The notes beneath the pieces were generated by a model. That model worked only from the letters and a program-made list of their open reading frames with translations. It was not told the DNA's origin and did not search any database. 64,000 nt of DNA. Origin: Lingula anatina (taxonomy: Eukaryota; Animalia; Brachiopoda). The position numbers were made by a program, and so were the translations under genes. The stretch covers positions 33,604,001 through 33,668,000 of the forward strand of contig CM120642.1 of assembly GCA_051362555.1 (NCBI GenBank), written 5' to 3'. Shown piece by piece: positions 1 through 64,000 of this stretch (within the stretch, counting starts at the first letter, position 1; each line of letters starts with the position of its first letter).

Positions 1-109
1 ATTAATTATTCAAGGTGTGACGGAGAACCCACGAGCTGGAGCACACTATTGTCCTCCATTGATTGTTCTGTGCTCAATAGAAAAAGTGTAGAAATACCAA
101 AACAAAGCT

Positions 110-299
110 ATGGGGCGATTCAGCAAAATGGTGTGGATTGGCTGTTTTTCCATATTATGTGCTTTACTACTGGTACATTGTTTTGTGAACATGAGTATCT
201 ATGCTGAAATACACGGTGACACCGATACTGGTAGATTGCCGAAAGATCCACGAACTGAAGAGAAATCGCACAATATGAGTTTTGCTGCCAAAGGAGACG
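110..299 (+). CDS. C1GALT1: Alternative first coding exon (tail/TM/stem) of the C1GALT1-like gene
   Basis: MGRFSKMVWIGCFSILCALLLVHCF...DTDTGR...EEKSHNMSFAAKGD is homologous to exon 983-1160. 190 nt, phase-1 donor G|GTAACC at 300, in frame with acceptor TTCAG|1335. Confidence 0.65.
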
Positions 300-982
300 G
301 TAACCTTTTTTGCCGATTATAGTTTATATAAGGTTTATGTTGTCTACAATGTCAGTGGTCGTTTTTAATTACTGAAGTTCGCTCGTTTGCCTCTCAACGA
401 AATGCATTTCGTAAAATTTGGTATGTTTTATTTCATTTCAGAAAGAAACTTTAATCTGCTTGTCTGTAGGTTTGGCAATTGGTGTTTTATTATCCTAAAC
501 TGCTAAAGCTAATTTGACACATTTGTGTCCTTTCATTCATCTCGATGCGTGCCTCTTCCTTGTTGACATTTACCTAGATGCAGGTGCAATGAGCATAGCA
601 TGCCTTTCACCAACTTTAAGATGCTTGTGCTTGTGACTGTCTTTGGTTTTTATATCGCTTTTCTCAACAAAGCTTTTACCGTAATGCTCTATGGATATTT
701 TTCCATAACTAGCCCTATTTCAATTCCACCATGCATAGACAATGTGCGCACAGTAAAAGATTTAGTAACGCGCACATCTTCCTGTGTTACGACACATTGA
801 TTTGCCTTAATGGTAGCCATAGTTAGAAACTGTTATGCAGCACTTTTTGCATCATTTGGAGGTTAAAACGCTTTTTAACGAACAACAAAGGTGGTTTGTC
901 AACCCAGGCAAAATACCAATAAGCTGCTTTTAGATCAAATTATATCAAAGGAGGAAATATTAGACTTACATGAACAAGAGCA

Positions 983-3157
983 ATGTGGAGAATAAGGAAC
1001 ATTGTATGTTTTGTCAATTTCGCCATATTGTGTGCTAACGTGTATCTATGGATGAACACTTGTGTTCAAATGGATGGTAACATAGATACAGTCAGGATAT
1101 TTGAACCTCCACAAACCGGAGAGAAATTGCGCCACAAGAGCGATGCTGCAAAGGAACAAGGTGACCTAGATACACTTTTTGATTGCGTTTAAGCGGTTGA
1201 ACGATAAAATATAGAATAAAAACCAATTTAATATGCATTTACTGGCGTTTTGAAATATCTCCGTTTATCTCTGCTGTCTAGCAACAATATGAACTTCATA
1301 ATGAATTTGCATTTTTTTTTTCATTTAATTTCAGAAGCAAAATATAGGATCCTTTGTTGGATATTGACAGACCCAGATGATTTGGACAATAGAACGATTC
1401 ATGTCAAAAATACATGGACACAAAAGTGTGATATTCGCTTATTCATGAGCTCCAAAGAGAACAAAAGCTTTCCTACGATTGGACTAAATGTTAGCAGCGG
1501 CAGAGAGCATATTTCAGCTAAGTCAAAAGCGGCTTGGACGTACGTCCACAACAATTTTGCCGAGCAAGCAGAATATTTCATTAAAGCTGATCCAGATACT
1601 TATGTAATCGTAGAAAACTTACGAAAGTACCTTTCTCATCGCGATCCAACAGTAGCGGAATATATCGGCCATACTTTGAAATTAAAACGGCACAACTTCA
1701 CGTACATGAGCGGAGGATCGGGAATTGTACTTTCCAGAGAAGCTCTTCGACTTCTAGTCACAAAAGCTTTCCCACTACGACCCACCTGTATTCCTGACGG
1801 TGAAGGTGAGGGTATGCCCTTGTTATTTCCAAGAATGGCAACATTTGGGATAACAACTTGGTTAATCCCCCCCCCCACCATTTGTTTCACAAACGTTACT
1901 ATTAAATAATTCTAAAAAGATTAAAATATTGCCTTTTTGCTATTTACAACCCAATTTACTGTCTCACTTCTTACAAAGGTTCTTACAATACCGAGTTTCA
2001 TCTGCATTGTTCTTACTGTGCACTAAAGCCTAGGTCCCAACTACGTTTTGGACGCACGGTTTTTAGGTTCCTTGCGTCCGGCTAGGACGTAGCTAGATCG
2101 CACGTAGCGGCTGTTGATCATGTCGAAAAGTTTCTACGCGCTGTTTGCGTCCTCCAATAGTCGCACGATGGATGTGCTCCTCACGCACGCACTCCCTCGT
2201 TTTCCCCATTTTTTGGCCGTAGACCGCACATAGCAGCCCGTATGTTCGGTTTGGACCTAGGCTTAACTGACGTGTTTCGAAACATGTTTGACATACTGTC
2301 ACTGTCATGTCTCATCAATATGTATAATTAAAGTACTGACGTTATCGTTGCGAAATGATATTCTTTGAATATTGTTGGCATTTAAGACTTACTTCACGGA
2401 TATTTTTCACTTTATCTCAGGCGAGGACTGGAAGACTGCTCAGTGCCTTTCCATGGTTGGAGCTAAAGCTGTCAATACCAGTGATGAATTTGGTAGAGAG
2501 AGGTTTTTACTCTATAGACCGGAAATACACATCCTGGGCCTCTACCCGCCGTGGTTTTATGAGAAAGATCAGAACAACGCTAGACGGGTACTGGGACAAT
2601 TATTCCACTTTATAACCTCGGTTTTGATAGAGTCAAACACAAGTCAACAAAGATTTTATTGTACAATTAAATCAAAGGCAATGTTCATAATTGAAAGTTA
2701 TCAAACGCCAGCCGAAAATTTTTCATGCCATTAGCTTACGGTCAACCTAGACGTAGTAGCTTTCATCAGACTGACGTGAGCAGAGGTTGACACTCACTGA
2801 CAGCTAAGAGGTTTATACAGTCAATGACTGTCAACAACTGCTCTCATCAGTCTGGTGAAGGCCTCGTCCAGGTTGACCGTAAGGTAACGGTATGAAAGTA
2901 TTTATGATTCAACTACCAAACTAATGAACATTTTTGCTCAAAGGAACTGTTATTTTAACGATTTAAATGCAACTTTAATAATGACTATTTAGGGATATAT
3001 ATTTGGTCAAAAAACATTCACAGGTTTATTTTATCTTACTTTTCAGGGAATAAACTGCTGTAGTGACTTTCCTATAGCATTCCACTACATAAACCCCTTG
3101 GAGATGTATGTGTTCGACTATCTTTTGAACCGTGTACACGTTATGAGGACGAACTAG
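983..3157 (+). CDS. C1GALT1: Glycoprotein-N-acetylgalactosamine 3-beta-galactosyltransferase 1-like (core 1 synthase, GT31); exons 983-1160, 1335-1805, 2421-2587, 3047-3157 (~308 aa)
   Basis: Motifs RILCWILT, KNTWTQKCD, KADPDTY, VENLRKYL, YMSGGSGIVLSREAL, GEDWKTAQCL, GINCCSDFPIAFHYINPLEMY. N-terminal type II TM segment. All junctions GT-AG with consistent phases 1,1,0. Stop TAG 3155-3157. Exon 2 donor could also be after 1799 or 1811 (same phase). Confidence 0.88.
2027..2263. mobile_element. MITE, PIF/Harbinger (Tourist)-like, in C1GALT1 intron 2
   Basis: TIR AGCCTAGGTCC...GGACCTAGGCT with TAA on both sides (2024-2026, 2264-2266). Confidence 0.75.
2721..2897. mobile_element. Foldback/hairpin MITE-like element in C1GALT1 intron 3
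   Basis: Imperfect palindrome: TTTCATGCCATTAGCTTACGGTCAACCTAGACG...CGTCCAGGTTGACCGTAAGGTAACGGTATGAAA; arms ~75 bp. Confidence 0.65.
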
Positions 3158-6100
3158 GATAGGTGACGATTATTACAAACTGAAAAGTGCATGCCGTCGG
3201 TAATTTTGATGATTTCTTCGTTTGATTTTTCTTTTTTTATTCGGATCAGTTTCTGATAGTTTTTCTGTGGCCATTTTAAATGTTTGGTTTCTTGCAAACT
3301 TGGAGCAGCTTTTATGGAAATCACTTTTGCCGTGTCTCTGTCGTGGTAATTCAGACAAGATTTCTTTTGTATCTAGAAAGGCAGTCAGAGAGCGCGGACC
3401 GACGCAAAAGCCAATGATGAAGAATGCTTTAAAATTCTTGTAACCAGTGGGTGATGTGGATCACTTCTCACCACCATATTCTAATCACTTAGAAGCCCAT
3501 TCGTGACATATCCAGTAAATTCCATCAAAATCCATGTAAAATTTATCGAGTTATCCTGGTGACAAACAAACACAAACGACGCCAAAGGCATTTGTCAATT
3601 ATCCCAGTTTTGGCTCAGTAAATCCCCGAGACGACCCCACCCAAAGTCATTATTTGCAAAATATTGTCAAAATGAATACAACAGAAAAGCAACCGCCAGA
3701 CGGCGGCAACAGGCGACGGCTGCGACTTCAACGCACCGAAAGTTTTTTATTTTCACCTAATTGGAAAGAGGGCAGGGTTTACAGGTGCTTACTAGATGCA
3801 GGAGTATCTTAGTTCCGCGTCGAATGGTAATTCCAATACGAATGATCCTTTGAACGTTCCAGGAGGCTTTATGGCATCAGGATCATCTCACTGATTATTT
3901 ACAAATTATGCATAAAGGTTTTGATTGCATTTAATTTGGGGGTACATAAACGAAAGCTTGATGATGCTGGAATATACATGTAGGGAATATCGTTTACTGG
4001 ATAATACGCCGCAAAATCTTACATGAATGTAAAAAAAGCAAACAACTCAAATGTTTCTGTAAGTTTCAAGTATATGCTTTTTGCCATTTGAATACTTTTA
4101 GCGGAAACTTTGAAATTCTCTGCATTGCCAAGATCATGATTTCTTCAAAGAAATAGTTTTAATGTTAACTGTTGCAACATAATACAAGCATGAGACCGGG
4201 GAGGCCCCCCTCTCTCTCAGCGGATTCCGAAAGTTGACATAAAAACTGATAATTTTCAATTCTTGCTTTTGTTAAAAAGTGAATACTACAAGCTCATTTT
4301 TTCCACAAATAGCTCATTTTCTTAAATGATTCCATTAGAACCATCTGAGATAGCTGAATTTGGAGTAGTGATGTCAGAAATGATCGAGTACGGTGCAGCA
4401 AACGACTAAAACTTTCTTTGCGGTTATTTCCCCATTTATATTCTATATTCTCTTTAATGTTTTGCAAGAATAAAATAAAATGGGAAATGAAAATTGATTC
4501 AAACGTGTTTAATTTTTTTTATATTTTAAAAGTAGCGAAAGTAATCTTTGAGTATGTTAACCACTAGATAACACTCATAACACGGTTGCTTTTGAGATAA
4601 ATGGTTGTTCAGTTTAGTTTTATTTGTAAGCAAACATGAGAAAAACGCATGGTCAAGTGCGGTATACAAGGTTTCGTGAGGTTGCCACTGAAGAGCTCAG
4701 GCTGAAGATTTCCCATGATAAACGGAATGCATCGAGTTTGCCACCTTAACAAAATCACGACAAAAAATCCACCATAAAGGTTATATTTATTATCAGTTAA
4801 TGTTGTTTGCTTGATCAATGATTTACAAAATAGCATCTCAGTTAATTTTCATATTTCTTAATGAAGATCAGTTGTTGCGTTCACTTTCACTTTCATATTT
4901 GCTGTCGTAAAAACTTTTTAATAAAAACAGACATCCCCCACTTGGATACACTACAATAACTAGGTGCACGATCTAAAAACACTACAAAACATATAATACA
5001 TGCATAAATATTATATAATATCATCATAGAATAAGGAATAATGTACATGTACTATAGTAATATGTATAATAATTAAAACGACTTACATAGTGTATAAAGT
5101 GGCCAGCGAATAACATATAAAAGACTACAGTACAAGTACAGTTTATGTTCCACAGAATTGTAGAGGGCGCTCTGGTCCTCTGGCAGTGCTAGGCTTTTTA
5201 GACTACATATATGTACACAACTCCACAGAAATATTAATTAATTCAACAGAGTTACTTTAAAGCACGAAAAATATTTTGGCCTGTGTCGTTCTGTCCTCTC
5301 ACTCACCAAATCATGTTCAAAGATACTTGTAACTGTTATAAATGTGAATTTTCCTATACATCTCATTGGAATATCATATTCAAATCAATTACAAGTACTC
5401 CAATAATATGGCCTTCTTTATTACTCTTTTCTTAATGGTAATTTTTACTGACATCTTTTTGTTTATAGCAGGAGTTGACAGGCATCCCACTTTCCCAACT
5501 TAACTCTTCTTACTCTTTGAACATTTTCATTTTCTAAAGCTTCCAATAAAACTGAGCATTAAAGTTAATAAAATCATTAAACAAACTTCTGTTAAAGCAT
5601 TTGGCAGATTTTTTACAATTGCCCCAAGTCATTGCAAGTTATATAATTGTTATCTTCAATCCAATTGTTTAGAATTGACATGATACATTGTTCAAATCAT
5701 TCTCTCCACACCTCCACTGTGGTGAAAATATTGCCAAAGTATAAATATGTTGGCATTCATGCAAGACTACCATGTAACTAACAAGAACAAAAAGCAAATC
5801 CAATGGAATGCCCAACAATACTTAAATCAAGAAAAACACACATATTAGGATACCCAGACTTCAGATAAAGGGGACAAAAAATTGAGATATTTTCTCCCTC
5901 AGCAGTTAAAATCTATCATTTATGTTACTGGATTTCTATGCAATTAGCACCATTCTATAAGTGAATATAAAACCCATCACTTTCTTTAAAATGCAAGCAA
6001 CAAATAGGAATAAAGAAACAGATGAAAGTGAAAAACCAGCAAATCTCGAAATATGCTCACACACTAAATGTTGGCATGAGAGGCTTTTTTTTAAATGCAG

Positions 6101-6589
6101 ACAAATCATTCTCCTAGTGTAGTATCCCCCTTGAATGGTTTGGTTGATAAGTCTTACAAAAATCTAAAGTCAAAGCCCAAACCTTACAGCAAAAGTGAAA
6201 TGCAGACAATTGTCTTTTGAGAAGATAACAAACGGGCTTTATATAAGTATAACAATTGAGTTTACAAACTTTAAAAATGCAACAATAATTGTTTGACAGA
6301 TTCTGAATGGCTTGCGTTATGTGCAAACTTCAATAACTAAGACTAAAATAGTTTACCCTTCCCAAGTCTCGGAAAAAAAGTAAAAATTTACAAACTGCTT
6401 AATGGAGGCAACCATTTCTAGTTAAAGTCCACCCCCAACCCCCACCCCAAAATCTCTCCCCTTAAAAAAAGCAGGTGCTGTAAGTTACACAAACAACCAA
6501 CAAATGGTTGACAATAATATCTTTGAGGTAATTTTTGGATATTTTGCAAATTGGGACTCTGAAGATCCCCCCTCCCCAATACTTTATCC

Positions 6590-6592
<3 letters not shown>

Positions 6593-6626
<34 letters not shown>
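6593..6626. repeat. (TA)n microsatellite in laminin 3' UTR
   Basis: Direct reading. Confidence 0.95.
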
Positions 6627-6630
<4 letters not shown>

Positions 6631-6673
6631 CAGTGTCCCTTCTGATAGGTCCTCTGTTAAACTGAAGCTCAAA

Positions 6674-9600
6674 CTATCGCCTGCCCTGCGCTCCAGATTC
6701 CAGCTTGGGCCGTTTAAAGCAGCCATCTGGCAAGACGTCCTTAATCTGCTGAATATTCTCTACTTGTTCTCGTAGGTGTATAAGATCCAGAGTATACTGT
6801 TCCATTTGCTGCAGCTGAATTAATTGAGCTTTTGAAAGTTCTTTTAATTTCTTATCAATTTCAGCTTCCAACAGTGCTTTATCTGCTTCAGCTAGATTTT
6901 TCTCCAGAATATCCAAACGTGAAGTGTCAATCATTTCTAAATTAGCTGTAATAACAAAAACATTGTATTAAGGTGGAATGTCAGTAAAATGTATGGCAAC
7001 TTAAACAAACAAACATGATATGTTCAATGTGAACACTAACAACTATGTATCACACAACCAGAGAACAAAATAATCATTCATTTTAGTTTCATAAAGGGCA
7101 ATGGAGAGGTTCAGACAGATCATTTTTTTAACATAAAAAATCTGTTAACTGACAAATAATACAGAATAATGCCATTGCCCTTAACTATACCATCACAAAA
7201 TCAGATTTAAAGTGACACAAAGCTCTCTACTAAATGAGGTTGTTGTGCAAAGACTTTGTAAGTCCATGCTTGGTGAGTAAATAGCGAGTCTCACTGACCT
7301 TCTGAAGACTTCCCAATCATCAGTAATTAAGACTTACCTAATTCTGACAGAATGTCGTTAACATCTTTTAGTGCTTTTCCCACTTTGTCTGAAGATTCCT
7401 GAGCACTGGCTTTGGCTCTATCTGCCTTTCTAAGAGCCTGAAAAAGTTTACAACAATGATAAGGAAACTGTTCATTAGTACAGATATCAAGGGAAAAGGG
7501 CAAGTAATAATTGCAAATAGGAAGTATTATAATTATTGGTATTTCTTCAATACTAAAACCATAATACTAAGGTATAATATGTATAAAACACTGCACCCAT
7601 ACTGTCAATTTTTTCACCCCTTTGTACAATCCTAAACCACACTTCAGTTGCCAGTAAATTAATGTTTTATAATCTACCTGGTCTGTGAGATTCTTGTCCA
7701 CATCAGCTTGACCATCAAAGTCCATCAGTTTATCTGCTGCTGCCTTCACATCACCCTCCAAGGCATCTGCTCTATCCCTGGCGGCAGTGGCGGCATTCTT
7801 CGTCTCCTGGGCTTCTCCTAAGATTTTTGTTGCTTCCTACAAACATCAACATGTTCAGATAAATGCACCAAACAAGTTATAAATGTTAAGTATTTCAACA
7901 TTATCAAAAGTTAAAAAAACAAAAACAAACTTCATACTTTTTGCCATACTAATGGCTAATTTAGTAACTTGCTAACAATACTTTGAAAAAGCCCCCTAGT
8001 TACCGTGGCAGCCATTTCAGAAATGTCCTTGGCCTCCAGAGCGAGTTTCTCTGCCAGCGTGGCATTGGCCTCAGCACCACTCAGGGCGTCCCTGGCCTGC
8101 TGTGTCTTCCTGTTCGCCTCGTCCAAGAGGCTCTCGATGTCTGGAATCTTCTTCATGGCTTCCTCCGCCTGCGCCTTGCTACGCTGCACCTGGTCATCAA
8201 AATCTACCAGAAAGAAACAGAATATCAATTATCAAAGTCCTTAATCTTACCACATTTTCTTGACACCTATTATTTTTCACTCGAACCATCTCCCTTTAAA
8301 ATGCTTTGTAAGAAATCTGTTACCCTCTAAACTGATTTCTATCAGATAAAACAACAGTGTTATACAAAAGGGAAGGTATATCTTCCAGTTTGGTTAACTG
8401 TTCAAAACGTGAAACCATACAAAACTGTTTTAATGGTCAGTTTGTGATGACCTCTCATAAACCCACCTTTCAAAATTGCCAAAGTTTTCTGAGCATCCTT
8501 CAGGGTTTTCTCTCCTTTGGCCACGGCGTCTCTGGCCACGGCTCTGGCGGCATCGGCCTCCGCTAACAGCTCATCAGCTATCTAAATGTCACAAGGAGAC
8601 AATTAATATCCCAGAATTATGCCAAGTTTTAATGTCATTACATTTACATCCCAGTAAAGGTATCACAGTGAGGGCTGATACAGCCTACGAGGCATGAACT
8701 TCTCTAAAGACATCATGTGCAGAATTGAAATTGTCCATTTACACTTCCATTCTGTTCAAGAACATTTTGACCCAAGAAGAGTTTTAGTTTATAAGACATG
8801 GACCTTTAATATCTCACATAGCTTCACCACAAGACTCCTGCTATCAAATGTGCAATAACTACAGCTCAAACCTGTCAGCTATACAACATATCTCCCCTAT
8901 CAATAAGTTGACAATGTGGAATATAACCCACATATGCAATGAAGTATTCAATCTAGATCTACCTGTTGTTGCCTGATGCCATCTTGGAGTAGTTCCTCAG
9001 CTGTAGCTCTCTGTTCAGTCACGTCTTTCATCAATTCCTCATTTTCCTTGATCAGTGTCTCAGCATCATCTTTAATACCCGCAGCCTGACAAAGAAAGAC
9101 AACTTGAACGTCCATAACTCCATTACAATAAACAGGACCAATCAAGAAGTCACACATAAGTATATTTACTGGTCAAATTCTAGAGAAACAATTGGTTCAA
9201 AATGAAAACCACTTTAATAATTTTTCACTGAGTTAACTTGGAATAGGCTACGGCCCCATTCAGAATAGGGAACTAATTGGTTGAAGGGTCAAATATGGCG
9301 ACCCACTACAAAGCTTGCTGCCTAATCCACTAATAGACAATGAATAGATATCCCGTGGGGAAGTATTCAAGTGGGTCAGCCATATTTGACCCTCGTACTT
9401 GTTAGTCCCATATTCTGAATGGGGCCTAACAGATACAAATTAATGATAACTTACATCATTTTTGGTGCCAGTGATATTGGTGCGGAGGTCTGGGAGTTTC
9501 AGGTCTGGTAACATCAGAGATCCCGCACTGGTATACAGGTCCAGGGCCTCATTATAGGCATCCACGGCCAGGTCCCGCGCCTGCTTTGACAGCTGCTCGG

Positions 9601-12600
9601 TTCTGTCGTAAAGATCACTGGACCCAGACACCCTAGAGAGAAAATTTATGAATAAGAAAGCATTTTACTGGGAGAGTATCTAAGAATGATGATAATTTTT
9701 TATAAGGATTAAAAGCTGATTGTAGTGAGGTTCAAAATAACAATTTATCTTATTCTCATAATTTTATCTGGTTCAATATGAAGACATTAAACTACAAATT
9801 TTACAAATGATAACATATATTTATCATTGGGCAACCAAAAACATTATCAACTTTTTAAGTATCTGTTCTCAATCAAAGGAACAAAAACTTTTATAGTTTT
9901 CATTTCTTAAGTTGGTATTTTTTTATCATCAGATTTATTTCTTCATCAAACACTCACTGATCCTTTAATTTCTTAATCTGCTCAGCTGTCTTGTCTGGCT
10001 CCTCTGACGTCTGCTGCAGCAGTTGCAAGGCCTCCTGGGAGATATTCAGGGCCGTCCTTGACGTCTGATCTATAGCACTAGCCTCCTCCTCTTGTCTACA
10101 AACACAATACTCAACTAGTTACAAGGTAAAAATCAGGTCAATTTTGTTGCATTTTACTGATCTTACTTTAATTATCTATTTATTTATTCATTCATTCATT
10201 CGTTTCCGCAATATAAATTATTTTAGCTAAATCAAAAATAAATGCAAATAATAAAAACTTCTCTGTCCTTCTGTAAACATCCACACCCCATCAGACAGCT
10301 CTGCACTTACTTCTCCACCAGTTGCCTTGCCTCTCGTGACATATTGGTCAGTTGTGCTGACTGTTGACCAGCGAGAGCCAGGGCATCCTTCGCCTTCATC
10401 AGCGCCCTCTGGCCCTCATTCTGCAAGTACTGCTCGGCATCGCTGAGTGCTGCTCCTGCCCGCGTGATGATGTCGTTTGCTGTGGCCAGATCAGAGTTGA
10501 CGGAGCTGACGCTGGTTTCTCCCTTCTGTACATTATTAGCTATGGTCTGAACCTGTACCATCAGCTCTCCTAAAGCCTCATTCAACATGGACAGCTCTTT
10601 GCCTATTGGGCTTCCCTCACCTTCAATTATACATCATATTTTGTATCATTATATAAAACTTTCATCTGCCACAGTCCAACCAGTTCCTCCGTTTTTTAGA
10701 TGTCACAAAAATTATTTCAATGTTTCAATTGCCCTAATGGACACACTGGTTTTATGATTATCAATAGTAACAAAATGACACAATATAAATACCTCGCTAA
10801 CCAAGGTCTAATTGTGCGGATCCTTATCAACGGGAAAATTTTCTATAAATTCCATCAATTTAAGAAAACTTAACATATTGATAACATTTCTTTAAAACAT
10901 CAAATAAAGAAATCATCTAACAGAAAAAATATTCCAACCACAGCTCAGCAAAAACCCACCTGATGCAAAGAGAGCGTCTGCCAGTAGTGCATTCACAGAG
11001 GCATTCACCTCATCCAGTCTTCTCAGAAATTCTGTGTCGTCGATGGTGGTGGTGTTTGGCTGCCCAATGCTGGCAATCATGTTCTGAAGGGTGATCAGCT
11101 TACGGCGGTGTTCGTTCACTCTGTCCTGTACCAGACTATAGCATGGCGGACAGTCTGAAACAAATAAATTATATATTTATATATATGTATAAAGAGAGAG
11201 AGAGAGAAAGAGAGAGAGAGAGTTACTGCAAATGAGTGACCGTTCACAAAACTGGAACCTGGATGACAATTACCATGGTGACCAAACATGATAATAATTA
11301 TAGAAATTGATTCACAAAGTGGAAAGGAAAAATATAAGTATTTTACCACAGACTTACTTTTTCCTTAAAATCTCAAACTCCCACACCCTTCCCACTCACA
11401 ATTAAGATACTCCAATCCAGATTTAATACACTGATCAATTCATCTGAACATTAAACCCTAGTGATCAGTTCAATGTTCCCTTACCTATGCAGCCTGCAGT
11501 GATGTTGTACTTATTTTCCTTACACCTGTCACACTGCCGTCCCTCTGTATTCTCTTTACAAGGACACTGCCCACTGTACACGTCACACTGGGCATCAAGA
11601 GAACCCTCGGGACTACACTCACACGCTGGAAATATTTTAAAATATAGAATTGTAAGCAATACCAGAATTCCCATCATTTCCAGAATTATCAAACACTAAG
11701 TTTATAAAGTATGGAAAACTGTTAGTTAAAAAAGGGGCAAGTTTTCTTTCTTTCTTCCTTCTGAATCATAAACTAAAATGTGTAACACAAGCATAAAGCT
11801 ATCATCTTTAAAAACTTTCTGTCCAGTTTCATGTCTTATTCAACACATTGTCTCTTTTCGATCTCACAGCCAAGCTCAAAGCTAAGTGAGGCTGGACTTT
11901 AAAGCCACCCCTCACCTTTACAGCCCTCCAGTGAGAAGCCATACTGGTACGGCAGACACTGGTCACATGTTCTCCCTCCTACGCCAGGTTTACAGCTACA
12001 CTGACCAGTCTGAATGTCACAGGTCAAGGCCGTAGAACCCACTGGGTCACACATACACATCTCACAGCCTGAAATATAGGTCACAGTATGGTTATACTAC
12101 ACATTGCTATCATTTGAATTAGTAATAGATTGCTACAGCTAACAGCTTGAAGACACAGTGCTGCCAAGTACACGGGACATATTTATATCTTCCTGATGCC
12201 TTCACTTTATGATTGTATCATAATAATATAAATTTCATGATTAAGTTAAGTAGCTTCTAATATTACAATAGCGATGCAGATTTAACACTTAAGTACCTTC
12301 CTGAAACAAGGTCCCTACTCTGCACAGTATTTTTTCATTACACTGTGTCAATCTTGTGATTTCATTAGCTTCACAGCTGTTTTTATCATCTACTAGCTTA
12401 CAACTTTCAGAAATATTCATCTTTTAGTCAACTTTCAAGCAGCTGACATCACACCCACCATTCCCGCTATCAATGTTATAATATCCGTCCTGACACCTGT
12501 CACACTGCCGTCCAGTGACATATGGCAGACATGGACACTGGCCTGTCCTGGCCTCACACAGCAGAACGCCATCTGGTGCACTGGCTGGTCGTCTTGATCC

Positions 12601-15600
12601 ACGTGGATAACATTGGCAGGCTGAAATAACAACGCAGGACTTAATGACAAGTGAAAAAAGAACATTTTTGTGATACTGTTTGTGAAATAAGCAAGTGTTG
12701 TAATTTATTTGTATTACCCAGCAACTGTCTACTAATTTCTGACAATACTCACTGCTGCATTTTGCAAGTTATAACAAGATGCACTTAAGCGGCAGCTTTG
12801 AGATAGAACCTAAATTAAACCAAGTAATCATAATTTTCAGTAACTTAATTCTCCAATTTTTCTGCCTGTTTTTCTCTTTATATGTACATATATTTACTAT
12901 CAAATGGTTTCCTAGCAACTGACCTTTGCAATCCCCCTTTGGAAGTGCTAGGGCATCCCCGTAGTAGCCAGGCAGACAACGGTCACAGTAGAACCCTGCT
13001 GTGTTGTAGATACACTTCAAACACTCTCCTGTTGTGCTGCAATAGAGAAGAAATTGATAAAGCATGGGAATGAAGCTAAACTGAATTGAAATGCTGAAAA
13101 GAAAATAAGGAATATGGTGGAAATGGCAGTAAATGGTAGTTTACATATCAATGCTGATATCTCATCAGTCATCAATTAGAAATCAATCTTTCAAATGCAG
13201 CATTCCCAAAATTTAGATATCTTTACCCACCTGTTGCAGTTGGCCACTGCGTTGGGATCAATATTTTCATTACAGCGACATTTCTGGCACTGTGAGGCAG
13301 GACCATAGCGACCTGTTGGGTCTCCGTAGTATGAGTCTGCACAGTACTCACAGCGGTTGCCTGGCAACAAAGAAATCAGCTTTCATAGTGAACAGATAAA
13401 AAATCACTTTTATACTGAAGTAACATCCTTAAAAATATTAAATACATCTTTCACTTCTAGAAAGATATCAGCAACTATCTGATTTTCTCAGATTTGACCC
13501 TATCTGCTTAAAATACCCAAATAATAAAATTATAATTCAAATACCTAAGAACCAATGTATAAGGTCTGTGTTACCAGCATTTCCTCAAAATATGATTTGT
13601 TGCGAATAACATGATGTGATGTCAAATGTAGATTTTCCTATACTGCACTGTGCTAACATGTCAGCACCATTAGTTTCTTTACTAACATTAACATAATAAA
13701 TATGTAGAGAGGACCGTTCAAAAATGCCTTGTTCCATACCTGCATTCATGTCAATATGATGAATATTATGTCCATGAATTATTTTATCTAGCTCTGTTTC
13801 CATACCTGCATTTGTGTCAATATGATGAATATTACATCCTTGTATTATTTTATCTACCTCTGTTTCCATACCTACATTAATGTCAACATGATGAATATTA
13901 CATCCATGAATTATTTTATCTAGCCCTGTTCCCTACCTGCGTATCCCTCCCTACAGTTAATACAGGCCACCTCTCCGTTCAGTAACTCCACACAGGAGCC
14001 TCCATCTGGACACGGGCAAGGACTGCAATCATTTGGGGTACCAGCCAGCGCGTAACCATAGTAACCAGGTTTACAGACCTCGCAGTTCGTGCCTGCCGTG
14101 TTGTGCTGGCAGATACAGCGACCTGAAATAATCAAATATAACATCAATATAGTCTAAATTTTACAATTAATTCTTTAATCAAAGGATCAGAAAATGAATA
14201 AATTTCCTCAGAAAATGGCCACTGATGGTGCATATGAAGATGACTTGGATAGCCACATGATGTGGACAGAACCCACTGAATGCAAAGTGATAAATCATTA
14301 ACAGATTCAAGTTTCATTAGAGAAAACTCAAAGGCATTAAGTCTTGGTCATGCAATTCCTTTTTTTATCATAATCTTTCATAATCAAAACATACTTTTGT
14401 TACATGAAAAATGTAACCATTTTATATACTCTACTCACATGTAATACACACATAAACTCATGGTTTTCAGCAAGCTACAAAACACAGCCAATTTAGGACA
14501 AAATCAACAAAGTTCAAATGGCTGTAAATAAGATTTTATGACCAGATATCAGAGTTGACTGACCTGTGTTGACCTCGCAGGTGTCTGAGTGGTTGTTACA
14601 GTTACAGGGGATACAGCGTGCATAGGGTCCGCCACCAGGTGGATCCCTGTGGTATCCCGGCTCACAGGACTCGCAGAACTGGCCGACGTATCCTGTGGGA
14701 CAGGTACACTGCTCTACCCAGGGGGCAGGGTCCCCGAAACTGCCACGCCGCGCTGACACCAACTTGACATTATCCAGGAATCCAACTCCTAGAAATATCA
14801 CAGAGAGAAAATGGGGGTTATATACTGGGCAGAGGGTAATACCGTAGGGGGGCAGTGTGTGTTTGTTCTATCATATCTTACTGTCGTTTTTATGCAAATT
14901 GGGTCAAAATTATGGTTTACATCTGAAAGATTTTAAGAAAAAATGAAAAAAGTTCTATTAATTTAGATTTGTAAAGCAGCACATCAGCAAATTTGTGACA
15001 GAAAAACATCCTTTCCGTACATCACACAAACGCCATGTTCATATCATCTAATTCTATCTACCCCTATGTTTTAGAAATACAAGTTTTTTTACTTTAAAAA
15101 AAATTGTAACAATCACTTATAATTTTAAACAAGAGCTACTGTATCTCTTACCCTGTGATTGATAGGTGCCTCGAAGTCTCATGGATGTTAAATTAGCCAG
15201 CATTCCTCTGAAATCAAGACTTGTTAGGCGGGGTGTCCACTGGTAACGCGGGTGTTCATTCAGCACAAACCTGTACTCCTGGTTGATGTTCCTGGGCAGT
15301 GGATTCCCCTGAGCAAAGATAGGTGCGGAGACTGTCTGACCATTGCCCTCTAACACTATGTCCATGATGGAGGCCCGCGCCCCCTCCTCTCCCACGCGGA
15401 GATTGAACGACAGCAGCTGGTTGTAGCTGTTACTTTGGTCCCCAGAATACTTGGCTACATAACAGGAAAATATTAAATAAAATATCTTCAAGTAATTATT
15501 AATCTCTAACAAATTAAAATTAAAATAAAATAATATAAAATTAAAATGAAATAAATCTAAATTTATAATTCTAAAATTTGCCTTTTAACCTTGACACCCA

Positions 15601-18600
15601 AAAATCCTGGAAAACCAGGATCTAGAAAAGCCTTAATATTTGTCAGACAGATCATAGATATTAGATTTTATTTAAAACAAAAACAAGTCAGAGTCAGTTG
15701 TGGAAACTAGGATGCAGCCCAGCTTGACTGATCCTAGAGCTGATGATTAGAAAACTCTATATTTCTTGTCAAATATATTATAGGTAACAGACACAAATAC
15801 AGAAAGACAAGCTAATCCTCACATGGTGCACTGAAATACTGTGCCTGGTTATCTAATGAAGAAATACTGATGTCTTCTAGGATGGCATTGTACTGTATGG
15901 GAACATCAAGTCCATCTTTGTCCTTGCCTTCCCAGAAGTCTTTATCTAAAACAAAACACAAGGCATGGTAAGTTGAGGAAACTAGAATTTCAGTTTAATT
16001 GGTAAGGTAAAAGACTCCTAGGTACTGAATATTTTGAACTCTCAGTGCTTTGACCTAATCTGTACATGTATATTTTGATCTTATATACCACATGCATGTT
16101 ACATAGTTAATTGTAATAAACCCATCAAAGCTGCAGCAACCACTGTGCTGGAATATAAAGAAATTAGCAAGGGCCACTGCGTTTTTGAAACAGACTTATA
16201 GACAATATACTGTATGAATACAACTTTATATACTGTAAAAATACAAAATGTCTATTAATATGTTTTTGGAGATAATTTTAGTGATTATGAATAACAAAAG
16301 ATCATCCATACTAATGTACTTTCTCATGGGTAGTCCCATCCTTCTAACCCCCCCCCCCCCCCCCTTTATCAGCACAGGAAGTGCCAAATATGAAACAGCA
16401 ACGAATACACTATTCATATTTTCCATCATAACTTACCATTTTCAAAGTCTGAAGTGATCTCATATTTTGTAAACTGTCTGGCACTTGAACAAACAGAGGA
16501 ATGACCATAGCAGAAGCAGCTAATGCAGCCCAGGGGGTTAGCCTCCTGAAGGTTATAATAGCCTGGCTTACACCTGGGGGAGAACAATAGAGAGGAACCA
16601 TGAATTTATGAACAGGCATTAGAACAGTCCTCACTGAAAAAGTAGGATTTACATGATTCATAGGATTTACACAATTCCTAAGAATGACCCAAATGACCCT
16701 GCAAAAGTCGGAAATCCGGCAAAAGATGGAAAAGTTTCATCGGTGTATGATTAACAGGTCTTGTATCTTTTAACTTTGTTTTAGAAAAGCTGATCACCAG
16801 AGGGCAGCAACTGGCTAACACATTAATCACCAGAGGGCAGCACCTGGCTAACACATTGATCACCAGAGGGCAGCAACTGCTTGGCACATTGATAGAAATA
16901 ATAGTCATATTTGGTAAACACATACTCTATACAAATTACTACCTGAGAAGAGATATTTGTAGAGCATATTAGACAAATAGCACAAAAATCCCTTAGTTCT
17001 CGACCTTGCAGGGTGTCAGACTGATATCAGTAAAACTGGCCATCAGCGTGTATTGTATGAGATTAGTTAATTCCTCTGATCTATTCCACAGTACACTTGT
17101 GATAACATAACTACAGAGTGGCGAGAAATAACAATGGGTATCTCTGATGACCACATGGCCGATTATAACTACTACTGTTACATCTTGATATTGAATCAGA
17201 GTAAAAGCCTACAGTTGTTGATTTCATATCACAATATTTAAAATAAATTTGATTAATTGTTTTGAGCTCCTAAAAGAAATAAGAATAATGAATTTTTTAG
17301 TTAAACATGATCAATGTTTGAATTATTATTATATCATTAAATATAAGAAATGTTTGTTCTAGTTGTGCATGCGTACGCATGTGCGTTTATATCTCCAGTT
17401 TACCTGTCACAGTTTTGTCCCTCCACAGTTTCTTTACATGTACACATTCCTGTATCAGGAGTACACATGGGTCTGTTGTCTAAACTACCTGCCTCTAGAC
17501 ACTGACACTGTCTGTAGAAAGAAGAAGAGAGAGATATTGTCTTTATCATTGAATTTATATACATTAACACAGTGTGGTGGTCACAGGGCTGTATTGACTG
17601 TGTTACATAGTATTACACACTAGCGTGGTCCAGGAATTACACCAAAGAATGGCCTGGGGAAAATGTGTGTGCGCTGAAATTTTCACAGACAAGTACAAAT
17701 ATAATATACTTATAAAATTTTCATATTTACTTGTGATTCTTTTAAAATTAAGTACTTGAATATTCTTTCACAATACTGTCCTCAGTATTCTATTCAGGAT
17801 CACATTATGACATTAAATGAAAGTCAAAATAAGGCAAAAGTCTTAACAAAACCCTCCAAAGATCAAACACTTATGGATGTGAAGATAGGGAGGTGTCTTT
17901 TCTTACCTGCAGCCAAAGTTGCTGAAGTCGTAGTAGTTGGGCAGACACCTGTCGCATTTATCCCCACCCACACCTGGTTTACAGCGACACCTGCCATCTA
18001 TAGAACACTGGAGACTCTCAGAGCCTAAAGGAGAAGAGAGAGAAGACATAGAGAGAAAGAGAGGAGGTAGTGGTTTTATGCATGTACATTTCCATTACTG
18101 ATACTGTTTTACCAAAATGGCTAAAATTTGGCTGGGAAATCAGTCCAGTAAGATGCTGTGTATTTAAACTGAGACAACAAATGTCCTTACCGTTTATTTA
18201 CACTTTCAAAGGAAAAATTGATCCTTCTGCAATTATTTCTGGTTTATACCACTGCTACTAATAGTGTGGACTTGTGGCAGATCTTAGCTCATATCATTAC
18301 TAATTTCATATTTCATTCATGTGAACAAAAAATGGCACACCTTCAATAAAATCTTATTAGACAGATTATTTCTACCCATCACAAATATGGTGTCAGTTTT
18401 GGGCATCCTATAAACATGGACATTTCAGTCCAAACCAACAGAAATTCTGATTTGCAACCATACAAGAGACTCCTGTACTGGGAGGGGGAAATAAACTCTC
18501 CATCTGCTATGAAGTGACTATAATTTTGGCACAATCAAGTCAAGGTTAAGGGTCTTTAACTGTGTTTCTAAAACCACAGAATAAACAGACACAGGTCATA

Positions 18601-21600
18601 AAATTCAGCTATGTGCACCAAGCAAAAAGAACTCTAAGGAGAGATCAATTTCCCTTTTATGACCCAGTTTCATTGACCTAAACAATCACAAATCCCACCC
18701 AGTGTATCTTCATTGGCATGCTTTAGTCTTCTGCTCATTCACATTGGTATATATGGTTAGTGATAGGTGTATAGTCTTTCATAGGTACATAATTATATAT
18801 GGTCTGTAATGGGTATATATGGACTTTAATAGGCTAAAGGCAGAAGAGATGCCTGTGTCTATTGTCTGACACAACTGACAGTCTTTGATGTCCAGTGACT
18901 GAGCAACAGCATCATTGTCACCATGTGATAACAGTGACATAACTAGAAATGAGGTCTATCTATTACAACACTGTATCAAGTATAGGTGTGCCACAGTGTT
19001 AACTGCTATTGGATCTTTTTATCAGTAGACTCTCAGGTCATTAATGCTGCCAATTCACAGTCTGTCTTGGCAAATTTGTTGTGGTGTTTTTTTTCTTCTT
19101 TTTTTAATTCTTTTTTCATCTTTCAGATCTGTGGGATTTCTAAATGCACCGTTAAGTGCCACTTAAGTGAGAGAACACATCAGTGTTTTCATCCTTACTT
19201 GATATCTTCCTGCTGCTTTCATTAATTTTCTGTCTTAATTTATCATCATTTTAAAAGTTGTAGAAAAGTATATAGCAAATCAATAATAGAGTAATCAGAG
19301 TTAAAATTCCTAAGAAATAAAAGACGTGTAATTCATAATGGTTCATAGGAATTGCAAGGAAGGAGATATAATGGGGTTTGGAGGGGGGGGGGGTTAAATA
19401 CCCAGAACACCTTAAAACTGTTACAGCTATTTCACATCAGTGGGATCTGCTGACCTATTTCACTGCACTGGCAAGCCTCACATCTGTCCTGGTCTGTTCT
19501 GCGGAAGTAGTTCTCCTTGCAGCGTTCACAGTGGGGTCCCGCGGTGTTGTCCTGACAGTCTGTGCAATGGCCGCCTCTCCCGGTCCTCTCGTACAGGTCA
19601 CGGTCAAAATAACAGCGGTTTGATTTCCCGTTGCATTCACATCCTAGGAAGAAAAATTACAGTGACAGTAAAATCAATACTTTATAAAACTAATGTTAAA
19701 AAACCTTTTGGTCAAATATCAAATATTCACCATTAAATTTGGCTTTTTCAAAGTATCAACAAAGCTTTTTGAAGTTATATAAAATCTTACAAACATGAAT
19801 ATGTAATCAGTTGTCAAATCACATCATAGTTAGCAGACTGCATATATTTTCAAAACAGTAAAACAAGGTTTTGGTATATTAAACTCTGTGATCCAAGTCT
19901 CTAAAACCAACAGAAACTGCTTGCAATGTATGCACTTAGTGGATGCATTTCTATGCTAAAACACTTGACAACAAGTGCCCTTTTCCATCGAGACCAAGAA
20001 GAGAGTACTTACGCTGCCATCTCCCTCCGTCCCAGTACCAGTAAGCATGAACAGATTGATACAAATACAGCATCAGTAATGCAATAACAATGTTCATGAT
20101 GGACGATGTTACACTGCTACACCCAATCTGCTAACACTCACCACTGTTAATAAACCTACCCCTCTTCAAGGTCAGCTCACAAATTACTGTTTTAAGAACT
20201 TACATAGAGATATCCACTCAAAAGGACCACATTTCACCAAACATAATAAGGAACATGGATTAACACGATATAAGTCTCATTATCCAAGTTCTTGGCAAAG
20301 AAAAGGCTGTCAAGTTGTCTTGATAGATGAATTGTCAATAGACACTCCTTTCTGGAAGTGTTTGAAAACCTCTTTCAAGGCTCTTATCAATGACCATAAA
20401 AGCCTCCTTTACTGGGCCATTTTACTCCACATAGCAGGACCAGCCACTCTCTCCACTGTGTGTGGCTCACATAGGATCAAACTAACCCTCTATAATACAG
20501 TCTCCTGGCCCTGTGCTTACTAATTGCTATTTAACATGTATTTTCTATGGAGACACCAATAGCACTACAGCTTTAATTGGCGTGTCATAAAACATTGGTA
20601 TTGTTTACCTGATCTTGGCCTCCATACAGAGTAAATATCAAATCCATACAGGGCAAATAACAGTATTCCACTAGATACTGAACCATTGACACTGATTGTG
20701 CTTTCTTAAGTATCCATTCATTTGTTAAGAATTAATTAAATAAATCTATAAAAGGACTATTTGTGCTCAGATTTGGCAGATATATGTGAATAAATGTGTA
20801 AGAAATAGGACAGTTTACTCGTGGTATAAACTTTCAGGAATGATAAGACCTTCAGTTTTGCTACAATCCTAACAATTAAAGATAGGATTACACTGTTTAA
20901 GTGACTCATACACAAAGGGAAGATGTTAACTGAACGGGAAATAAACAGTATTTGAAACCTAGACATCAATGGCACATTGACAGTGTTCAGAATGTGGTAG
21001 AGGTGACAAATAGTGATTGTGTTTTGTCATGATGTTGAGATTTTCATTGTGGTAGATACTATGAATGTATGAAAGTTTTTTGTAGGGTATGTCATAACAA
21101 AATTTCCATCTTGTTACCTACAACCTGAAAACTGGGGGTATATTATATTTCTAAAAGGAAATCAAGTACCTATAAATTTCAGTACAATTGCATACAAAGT
21201 TCACTGATACACCGTCAGCCCAAAATCTACATACAAAACATTTTCTAGTTCTCTAAAATGAAATCACATCTCTCAATGAAACTGTAGAACCTTACTTAAT
21301 TTTTAAGTTTAAATCTGTTTATCTTACTTTTGCATTCCCTGGCATCATCGGCGGTGGCTCTCCCCCAGGGAGCATCATGGAACCCAGAGGCACACTCCTC
21401 GCAGTCTGAGCCCGCTGTATTGTGCTCACACAAACACACGGGGACCTCGCCTGCTCCGTTACTAGGCACACACTTACTGGCATGACCGTTACACTTACAC
21501 CTGGAAGATAAGAAAACAAATATTATCATACTATCTCATGAAAACATAAGGCTCAGTCCCAAGAAATTTAGCTCATCTAAAGAACATAGCATCTCATTCA

Positions 21601-24600
21601 ATCCCCTTATTACTAGTTCTGGCAATATAATGTTAATCTAATATGCAATAAGTGCCACTAGCACACTATGTTTCGGCTAGCTATGTCCCTTTATATTGGG
21701 TTCCTATGGACAGAAATTATAAGATCACGGTCTGATCAGATACTTGTACACTTTGTATGCTATACATGTGTGATGTGGTCTTTCCAATTATACATAAAGT
21801 ATACCCCTTACTAATGATACCAATACTAAAAACTGAAAACACAGCTCCAAGTTATCAAATCTTGATCTCAGACTGTTTAAACCCCAAAATATGCATATAT
21901 CAGATATTACAAGGGCAGACCTATCAGGATATAAAATGTATAACATTTAGACCCGTGTAATGTGTAAGACAAAGTTGATGAACAACTACCATGATCAAGT
22001 TTTGTAGCATCTTGAAATCTTTCAGACATGTTGATTTGTAAGTGGTGCAAAAAAGATGGACAATCTGTAACCCATCACCACCAACCTCACAGAGGTGAAC
22101 ACAAGCATCCATGATCTTTTTCGTTCTAAGGAACACTTGGTGGGCAGAAACAAAACTTAACTCCAGGTCACCCATTGGCATTCCAAACTGACCAGAAGTT
22201 CACATATATTTATGTGGTACCCTAGCAACCCAGATGGTCTCCCATATGGCAGAGTGACGCAGTGTATTCAGGGCCATTTGTTGGTTCTGGGGAATAACAA
22301 CATGCATTCCTTCTACTCGTTCACTGGAGTAGGGGTAATGTCAATGTGTGAGATTGTTACGGGTGTATGGTAATTTCTCTCTAAATTCAAACAAAATCAA
22401 TTCATCACATTTCTCAAAATGATACCATGCTTGTAAAACATGTGTAGTATAATTTAAAGGAGAGTTTTTTTTAATCACTGTAAGTGATAAGTATTGACAA
22501 AAAAAACATGCTGGTAAAATTTGAGTGCTTGAAATATTTTGCAAAAGAGCTGATAAATTGTTGATAAATGTATTTTTCTACACTCCCTGAGTGGGAGCTT
22601 GACCCTCTTCTCCTGAACCAAAGGTTCACAATCACTCAAGTCAAAACATTTGATGGCATATTTAAGGGAAGATTTATTGTTTTCATTGATGGGGAAGTTA
22701 ACAGGGCACATGGCTGACCTGACACATGGTGCCCCATTTCAAAACCAGTCACATTTTATATTAAAAACATTTTAATTTTCAAAAGGAAACTTTTGCATCA
22801 ATGTAGGTTTAGGACACACAGATTCCTTGGTCATCATTTGTAATGAAATTTGAAGCAAGTAATTTGCACTGTAACTGAAAGAAAAATGGAAAAAGAAACA
22901 ATGTGTAATTCAGATATTGTGTCAACACATTCCCTCATCTGAAAGAAACAGATAACCCTGACATAATAGTAAAAATATTATACCAAATAATGAAGATTTG
23001 TCTGTAAGAACACAATACTAAGCCACCAGTCACTTGAACATGAATGCTTGCACCTATTTATGTAGGGTATCATTTCTCCCTAAACGACCATGATAATCAG
23101 TCTACTGCCCACACTGCTCTATTTACACTCCTTCCCCCAGGGATATACAGCTATCTTGTCCATCTTCTCAATCATCACATTTTACTTGTCATCCTCTCAA
23201 CTCTGCCTTGTAATAGACATGGTTTGGAACTGCCTGTATTACATAACTGACATGAACAGTTCTTCCTCCTAGTTATATGTATGGCCTGATCACGAGTATA
23301 ATTTTTCCTCAACACCTGTTATAAAAGTGATGGACCTGGTATTGTATAACATTTCAGCCTGAATCTAGCTATAATTTCTATCATAATCAAGTCTGCAGCA
23401 GTTCATTATTTTCAGGCCATGATTATATAGGTAGAGACCACAGTGTTCACAATGGGTAATTATCACATCTTGAAGCAGCACAGCTATGATACAAGCAGAC
23501 CATAGAGTAACCCCACCCACTTAATTACTGGACTGGGATCTGTACTGACCTTCACTGTCCACAATCACTGACCATCTCAACAACCACAATGACCACAACT
23601 TATCTTCAAGATGAAACTCTAGCCATTTTTTCTTCCCATCCCTTAATAAAGCCATTTTACATGTCACTGTACTTCATAATTATTGCCTTGCTTATGGAAA
23701 CTCAATTTTCCCAAAAGTGCATTATTTTATTAACAATGACTCATAATATAATTTAGAACTTCCTATTTCTCTCTCATTATATCGATTTCAAACTTTTTGT
23801 ACTCCAACAGGTTTCCAGTTCTCAAAACACGACTCCAGCTACAACACAAACCCAGTTTTTTCTTGTTCATTACATCAATCTTGGAAGTGAGTTTCACAAC
23901 AATGCTGCTCTAGTTACTACAGCACAGGGAAACTTCATGCTTCAACAACACAGCAAATAAACAATCCAGGAGACCTAGAGTAACTGTAAAACAGTTTGTG
24001 TTCTTTTTATGTGGGTCTATAAGAAAACAAAACTATGAAAACATAAAAGGTATGTTTGTCTTCACAGGGCAGATTACCTCCTGTCTAATGGTAAGGTTAT
24101 AACCAGATACCATCTACTTCTACAACATGGAGCAAATACCATTACAAGACACACTAAAAATCCATTTCACATTGGATTGCACCTATAACTGCAAGATATG
24201 GAACAGAGGCGAATACATTTGCATTTCAACAGAACTAATCTTCAACCATGTATTAAGTGTTACAGTACTGTAGTAAAAGTACTAGTCTGGACTGCATTAC
24301 CTCTGGCAGAGACAATGTCTGTAAACACAAGAAAGAGGGAGATGACATAATGTTGATTACATGTGAACTTAGTCTATACATCTAATTATAACTTAATAAA
24401 GAAATGTGAAATTATTTAATTAATTATTTATCTCTAATTATTACACAACAATTCTCACTTCCATTTCCAATGCAAAGAGTCTAAAAAAATCCATCTTTAC
24501 ATCTGAAGAAAACCAACACTGCTCAGTAAAGACCCCTATCATCTGTGTTGGAGTCCATGTTGATATTTTACAGTCACCTTCTGCCCTGTTATTTGCTGCA

Positions 24601-26051
24601 ATTTCCAGTGAACTGCTGACCCATCAAAGTGGCCCAACACCACTTTCTACTTACATCAAAGCTTTACAACAACCCATATGGTCCAGTTTTTTACTGAAAC
24701 CTTTTTTGTATGACCATTATCTGGATGAAAGGTGTATATTACTGTCCACCCAGTGTTATTTTCTGGAATAAAACTGGTTGTTATCCCCATCAGATAAACA
24801 TGGTTAGTTCAAGCAACACCTGCTAAGCTTTTTTTTTTTGGACATTTCAAAAGCTACCAGTTCAAAAGTGTCATGAGACTGACATTACACACAGTTTATT
24901 TCTACTAAATTCTGACCTAGAATTTTCATTTCTATTTCAATTTTTATTGGTAAATTTTCAAAATCCCGAACTATTTTCTTCCTCTTTTTAAAAACAACTG
25001 AGAAAACATTTCTGTCATACTTACAAATATTACTACATTTATCTACTAATTATTTATAATTATTCATTTATCTTTTTTTTTCTCTCTTCACATATTATAT
25101 ATTTCTTTCTTTCTTTATATTTTTATGTGTATGTGTATAAGCTACTTCCTTGCCAAATATAATATCCTGCTTCAGAGAGGGATTTCCTTCCAGTCCCTTT
25201 AGTCCTGACTACATAACTTTACCCCTGTCTTCCACCATGAGCCCCCTGTCATGGATATGTATACATGTTAACTGCCAGAAAAGAATGTCCGGCCATTGTT
25301 CTGGTATGTACAGTATGTCAGTACAATGTGGAGAAGATGAATCAAGTCTCTAGAAATCCTACTGTAGTACACTACTGAATGGTAGAAATACAAAACTGCA
25401 CACATCCTGGCCTATAATTTTACCCCCATTTTGTTCCAAGGTTAGAGAAAGGCTGTAGTGTTATCTGGGTTTCATTCATAGCAAAATCCACAACATGAAA
25501 GGATTCATCTACAAAGACATTTGTCTACCTGGTGGGCATTTTGACTGGGGTAAACTTACGCAACATTAAATATGAACAACAAACCATAAAAAAAAGAGAA
25601 CTAAAATTATGGCCTCACAGAGGAACTGTGTATAAAATGAACTTGTTGATTTTCCAGCAAACTGAAGAGGGGTCTATGCTAAAAGTTCCCAGACAAAGGG
25701 ACAAGAAGAAAAATATCTTTGCTTTTCTCAAAAGCCACACAACAATCTGGTGCTGGTTGGAGTTCATTCAATTTCACACTGCAGCCCCCCCCCCCCCCCC
25801 CCCCTGCAACTTCTGTCTGCTTGAACAGTTACAAAGATGGAAACAAAGAAGATGATAATGGAGGAAAGTCATCCATCTTTGCCCTTGCCTCTTCTGCAGT
25901 TCCCCCATTTTTATATACAGATACCAAGAACCTTATCTTTTTTACAATAAAAAAGGGAAATTTTCAGAAATTTTCAGACATTATGACTTACTTAAAATAT
26001 ATGTAGTTCATTAATCAAACTAGTCTGTATTTTTATCTCTTTTAATAAGGT

Positions 26052-26103
<52 letters not shown>

Positions 26104-26882
26104 GTGAAAAATATGACGTCCCTTCCTGTTGTAAACCCCCACCATTAAGAGTGTTGTCAGACGTTGTCAGCCCAGATCATCTCAGTCCTGTCATTGGCCC
26201 TATTCTGAGTTAACAGACCTTTACAAGGCAGGTCTCACATCATTAACCCCAGAGACACTGGCTACCTGGCAGAGAACACTACCCACATACCTGACATAGT
26301 TACTGGCTTCTGAACAAACTGCTTTACACAGATTTATTACACTGCTGTTATTGAAATCATCTCTTCTTTTTGGTGGAGTGATGTACTGAATGTCAAAGTC
26401 TTTTTATTTATTGAAGTTTGCTATTAGTTCAGATAGATCTGTTTTCAGGTTACACGGTATTTAGTAAGTTTTTATACATTTACAGAAATTTGTTGTAATG
26501 ACAGGAATGAAATGTTTGCTCTGTTTGATAACTATAAGTAATTTCATGACAAAATAAATGTCAATCCTAGGCAAGATTTTGTTTACGTCTGTAAATAAAC
26601 ATAAACAAAAAGTGAACAATCAGCATCTTCTGCATTCTTATATGCAATTTTCTCCAACCAAAATAAAGAATGTCTCATTTCCTCCCTTAAACTAGCTATA
26701 TATTTGTAGCAAATGAAATGAGTTTTTCTCAAGAAAATAAAACCTAGGGACAGGTGAATGAAATCTTGCTGCACTTCAGTGTCTCAAGCACCTCTTCAAG
26801 AGTTCATTACAATTCAGGAGAATTTTTTTAAAGAAAAATATGTTTCATGTATGAGAACTCAATCAAAGTGGGATCTCCCAAA

Positions 26883-26917
<35 letters not shown>

Positions 26918-29900
26918 ATTTCCCTCCCATTTCATCATAAGTCTCCAATAACTGCAGTCTCCAATCAGTCTCTCAGCTACAAAAGCATTCCGTGGCACTT
27001 TAGCCTGATCTGTGACAGAGAGAAACTCTTCAGCTGACATGGAAACCCTTGATATAATACTGAAGTGGGAGTTGCAATATTTCAGTCTAACAAAGCCCAT
27101 CAAGTTTTTCACTTGTTTCCTGTTCAAACACTTCCCAGTGCCTGTAAATAGAGGACAGAAATCGCTGTAAACAGAGGACAGAAATTGCTGTAAACAGAGG
27201 ACAGAAATTGCTGTAAACAGAGGACAGAAATCGCTGTAAACAGAGGACAGAAATTGCTGTAAACAGAGGACAGAAATCCTCTCAATGTCAGGTAACTGTG
27301 GCTGATCACAGTGTGGCTGATTACAATGGCTGACCTCTCAGTGCCAGGACAGTGTATACAGAAACTTACGCCCCCCCCTCACAGTGAGTTAAGTCGTCCT
27401 AGCTTGTGGGCACTTAATCCATGGAGACTCTTGTTAAATGAAATCACTGGTTAACAGACTATCACTCATCCTCCTGTTGCCAACATACTCATATAATCAT
27501 GAGCTTCTTCGTATCATAATTGATGCAACGAAGAGATGGGGCAGGGGAAGTCAGCCCCTGTACAACGTAACTGGATATACTTCCACATATCATTCAGTCT
27601 TGAATAATACACAATACATTCCTTAACATTTTAAACACTGAAAGAATCATATCCAAACACTACCGAGTTGAGGTAATAAAACTTTTCTAGTGATAAACAC
27701 CAAGTTGATGATGTGTTTTTTCAAAGGATGTTATCAACAGAGAAGATCTCCTGGGGACTGGGTTACAATAGAGCACCTGTAACAACAACCTGTAACAGTG
27801 GAAAAAACTTTTAAAAACTGGCCTTGGAACTGTAACAATAGGAGAAACCCCAACAAACAGAGCCACACTGTATGGCTATCATCCCCGCTGAACAACATGT
27901 GATCTCTGTTTTTCCAAACTGTGTGTGTTATCCTCAGATGGTCAGTGTCACAGATACATATAAAATTTATTTCTATTATTTCTTTAAATCTGCCCTGGGG
28001 TCACTATGTGTATGAACCTGTGGTCAACTTATCAATGAGATCTTATCAAAAGGAACAAAACAACAACCCTCAACCAGAGATATTTGTTCTGTGATTCATC
28101 ATTTTTTTAAAACTTCAAAAGTTCTCTGTAGTGGTCCAGTAATGTGGTCCGGCTACCCTGGACACTGCCCAAGACTGCCTGCAGCGGTCACAGGATCACA
28201 CCATCCAGCCGTTTTGTCTTCACTGACCAGACCATGAAATATGTACTACAACCTTTTTTTCTTCTCTGACCATTGTCCGACAGATGCCCTGAGGGCACTG
28301 GACATGGCTGTTACCCAGCTCTGCCCAAACAATACTTGTCTTGTATTACATATATATATCAATTTCAGACATATGAAAATGTGATAACAAGAGACGGTAG
28401 TCTTTAAGCCCCTTTTTTGGCATACACTTACCTTCCACCAACAGCAAAATCAGAGATGGCATAGAAGTAGGATTTGAGAACCTTAGAGTCTCCGAACACT
28501 TCGTCTCCAAAAGTGTTCAGTCTGTTCAAAGTAATCATGATGTCCGTAGCTGTCACCCATTCCTACAATGGAAGATTTTATCAACATGTTTATAAGAGTC
28601 TTAAATAAAATATTGATAGGGCCTACTATTAAACAGTGTTTCTAGAAATGGCTGAAATAAAGATTTCATGAAAGCAGTAAACATCGAGATAATTTATTAC
28701 TTCAGGGGACATTAAATAAAATAAATAAAAAAAGTTCTATCTTACTTTCAGTTTATGGAGGAAATTTATTGCACATATCTTGGTTTCCATCACTTTTTTC
28801 TCCCAAACATTTGACACCCATATGACAGTGTGTTATCTGGAGGCCATATACTTTTACTAGGCCAGTCATTATCATTCAGTAACACAGCTATATGGTTGCT
28901 CTGATTATATGGTCTTATAATAAATTATTATCTTAAATGGGATGAAGATTATAGAGGGAATTTTAAAGTGCAGATCTTGTCAAGGGACTGTTTAATAAAA
29001 CCTGCCAATCACACTGGGTTAAAAGGCTGAAGTTTGAACAAAAAGCTGTTAAAATGAAAAAAGACCTTCCCGTTACTTTTCCATGCTTTGTGTTTTATGC
29101 CTCTCATTCAGCAGTGAAAATTTCACCCCATTAGGAAGTTTTATGATGCCTGTACAGTCATTCACCTCAAACGCCCCTTGAATTAGGCATATAATAAATG
29201 ACCCAGGCATGCTCACAATACTGAGCTTTTGACACAAACTGAAATTAAATTCAGTCAATTTTTTTTTTACTTTTCTTTTTTAGGCAGGGGTTCAAGACTT
29301 GGAATGCAGATCATCTTGGACATAATGATCATGGGGACTTTTGCCTCAGTTATTGATTAAAAAATTTTAACTGTAATAAACAATAAACAAAATGCGACCT
29401 CACTCTACCTGTGCACCATAAATAAAGTGATGCAACTTCAATATAGTTTTAAAGACTGAGTAGAGAGTGATTCCTCATATGGACAGAAAATGAATTCTAG
29501 CAGAGTTCTCAGGATACGTTGCTCTGAAGTGGGGATACAGATTGTCTGATGTTTAAATATATGTGGTCATATTATCATGTTATTAACAAGTTTGTGGCAG
29601 CTCAGTGGTTTCTGTGTCGCTGAGAGGTTCTAAATTATCTGGCAGACAACCGACTTAAGAGTACTGACAACCATTACAACTATTTAAGGAAGCGCTGAAG
29701 TGGGGAGCAATTCCGTGACTAGCATTCATTTTTTTCTTCGACTTAAAGAGTTCATTATAACTGGCACTTTAGTAGGGGGGAAAAACCTCCTAAATTTTTT
29801 CTCAAACAGCCCATTTTGTACATCTCAAAAATTAACAGGTACTTCAAAGTGATTAAATCATGGTGACAGTTGTAAAAACTGAAAATCCTGAGAACATAGC

Positions 29901-32900
29901 TTGAAATTTCTCACCACATTTAGACCATATGCTAAAAAAAATCAAATTGAAGACTGAAAATCATGAAATCAGGCATAAGCCTGAAAACTTTCAACCATGC
30001 ACATTTCATTTTTGGCAGCATCCTGAACAAAGATCTGTACAGTTTTTCTCCATACTTTCTCCTCTCCAAGCCATAAAATGCTGGCAGAATGCACCAACAT
30101 AACCTATCACTTACTTGCAGCACTGGGCTAGAATCAAAACTTGTGGCACTCGGTCGTCCCTCAAGAGTACTGAAAGCCACGTTTCCTCCTGTCAGAGGAG
30201 AGATATCGCTGTATTCTTCCGTACATATTGCCTTAGTCTCGTCTGCTCGTGTAATGATTTCCCGCCTGCGTTTGCGATATGTCTGTTCACACGAGGCACT
30301 GTAATACTGATAGGGAAGAAAGCGACCATCCTGCGATGTTCGTTTGTAAATGGTGAAACTCTCTGGCCTTGGGGAATGGAATTTTAATCTCACGTATGTG
30401 ATATCATATGATTTTCCTGAAAAAAAGGAAACAGAAAAATTCATTTAAGTATTTAATTTTGCACTTGGGAAATTACATTTCTATGTATTGTAAACACAGG
30501 CACAGGTTTTACCCACTGGTTGAACTGATCATTACAATGCAGGCCACATCTTTCATACATAATAGTAAAGTTGATTATCTGAGGATAACATGTGACCTAC
30601 ATCCAAACTAAATACTAGAAACTTACTCTGTCCAAATGAAAAAAAAAAACCTAAGCTATATCCAGCAGGCATTCACATATAAAACAACTGTTACATTGTG
30701 TGATTTACAACTGATTTTCACTTTTTTATCATAAATCAAGCAAAAGTAAATAATTTATGACAATATTTTGATAATGATGATAATCACATCATATTAGTTG
30801 AAGATAACACAACCAAACTTGTCCCACATATTGATGAAGTTCACAGGTCTTTCCTTTTTTTAACGAACCAGATTTTTTTATCTTTCAGCAGCTATTAACC
30901 ATCAATGAACTGTTGCATTTATGACAGTAACATAGGAAGCATTGGCATATCTAGAGGGACTGCCATTCTGCAAAGTGAAGTGAACCAAACCTCAGCAGAG
31001 ACAACTTAGTTCTATGGAAATACATTCCAGCTGAAACTTGAACATTTTTTCTAATTTGTACAAGAGACTGTAAAAACAAGTTAGTTTGCAGCCATATATA
31101 ATTGACATGTATTTGCCATAAATCTTTACCATGTTTAGTAGCTGACACATTCACATACAACAGAGAAATGTTGACATTTCAAAACCCAGAAAAAAAACAC
31201 TAAAAACTGTTCACACTTTATTACACAGACCCACTTAAATTAAATCCAAAGCATGTACAGAAAACCTTCCCACTGTCTTTGCAATAGAAGAATTCCATAG
31301 ATAAGATAAGAATTACTTCAACGGACATCTTCACTTTTTCATCCTCCTCAGATACAGAGTGTGACCCTGCCATTTTGTTGTAACTGTCAATTATAATCAG
31401 TGACAACAAAGCAGTATGCCGCCAGGGTGACAGCACAGTGCGCCACAGATGTGGAGGTCACAAGTTACCAATAAAAATACACAGTTTACACCGACTTCAA
31501 CTCACATCTTGCTAACTTTATGATCAACCTGCTGTCAAATTGAACGAAAACATTAAATTGCCTGTCAAAAGTATGAAGTTACTTGTTCACAGAAGAAACA
31601 AAGGCTGATAAAATTAGAATGTATTAAGAAGATCATTTTATTCTCTGTGTACTAGTAAATCAATATTACATACAAATGCAAATAATCAATATTTAGGATT
31701 CCACCCCCTTCTCCCCCCCCCATCCCCTCCCTCTCCCAGTCACTGTCAAGTTCGCTCTCCCTGACACCAGAAGTAAACCAGTGTTGAAGGGAGCCAGCTC
31801 CCAACCTAATGTAGCAGAGATTAGAATCACATGGCAGCCATTAGCCAGATGGTCGACTACTTTGTACAGGGCAGGGTCACAACTTAATAGGCACTTTCTA
31901 CTCTCTTCATTTTGTACTGAATTAAAATATGAAGAAAAATACTGACCCTAAGAAGAACAACATTAGCCTGCTAGTGAAGTGCACATGACTGACCCCAACA
32001 CCCATTGCTATAGTTTTCCATGAAATTTATGAGATAAATAGAAAAAAAAACATGCCGGGTCTCAAATAATGTTAAAGTAGCCATTTGAAGAGGATTTCAA
32101 AGAATTCCCAATATTATGGAAGGCATAAAACTGAATAACTTCACAATTTTTATCAATTTTTCCAGATTTGGTGGTAAATTAAAAATTTCATTAGGATATG
32201 TTTTGCCAAAAAGGTAAGGGTTAATTATATGTGTGAAAAGAGAATTGAGATATAACAATGTATTAGCACTTCAAACAGCATAAAATAAAGGGTATGAAAC
32301 TGAAGAAGTTCACCAAATTCTTAAAATTTTACAGATTTGCCAGCAAGTTATCTTATATTGATACATGTGGTTGATAATGACAGAAGAAAGCCAGGTAAAA
32401 TTTTCTTATATTATCCTCAAGGTACAGCATACAGACAAAGCTACTTGCTAACAGGAGCCATGCCATCATTCTGTATGCTAAAGTTGTGGTACAGCTGGTC
32501 AGAAATAGACAGCAAGTCTAAAGGAAGGATACAAGCCAAGGTTTTTTTTCCTCAACACCTCGCCTGCCCGTCTTTATAAGCCAATGGTTTAGAAGCATGA
32601 TAATATGTGAGCCAGAGAAATGCATACAAGTGACTGGGCATTATACCTCCCTTAAAATAACTCATAAAACTTTAACAAATGAACAAAAGCAGGGCAGAAC
32701 TAAATGTAGGTCAGATTTTTTTTTCAAATACTGCACTCAAAACTGTGTTCACTACCCAGTATTTAAATCAAAATAAATCTACTTTCATTAAACTTGTTTA
32801 ATGTTACCTGGTTATACATATGATCTATCAGAGAGTCAGCAATGCTCAAAGAGAACAGGGATAAAGTGTCACTGAGGTCATGTCATTTCTCCTCTGATGT

Positions 32901-35900
32901 TTTTCAAAATGACACTAGCTGCGTTCACAGCCTGATCAAGCTTAGCCTTTGTGCCTTCTTCTCTAACACCACCCTGCCTGTACCCCCCACCCTACAATCC
33001 CCAAATCTTTGCTTCCTATGTCAAGCTGACCAATAACCTGGTAACAGATACCCCATTCACACTACAGTTGCCAAAATGCGCATTTCTATAATTCGGATTT
33101 TTCGTAAGGAATCCGATTCGGTATTGCGTTCACACTCGCTAAGCGAATCCGAATCCCATGTTGAAAATTTCAGGTTTAACTTCCTGTTTTGAACACTCGC
33201 GCATGCGCCGCACAGGAAATCTTAAAATACCAACAAAAATTTGTGACGACAAATGCAACTCAGAAGACATTCCAGCATTATTGAGAAGTATAAGGTGGCA
33301 AAAAAAGTTTGTTTCCTCATGTTGTAGTGAGTGGTGACCTCCAAATACGTTTGGTGCAATCGCTAAAGTAATAAACAAGCGTTCATAGATATCCGCACTT
33401 ATCAGCACACATGCGCAGTAAGATCTGTACAGGTGTCGATTCCGGTAAGTTATCCGGATCGCGCTTAGAAATCCACTTCGCTTGCAGGATTTTGAAAATG
33501 CGCATTACAAAAATCCTCTTGCGTTCACACTACTGCATTTATTCGAATTGTGACCTAATTCGCAATTTATCCGGATAACTGAGCATAGTGTGAACGGGGT
33601 AATATACTGGACTAAACTGTGTGTAAGTTAAAACCCATGTGAATACAGTCTGGCCTATTTCTAGGGTTTCATTTATATATTTCATGATGTAATATAAGAA
33701 CAGCAGTATGGTTAAGGAAGAAAAATCCGACTTTGTTCTAATTTGAAAAAAAAAATGTGTGAACTAGGAAGAAATCCATGTCTATATATAATAAGTTTAT
33801 CCAATCAGTCTCAATGATTCCTTGCCATATAGCAGCACAGCTAATATCCTGTCCTGCAAACGACCAAAATGATGCCATGTGTTGGCATGCCTGTAACATG
33901 GCTCAGAACACCAGGTTCACATCAACAGAAAACCAAACTGGTTCTGGTATGTTTCATCTGACAGCATTGGCTGATAATGGCTTGTCTTGTTACAGCGTCC
34001 ACCTATTCTATGGCCACACCTGGTCCGTTCAGGCGGTGCACTGCTGGGCTGGCAACTCCTGAACCAGTCTTGATATTTTCCATGTGAACACACTCATAAA
34101 ATTCCAACTTTTCAAAATGTTTGTAAACAGAATGGTTCTCCTGTAGATGTCTATTTACTCTATTACTCATTGTATTTTCCAAACTTCAGTGACTGGCTGT
34201 AACAATACAACTTCCAGACACAACTAACTTCCCCTCCATAATGTCAGCACCCATTCAATTGCTACATATGGAGACTTATAAAGGTGAAATTACTTCCATC
34301 CTTCTGCCTCTGTAAGTGTGCAAACTGTGCTTGTACTAAAACTACCTTCTTTAAAATCAACTTTCACATTTTTTTGGGCCAGTCTAACTCCTGTCTAGCC
34401 TACGAGTACTTTTGCCAACACTCAAGTCTAAAAAAACCTTACTGCTTCCCTCTTCAGGCTTTTAATTGACAATATTATGGATGCATACGCTTTATATTGC
34501 TTAATACTTAATCATGTATCTAAAAATCAAGCCCAATGAGAGGAGCATTCATCCACTGCTGGCAGTAAATCACTGGTGGAATTCCTCTCTGTACTTCTCA
34601 ATGCACAGGGTCAGTGCACACTTCTAAATATCCAGACACAGTTTATAAACTTTGTCAGATGCACAGATAAATGCCCTCAGCCTTTCTAGCACTACTTCCA
34701 AAGTTCACCGTCTGCCTGGTCTTCTAGCATGGTACATCTCTGATCTCTACTACTACACCCAGAACTTTGAGGCAAGCAGAAACTTTATCATGAAGAGTAA
34801 TGGACTGCTACACATTATTCTTTATCCATAGCAGCCAACTTAACAATACTGCCTTGAGATATAAGGAAGATTAATCTTTTAAATATGTTTTTTTTTTCAA
34901 AATAATAATACTCCAGAATTATGACATTATTTTTTGTGTCATCTAGTTGTAAAAGTTCATGGGTGTAAGAGTTTGTGCAGATAAGTACATGTGAACATGA
35001 ATATTCTTTAAAGCTTTTGCAGGTACAATACAAGTGACATCCACAATATTACTTCTCCAGTACACACTACTGCTACAGCCATAACACAATCAAGTTAACA
35101 CCTCTTTAAAGGGTAAACAGTCTGAAATAGCTAATTCCACTGAGGCATCTCCTGTAGCCAGTTATTACCTCAACTCAGGCTCAGGTAAACTATTAGACAA
35201 CTTTCTTCTACCTGAAGGGAGGTACCTTTTCATGTTAATGGAGCTTTTCCAAGTCAGGTTTTCAGCCAGCTTTAAAATTAAGCACTGAAAGTGTTTTGGG
35301 TCTAAAACACAAGACACCCATTTTAGCCCTTGGTGCAGGATTTATTAGTTTGAAGCACAGTGAGCTCTCTCTGATGGACAGCTGAGTTAAAAAGACCTTG
35401 TCCTCTCTCACACATCTTTACCTGGGGGGGGGGATTTTAATTGCCTAGGTATGTGATAGACCAGATATTATTTCAGCCAACAAGAAATATGGTGGTGGCT
35501 CAAGTCTGTTAACTGACCATGGCCTTACTGGTCATCCTATCCCTGGCCACTAGGGATACTGTCCCTCAACATTAGGGTTATCTCTGACCATTAGGGATAC
35601 TATGCCTGACCACTGGGGAAGTAGGCATGACCAACCCTGAAAGGAAGGCATCGTAATATGTCCAGCAGCCGGTCAGTAAGTCCATTGTGTCCAGTTAAAC
35701 GGTCATTTTTGTGGCATAGAAATGGCCAAGGTGTGATGTCCATTGTCCATACAACACCTCCACTGACCATGGCTGGCTACCTCACAGCCATCAGAGATAC
35801 CAAACTTACTGGCCCAATAAATAAACCCCAGTCATATACCTCAAGGCTGCCATATTCCATAGAGATCCAGCAGTAGTCATAAGGAATTTATAACAGTAAT

Positions 35901-38900
35901 TAAGTCATTAACAGTCTCATTACAATCAATTACAGACCATTTAGCCCCATACAGTTAGCATACTGTTCCCCCAGCTGGGTTTATCAGTGAATTAATGGGG
36001 GGCATCTGTTCACATGTCATCAGATCAACATCTCAGTAGTCAGCCCAGCAGAAGCCATCTTCACACTGCTTCACTCACTTTAGATCATTTTCAACTTTCA
36101 ACTTAAACCCATCATAGAATACTAACTCCAGGCAATAGATGTTTGGACTGCAATTAAGCTGCCATGTAAATCCTGGAGTTCAGAAGTCAGGAGTTAGTAT
36201 CGAAAGACTATTAGTAACTGAGGAATAACTTTTAATTCCAGCATGTCCTAGACTGGGGTTGAATTGCAATCGAGCAGGCTGCTTTATAGAATCAGTTAAA
36301 CAATGGTTTGAGTCAAAATGCTAATGCAATCAGCCTACTATCCCCCTCCCCCCAATAATTGCTATACTCCACTCCATTTCAGAGCCACTCAAGTAGCTTA
36401 CATATATCAGAATTAGACCGGTTCAGAACCAATGTTTTGTGCAAGAGTGAACAGAGCCAGACTTCTCTCTCCACAGGTAATTAGTTCCTTGTAGTAATGT
36501 AGAGTAACTTACACCTGTCCTTAATGAAGTATTTTGTAGATATTTCACCTACTGGTGTTCACAGATAAGAACACACTTACTCTCAGCTAGGAAGACATGA
36601 GTATGTGTGGATACATGAGGAATTTTAATCTGACCACCCAACCTGACCTTATGCATATCTCATCTTCAGATTGCCCCTTATTTTCCGTATCCCCACACTT
36701 GACATGTTAGGGTATATGGAGTTTGTTTCATTAGGACAGCGGAGCACCATAATTTTTTAAAATATGAAATTGGAGTTGCTAATGTTGATTTTTGCTACCA
36801 ACTTATTTTTGCAGGCTCTGTGACAGAAAAGAGACTTCTATATCTGGTAGAAAGGGTCAGTGACTGGTGGTGTGCGTGGTGTGTGTGCATGGATGTGTGT
36901 GTGTGTGCGCGCACACCTATCTACCCACTCACCTATCTACCCTATCTACCCACATGTATATGTTTAAATAGAACTTAAATACATATATCAATTTGTGTTT
37001 GTGTCTTTATTTTCAAACATGTTCCAGAATAGGCCAAAGCAGTTATTACTAGGATATAAACCAGTGGTCAATAAAAGAGGTAGACTGTATACAGCAATAG
37101 TGAATGGAGTAAAGAAGACCATTTCCTCAGCTACACCATCACCTTGGTTTATTACCAATGGTCCCATTATGATCACCTCATCTGTTCATTTATACAACAT
37201 CAAAATGAGACTTTGATGTCTAACATCAGAATAACTTTGTATTCCATTTGTACTTCAATTCCTAAGCCATCATTCAAATGACCAATGAGACATCCATCAA
37301 GTGACCAACGAGACATCCATCAAGTGACCACCAGGACTGCTGGACAATGGTCACCACAGTACAAATGACTAATATTTCACTGTTACACTGGCTGTAGACT
37401 ATCAATGGAACTGTTCTGGTCCTTACACCATGTCTTCAATAAGAGAGAAATCATCTAAGAGTGGGAATTCTCTACTTGAGAAAATTTGCTGCCATAGAAT
37501 TGACATCTATCAACAGAGCTTTTTGTTCATTTTTTATTCACTATCAGTATTGTCACTAGAAATGTTTCATTTATCTGATGACTTATATCAATGCAATATC
37601 TTTCTACTTATAACGTAAAGATTTTATGCCAACCTAACTCTATCAATAAACATCTTCACATTGACAGTTCAATGTTTGAGAAATAATTAACCTTAATGTG
37701 GCTCTAACCTTGAGGAATATACAACTAGAATCTATTTTATACGTTAATGTTGAAACTTTGTCCGACATATCATCCACCTATCATGTAATCTAAGAGATGC
37801 ACCAGTATGCATCTTAACTGCACACAAGGTTCCCTTAATCTCCTCCATCTCTTTGTATACCTTTTGTAATTAACACTTTATCACTGATTAAGTTAATATC
37901 CCTCCATTAACATCCTGTTTAACTCACATAATCACCTGTGTGTGCATAATGTCTCACTACATTACTCCAGTGATCTACCTGGCTTTAGAGAGAAAACTAA
38001 AGTACACAGCTAACGCTGCACTAAAAACCCAATGAAAGACACCTTCAAGGTGAAGAAATTCTATTTTTATACCTTTTCCTGACAAAATGACTAAAATAAC
38101 ACTAAATTGCATTTGACTTAATTTTTATTTTTACCTTAACTGATTTAGTTCTGAATGACAAACTTATTTTGAAAGACAGTAAAATGTAATAGTTTTTATT
38201 TACATGGGAAGCCCTGTCAATCACTTTCATATCCACATCATGTACAAAAGTAAGAAATAAAATTATTTATTAAAACATATCATAACCCATAGGAAAAAGA
38301 CCGGACATATTTCCATATGGTTATAAGCCCCATCTGGTCACTTCCAGGGTAATATTTGATAAAATAGCAAAGCTGCACATGGGCAAACAGAAGGGCTACT
38401 GGTGTTACCTCTCACCCCTACTGCCCTGTATTGCCCTGTATGGTCCCTTGATAGGCAATGAGGAGAACAATTACCAAAACCACATCCGACATCAGAGAAG
38501 ACCACAACCTCGTGTACCAGGCTACCTCTGGCCAGGAATTTCCCCTTCTGTGGCTTTAACAAATGACGTCATACTGGTATCTAGGTAAACACAGGGAATG
38601 TGAAACTTTATCAAAATCTGAAATATGCCTCGGTTCTTTCAGTAAAATGTGTGGACATGGTCTTGCTTTATTACTCAATGCAGTGGTTATGATTGAAAAG
38701 ATTTTTGAAAAAATTAGTTGATGTTGTGCTGTCAACAGCAAACATTTTCTTCACATATGGCAAAAATTACTACCCAGGACCCCATATCTGTGAATAACCT
38801 TCCATGACTCATCTTGACATGCATCTGCAGGGTATCTCTGACTTCATAAGATGGCCTTCTTCTCTTCGCAAGTATGTCATAGAAAAGGATTTGTTTCTTC

Positions 38901-41900
38901 AATCTTGTGTTTCTTATGTAACATATATAATAGGCTTGGTTCTACTTCTTCATTAGAATCTATACAACAAAGAAGCAGAACTCTACAGACTGCCGCCATT
39001 ACTAAATCTGACAAAACTTAAACCAGTTCTGAATCATTTTCAGTGACATCATCAGTCTGTTAAGAAGACCAGCTGGTTGCCAGCTCAGCAGCAGTTCACC
39101 TTGTCTCTGCAGTATCCATTAGCCCCCCTGGTGTACATTCACAAGTGTAATTTATTTCTATGCATTCACATTATATTCCCCAGTACTAGTATTTAAAACC
39201 AAAACTAAAGATGCCCTAGCACATTTGAGCAAAGATTATTATAAAACTAAAAACGGTGTATACCAAATAAATGACAGCCACACCACAGACAGAGGACATA
39301 TTAAACCTGTAGCAATCTCTTAGTCTGATGTCACAATCTAGGATGACTTCCAGACACAACCAAAGATATATCTCTATTTATATCCATACCTTAAAATGAC
39401 CCCGTCTCTATTTCCCCTGAAGTAATATAGTGTAAGAACACATAACACCTTCAAACCTCTAAGACACCCTCCCATTATGCGAGGCAACCACAGTGGCAAA
39501 GGTGAACCTGCCTCTGGTTTATTTTTTCTTCAACACAGACAAACCTCCAAGCTCACAACACATGTGTCTAGCCAGCTAAAACAACATTGGATGAACTAAG
39601 GTCCTTTTTCATTCATAGAAAGAAAACACAAATATGCAGTCCTTTTTCATTTATAGAAAGATGCCAAAAAATCAGTCAAATTGTAAAAATTTCTACGTGC
39701 AATAGATAAATGCAAAATAAAAATAAATTGGTTTCAATCTTTTAATCACACAAAAAAATACTGCAGATTATGAGATGACATAGAAGAAATAGTCTGAATC
39801 CACGCTCTCCTAAGACACTACAGTAAAGAAATTGACTCAAAATATTTCTGTGTAACAATAGTCCATAGACAAAAAAGTAAGGCATCATGAGTAAGGTAAT
39901 CACTTTCCTCAGTCTCCCTTCTGAATCTCGTCTTCAAACTACCTATCATTAATGCAAGTGGCATTAGCTTCCAAGACAATTCTTCATTTGTTTCCCTTTA
40001 AAAAAGCCAACTTTAACTCTTAAATTACTGCAGAAGATTAACAAAAACACATGTAGAAAGCAGCGAAAGAAGTCTGCCCTGTAACAATGGCGATATTGTC
40101 CCGCCACAAGCTGCTGTAAGCATTCCATTTCCTTCAAACAACACCACTAAACTGTACTTTTCAATTTGAAAGACAAATTGTGAGTTCAGCAAGTTCAGCT
40201 TCCCATATGTCTATATAGAGTTAGGAACAGTTTACCAAATGCTGACAGGATTTGTCAATATTTGTCTTAAATCTTGGCTGTAGTGTATGCATGATCTCAA
40301 CACTGTTCTTAACAATGTAACCACTATAAATGTAAAAAAAAATCTGCTGTAGGCATTTGACTTTTTCTAATGCCTGTTAATATAAAAGAACTCATTTATA
40401 TGAACCATGATAAAGATCAGATTTGAGCCATCTACATTTTTTCAAATTCAAAATGGAGACACTGTATGTGTTCCTAAAAACATATTTCCATCCTATATAA
40501 TCAATGAAGAGCGGATTCCTTGACCACATGCTGTCAACTGTCAATGACAGAATACAATCATTATACCATATACTTTAAGACAGAACAAACTGGCCTAGAA
40601 ATGGTTTATATCTTGGACCATATCAAAGGGTCCTGAAAAGGGCCATAGTTTCACATTCCAGGAGTCAACTTCAAGTTTTAAGAAATAAATACCTATAGCC
40701 TTGGTAGGGCATGGCAATGCCTATTACACCCACACACAACTGAACATTACAAGTGAACCCTGCCAACCTTTGCACTACAGACGGCTGACATTAGGACTGT
40801 AGAGAAAATGTTTGGTATTTCAAGACTACGCAACAAACCAAATACCCTGTGAGTATAGTTACTTATATACTGACTCTGTATACCCTCTTCTAAGTAGTAC
40901 AGATACAATAGAGATGATAATATTATAAACTGACACAGAAAAGTCACAGAGGATTTCTGACACTAGAGGAGGGTAAAAAATGATGTTCAATACACTGATA
41001 TCAACAGTGCTTAAAGACATTGATTGCTAACCAATACATATCAGTAAAAAGAGAGCCCAGACTCCCAGGGTGTCTTTCACGCCCCAAGTCCTGGTATTTC
41101 ACACTGCCCTCTATACACTAGTGGTAATAATGAGGGTCACGTCACAAGGGCTGGGGTTACAGGGGTGGACCAGATTGGATTACTACCCCACCATTGTCCT
41201 ACCTTGATCTTACAGTAATGTCATCTGTGGCTGAGGGTTGACTGGATACCTACTTACCTAATACTCCACCACTTTAAGTCGGGCTGCAGGAATAATTTAA
41301 ACTTGGGGCTCCATATTGTGAATATACACTGGAAGAGGTTAACTCAAAATAGGCATGTCTGCTGTATAGGCTAACTAGAGGGCAAGATGTCACTTTGCCT
41401 CCCTCAGTGTCACCATGAATAAGGTGACATAACACTTGGTTTTACTTGGTGACATCAGATACAGAGACTGTCTGCCTCTTTCTAAAACCTTAAAGCCTTT
41501 TACGGAGACCTATCGGATGCCCATCTATCCCATATCTAAGATTAAAGGCAAAGCCAATCTACGGACGGTTCTAAATTGCCACGGGATATTTAATTTTTGG
41601 AAAAATCCCTTTTACTCTCCTTGGCTAGACAGATAGCAATCTGATATGACTCTTAATATCAAAATTCTCACATAACACAGGTTTCTTTTACTCAAAATGG
41701 CTCTATTTCAACTTTCAACTAATTCAATTTAAGTCCGGAAATTCTTTGCTGCTTTATCTATCTCACTGCAATTCAGGAAAGAGGAGCATTATACCCTGCA
41801 AAACTCTTGCAGAGGTCCTCCAGCAAGCCTGCCAGTAGTTAAGATTTTTATTTCGGTCTTTGGAGATACTTTTGTTTCTTTTATTTTCTTCAACAAATTT

Positions 41901-44900
41901 ATCTGGAAATACTATTTTGTTTCATTTTCTGATATTTCAAGCATGAGTACAGTTACTTTCTATATGAATTTACTATTGTAATTAACATCCTCAAAATCAT
42001 CCAGGAACAATGCCTTCAGCAGTCAGGAACTAATCCAACTTTTTAACAGAATTATCTGTCTTTACATATTGCAACGTACACACCAAAAATGACCGAATTC
42101 TCTTTCACCTGAACACCCCAGTATCAGCAGTCTCTGCTCACCTTGTAAAAAGGTACCCAGTTAACCTGCCTAATCTACACAAACTTACATAATGTGTGGT
42201 TTATGTGGCCACAAAGATCAAGATTCCGCAGTCCATTGATGGCTTACTGTTTGTCCTCACCATAATACAAACCATAAATAAGCTTTCCCTGTACACAAAC
42301 CCGTCCTATCACAACACCTGGGAGATAACACATACCTGGAGAGACCAACTCTACGCCCCTACTGGCACCTTCTACAACCCCCCAATGTCACAGACTTTAG
42401 CTGGGGACACCTAACTTTTCAACATTTTTCTTCAGGATTATTAAAATTGATGAAATCATTACTTGGTTGGTTCGTTTATTCTCTGTAATTTGTATTTAAA
42501 AAGAGTAAAATCATGCTTGAATGGCCCCAGGTGTGTTTGTGTATATATGTGTACACCTAGAGAAGAAACAACTTTTGGATACTGGTCACTGCACCATGGA
42601 CAATACAGATGTACCTGGCTATGTTGTTGTCATATGAGAAAGGAATGTCCACATGTTTGGGTGGCAGAGACACTGTATACAAATTAATAGCAGGGATAGT
42701 AAAGGGAATACAGCTGACAAAGTTAAGGCAATGCATTTCCCCTGTTAAGATTTAATCAGAAAATCAGATTGTCATAACATTAATGCTTGAAAAATGGCCT
42801 GCTAAATGTTTTCTTGCAACCCTGAATTGACCAGGAATTTTAACATGTTCTGGTTTCATCCATTTCTACTGCATGTATTAGAGAACTGATTTCCATCTAT
42901 TTTTGTGGAGTATTCAAGCTTTTATGAGGTGATGCACTGCTGCCTTAAGGCTCACAGATTATATGCTTTTTATTATCATCATCAAATTTTTCTCTCTGAA
43001 ACCACTTCAGCATACATGACAAGCCACAATGATATAAATACACAACTTCAAACCAATCTAAGTCTGTGTCCCTAAACAACACTGCCTGCAACATGACCCA
43101 TGGGGTTTTACTATTGTTCCACACCTAACAGATCAACGAGATATTTTCTGCAATTTTCCCTCATTAAATTTAGGTTTTGTCACCACTCCTTTGATCTCCC
43201 CCCTACAGGCCCTGTTAGGTTCTTTCTGTAGGCATATCACAATATCATATTGTTATATTTCTTCAGTACAAATCTACACAAGGAAAGAATACCTATAATA
43301 GAAACCAAAATGAGGAAAATAGGCTCTTGTGTATGTTCCGTTTTGGTTACAGAGAATGAGAAACACAAATCTGTGGCAAATCCAGAGCAGTTTAGGCAAA
43401 TATGGATTTCAATAAAAATATAACTATTTCAGAAAAACAAGAATTATGCATGATTGGTCCCAGCCCTGGTTCCAGATGCATGACTGGAAAGTATTGCTCA
43501 CTTCACTTCAAAGTGAAGGCAAGCGGAATTAAATAGCCAGCGGTCAAAATTTTCAACTACTGACCCTTGTAACAGGGTATCACACTACCAAGCCAACACA
43601 ATGGACGACTAATTTTCTTGAACGCATTGTGGTTTGAAAATAAGCTTTGTCAGAGGGCAAGGGTCCTAACCTGTGAATAAGATGGCTCAAATGGACAAGC
43701 AGTGTTTCTGCTGACTTGTTGACTACCACTGATTATTCAAGTCATAGAGTTACATTTTACTGAAACTACTTTTATATCACTGAAAATATGACTTGTTTCA
43801 CCCTTTTGTTGAAACTTTCACCAATTGCAGGTGTGTTCACATTTGAGAGAAAAAAGGAGAGCCCATCTGACATCACTGGACAAATGATGTGACCAGACAG
43901 TTACCAGTCAAGCAGAAGACCACCTGTGAAATGAAGATAAAGAGGAAGACTAGAACTAAGGCTGCGTTCACATGCAAAATCTATTTTCTAAAAATCTAAA
44001 AATCTATTTGCGGTATCTTGTGATCATGGTCCGTGCCCCAAATATCCCACGGCGTAATTACGGGCAGCGCGAGCCAGTTACATCCAAAGCTGTAATTTAT
44101 TCTCATGTGAACGGTCCCTATATCCAGTTTTGATGAATATCTGAACATCCTGGTGCCAAATACCATAAAGATTGGTTTCAACAGAGTTCCAGATCCTCAG
44201 TTTGTTAATGAGGCCAGTGTGAACACACCCCGGACTGATCATATGCAGATCAAAGGCAATTTTGTGGAAACTTTACCACAGAGGTGTGGCGGGGTCAGGA
44301 CATCTGGCTCACACCTAGCCTGCAAATGAACTGATTGGTCTTTTTCTACCTTGTATTCCTTCTCCTGAACCAATCCATCTTCCTGAGACTGACACACACA
44401 GAATGTGAAGACTTCTCTCTACTACACAGTAACTGTGCACTGATGTTCTCTTTGAACTTCTTCTACTGGCTACATTACATCTTACATTTTAAACCCAGTT
44501 TCCTCTCTCCATTGTGTTATGGTTTGTGTAGAAACATAAATTTTAGCAGTGAAGCCTCCTCTTTGAATTGAAGTTTATAACAAGGTATAAGCAAAAGCAA
44601 ATCAATTATCTTTTAACTTTTTACTTACATATATTTTACTTGATAATGTTTATGTAGGAAGACAAAGAAAAAAAGACAAGTGATAATGTTATGCAAATTT
44701 GTGTTGTTTCTATATGTTGCTGGGGAAGGGAGGGGGGAGCAAGAGTTTTATAAACCTCATAACCCATCCAGCAAGCATGGTAGACTCTAGTTAGTACAGA
44801 GAGCCCTAGCCAACACAGTGTGGAGATAAAGTAGCCGACTTCCAAACCTTAATTTGTACAGGGACTCACAAATGGCTCTAGCTCATGATAATGAACAAGG

Positions 44901-46215
44901 GTTCTGTTGAATAATGAGATGGATATGGTTTGAGGATTAAGATCTTATGCAAGAATGATTAGCTTAGTCTACACTAAACTGCAATCAAACAAAACGGGCC
45001 TCTCGGGTGACTACTTGACTAGAAGTCAGATCAGTATTCACAACTCTTTCCTGCTTTAGTCACTGACTGGTAATTATTTTAAAAGCAACATTTTGTGGCT
45101 TTCTGCATCTTTTCAATTAAAAAAAATAATAATAAATAAAAGAAAAAAATGTGCAAATTTTCTATATGGCTTCCTTAATTTCTTTCTCATGTCCATATCA
45201 AAAGTGTTTATTCTTTCAAATATTAAGATATTTTTCACCTCCAATACACCTGCCTTCAAGCACAGTGACCAAGATTGCCAGATGCCCCCCTCTCCCTTAA
45301 TTATTATCACAGGAGGTCAGGATAATAGGTCCTCAGGGGCAATGAATTCAGAAGCCAGTTAGCTACTTATTAAGAGCTTGTCCACGAGAGAACCAGCCCA
45401 GGGTGGCAAGGTGGGGGTCAGCGGATTTCAACCAAATTTGTTGTATGGAGGCATATTAGGAAGTTATTCATGAGTTAGGAAGGAATCCCAAAAATATCTT
45501 TTCTTCAGAGAATTATAGCCTATTATAAGTCATGGCTTATGTGGCCTCTTTGAGACTCCATTTTTACCTTGGAAAAATAATGATAAATTTTGTGTAAATT
45601 AAACAAAAATGGAGAAAACTAAAAAATATTAGACCTTACAAACATTGAAAACAATCATTTGGCTTGCCACAGATATATGTAGAATTCAGATAAGACCCTG
45701 CTTGGGCGAGCCACACCCATTTATAACACCCCTCCCCCCAAAGTCCAATTTTGACACTACCATCTTTAATTGCATATATCTCCATCTTCACAGGGTTTAC
45801 AGCTATAAAACTGCATGAATATTTTAGGCAGATATGGATCACTCCAAATCAAGTTTCAAAAGTTACTGCTGTATTAAAACAGGTACTGAAAAATACCCCC
45901 AAAGTTGGCCATTTTTAAGGCAAAAAATCGTGGTGGATTCATTCAAGTCTATGTAGACAATGGGTTTGATTAATTTATTAAAACATTTTGCTCTACAATG
46001 TTGTTACTAAATTAATAGGGCTGGTGAGCATGGAAAGTGGATGTGTTCTAATGAATATCAGGTCAGTGGGTCATAGGTCAAGGTCATTGGGCTTCATTTT
46101 TGTAAATTGTCATATATGGACTTTTTCATTTGTATGGACAAAAAGTTAAGAGGAAATAAATCTTAGATTCTATTACTTTGGATAAGCACTGGCAATTAAC
46201 TTGAGAGTTTACATG

Positions 46216-46276
<61 letters not shown>

Positions 46277-49200
46277 TCAATTTGGTGAATACAAATTAAA
46301 ATCTTAGTTTAGTGAAGATTTCTTTTTGGTGCAATATTTATCATTTAGAGATCCGGATATGCCTTATAGTATTTATGAGATCAAAGCCAGAACAAATCTT
46401 TTTTTTAATTTTCAAAAGTTTTTTTTAATCATCCACACCACTTTTTGGTGACTATTTATGAGCAAACAGTAACTAAAAAATATTCAAATTAGTTTATTTT
46501 TGTCTCAGATGAATAATTACAAATAATAAAAAAATCACAAAATTATAATACAGCAATACATGCAAAGCAGTGCAACATTAGTTGTGATCATTACAACCTA
46601 TATCATAATGTAAGGTCTAGCAAAACAAGATAATTCCATTCAAAAAGCAAAACTAACACAACTGCAAAATATATCCTGGTGTTATGAAACATCTTAACAG
46701 TTTTATATCAAACATTACAGCTCATAACATCAAAGTTTATAATACATTCAAAAATAACTGCCGATTTTTTCTTCCTGAATAGTCTGTAACCCTCCTTACT
46801 GACATTTCAATCTCATCTTCATGCTCACAAATGCTAGGTTCTGCTGGCCTGTTTCTTGTGCCCTTCTAAACTCCTTCAGTAAAAACTCCTTTACTTTATT
46901 TGAATATAGTTTAGAGTTCTCTAGGTATAGTCCCAGTTGGTACATTTGCCACAGAAAAACCCAAATTAACTTTAACATCAGTATCACTCATATTAAAACT
47001 GCTCAAGGAAGAGAGACACCTTTTCTCATGTTGTAGGAATCAAGAAAGCCAAATTGTTGTAATTGGACACTCCAGTCCACGCAGGTTTGGAAAATGTCTG
47101 TCTAGCTGGATGTAGAAAATGGCAGCAAAAGCGCACCCCTCCACTCCATCTGCAGAAACTAAGGACTCATGCATCTCCTCAGCATTTGTTATATTGTGGC
47201 TTTCATTTACATACATGCCTTTCTACAACATCCATCATTTCCACACTAGTTTCAGTTTCTGCAAGGCTTTGGACTCTTTTGCTGACCATAAGATCACTGT
47301 GTGTCAAATAAAACCTCTCAAATGTGCCTGAAATATAAATATAGCTTACTATAGACACATGAAAACACTTATCTCAAAGTTAATTGATACGTTGATGAAA
47401 AATAAATTATTATCCCATGTGTCAATGTTTTATAGGTAAGACATGGTTTCGAATATAAATTATGATGAGACTAGCAATTTTGCCAAGACCAGCCCTAACT
47501 TCAATCTAATTCCAATTGTTACCCTTAAATTTATTTTACCCAAATACCCTTAAACCAACCTAAATACCTACACAAATCTTAAAAGATAGAATTATCACAG
47601 GTCCTTAGGCTGCATGAAATTTCATTATTTGAAAGGGGGCATTTTTCTTTAAGAAAAAAAAAAAGAAAAAAATGGACCGTTTACCATTAAAAAATTGCAC
47701 CTAGATCATTTTTCTGAGTGACCTTTTTTCTGGCTTTTAGCCTGTATTAAAATACAAACAAACCCGTTTCTTACCTGAACCAAGTGGCACCAGTAATATT
47801 CAAATGGCTTTTTGTCTACACTGACATCTGCAAGTTAATCCCATGACATATTTCGTTATAGGCTCGTTTTTCCCTGTGTGGATGGTTTCCAGCACAAACC
47901 AAGCCCATATCCCTATGCTGGTCACATGGTGTAACCCATTCATTCTCCCAAAGATACTTGAAAATGTCCAATTGCGGTCATCGGAGACAAAAGAGTCCAC
48001 ACCTGACAAGAATCAGTTTGCTTTCGTAACTCACGCTGTTTTGCTTCACGTAAACGCGACAAAGACGACTGTTAATATCTCTGTTGCAGTTTTTCAATAC
48101 ACTACATGTTTTTTCATATCTGTAGACACAGTATAAACCACATGATATACGACTTCGGTGAGGAAGATTTGCAAAGAAACAGTCTGCGCTTTCCGCCATG
48201 TTGGATAATCACGCTGTGTTGTTCTGTCGTTAGTACATTAGTTTCACATGATTTTAAAATGTGTTAGATGCTTGTTTTAACCAGAAAAAAATTAGAATAA
48301 GTAAAATGAAGATATAAAGCTCAACTGACAGTGTTTTAAACCATTTGTTGACTTGAAAGAGATAGCTGAAGTTGAGTGCACCGATATATGTGTCCAGATA
48401 TATTTACGAAAAATGAAGAAATTAGGTAATGTTCTATCTCTTACAACGGACAAGTTGTAGAACAGCAGTAAGTTTTGATTTCATGTATAAATAGATTAAT
48501 GAGTTATCTGTTAGTCCTGAACACGCTTTACCCCAAAGACCTGTGAAGATGAAGATATTGTCAAAAATAGAAGGGGGGTGTTCAAAGCATGTGGATCGTA
48601 GCTCTGAGAAAAACGTTTAGTTTGTTACCATGGAAACAAAGAGGGTGAAAAAATGTATATCATTTTAATCCCCTATCTTTAGGTTATAACATATCACCAA
48701 ACTAAATCATTAAGTGACACCTGTATAAACTGTAAGGCCAATCAATATAACCCTGTTTTTCAGATTAATTTTTGGTTGATTAACCCCCCCAAATTGTGAC
48801 TGCCCATATCTCTGTAGGTAGGGATTTTTTTCAGGAAATATTGCAGCCTCAGATATTGTTCATATAAAAGTTCAAACACACCAAATATGGTGTAAATCCG
48901 TTCACCCCCGCCTTGCCGCATTTTCTACATTTGGTCTGGTTTTCTCGTGGACACACACTTAATTACTTAACTTGATCCCCCTTATCACAGGAGGGACATT
49001 CTTGTCTAATCTGTGATTTCCACCTGGTGACAGAGGTGGAGTGACCACTGGTCATCTACCTGGCCACATCTGCCTGTAATTAAGTACAGTGGTCACATCA
49101 CTGCCTATTGTTAACACAACAATACACTTCCTGCTGGCTAGTTGGACATCAACTGGAAGGGACCCTGCCCCAGCACCTATCTCGAGAGCACCCAGGAAAT

Positions 49201-51899
49201 GGTGGCCGGGTGTTATATGTATATTCTTTATCCCAGTATTTACCCACCACGTATTTATCAATTTGTCCGGTCTATTCCCCAGTGTTCAAACTACCAGGTT
49301 AAGTACCTCTATTTTCCACCAGATCAAGTTCAAGATGGTATTGTGGTTCAGTCGGAGACTGCTTGGTTAACACTACATGTTTGCTGAGCATACAATACCA
49401 AGTTTTCCTGTCCACAATACCAGTAGTGTACCAAATCACAATGTACCGACCACAAACACTGCGACATGAATGAGATATACATACACGCTTCATGGGAGAA
49501 AGGGTCGCTGCATAAAGTGTCTATGAGCGAGGAGGTTTTTAACACAAAAAATAGTGTGATTAAGGAAAAGGGTGGCAGCTTACGCACTACAAGTGTCTGT
49601 CTGGGCATGAAGTTCATACCTGAGAAGTTTTGAATTAAAACATAGCTCAGCCCTGTGTTCAGGCTGTTTATAAACATCCCTGCAGCAAAGCAATTCTGAA
49701 TTTTCAGGTTAATTTCCATCTTTCTATAGATTCTGAGTTATCATCAACTCTAAACACTGAAAATTGATCCACGAGGGTGATTTATTTACTAACAGGCCTA
49801 AGGCAAGGAATTCCTTCTGAAGCTGTATGAATGAAAGAAGTTCTGTACAGAAATAATATAGCCAGCTCCGTGCTCTATAATAATGCTCATTCTACTATGG
49901 CAATTACCATTTATCATTTATTCCAGCATATTGCATGTACTTTCACATTATTCTGTGACCTTGATATCCATCTACAAGCATTTCCTCTCAATTAGCAATA
50001 ACCAGATAGATCTTTGCCTGAAGAGAAGGAGGAAAATGCTGTCACTCCCACAGTACAAAAAGTTTGAAGTGGAGTCTTTCAAATTTATTTCAAAATAGGA
50101 CAGAATGCCACAGAAAATATGTGCCAATGTCAAGTCTTGATAGTGGAAGCAGCTGAGAGCTATGGAATATCAAGAAAGATATAATGTGACAAAAAGTTAT
50201 GTAAATGTAGAACACAGCTACAATGTGAGATTTATTTTTAACACAGACTTGGGTGCAAACTAGTACTGTGGCTTCCTTCAGCAATGACTTCTCTTGTTTG
50301 GGGACCACAGCCATGTAAACTGGCCACACTGGAGAAGAACATAAAACTAAATCCCACAACATCACATCTTACAACAATACCATTGTCTGTTTGTATTTTA
50401 AGCCAAGATGGATCTTTGTACATGAAATAATTTAAACACAAGTCTGTGGTGTTATTGGAACCACATTGTTTTCTAACCCTCCCCACATATCAAAAGATTA
50501 CCAGTAATCACATTTACGTCTCAAATGCCATAAGACAGGCCACAATCTCTGACTGCACCGGACATGAAAACCTGTCCACATGAGGCATCTTCCTCCATGG
50601 AGGAATAAAAGGAGCTGCTTATAACCCCATCCACATGGGGACCATTAGATCTGACTGAAATGTGCATAAAATATGGGCTGCGGAAAAATGTACTGGATCT
50701 AACAAGCTGTGAAAATATTTCTAGCCACTTGAAGCCAGGAACTTGTGGGAACCTCCCTCTCGGCCCCAGACAAAGAAACACAGAGAACAGCTGTGGGGGG
50801 AAGCCAGAGAGAACGGATTTTTAAATGGTATATTGTGCTAACTTTCACAGTTGAAGCTTTCTAACTCAGATCTAACATGTAAACAGAATGCAAACATGTG
50901 ACTGCACAACTCAAAGCTTATTATTACTGCTTGACATCTTGGCTGGAAATTTTGACTAAAAGTATTTCATGATTATTGAAAACATTTTTTTGAAGAAGTC
51001 TTACACTTGAATCTCACTGTTCAATAGGGTTGAATTTCAGATGAATTTAAAAGCTAAAAACAAAAAATCTTGATGTCTATGCTAGTGCCATGCTGGTTGC
51101 ATTTCTCTTATTTATGCAAGCAATGTGATTTCCACTTTCGGTGTGATTTTCTGTGTAAAAACAATTTAGTGTCAACAAACCTCTCCAAGCAAGACATAGT
51201 CAACACTGGGATACATTAGGTTGATCTCCTCCACTTTACTTCAGGGTGGGTATTGTTATATAAGAACACATGCAACAGAATTTAACCTCATTGGACTCCT
51301 TCTTTTTCATTTTCATGAATGAATATACTAGTATGTATGTTTTAATTAAAGGTTCCCTGATATTCACTTATGTAATTTTTCTTTTGTTTTACTTTCTGTC
51401 TCAACTTTCTGGAATATATTTAACATTAAACAGAAGTACACCATGCATCAAAGCTATAGTAAAACACTGAGCTCAGTTTATAAAATATTATTGACTTACC
51501 AAGATGAAGTGTAAGGTTGACGCTGTTAGGATACTGAATTCCTTCATTCATGGTTTCTGATTGCCACCAAGTCATGTTATCGTTGTTGTTAAAATCCGTC
51601 AAATATTCAGGAGGGTGTCGCTTGCTGGTGTCTCTAGCGTCGCATACTTCGCAGTATCTTTTATTACCAGCAACAAGAGTCTGTACACAGAATTCCGTCG
51701 GACCGGGGAGTCCGCAAGTGTTGGTGGCGACGACTTTCCGTCCGTAGGCAGCGTTCACGAACTCAGGAACACAGCGCTGAGGGCGACCGTCATCGGTGTA
51801 GCAGCTACTTCGCCGTGCCGGTTCCTGAGCTTCTGCTGAGTGTAGCCATAAAGCACATATAAGGGATATCACAAGAACAGGTTGCTTGTAAAGTTTCAT
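6674..51899 (-). CDS. LAMC1: Laminin subunit gamma-1 (LanB2/lam-2 type), 27 coding exons, ~1627 aa
   Basis: Exons 5'->3': 51500-51899, 30115-30416, 28432-28562, 21328-21500, 19455-19643, 17907-18024, 17404-17511, 16437-16573, 15823-15945, 15152-15454, 14564-14788, 13937-14122, 13231-13360, 12924-13036, 12459-12620, 11916-12068, 11485-11625, 10960-11154, 10311-10620 (acceptor may be at 10602), 9958-10095, 9455-9632, 8963-9085, 8467-8581, 8004-8203, 7678-7836, 7338-7437, 6674-6945. All GT-AG; total 4884 nt, in frame. Signal peptide, LN domain ([39 protein letters not shown]), LE repeats, L4 domain, nidogen-binding NIDPNAV, coiled coil, tail [12 protein letters not shown]. Confidence 0.96.
9252..9426. 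mobile_element. 175-bp MITE (Harbinger-like), copy 1
   Basis: TIR GGCCCCATTCAGAATAGGGAACTAA...TTAGTCCCATATTCTGAATGGGGCC; homologous to 53297-53471. Confidence 0.8.
13731..13940. repeat. ~66-bp tandem repeat (3 units) derived from the laminin exon 12/intron 12 junction
   Basis: Unit (minus strand) GCAGGTATGGAAACAGAGCTAGATAAAATAATTCATGGA...; the first unit overlaps the true donor GCAG|GTAGGG. Confidence 0.85.
16791..16879 (+). repeat. 33-bp tandem repeat (~2.7 units) with CTCF-like motifs
   Basis: TGATCACCAGAGGGCAGCAACTGGCTAACACAT units starting at 16791, 16824, 16857. Confidence 0.85.
20013..20097 (-). CDS. LAMC1: Putative alternative first (signal-peptide) exon of laminin gamma in intron 4, giving an LN-less gamma-2-like isoform
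   Basis: ATG at 20097 (context CCATCATGA; in-frame TAG 12 codons upstream). Encodes [28 protein letters not shown]. 85 nt with phase-1 donor C|GTAAGT, matching the phase-1 acceptor of exon 5 at 19643 (joined R-CECNGKS). Confidence 0.7.
26058..26100. repeat. (CA)n microsatellite
   Basis: Direct reading. Confidence 0.95.
27142..27278. repeat. 23-bp minisatellite, 6 units
   Basis: CTGTAAACAGAGGACAGAAATYG x6 (first unit CTGTAAATAG). Confidence 0.92.
33049..33601. mobile_element. ~550-bp non-autonomous DNA transposon (Harbinger-like) in laminin intron 1
   Basis: TIR TACCCCATTCACACTA...TAGTGTGAACGGGGTA; internal GCGTTCACACT repeats; CpG-rich compared with flanks. Confidence 0.7.
43960..44230. 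mobile_element. Degenerate Harbinger-like MITE
   Basis: TAA-GGCTGCGTTCACA...TGTGAACACACCC imperfect TIRs; CpG-rich interior. Confidence 0.45.
44484..44623. repeat. ~140-bp dispersed repeat, copy 1 (copy 2 at 58137-58287)
   Basis: ACATTTTAAACCCAGTTTCCTCTCTC...GAAGCCTCCTCTTTGAATTGAAG...TTATCTTTTAACTTTTTA near-identical at both sites. Confidence 0.85.
45374..48958 (-). mobile_element. Decayed, internally deleted Sola3-like DNA transposon
   Basis: TTAA at 45370-45373 and 48959-48962. Termini GAGCTTGTCCACGAGAGAACCAG and (reverse complement) GTGTGTGTCCACGAGAAAACCAG, with further imperfect subterminal symmetry. Minus-strand frameshifted remnants ([32 protein letters not shown]|gtaag, [20 protein letters not shown]...MKMR) resemble Sola3-type transposase ends; this match is from recall. 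Confidence 0.7.
46218..46274. repeat. (TA)n microsatellite within the Sola3-like element
   Basis: Direct reading. Confidence 0.95.
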
Positions 51900-52851
51900 A
51901 GTTCTTACGATCGTAGAAGTCCTTGCACTTGGTTTCTCCTTCCGACACCTTCTACAATCTACCGCCATCCCCTCAACCAAGGTGGACTTCTCGCAATGCC
52001 TCACGAGAATGTCGCTCTGGTGCCGAGAGAGGGCGCACAAGACGCACCTGGTTGGTCGTTTCTCAATCGAAGGAACATGCAAAACGCATTGGGTAGTGCA
52101 GAAAGAATGATTCATCATCTAATTGAGAGAGTGCACCACAGGAATGTTGAGAAATGAAATATGTTTAAGTGAACGCACATTGTGTGCTCTTCAAACAATT
52201 GTTAACATTTATAGTATTTTTATAAATTGGTTTGCAATGAGCTGGATGTTCAATTAAAATTCTTTACAATTTAAAGAGAAATTAGCATTTAAAAACGTCT
52301 ATTCTGATTTGTGATTTAAATTCTTACAAATGAAAGTAATATTACCTAACATCGTACCAGTGCCACAATGAAAATAACCCGATTCAGAACAACAATAAAA
52401 AATAAAATATGTACTTTAAATTATAGAGCTTAGAGACATGTCAGATTACAGAAAATACAATACTATAACAAAGAGCAAGAATATTTTGGAAGTTTTGTAT
52501 CCAATTTTTCACATTAAAGCAGCTGCATAATACAAAGAAAAATTAATTGCACTCCAGTAAAAACAGTGTCCCACTTCAGTGGCAATAGTTTTATTTCAGA
52601 AATGTTACAGAAATAAGTGAAATAACTTGAATTCCTTGGTTGCGCGTGAATGCATGCCATCATTCTCACAGCCATATATGTAGTAATTTGTCACGATTCC
52701 TTGAGGCAAATAGAAGCAAATGTGAAAATGCCCATTGCATTTGTTGTGCTGCATGTTATTTAATAACACTGTCTCTACTAACCTATTCACTGCTTTTCCC
52801 TCTCCTCTAATGCAATTTGTGTCCTGGACAAGATTACACTTTCACCTCTTA

Positions 52852-53143
52852 GACCGCATTCACAACGAGTTGAGCCAAATCCACGAACTAAATATGGCGG
52901 ACATACACAAAAGAAAAACCGCCTAATCTTTTTATAGTCTCTTCGCCTCCCACACGCCTCCCCACGCGTCGTCCCTGCAGGGGTACATTCATTAAATCTC
53001 GGCTCCATTGGGACAACACATGGGGAGGCGTGTGAGAGGCGGAGAGACTATTAAAAGATTAGGCGGTTTTCCTTTCATGTATGTCCGCCATATTTAGTTC
53101 GTGGATTTGTAGAGCCATGGCTCAACTCGTTGTGACTGCGGTC
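52852..53143. mobile_element. ~290-bp foldback MITE upstream of laminin gamma
   Basis: ~120-bp inverted arms GACCGCATTCACAACGAGTTGAGCCA...TGGCTCAACTCGTTGTGACTGCGGTC; TTA on both sides. Confidence 0.85.
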
Positions 53144-53296
53144 TTACTGTGGGGATAGCTTTCCTCTTACAGTTACCGCATCTCTCAAAAACTCTCGAGT
53201 CTCAAAGATATCACTGTAATTAAACTTTCATTAAAATACCTTGAAAAGTGTGAAAACAATCTGTAGCTTAGTGTATGTTAATATACTTATGCCATA

Positions 53297-53471
53297 GGTC
53301 CCATTCAGAATAGGGAACTAACCAGTCCGGGGATCAAATATGGTGACCCACCACAAAGCTTGTCACCTAATCAGCTAATAGACAGTGAACACATATCCCG
53401 TGGGGAAGTATTCAAGTGGCTCGGTCATATTTGACCGTCAGACTATTAAGTTCCCTATTCTGAATGGGACC
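53297..53471. mobile_element. 175-bp MITE (Harbinger-like), copy 2
   Basis: TIR GGTCCCATTCAGAATAGGGAACT...AGTTCCCTATTCTGAATGGGACC; same family as 9252-9426. Confidence 0.8.
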
Positions 53472-55212
53472 TTAGATTGTAGCATGTTAATAGCATATGC
53501 TGGTTCTCTATCAACTTCCAATGCACTTCCTAAAATGTGTCTAATGGACATTTGCTAACACACAGGTCAAGCCGTGTTAACAGCTAGGCTTACTTTTAGA
53601 ACCTTGTTTCTACAACTGAGAACAAACCATATAAGCAAGTTTTTTTAGGAAGCTTAATTGAAATATCTGTGAATATAAGCATATTTTAAGGGTGAACTTA
53701 GTAGTACTTCTAGTTACTCAAGAAAAAAGAACTGATATGTGAACAGTTTATTTCTCTTGAATTTTAGACAACATAACATAATTTCAAATGTTATTAAATA
53801 CATGCAATTTCTTTTAATACAGTCTTAAAATATTTTTTATAAACATGAATCTGTGCTTAACAGCTAAATAAATAAAACTGGCCAAAATAGCAACACTTAC
53901 ACAAATAGAGACTGACACAACTGACACAAATATGATGCACCAAATGGCCATGTGTGAACAGCAAAATACATGGGAAAAAAACTTCTTTGTCAATTGCATA
54001 AACCCAAGCAGAACATTAATAACCTAATATCACTTATACATTACCTGCGCTCATAACAAAATTCACATTCAAACCTGTAACACAATCTTATATTTGACAG
54101 TAGTGGATACACATTAAAAAAACACATGCTTTGTCATAGCCGAGATCAGGCTCCCCCCCCCCATACTATTATAATATATAAAGGTGTGCTGATGCAACAT
54201 AACGTATATATTTTTACTGTATTTGTTTTTAATCCCAAACATTTACATATCAGACTTCCTAAGCCAGATTAAGCTTGATATGTTTACCAGATATCCATCT
54301 AAGATGTTGATATGTTTATTTGTTAATTTTCTATAGAAAAGGGTTCGTTATTTTTCTCTGGATTGCTGTCTTAATGAATAAATGTAATATTGCAACAAAA
54401 TTTCACATATTGCCTTAACTACCTGATAAAATAATGAAACACTAACATACTCTGTTACGAACAAATGCCAAATATCAACGTGTTTTGCAATTGCACCAAT
54501 TCAAAATGTTAACTTATGTTTTAATTTAACACAAAAAAGCAAAAAGAAAAATCATATTGCATTATCAATAATATCTCCAATATTTACACTTGCTTCACAT
54601 CCTTGTTCTTATAGAACTGCAGCTATAATTTCATGTAATTTGTGTATAATTCCAGAGACTAATATACTTGGCAAACTGAACACAATGACAAGAAGGTATA
54701 CATTAATATGTACATCTTAAAATGCTCCTCATCATACTGTTCATATTAAAGCCAGAATAATGTAATAATATGAGGGGAAATTTTGCACATTGTTCGTACT
54801 CGATATTTCCACAATGTTGTAAATTGACTGATAATTTATTTAAATGCCTTTATTCTTATTACCTACCAACAAGTTCTACTAATAAACAGTTAACATTTAC
54901 TGACAGGAATTCATATACTAAATATATCCTCATTTCTAATAATGTACGTTGTATTCTGTCAACAAGAGCTAATCAAAATCATATATTAAGCAAATTATTG
55001 GAATGATATATTCCAAAATGCTAAATTTGATCCCATTTATAATTTTTTCTTAAATACCTAAAGCTTACTTGCCCATTCAAATAAACAATCTAAGGTGTAT
55101 TGTACTATGACTCAATAAATAATCATTTATCCACCCCCCACCCCCCCCCACAAAAAAAAAACTTACAGGAACCTAGCTCTTACAAAACTTTAACCAATTT
55201 CCCAAAAATTAA

Positions 55213-56881
55213 CTAACACGATGGCTGTGGCTGACAAACCGGGAGAGCATCAGCCTCTATGGACAAGAAGCCAGATGTCCTGTACTTGTCCCTGATATAG
55301 TCGGCGAGGTCAGTCTTGCCGACCACTGGGTCTTCCAGAGCCGTCACCAGGGTGGATAGATCCTCAAACGGGTTACGGCGAAACCACTTCACCATTGCCT
55401 GGTATGCTCTCTCCACCATGTTATTGGGGAAGTCTGCCTCTAACACTTCCAGATCTGCATCACTCAAACCATCTGCCAGGAAACAAAATATAGTCATTTT
55501 CACTTATCTAAGAATAATTGAGAGATATTACAAGTCTTTCTCCAAACATTTAGTGTAATTTTCAAAGCTAAATTTGAATATTTAATTTTTCAGAAGTAAA
55601 AAAAAAATGCAGAAGTGAGTTGGTTTCCAGGCAGAATGTTTTTTTTCTTTAAATATTCAGTATAAAAATAAAATTAAACTAATACCTAGTGCAAGTGAGG
55701 TGCTTGATTATTGAGTAATTACTATTTATAAGACTGATATTCATGTACAATTACAATGCCTGCCCGGATGAAAAAGAAGAGTAACATCATAAACCTAAAG
55801 CAGAAGGCTAACAGAAAAACAATGAAATGTCAATTTTTGAACATAGTGGAAATCAATTCATTACTAGAAGTTCATGTTATTTAGTTCTGCAATTCATGCA
55901 AAGCAAATTTTCTACAGAGTTTTAGCTGTGATGTGAAGGAATCGCTTACTCTTCAGCTTTCTCATGAACATCTTCCATTTATGTCCCAGATTGCTTGAAA
56001 GATGTGCAAATACATCTCTCATTAAGTTTCCTGGAATTTAACAAAATCATAAATAAACATTCATTCAATTTATTACAGAGAACATTCTTTTACTGTTTTA
56101 CTGCAAAATATTTTGAGTAACCTAAACCAATTCATCACAAAACATCAATTTTTTACTGATTTTTCACATCACAAGTTCCAACATAAAAACAACATAATTC
56201 AACTTTTAACAACCTTAATACTTCATCAGTTGTTGTTTTACCTTTCATTTCTTCCAAGCTTGTGTTAGATGATCTTTTGCGCAAGGTGCCCCTCTCCTGT
56301 CCATGAAGTACCTCACTCTTGGTTTGAGGGGGAGGGGTGGGAGGTATGGTGATGGACACTTCACCATTGTTGTTATTATTCAACACTGGGTCCATCTCGT
56401 TTGGCAATTGAAATCGCAATTTAGGCTTTTCCTTCTTTTTGGCACCATTTGTTTGTTTTCTATGGTGGACTTCAGCTGGTTCTTGATCTCCAGAATCTTC
56501 ACTGCAGGGAGGCTGTTTCTCCTGGCTGCTCTGTGGGCACCTGAAATATATGGTGTCATAACATGAGATGAAGCAAATTATACCAAGTGAAGTGTCATAC
56601 GCACAATTAAAAGAAGCAGATTAAATTGCTGTAGATTTGCATTAAAATGTGCAGTATTTCCACAATCAAATAAAAAGTTACTAAACAATGCCAATTTCAC
56701 CCATAACGACACATCACAATCATGCTACAGACAAAAATAGGTACTTTTTCTAGACAACACTATGGGAATATTTGGTACTTTCTCTACAAGTTACAGACTG
56801 AAGCTCTTGCTAGTAATTTTGGGAGCAGCATGAAAATTATAAAGTTTCAAATAACAGTGATTCTTCTGGCACTGAAATACA

Positions 56882-56914
<33 letters not shown>

Positions 56915-59900
56915 TTATTTTATTATTTGTTGTTTTTTTTTTTGCCAAATGCACCTATCAAATTACTTCAGAAAATTTAAAAAAAACTTAAGTAAATGAT
57001 TTATACAAGTTTGATTACTTGTCAATGATTTGATAAAGAGGGTTAATCCAGTGGGCAATGAACACAGCAATCTTTTGTGAACCCAAACATAAAAACCACT
57101 ACCTTTCTTCGTCATCAGTTTTATTCTTTCTAAACCAACAGCAGGCGGCAAAAAGAAGACCTATGATAACTAAACCAGCACCAATACCAACACCACCCAT
57201 TGTACCATGCAGGGACTCTACAGAAATAAACAACAAACATAGCATATAAAGACAAAAATAAACATCCAATACATCACATTAATACGCACTATTTGTATAA
57301 GACCAGGTCTATGTTAGATCCCTGAGCGACTATTCCCAGACCCTATTGTACTAACTGTGGATCGATTTATCTCCAAGAAAATTCTTGCTAAATTGCTATC
57401 AACTTATGAGGGTCAAATGTCTGTCACGCCTACTGACTCTGCTTGAGGGTAATTAACTATCATTTTGCAGATTCATTAGGCTTGCCAGACATCTAAGTCA
57501 CATAAGCTGAAAGCAATTAAATGAGAAACCCCTTGGAAATGGATCGATCATGTTAGATCGATCTAGGCACGGGAACCCAGTCCTAGTGTGCCACCTGACA
57601 TAGTAATTACACCATCCAAACATTGAGGGGTAATTAAAATATTTTTATTAACTCAAAAGTTATTTGGTGATGCATTTTAGGACATTCTCGGGTCAAAATA
57701 GACCTAGTCTGAATGCGGTTATACATGAAACCTTCCATCTTTTCATGCACCTACCATAACAACTGATTTGTGCAGCTAAATTATGACCAAAGGAAAACAT
57801 TCAATACATTAAAATATATAACTGTGATAAAAGCATATAATATCCATGCAATTAAAAGACAACAATGACAATGTTTCCCAAAATTTCCAACAACATTACT
57901 GACAATGAAGTCATATCTTAGGCCGCATTCCCATAGATTTTAGATCAATCTATCCCTGTGGGTAGTCTCACTAGATTACTGTCAGATAATCCGGCTTAAA
58001 TGTCCATCCCGCCTACTACAAGCTGTAAGGGGGTAATTAACTTTCGTGCCCGGGCGGCTGACAGCTATTTAGCGTGAACCCCCAGGGAGTTAGGTCGATC
58101 TAAAGTAGATCGATCTAATCTCTGGAAATGGGGTCTAACATTTTAAACCCAATTTCCTCTCTCAATTGTGTTAAGGTTTGTGTAGAAACATAAATTTTAG
58201 CAATGAAGCCTCCTCTTTGAATTGAAGTTTATAACAAGGTATAAGCAAAAGCAGATCAATTATCTTTTAACTTTTTATTTTTTAACTTCGATCTAATCTC
58301 TGGGAATGGGGTCTTAGAATTAACTGACAATGACAATGTATGCATCTCAATATTTGGAGTAAACACAAAAGTTAACAATGTAGCAATTACATAAAAAAGC
58401 AAAAAACATAGTTACTACAAACAAGGCAAGTTTTTATAACATGGATTATCAAAGAAGTGATCTTTTTTATATTCAATTACAGGTAGTACATCCAACCATG
58501 TGTCATGTTAATACAAACCTGGTCTCTCAAGAACACTGTCAATGGTAAAGTTGGTAATATTGTTTCTAACAGTACCTAGGTCAAAGCCAAAGGTTGTTGT
58601 GTGCCCCTCAACACCAGGGTCAACTGTCACACCAGAGGTAGCAGCTGAAATATATGGGGACAGTAATCAATGGTAAATTCTTATAAGTATTTTTAGGATA
58701 TGTAAAATATTAACAAGGAATCTTTGTAATTTGTTCAGATAAGTAAATATGCAATGTTAGGCAGCACTCCTTGTAAAGCATGCATTTATAAGTGTAGGTA
58801 GAGCATGTCAAAAAGAATATTTTACATTTGTAGAAATAAGCCTTTACAAAGAAAAGATTTCTCAAATCCATCGAATTAATACAGGAAAAATTTTAACCAC
58901 AGAGGCTAATTAACTGACTGTATTCCTCTTATAAAAGCTTTTGATTGGGATTTGCCATTACTGTTGACTTGCTTTTGGTTGTTACTGGCAACAGCCCTGC
59001 TCTTTGCTTATGGTTGCTATTGACAACTGACCTGCCTCTTGCTTATGGTTGCTATTGACAACAGACCTACTCCCTAGTTACCTGTGTGATCAGTGATGTT
59101 GCCATCAGTGGGACAAGGGCCACATACAACATCAGAAAATCTGCTCCCTTCTTTCATTTCAACCAGGCCCAGGGCAGAGCAGTCTGTGTGCTTCCTGCAC
59201 TTCTGAGTAAGAGACACGTGATCTGAGTAGTAACCATGGCGACATTTCTCACACTGAGTGTTATTCTCTCTACTGCCTGAAATTGAGTTAAACTCTGAAT
59301 ATGATAAAAAGTGTTTTTTCTTCATACACATTTCTGCTTCTTTAGGAAATAAGGAACAAGAAAAGTTTGCAGAATCTGATGAAGGTTATGAGTGATGCCA
59401 TGAAAATAAAAATGACCTAATGCATCATTCAGCAATCAGAGGTTTGGAACCTTATGTATTTCATAAAATATACACTTTTTTTACATTTACAACCAGATTT
59501 ACCTTGGTAGCCAAACCATACATCAACATATTCCACTGAAATGTGAAAACCATATTCCTACATGGTGTTCCAATGTACTAAGAACTGGCCCAGGTACCCA
59601 AATATATCTATATAGGCAAATATGAAACCTTTATGCATACCTAACTGTTTGACACCAAATCCTATACGACAAGGGGTGTGCCTCTGGCAGTGACCCCAGT
59701 GCTGCCATCTATAATAACCTTCCACACAGCCACACACCCTGTCCTTTGTTACTGTACAATTCGCCACCTGCTCCTCAGCATAGCCATGACACCCACCACT
59801 GCAGAGCTGACAGGAAGGCGCTGCATTATACTGTGTGGAAAAAGTCAGTTGTGGAACACACGGCTCACAACGTGTGGGCGTGGTCTCGGTGCAGTCAGCT

Positions 59901-61752
59901 AGATGATGTGTCCCTGGCTGGCAGGCTTCACAGCCTAGTCCTGAGGCAGTCTTGTAATGCTCTACTTCTGCAACCTGAAAAAAGGGATTTTAATGAATGT
60001 AGGCCTATTTATTAACAACTTGCACTCCTTATAACTCCAGGTTTAAAGATAGATGTGGAGAAGATGTTCATTTGCTTACACAGCTCTGTTAAAGAGAGTA
60101 AGGGACCATTCACAATAAATTTATTCCACCTAGCTTATGTCCACTAAGGGTGCATTCCCAGAGATTAAGATTGATCCAGAGATTTAGATTTTGATTTAGA
60201 TCGACCTAACTCCCTGGTGGTTCACACTAAATTGCATTCAGCCGAGCGCCCACCATAGTTACAGCTTACAGCTTTTAGTAGGCGGGACAGACGCTTAAGC
60301 CGGCTAAGCTGACAGTAATCTAGTGAGGCTCCCCACAGGGATAGATCAATCTAAAATCTATGGAAATGGGGAAGACTACTGGGGCACTCACTATATTGTT
60401 ACAAATGTAATCAGTTTAACAGACTAATTAACACACCTCCTCTTGTTTTCGACATACTCATATAATCACTAGCTTTGTTATATTCTACTTAACACCAGGA
60501 GGAGACATGTTAGTCTGGTAATTTGATTGCATTCAGCCATGAGGAGACGTGTTGGTCTAGTAATTTGATTGCATTTACCATGGAGTTAATGCACGCGATT
60601 GGTGGAGAAAATTTATCGTGAACATTCCCTAGAGTTTTGCCTAAAGAAGTCTGAAACCATGCAGGAGATACTGTTTATGTGTAGGGGTCCATGTTCCACC
60701 CTACCCAGGTTCTTCTAATATTTTACCTGTCACTGATGCATGGGAGAGGGAATATAACTACAAACTCACATCTTCAGTCCCAAGTCTAAAAGTCCTTTGT
60801 TAAGTCCAAGCATTCAGCCTTTATACACATTATCTCCAGAGAATCTATCTGCATGCCACAGTGGCAGCAACTCATTTAAATACTAATTGCAATGCAATAG
60901 ATAAAAATTGAGGGCTTCTACTTTTAAGTTATATCAGTTCTACTTATCAGGTATACCTATACAGAGGATGATAAATATTCATTCAAGACTGAAGTAAGGT
61001 GAATGATAATATGCTGACTGATTACAATTATAAACATAATATGTAAATGAGTGATTTCATCACATGCATTTAGTGGACCTTAACATATGGCAAAAGGATG
61101 ACAGAACTGCCAACTTGTATTATTCTTATGGAGAAGGGGGCATCTCGATATTCCTAAACTTCATTGGTCTGAAGGTTCATTGGTCTGAAAAATTGTAGCA
61201 TTTTCATCAGTTTTTTTTTTTTTTTTAATCAAGGGTTCATTGGTCCAATGGTTTTATAGTGAACATCTGGACCAATGAACCTTCAGACTATTGCTACAGC
61301 CCCATTCATATATCATTTAGACAACAAACTGCCCAGTTATTGAGTAAAGCTATTTTAATCAGTGTTTATTCGAGCGTGCCTCGGCATGCCCGTTTAATTT
61401 AACATGACAAGATGATGTAATGAATTGAATCACCTGTATTGCATAGAACAGAAGATATAAAGCCATTATTCTGTGTTCTATTTCTACTTTGAAAGATAAA
61501 TTAGCCCGACTCACGTAACTTCAATCCTTCAAAAAGTACGATTTGGATGATTGAACACATGATTTGCTACTGCACATTCAACGTCTTTTTCACGCATATC
61601 TACGTTTAAAACTTAATTACAGAAGCAAATTTTGCACATTAATTAGGCCTACAACATAACTGAAATCTACTTACCAATAAATTGCTTACTTCGAAGAAAA
61701 GAAGGATAAAGAATGAGTAGGGACGTTTCAATAAAAAACCGAAGGCAGCCAT
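55213..61752 (-). CDS. TNF receptor superfamily member with 4 CRDs, TM and death domain (DR6/TNFRSF21- or p75-like architecture), ~495 aa
   Basis: Exons 61675-61752 (signal; alternative donor at 61690, upstream in-frame ATG 61758), 59641-59974 (CEACQPGTH...CTVTKDRVCGCVEGYY...CQRHTPCRIGFGV), 59082-59276 (NTQCEKCRHGYYSD...CRKHTDC...SDVVC), 58519-58644 (Thr-rich stalk), 57103-57217 (TM GGVGIGAGLVIIGLLFAACCWF), 56242-56540, 55950-56030 (LSSNLGHKWKMFMRKL), 55213-55472 (ERAYQAMVKW...LVTALE...DLADYI). Phases consistent; total 1488 nt. Confidence 0.9.
56882..56913. repeat. (TTA)n microsatellite
   Basis: Direct reading. Confidence 0.9.
57335..57570. mobile_element. MITE-like repeat (related copy at ~62076-62255)
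   Basis: Shared CAGACCCTATYGTACTAACTGTGGATCGATTTATCTCCAAG...CCCTTGGARATGGA; internal inverted symmetry. Confidence 0.6.
57921..58313. mobile_element. Harbinger-like MITE with a 151-bp insertion and duplicated right end
   Basis: TTA-GGCCGCATTCCCATAGATT...AATCTCTGGGAATGGGGTC-TTA; 27-bp direct repeat at 58110-58136 and 58288-58314; inverted relative at 60148-60371. Confidence 0.7.
60148..60371. mobile_element. Inverted copy of the 57921 MITE family in TNFR intron 1
   Basis: TAGATCGACCTAACTCCCTGG...GTAGGCGGGA...TGACAGTAATCTAGTGAG...CACAGGGATAGAT is the reverse complement of 57930-58105. Confidence 0.75.
61372..61391. promoter_or_regulatory. p53/p63-family response-element-like site in TNFR intron 1
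   Basis: GAGCGTGCCT CGGCATGCCC: two adjacent RRRCWWGYYY half-sites, 18/20 match, no spacer. Confidence 0.5.
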
Positions 61753-61785
61753 TGTCATACAGTAGTTTTGCGTCGTCACAACGGT

Positions 61786-61854
61786 ACTGACATCTACCGC
61801 AAGTAGCAGTTGTCGGCTAAATATAGAGATTATGGAAATCCCCCAATGACGTCA
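61786..61854 (-). promoter_or_regulatory. TNFR proximal promoter: CRE, kB site, TATA-like box, Inr-like
   Basis: TGACGTCA 61847-61854; GGGGATTTCC (minus) 61834-61843; TATATTTA ~61818-61825; TCAGT 61786-61790; all within ~100 bp of the ATG. Confidence 0.65.
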
Positions 61855-62936
61855 CTCCCTGGCTGCCTTGACTTCTCCTTGCATAGTGCTCGCATGTGTG
61901 AACAAATCGAATAACAAAGTCACCTACTTACATTGCATCTCGTTTCTTTTTTTTTAATAATAGTCCCAAAATTTGTTTTACATGTTGTTTCTTGAAATCT
62001 GAACTGTCAAGTGATAAGGCCTAGACATGTGCGCCTCACACCTTTAAGGGACCGGTGTAAGGTGACAGAGCATCTCAGACCCTATCGTACTAACTGTGGA
62101 TCGATTTATCTCCAAGTGGATTCTCCCTAAATCGCAATTAACTTAAGCGGCTTAGATTTAAAAATCATTTTTAGCGGCTTCGGTAGGCGTGCTAGACATC
62201 TAAGCCGCTTAAGCTAAAAGCATTTTAAGCGAGAATTAAACCCTTGGAGATGGAGATATTAACTGATTAAGTTAGTTATCTAAAAATGGCATAAAAAGTA
62301 TGGCAATAGCACCTCTCTAATGTGTGCTACTTGCATGAAAAATTTCGTGTACATATTGAATGGTTTAACAAAATATGTTAAAATGTAAACATTGTTGATT
62401 TTTTGTCCTCATTGTAGGCACTGTACAACTAGACAAGATTTAGATAATAAGTACTACAGAATTTCCCATAGTCATTCTAATAAAGAGAACCTCGTAGCAT
62501 GAAAAGAAAGTCGAAAAATATAATAAAATTTAATCAGAGAAGATTTGTTGATATTTTATTCAAACTGTACAAGAATACGATTGAGATATAAACTCAGCAC
62601 GAAAAATTGTATATGGATCATATAAGCTGCATTAAAACAGGTCAATGTCAAACATCTCATGCTATATGATGTTTAATTTAACATTACGCTTGATGAAAAG
62701 GTGTAAAAACAATTAGTTATTGTTGCAAATTTTGATAGAATTTGAAGGAAAACTTCATTGAAAGATTTTAAAAAACTTTAAATAATACAAATGTCCAAAA
62801 TAACTTTTCTTAAGAACTCTCTTGTTTGTCATTTTCAAATTTCAAGACATCCCTAAATTTTTGGCTAATAATTTGCCCCCCCCCCCCCCCCCCCCATCCT
62901 CCGACTTTAATAATGACAGGTCTCTAATGGACCTTA

Positions 62937-63068
62937 TATCTCGAAAGGTTCGCTATGTTGCGCACGTGCGCAAGTGTCTCGATTCCATGGCCACGTATCT
63001 CGAAATAGAATCGGTTATGGAATCGAGACACTTGCGCACGTGCGCAACATAGCGAACCTTTCGAGATA
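62937..63068. mobile_element. Perfect 52-bp-arm hairpin, probable young MITE
   Basis: 62937-62988 is the exact reverse complement of 63017-63068; each arm contains the palindrome TTGCGCACGTGCGCAA. Confidence 0.8.
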
Positions 63069-63924
63069 CGGAGCCCTGGACGCTCTCGTATTGTTTTTAC
63101 ATTTTTCTGGCTTTTAACTGCTATCTTTAATAGCGCTTTACGTGGGCTTTGACAGGAAAGTGTAACACAATTCTGCGGTTATTTACTGAAGTAAACACAC
63201 TTAATTGATTTTATGTGGTATCAGAAGAATGTGCCAACCCACATGACGCTAACTGGTGTCTTCATTACCAATTAAGGGAAATTATTTCATGCTGAATGTA
63301 TTTTGTTTCTGACAAACAAAGCACAACATGAGATTAGCGGTGAAATCGGCGATTTTTGTGTTCAGTTGTTTTAACGACTTGTATAAATGATGTGCATTAG
63401 GTCGTTTAAATACATCATGCTATTTGTCAAGAACTTCTCTTTAAATTGTTATGCTTTGCATTGTTTTGAACGGTCTTTGAGATTAACCAATATAAAACTT
63501 TTAAAAGAAAAAATTCTATGACAAAGTCCAAATCCACTGCTTTTACAGAGTTTTCCTAGATGAAAAGGGAACATGCTCATATTCTACATTTTGAATAATA
63601 ATTGTTTCCTCTTGCTGTAGTCTTATAGCTTCAGTTATTCTACAATGGTCCGACAGATTCAGGTCCTTGTGCGTTGTTCCCCCACACTAATGACCACTGA
63701 GGTGACGTGGATAATGGGGGACAGATTCAAGAAGCGTTGCTTTATGCCCCTTTAAAAACTATAAATCTACATAAACTATTTTTAAAATACCAATAAGACA
63801 TTGCTAATCGCAGCAACCGGTATATTCCAACAACAACACGTTAGGGCAGTTTAAACCAAGCAGTGATACAGGCACATGTGACTATTTGAACAGACTTTAT
63901 CCAGTAACAAGCCTTATCCAGAAA

Positions 63925-63982
63925 ATGAAGACGTTGTTTTTGGCTGTTGTGATTTTTGCCGCTTTCTCTGTAAGCTCTACAG
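63925..63982 (+). CDS. First (signal-peptide) exon of an unidentified secreted or membrane protein gene continuing beyond the window
   Basis: AAAATG start, MKTLFLAVVIFAAFSVSST, phase-1 donor AG|GTAAGA; TATAAA at ~63760 and TGACGT at ~63703 upstream. Confidence 0.65.
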
Positions 63983-64000
63983 GTAAGAATAATCCTATCT

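Follow-up and report, generated by a model that had tools for sequence, protein, structure and literature searches.

Background

Can a single invertebrate gene make two laminin gamma chains, one with and one without the LN domain? The question is raised by a short segment in intron 4 of the laminin gamma gene of the brachiopod Lingula anatina. The LN-less gamma design has so far been credited to vertebrates, and two reviews give bilaterian invertebrates one gamma subunit and ascribe altered laminin domain patterns to vertebrate duplications (PMC3308698, PMC9788559). A search of listings and abstracts, which took in few subscription papers, returned no description of a shortened gamma chain from an invertebrate, though one may have been published. 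The original prediction held that the segment, 85 nt on the minus strand, is a hidden signal-peptide exon from which the gene could make a second, non-polymerising chain. Here, we analysed this segment, called exon X in the following, in the window (the whole stretch of 64,000 nt of genomic DNA, to which all coordinates refer) and compared it with laminin gamma loci, proteins and RNA from other sources.

Results

The laminin gamma gene of Lingula anatina

The gene occupies positions 6674–51968 on the minus strand, as do all its features named below, and consists of 27 coding exons with 1650 codons. When the named Lingula proteins P0002 and P0006 were mapped onto the window, 1642 of the 1650 residues were identical, and exon 5 alone matches L. 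anatina laminin gamma-1 (P0002) with 98% identity. As marks of a laminin gamma chain we took the LN domain, LE repeats, the L4 domain, the coiled coil and closeness to named gamma chains; the Pfam domains of P0002 (with the LN domain at residues 66–300), the protein match and the tree all identify the gene as such. The coding part of exon 1 (51500–51968) holds the signal peptide and the start of the LN domain, which continues in exon 2 (30115–30416) and exon 3 (28432–28562), and exon 4 (21328–21500) codes for the first LE module; these four exons belong to the long form only. Exon 5 (19455–19643) codes for the second LE module, and its phase-1 acceptor is common to the long and the predicted short form. 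Exon 13 (13231–13360) contains a NIDPNAV loop, also present in a bird gamma-1 chain, which we take to be the nidogen site.

Some further features of the region may be mentioned. Intron 1 (30417–51499) measures 21,083 nt, half of the total intron sequence of the gene. In an older annotation two overlapping partial gene copies are given on one contig (XP_013412469.1, XP_013412467.1); since the window holds one complete gene, this pair is probably an assembly duplication. At 55216–59989 on the minus strand lie an exon coding for a TNFR cysteine-rich domain (PF00020, E 1e-12) and another one with a weak match to the Death domain (PF00531, below cutoff), and judged by these domains a death-receptor gene is likely to be located just upstream of the laminin gamma gene.

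A candidate first exon in intron 4

Intron 4, the host of exon X, is 1684 nt long and in phase 1. Exon X itself, the coding part of a likely alternative first exon, is located at 20013–20097 and translates, as had been predicted, into 28 residues plus one base: an ATG with A at -3 (position 20100), a signal-peptide-like stretch and an aromatic stub of ten residues with a phase-1 end. The predicted signal peptide (20044–20097) comprises 18 residues, has a hydrophobic core with a mean Kyte-Doolittle value of 3.54 and ends with V-H-A, thus passing the -3/-1 rule of our own heuristic, which was used in place of SignalP. Within the stub, sequence comparison with other loci delimits a conserved motif W-x-G-x-x-W-[QE], followed by one base and then GT (20011–20034). 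The donor GTAAGT (20007–20012), preceded by C, had been called a consensus donor. Its phase 1 is, as predicted, also that of the exon 5 acceptor at 19643, but for this gene the donor is weak: the score of 3.84 bits is equal to the lowest leave-one-out score among the 26 real donors of the gene, none of which has C at -1. Joined to exons 5–27, exon X opens a frame of 1320 aa, the expected length. In the resulting protein LN and LE1, both encoded by exons 1–4, would be missing, and the NIDPNAV loop of exon 13 would be retained.

An in-frame TAG is found at 20131–20133, 12 codons 5' of the ATG, again as predicted, and between 20098 and 20800 there is no acceptor above 3.6 bits. Together, the upstream stop and the lack of a good upstream acceptor make exon X read as a first exon, with a signal peptide (by the heuristic) in frame with the downstream exons, and rule out a cassette exon, for which an acceptor within 700 nt was considered. 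The region 20098–20400 may hold a 5' UTR and an internal promoter; its nearest ATG upstream of exon X is at 20205 and it contains no TATA match. The unspliced frame of exon X, 48 aa long, had no match among database proteins of 85–2000 aa (two candidates), which is weak evidence against exon X.

Comparison with shuffled introns

In a scan for start exons, an ATG, a hydrophobic 8-mer, agreement with the -3/-1 rule, a donor and a matched phase were demanded at three stringencies, the strict thresholds being set on exon X itself. Across the 40,342 nt of sense intron sequence, this heuristic has exon X as its only phase-matched hit, whichever of the three stringencies is used. In 2000 shuffles of intron 4, matches appeared in 0, 1 and 49 cases from strict to loose, and shuffling all introns yielded a mean of 0, 0.017 and 0.45 matches. 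The motif is rare, too. W[DN]G occurs once in the 127,996 six-frame codons of the window, namely inside exon X, and W-x-G-x-x-W-x-N-GT was obtained in 2 of 5000 shuffles of intron 4. The scan gave one other medium-stringency match, a signal-peptide exon with a strong donor at 63925–63982 on the plus strand, with which a neighbouring gene probably starts.

Counterparts in the homologous intron of other loci

A scan of metagenome contigs yielded 106 confirmed matches, of which 80 were kept. In 74 of these 80 loci an AG is located two bases before the first Cys codon of the exon 5 module, so that the position of intron 4 is widely shared. Leaving aside four loci that have no intron at this position and 34 lacking the upstream exon, 42 introns could be searched with the pattern W-x-G-x-x-W-x-N-GT, which contains the Lingula residues and register alone but was fixed after three matches were known. 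It is present in 3 of the 42 introns in sense and in none in antisense orientation, compared to a mean of 0.03 and a maximum of 1 in 1000 shuffles.

The three loci, L026, L028 and L031, have WTGMKWE, WTGQQWQ and WTGSQWQ, respectively, where Lingula has WDGGRWQ, each followed by one base and GT. An ATG in frame and a hydrophobic stretch precede the motif in all three, and the GT is in phase 1 and in the same register as in Lingula. To the Lingula peptide they are 42, 29 and 29% identical. The last 14 residues of the Lingula and L026 peptides align without a gap and share S-V-x-x-Y-x-x-W-x-G-x-x-W. In a tree computed with FastTree on BLAST-projected rows, to which no formal tests were applied, L026 clusters with Ciona and Styela (support 1.000), and L028 and L031 are placed in an arthropod clade (0.993). 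The search for a similar exon in the same intron of other animals, proposed with the original prediction, was thus successful in one tunicate-like and two arthropod-like loci. The N-terminus, described there as unusual, is indeed aromatic, but as a signature conserved across loci it is no oddity of Lingula. The sharing of one register by Spiralia, Ecdysozoa and Chordata leads us to infer inheritance from the bilaterian ancestor followed by losses, with the deuterostome side represented by one locus (L026).

No recognisable counterpart was found in 29 of the 35 introns of at least 200 nt; these 29 are mostly redundant annelid-like loci, together with three bivalve-like ones and one vertebrate gamma-1. 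A weak signal-like frame in the bivalve-like locus L064 was not counted, as the motif is absent there. Among the annelid-like loci (L008–L025, L049–L079) two distinct gamma-like sequence types occur (L019/L020 versus L049 in the tree), which suggests, at the sequence level, a gamma gene duplication; both types lack a counterpart of exon X. Three ant-like loci (L039:4610, L040:3193 and L043:9335) retain a short-start exon with a decayed motif in which the tryptophans are lost. All four conserved exons have non-optimal donors: GTAAGT after C at window position 20013, GTTGGT after G (L026:8372), GTATTC after T (L028:9909) and GTACAT after T (L031:4827).

Short gamma chains in arthropods

A search among proteins shorter than 1448 aa gave 238 matches. 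Among the 120 of them that were listed, at least 17 are arthropod chains without LN in which the exon 5 module is preceded by a signal-like start and W[DN]G; they cover beetles, bugs, hymenopterans, a mayfly, a locust, a stick insect and a cladoceran. Models named laminin subunit gamma-1 isoform X2 (e.g. XP_063244920.1), which measure 1306–1322 aa where they are full-length, lack the LN domain and come from the same gene as X1; as database models they rest on annotation only. The stick insect Bacillus rossius has an isoform X1 of 1619 aa that includes LN and an isoform X2 of 1318 aa that does not; from the exon 5 module onward the two are identical, and such long/short pairs exist also in two Euwallacea species. 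In the literature searched we found no publication on these X2 models.

Like these chains, the exon X form would join a signal peptide and a W[DN]G stub to the same module. Exon X has the arthropod-type combination of same intron, phase 1, signal peptide and W[DNT]G stub; unlike in Lingula, the insect stub WDGxxPW[FY]SxS is three residues longer, and its second tryptophan is spaced differently. HMMs built from 18 arthropod N-termini do not single out exon X, which ranked 817th of 2663 and 228th of 1154 segments. An AlphaFold model of the short form of Sida, based on an alignment of 20 rows, is uninformative on the stub, with pLDDT below 50 for residues 22–34.

Other stubs exist on the same start module, in arthropod-like chains of 1321–1326 aa and an Armadillidium model (P0054, P0059, P0230). 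The end of LE1, encoded by exon 4 (21328–21500), reads [FL][YH][NH]DxPW in long forms and is similar to the insect stub WDGxxPW. One idea, suggested by this similarity, is that exon X may derive from a partial copy of exon 4.

RNA from Lingula

RNA evidence was drawn from four of nine runs carrying the species label, with 5–20% of each run sampled and the tissue unstated. The junction of exons 4 and 5 is covered by 153, 0, 7 and 80 reads in runs X1, X4, X7 and X3, in total 240, and only 8 reads were placed at all in X4. Reads spanning 20013 to 19643, the evidence proposed for use of exon X, did not appear: their number is 0 in the sampled parts of the four runs, where the exon 4–5 junction is the sole joint. 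In the two deep runs, X1 and X3, taken together, the number of distinct read starts limits the use of exon X to about 2.7% at most (95% bound). The depth on exon X is 1.9 in X1 and 2.8 in X3, against 210 and 122 on exon 5, which corresponds to about one and two fragments, respectively, as in other intron bins. No read reaches the exon X donor, whose bin contains 4 and 12 letters where one read reaching 20013 gives 16, and the read gap from there to exon 5 may be due to chance (P about 0.09). Over 20098–20400 the depth is 0–3.5, no higher than in other intron bins, and no cluster of transcription starts was seen upstream of exon X in these runs. This counts against an abundant use of exon X in the sampled runs and is compatible with a rare or restricted one.

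Discussion

Alternative explanations

The combined results are best explained by exon X being an ancient alternative first exon, used at a low level or in a restricted manner, for a secreted gamma chain without the LN domain and LE1; we assign to this reading a probability of roughly 0.85. That exon X is a chance sequence in an AT-rich intron is very improbable. With loose criteria a match does turn up in a third of the shuffled intron sets, and RNA support is absent, but under medium criteria a single one of 2000 shuffles of intron 4 sufficed, and three further loci carry the motif in the corresponding intron. This recurrence could itself be the result of convergence, if LN-less starts had arisen repeatedly in a conserved phase-1 intron. 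An acceptor was available in the large majority of loci, the stubs vary (WDGxxPW in insects, others in P0059, P0054 and P0230), the distribution is patchy and the arthropod HMMs miss exon X. Nevertheless, we consider convergence of the tryptophan motif improbable, since W, G, W, [QE] and GT are spaced identically in the brachiopod, the tunicate-like and two arthropod-like loci, and since the last 14 residues of Lingula and L026 align without a gap. Of the two origins offered by the original prediction, an ancestral isoform or a convergent solution, the shared intron, phase and tryptophan register fit the ancestral one better.

A third explanation accepts the age of exon X and regards it as a relic in Lingula, now silent or nearly so. 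It would account for the missing junction reads and the background depth in the four partly sampled runs, for a donor in the weakest class of the gene, for the exon apparently having been lost from annelid-like and bivalve-like loci and for the motif decay in the ant loci. Against this stands the integrity of the exon: the context of the ATG, the hydrophobic core, the pattern for cleavage, the two tryptophans and the phase are all intact, which is not expected of an unselected intron, and the RNA sampled is a small share of the four runs. We therefore regard a relic as unlikely, though the least so of these three explanations. For the alternative first exon speak also its counterparts with the same intron, phase and tryptophan register in tunicate-like and arthropod-like loci, and the annotated long/short pairs from one gene in insects.

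A possible mode of action

An internal promoter upstream of 20097, active in few cells or stages, would start the short transcript, in which exon X would be spliced to exon 5. The signal peptide would be cleaved after residue 18, and the short chain could pair with alpha and beta chains through its intact coiled coil. From laminin biology one would expect a trimer with such a gamma chain not to polymerise by itself. Lacking LN but retaining the NIDPNAV loop, the short form would remain attached to nidogen and at the same time thin or cap the network. We take the tryptophan stub to be under selection, and it is likely to be a binding or capping element. Two papers support the general premises: chains without LN are unable to polymerise alone, the LEb3 module of gamma-1 binds nidogen, and a lower stiffness is expected when polymerising and non-polymerising laminins are mixed (PMC11260871, PMC8388930).

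A precedent exists in the LAMA3 gene, whose two promoters yield a long chain and one without LN; its forms LAMA3A and LAMA3B resemble the situation proposed here in that the LN-less chain begins at an internal first exon and exists alongside the full-length one (PMC8388930, PMC9788559). The difference is that LAMA3 codes for a vertebrate alpha chain, whereas exon X belongs to a gamma chain and to invertebrates from both branches of the bilaterian split.

Relation to vertebrate LAMC2

Database proteins (the P0248 cluster and P0300) bear out the statement that LAMC2 lacks the LN domain and begins at the homologous module. The likeness to the predicted short form goes further: in mammals and the coelacanth a signal peptide and a short stub precede the same LE module. 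Two genomic-looking LAMC2 ORFs (P0224, P0281) diverge from the mRNA-type sequences just before this module, as would be expected if an intron lay there. In the coelacanth model P0300 the first Cys is preceded by TFRWHS, with R-W and with W three residues before the Cys as in Lingula; this register match is one data point, and the mammalian LAMC2 sequences examined have no W in the Lingula register. LAMC2 differs from the exon X form in being a separate gene and a shorter chain (1189 aa with 67 Cys, compared to 83 Cys in an insect short form), and in lacking the W-x-G-x-x-W motif.

In the tree, LAMC2 groups with vertebrate gamma-1 and gamma-3 (FastTree support 1.000), and the sister of this vertebrate clade is the tunicate group including L026 (0.969). 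An orthologue of LAMC2 should be a separate gene within the vertebrate gamma clade, but exon X sits in the single gamma gene seen in Lingula. As LAMC2 lies inside the vertebrate clade, exon X is not a LAMC2 orthologue. LAMC2 exon 1 may plausibly descend from exon X. We lean slightly towards a history in which the bilaterian ancestor made both gamma chains, the polymerising and the non-polymerising one, from one gene and, after the genome duplications of the vertebrates, the long start remained with LAMC1 and LAMC3 and the internal exon with LAMC2.

Conclusion

If exon X is what we propose, invertebrates would have a built-in tuning of basement-membrane networks by an LN-less gamma isoform. It could then also be tested whether LAMC2 originated when ancient isoforms were split between genes. 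If it did, the gamma chain of laminin-332 would be an ancestral isoform that became fixed, and the W-x-G-x-x-W stub would be a binding site that has gone unrecognised and is over 500 million years old.
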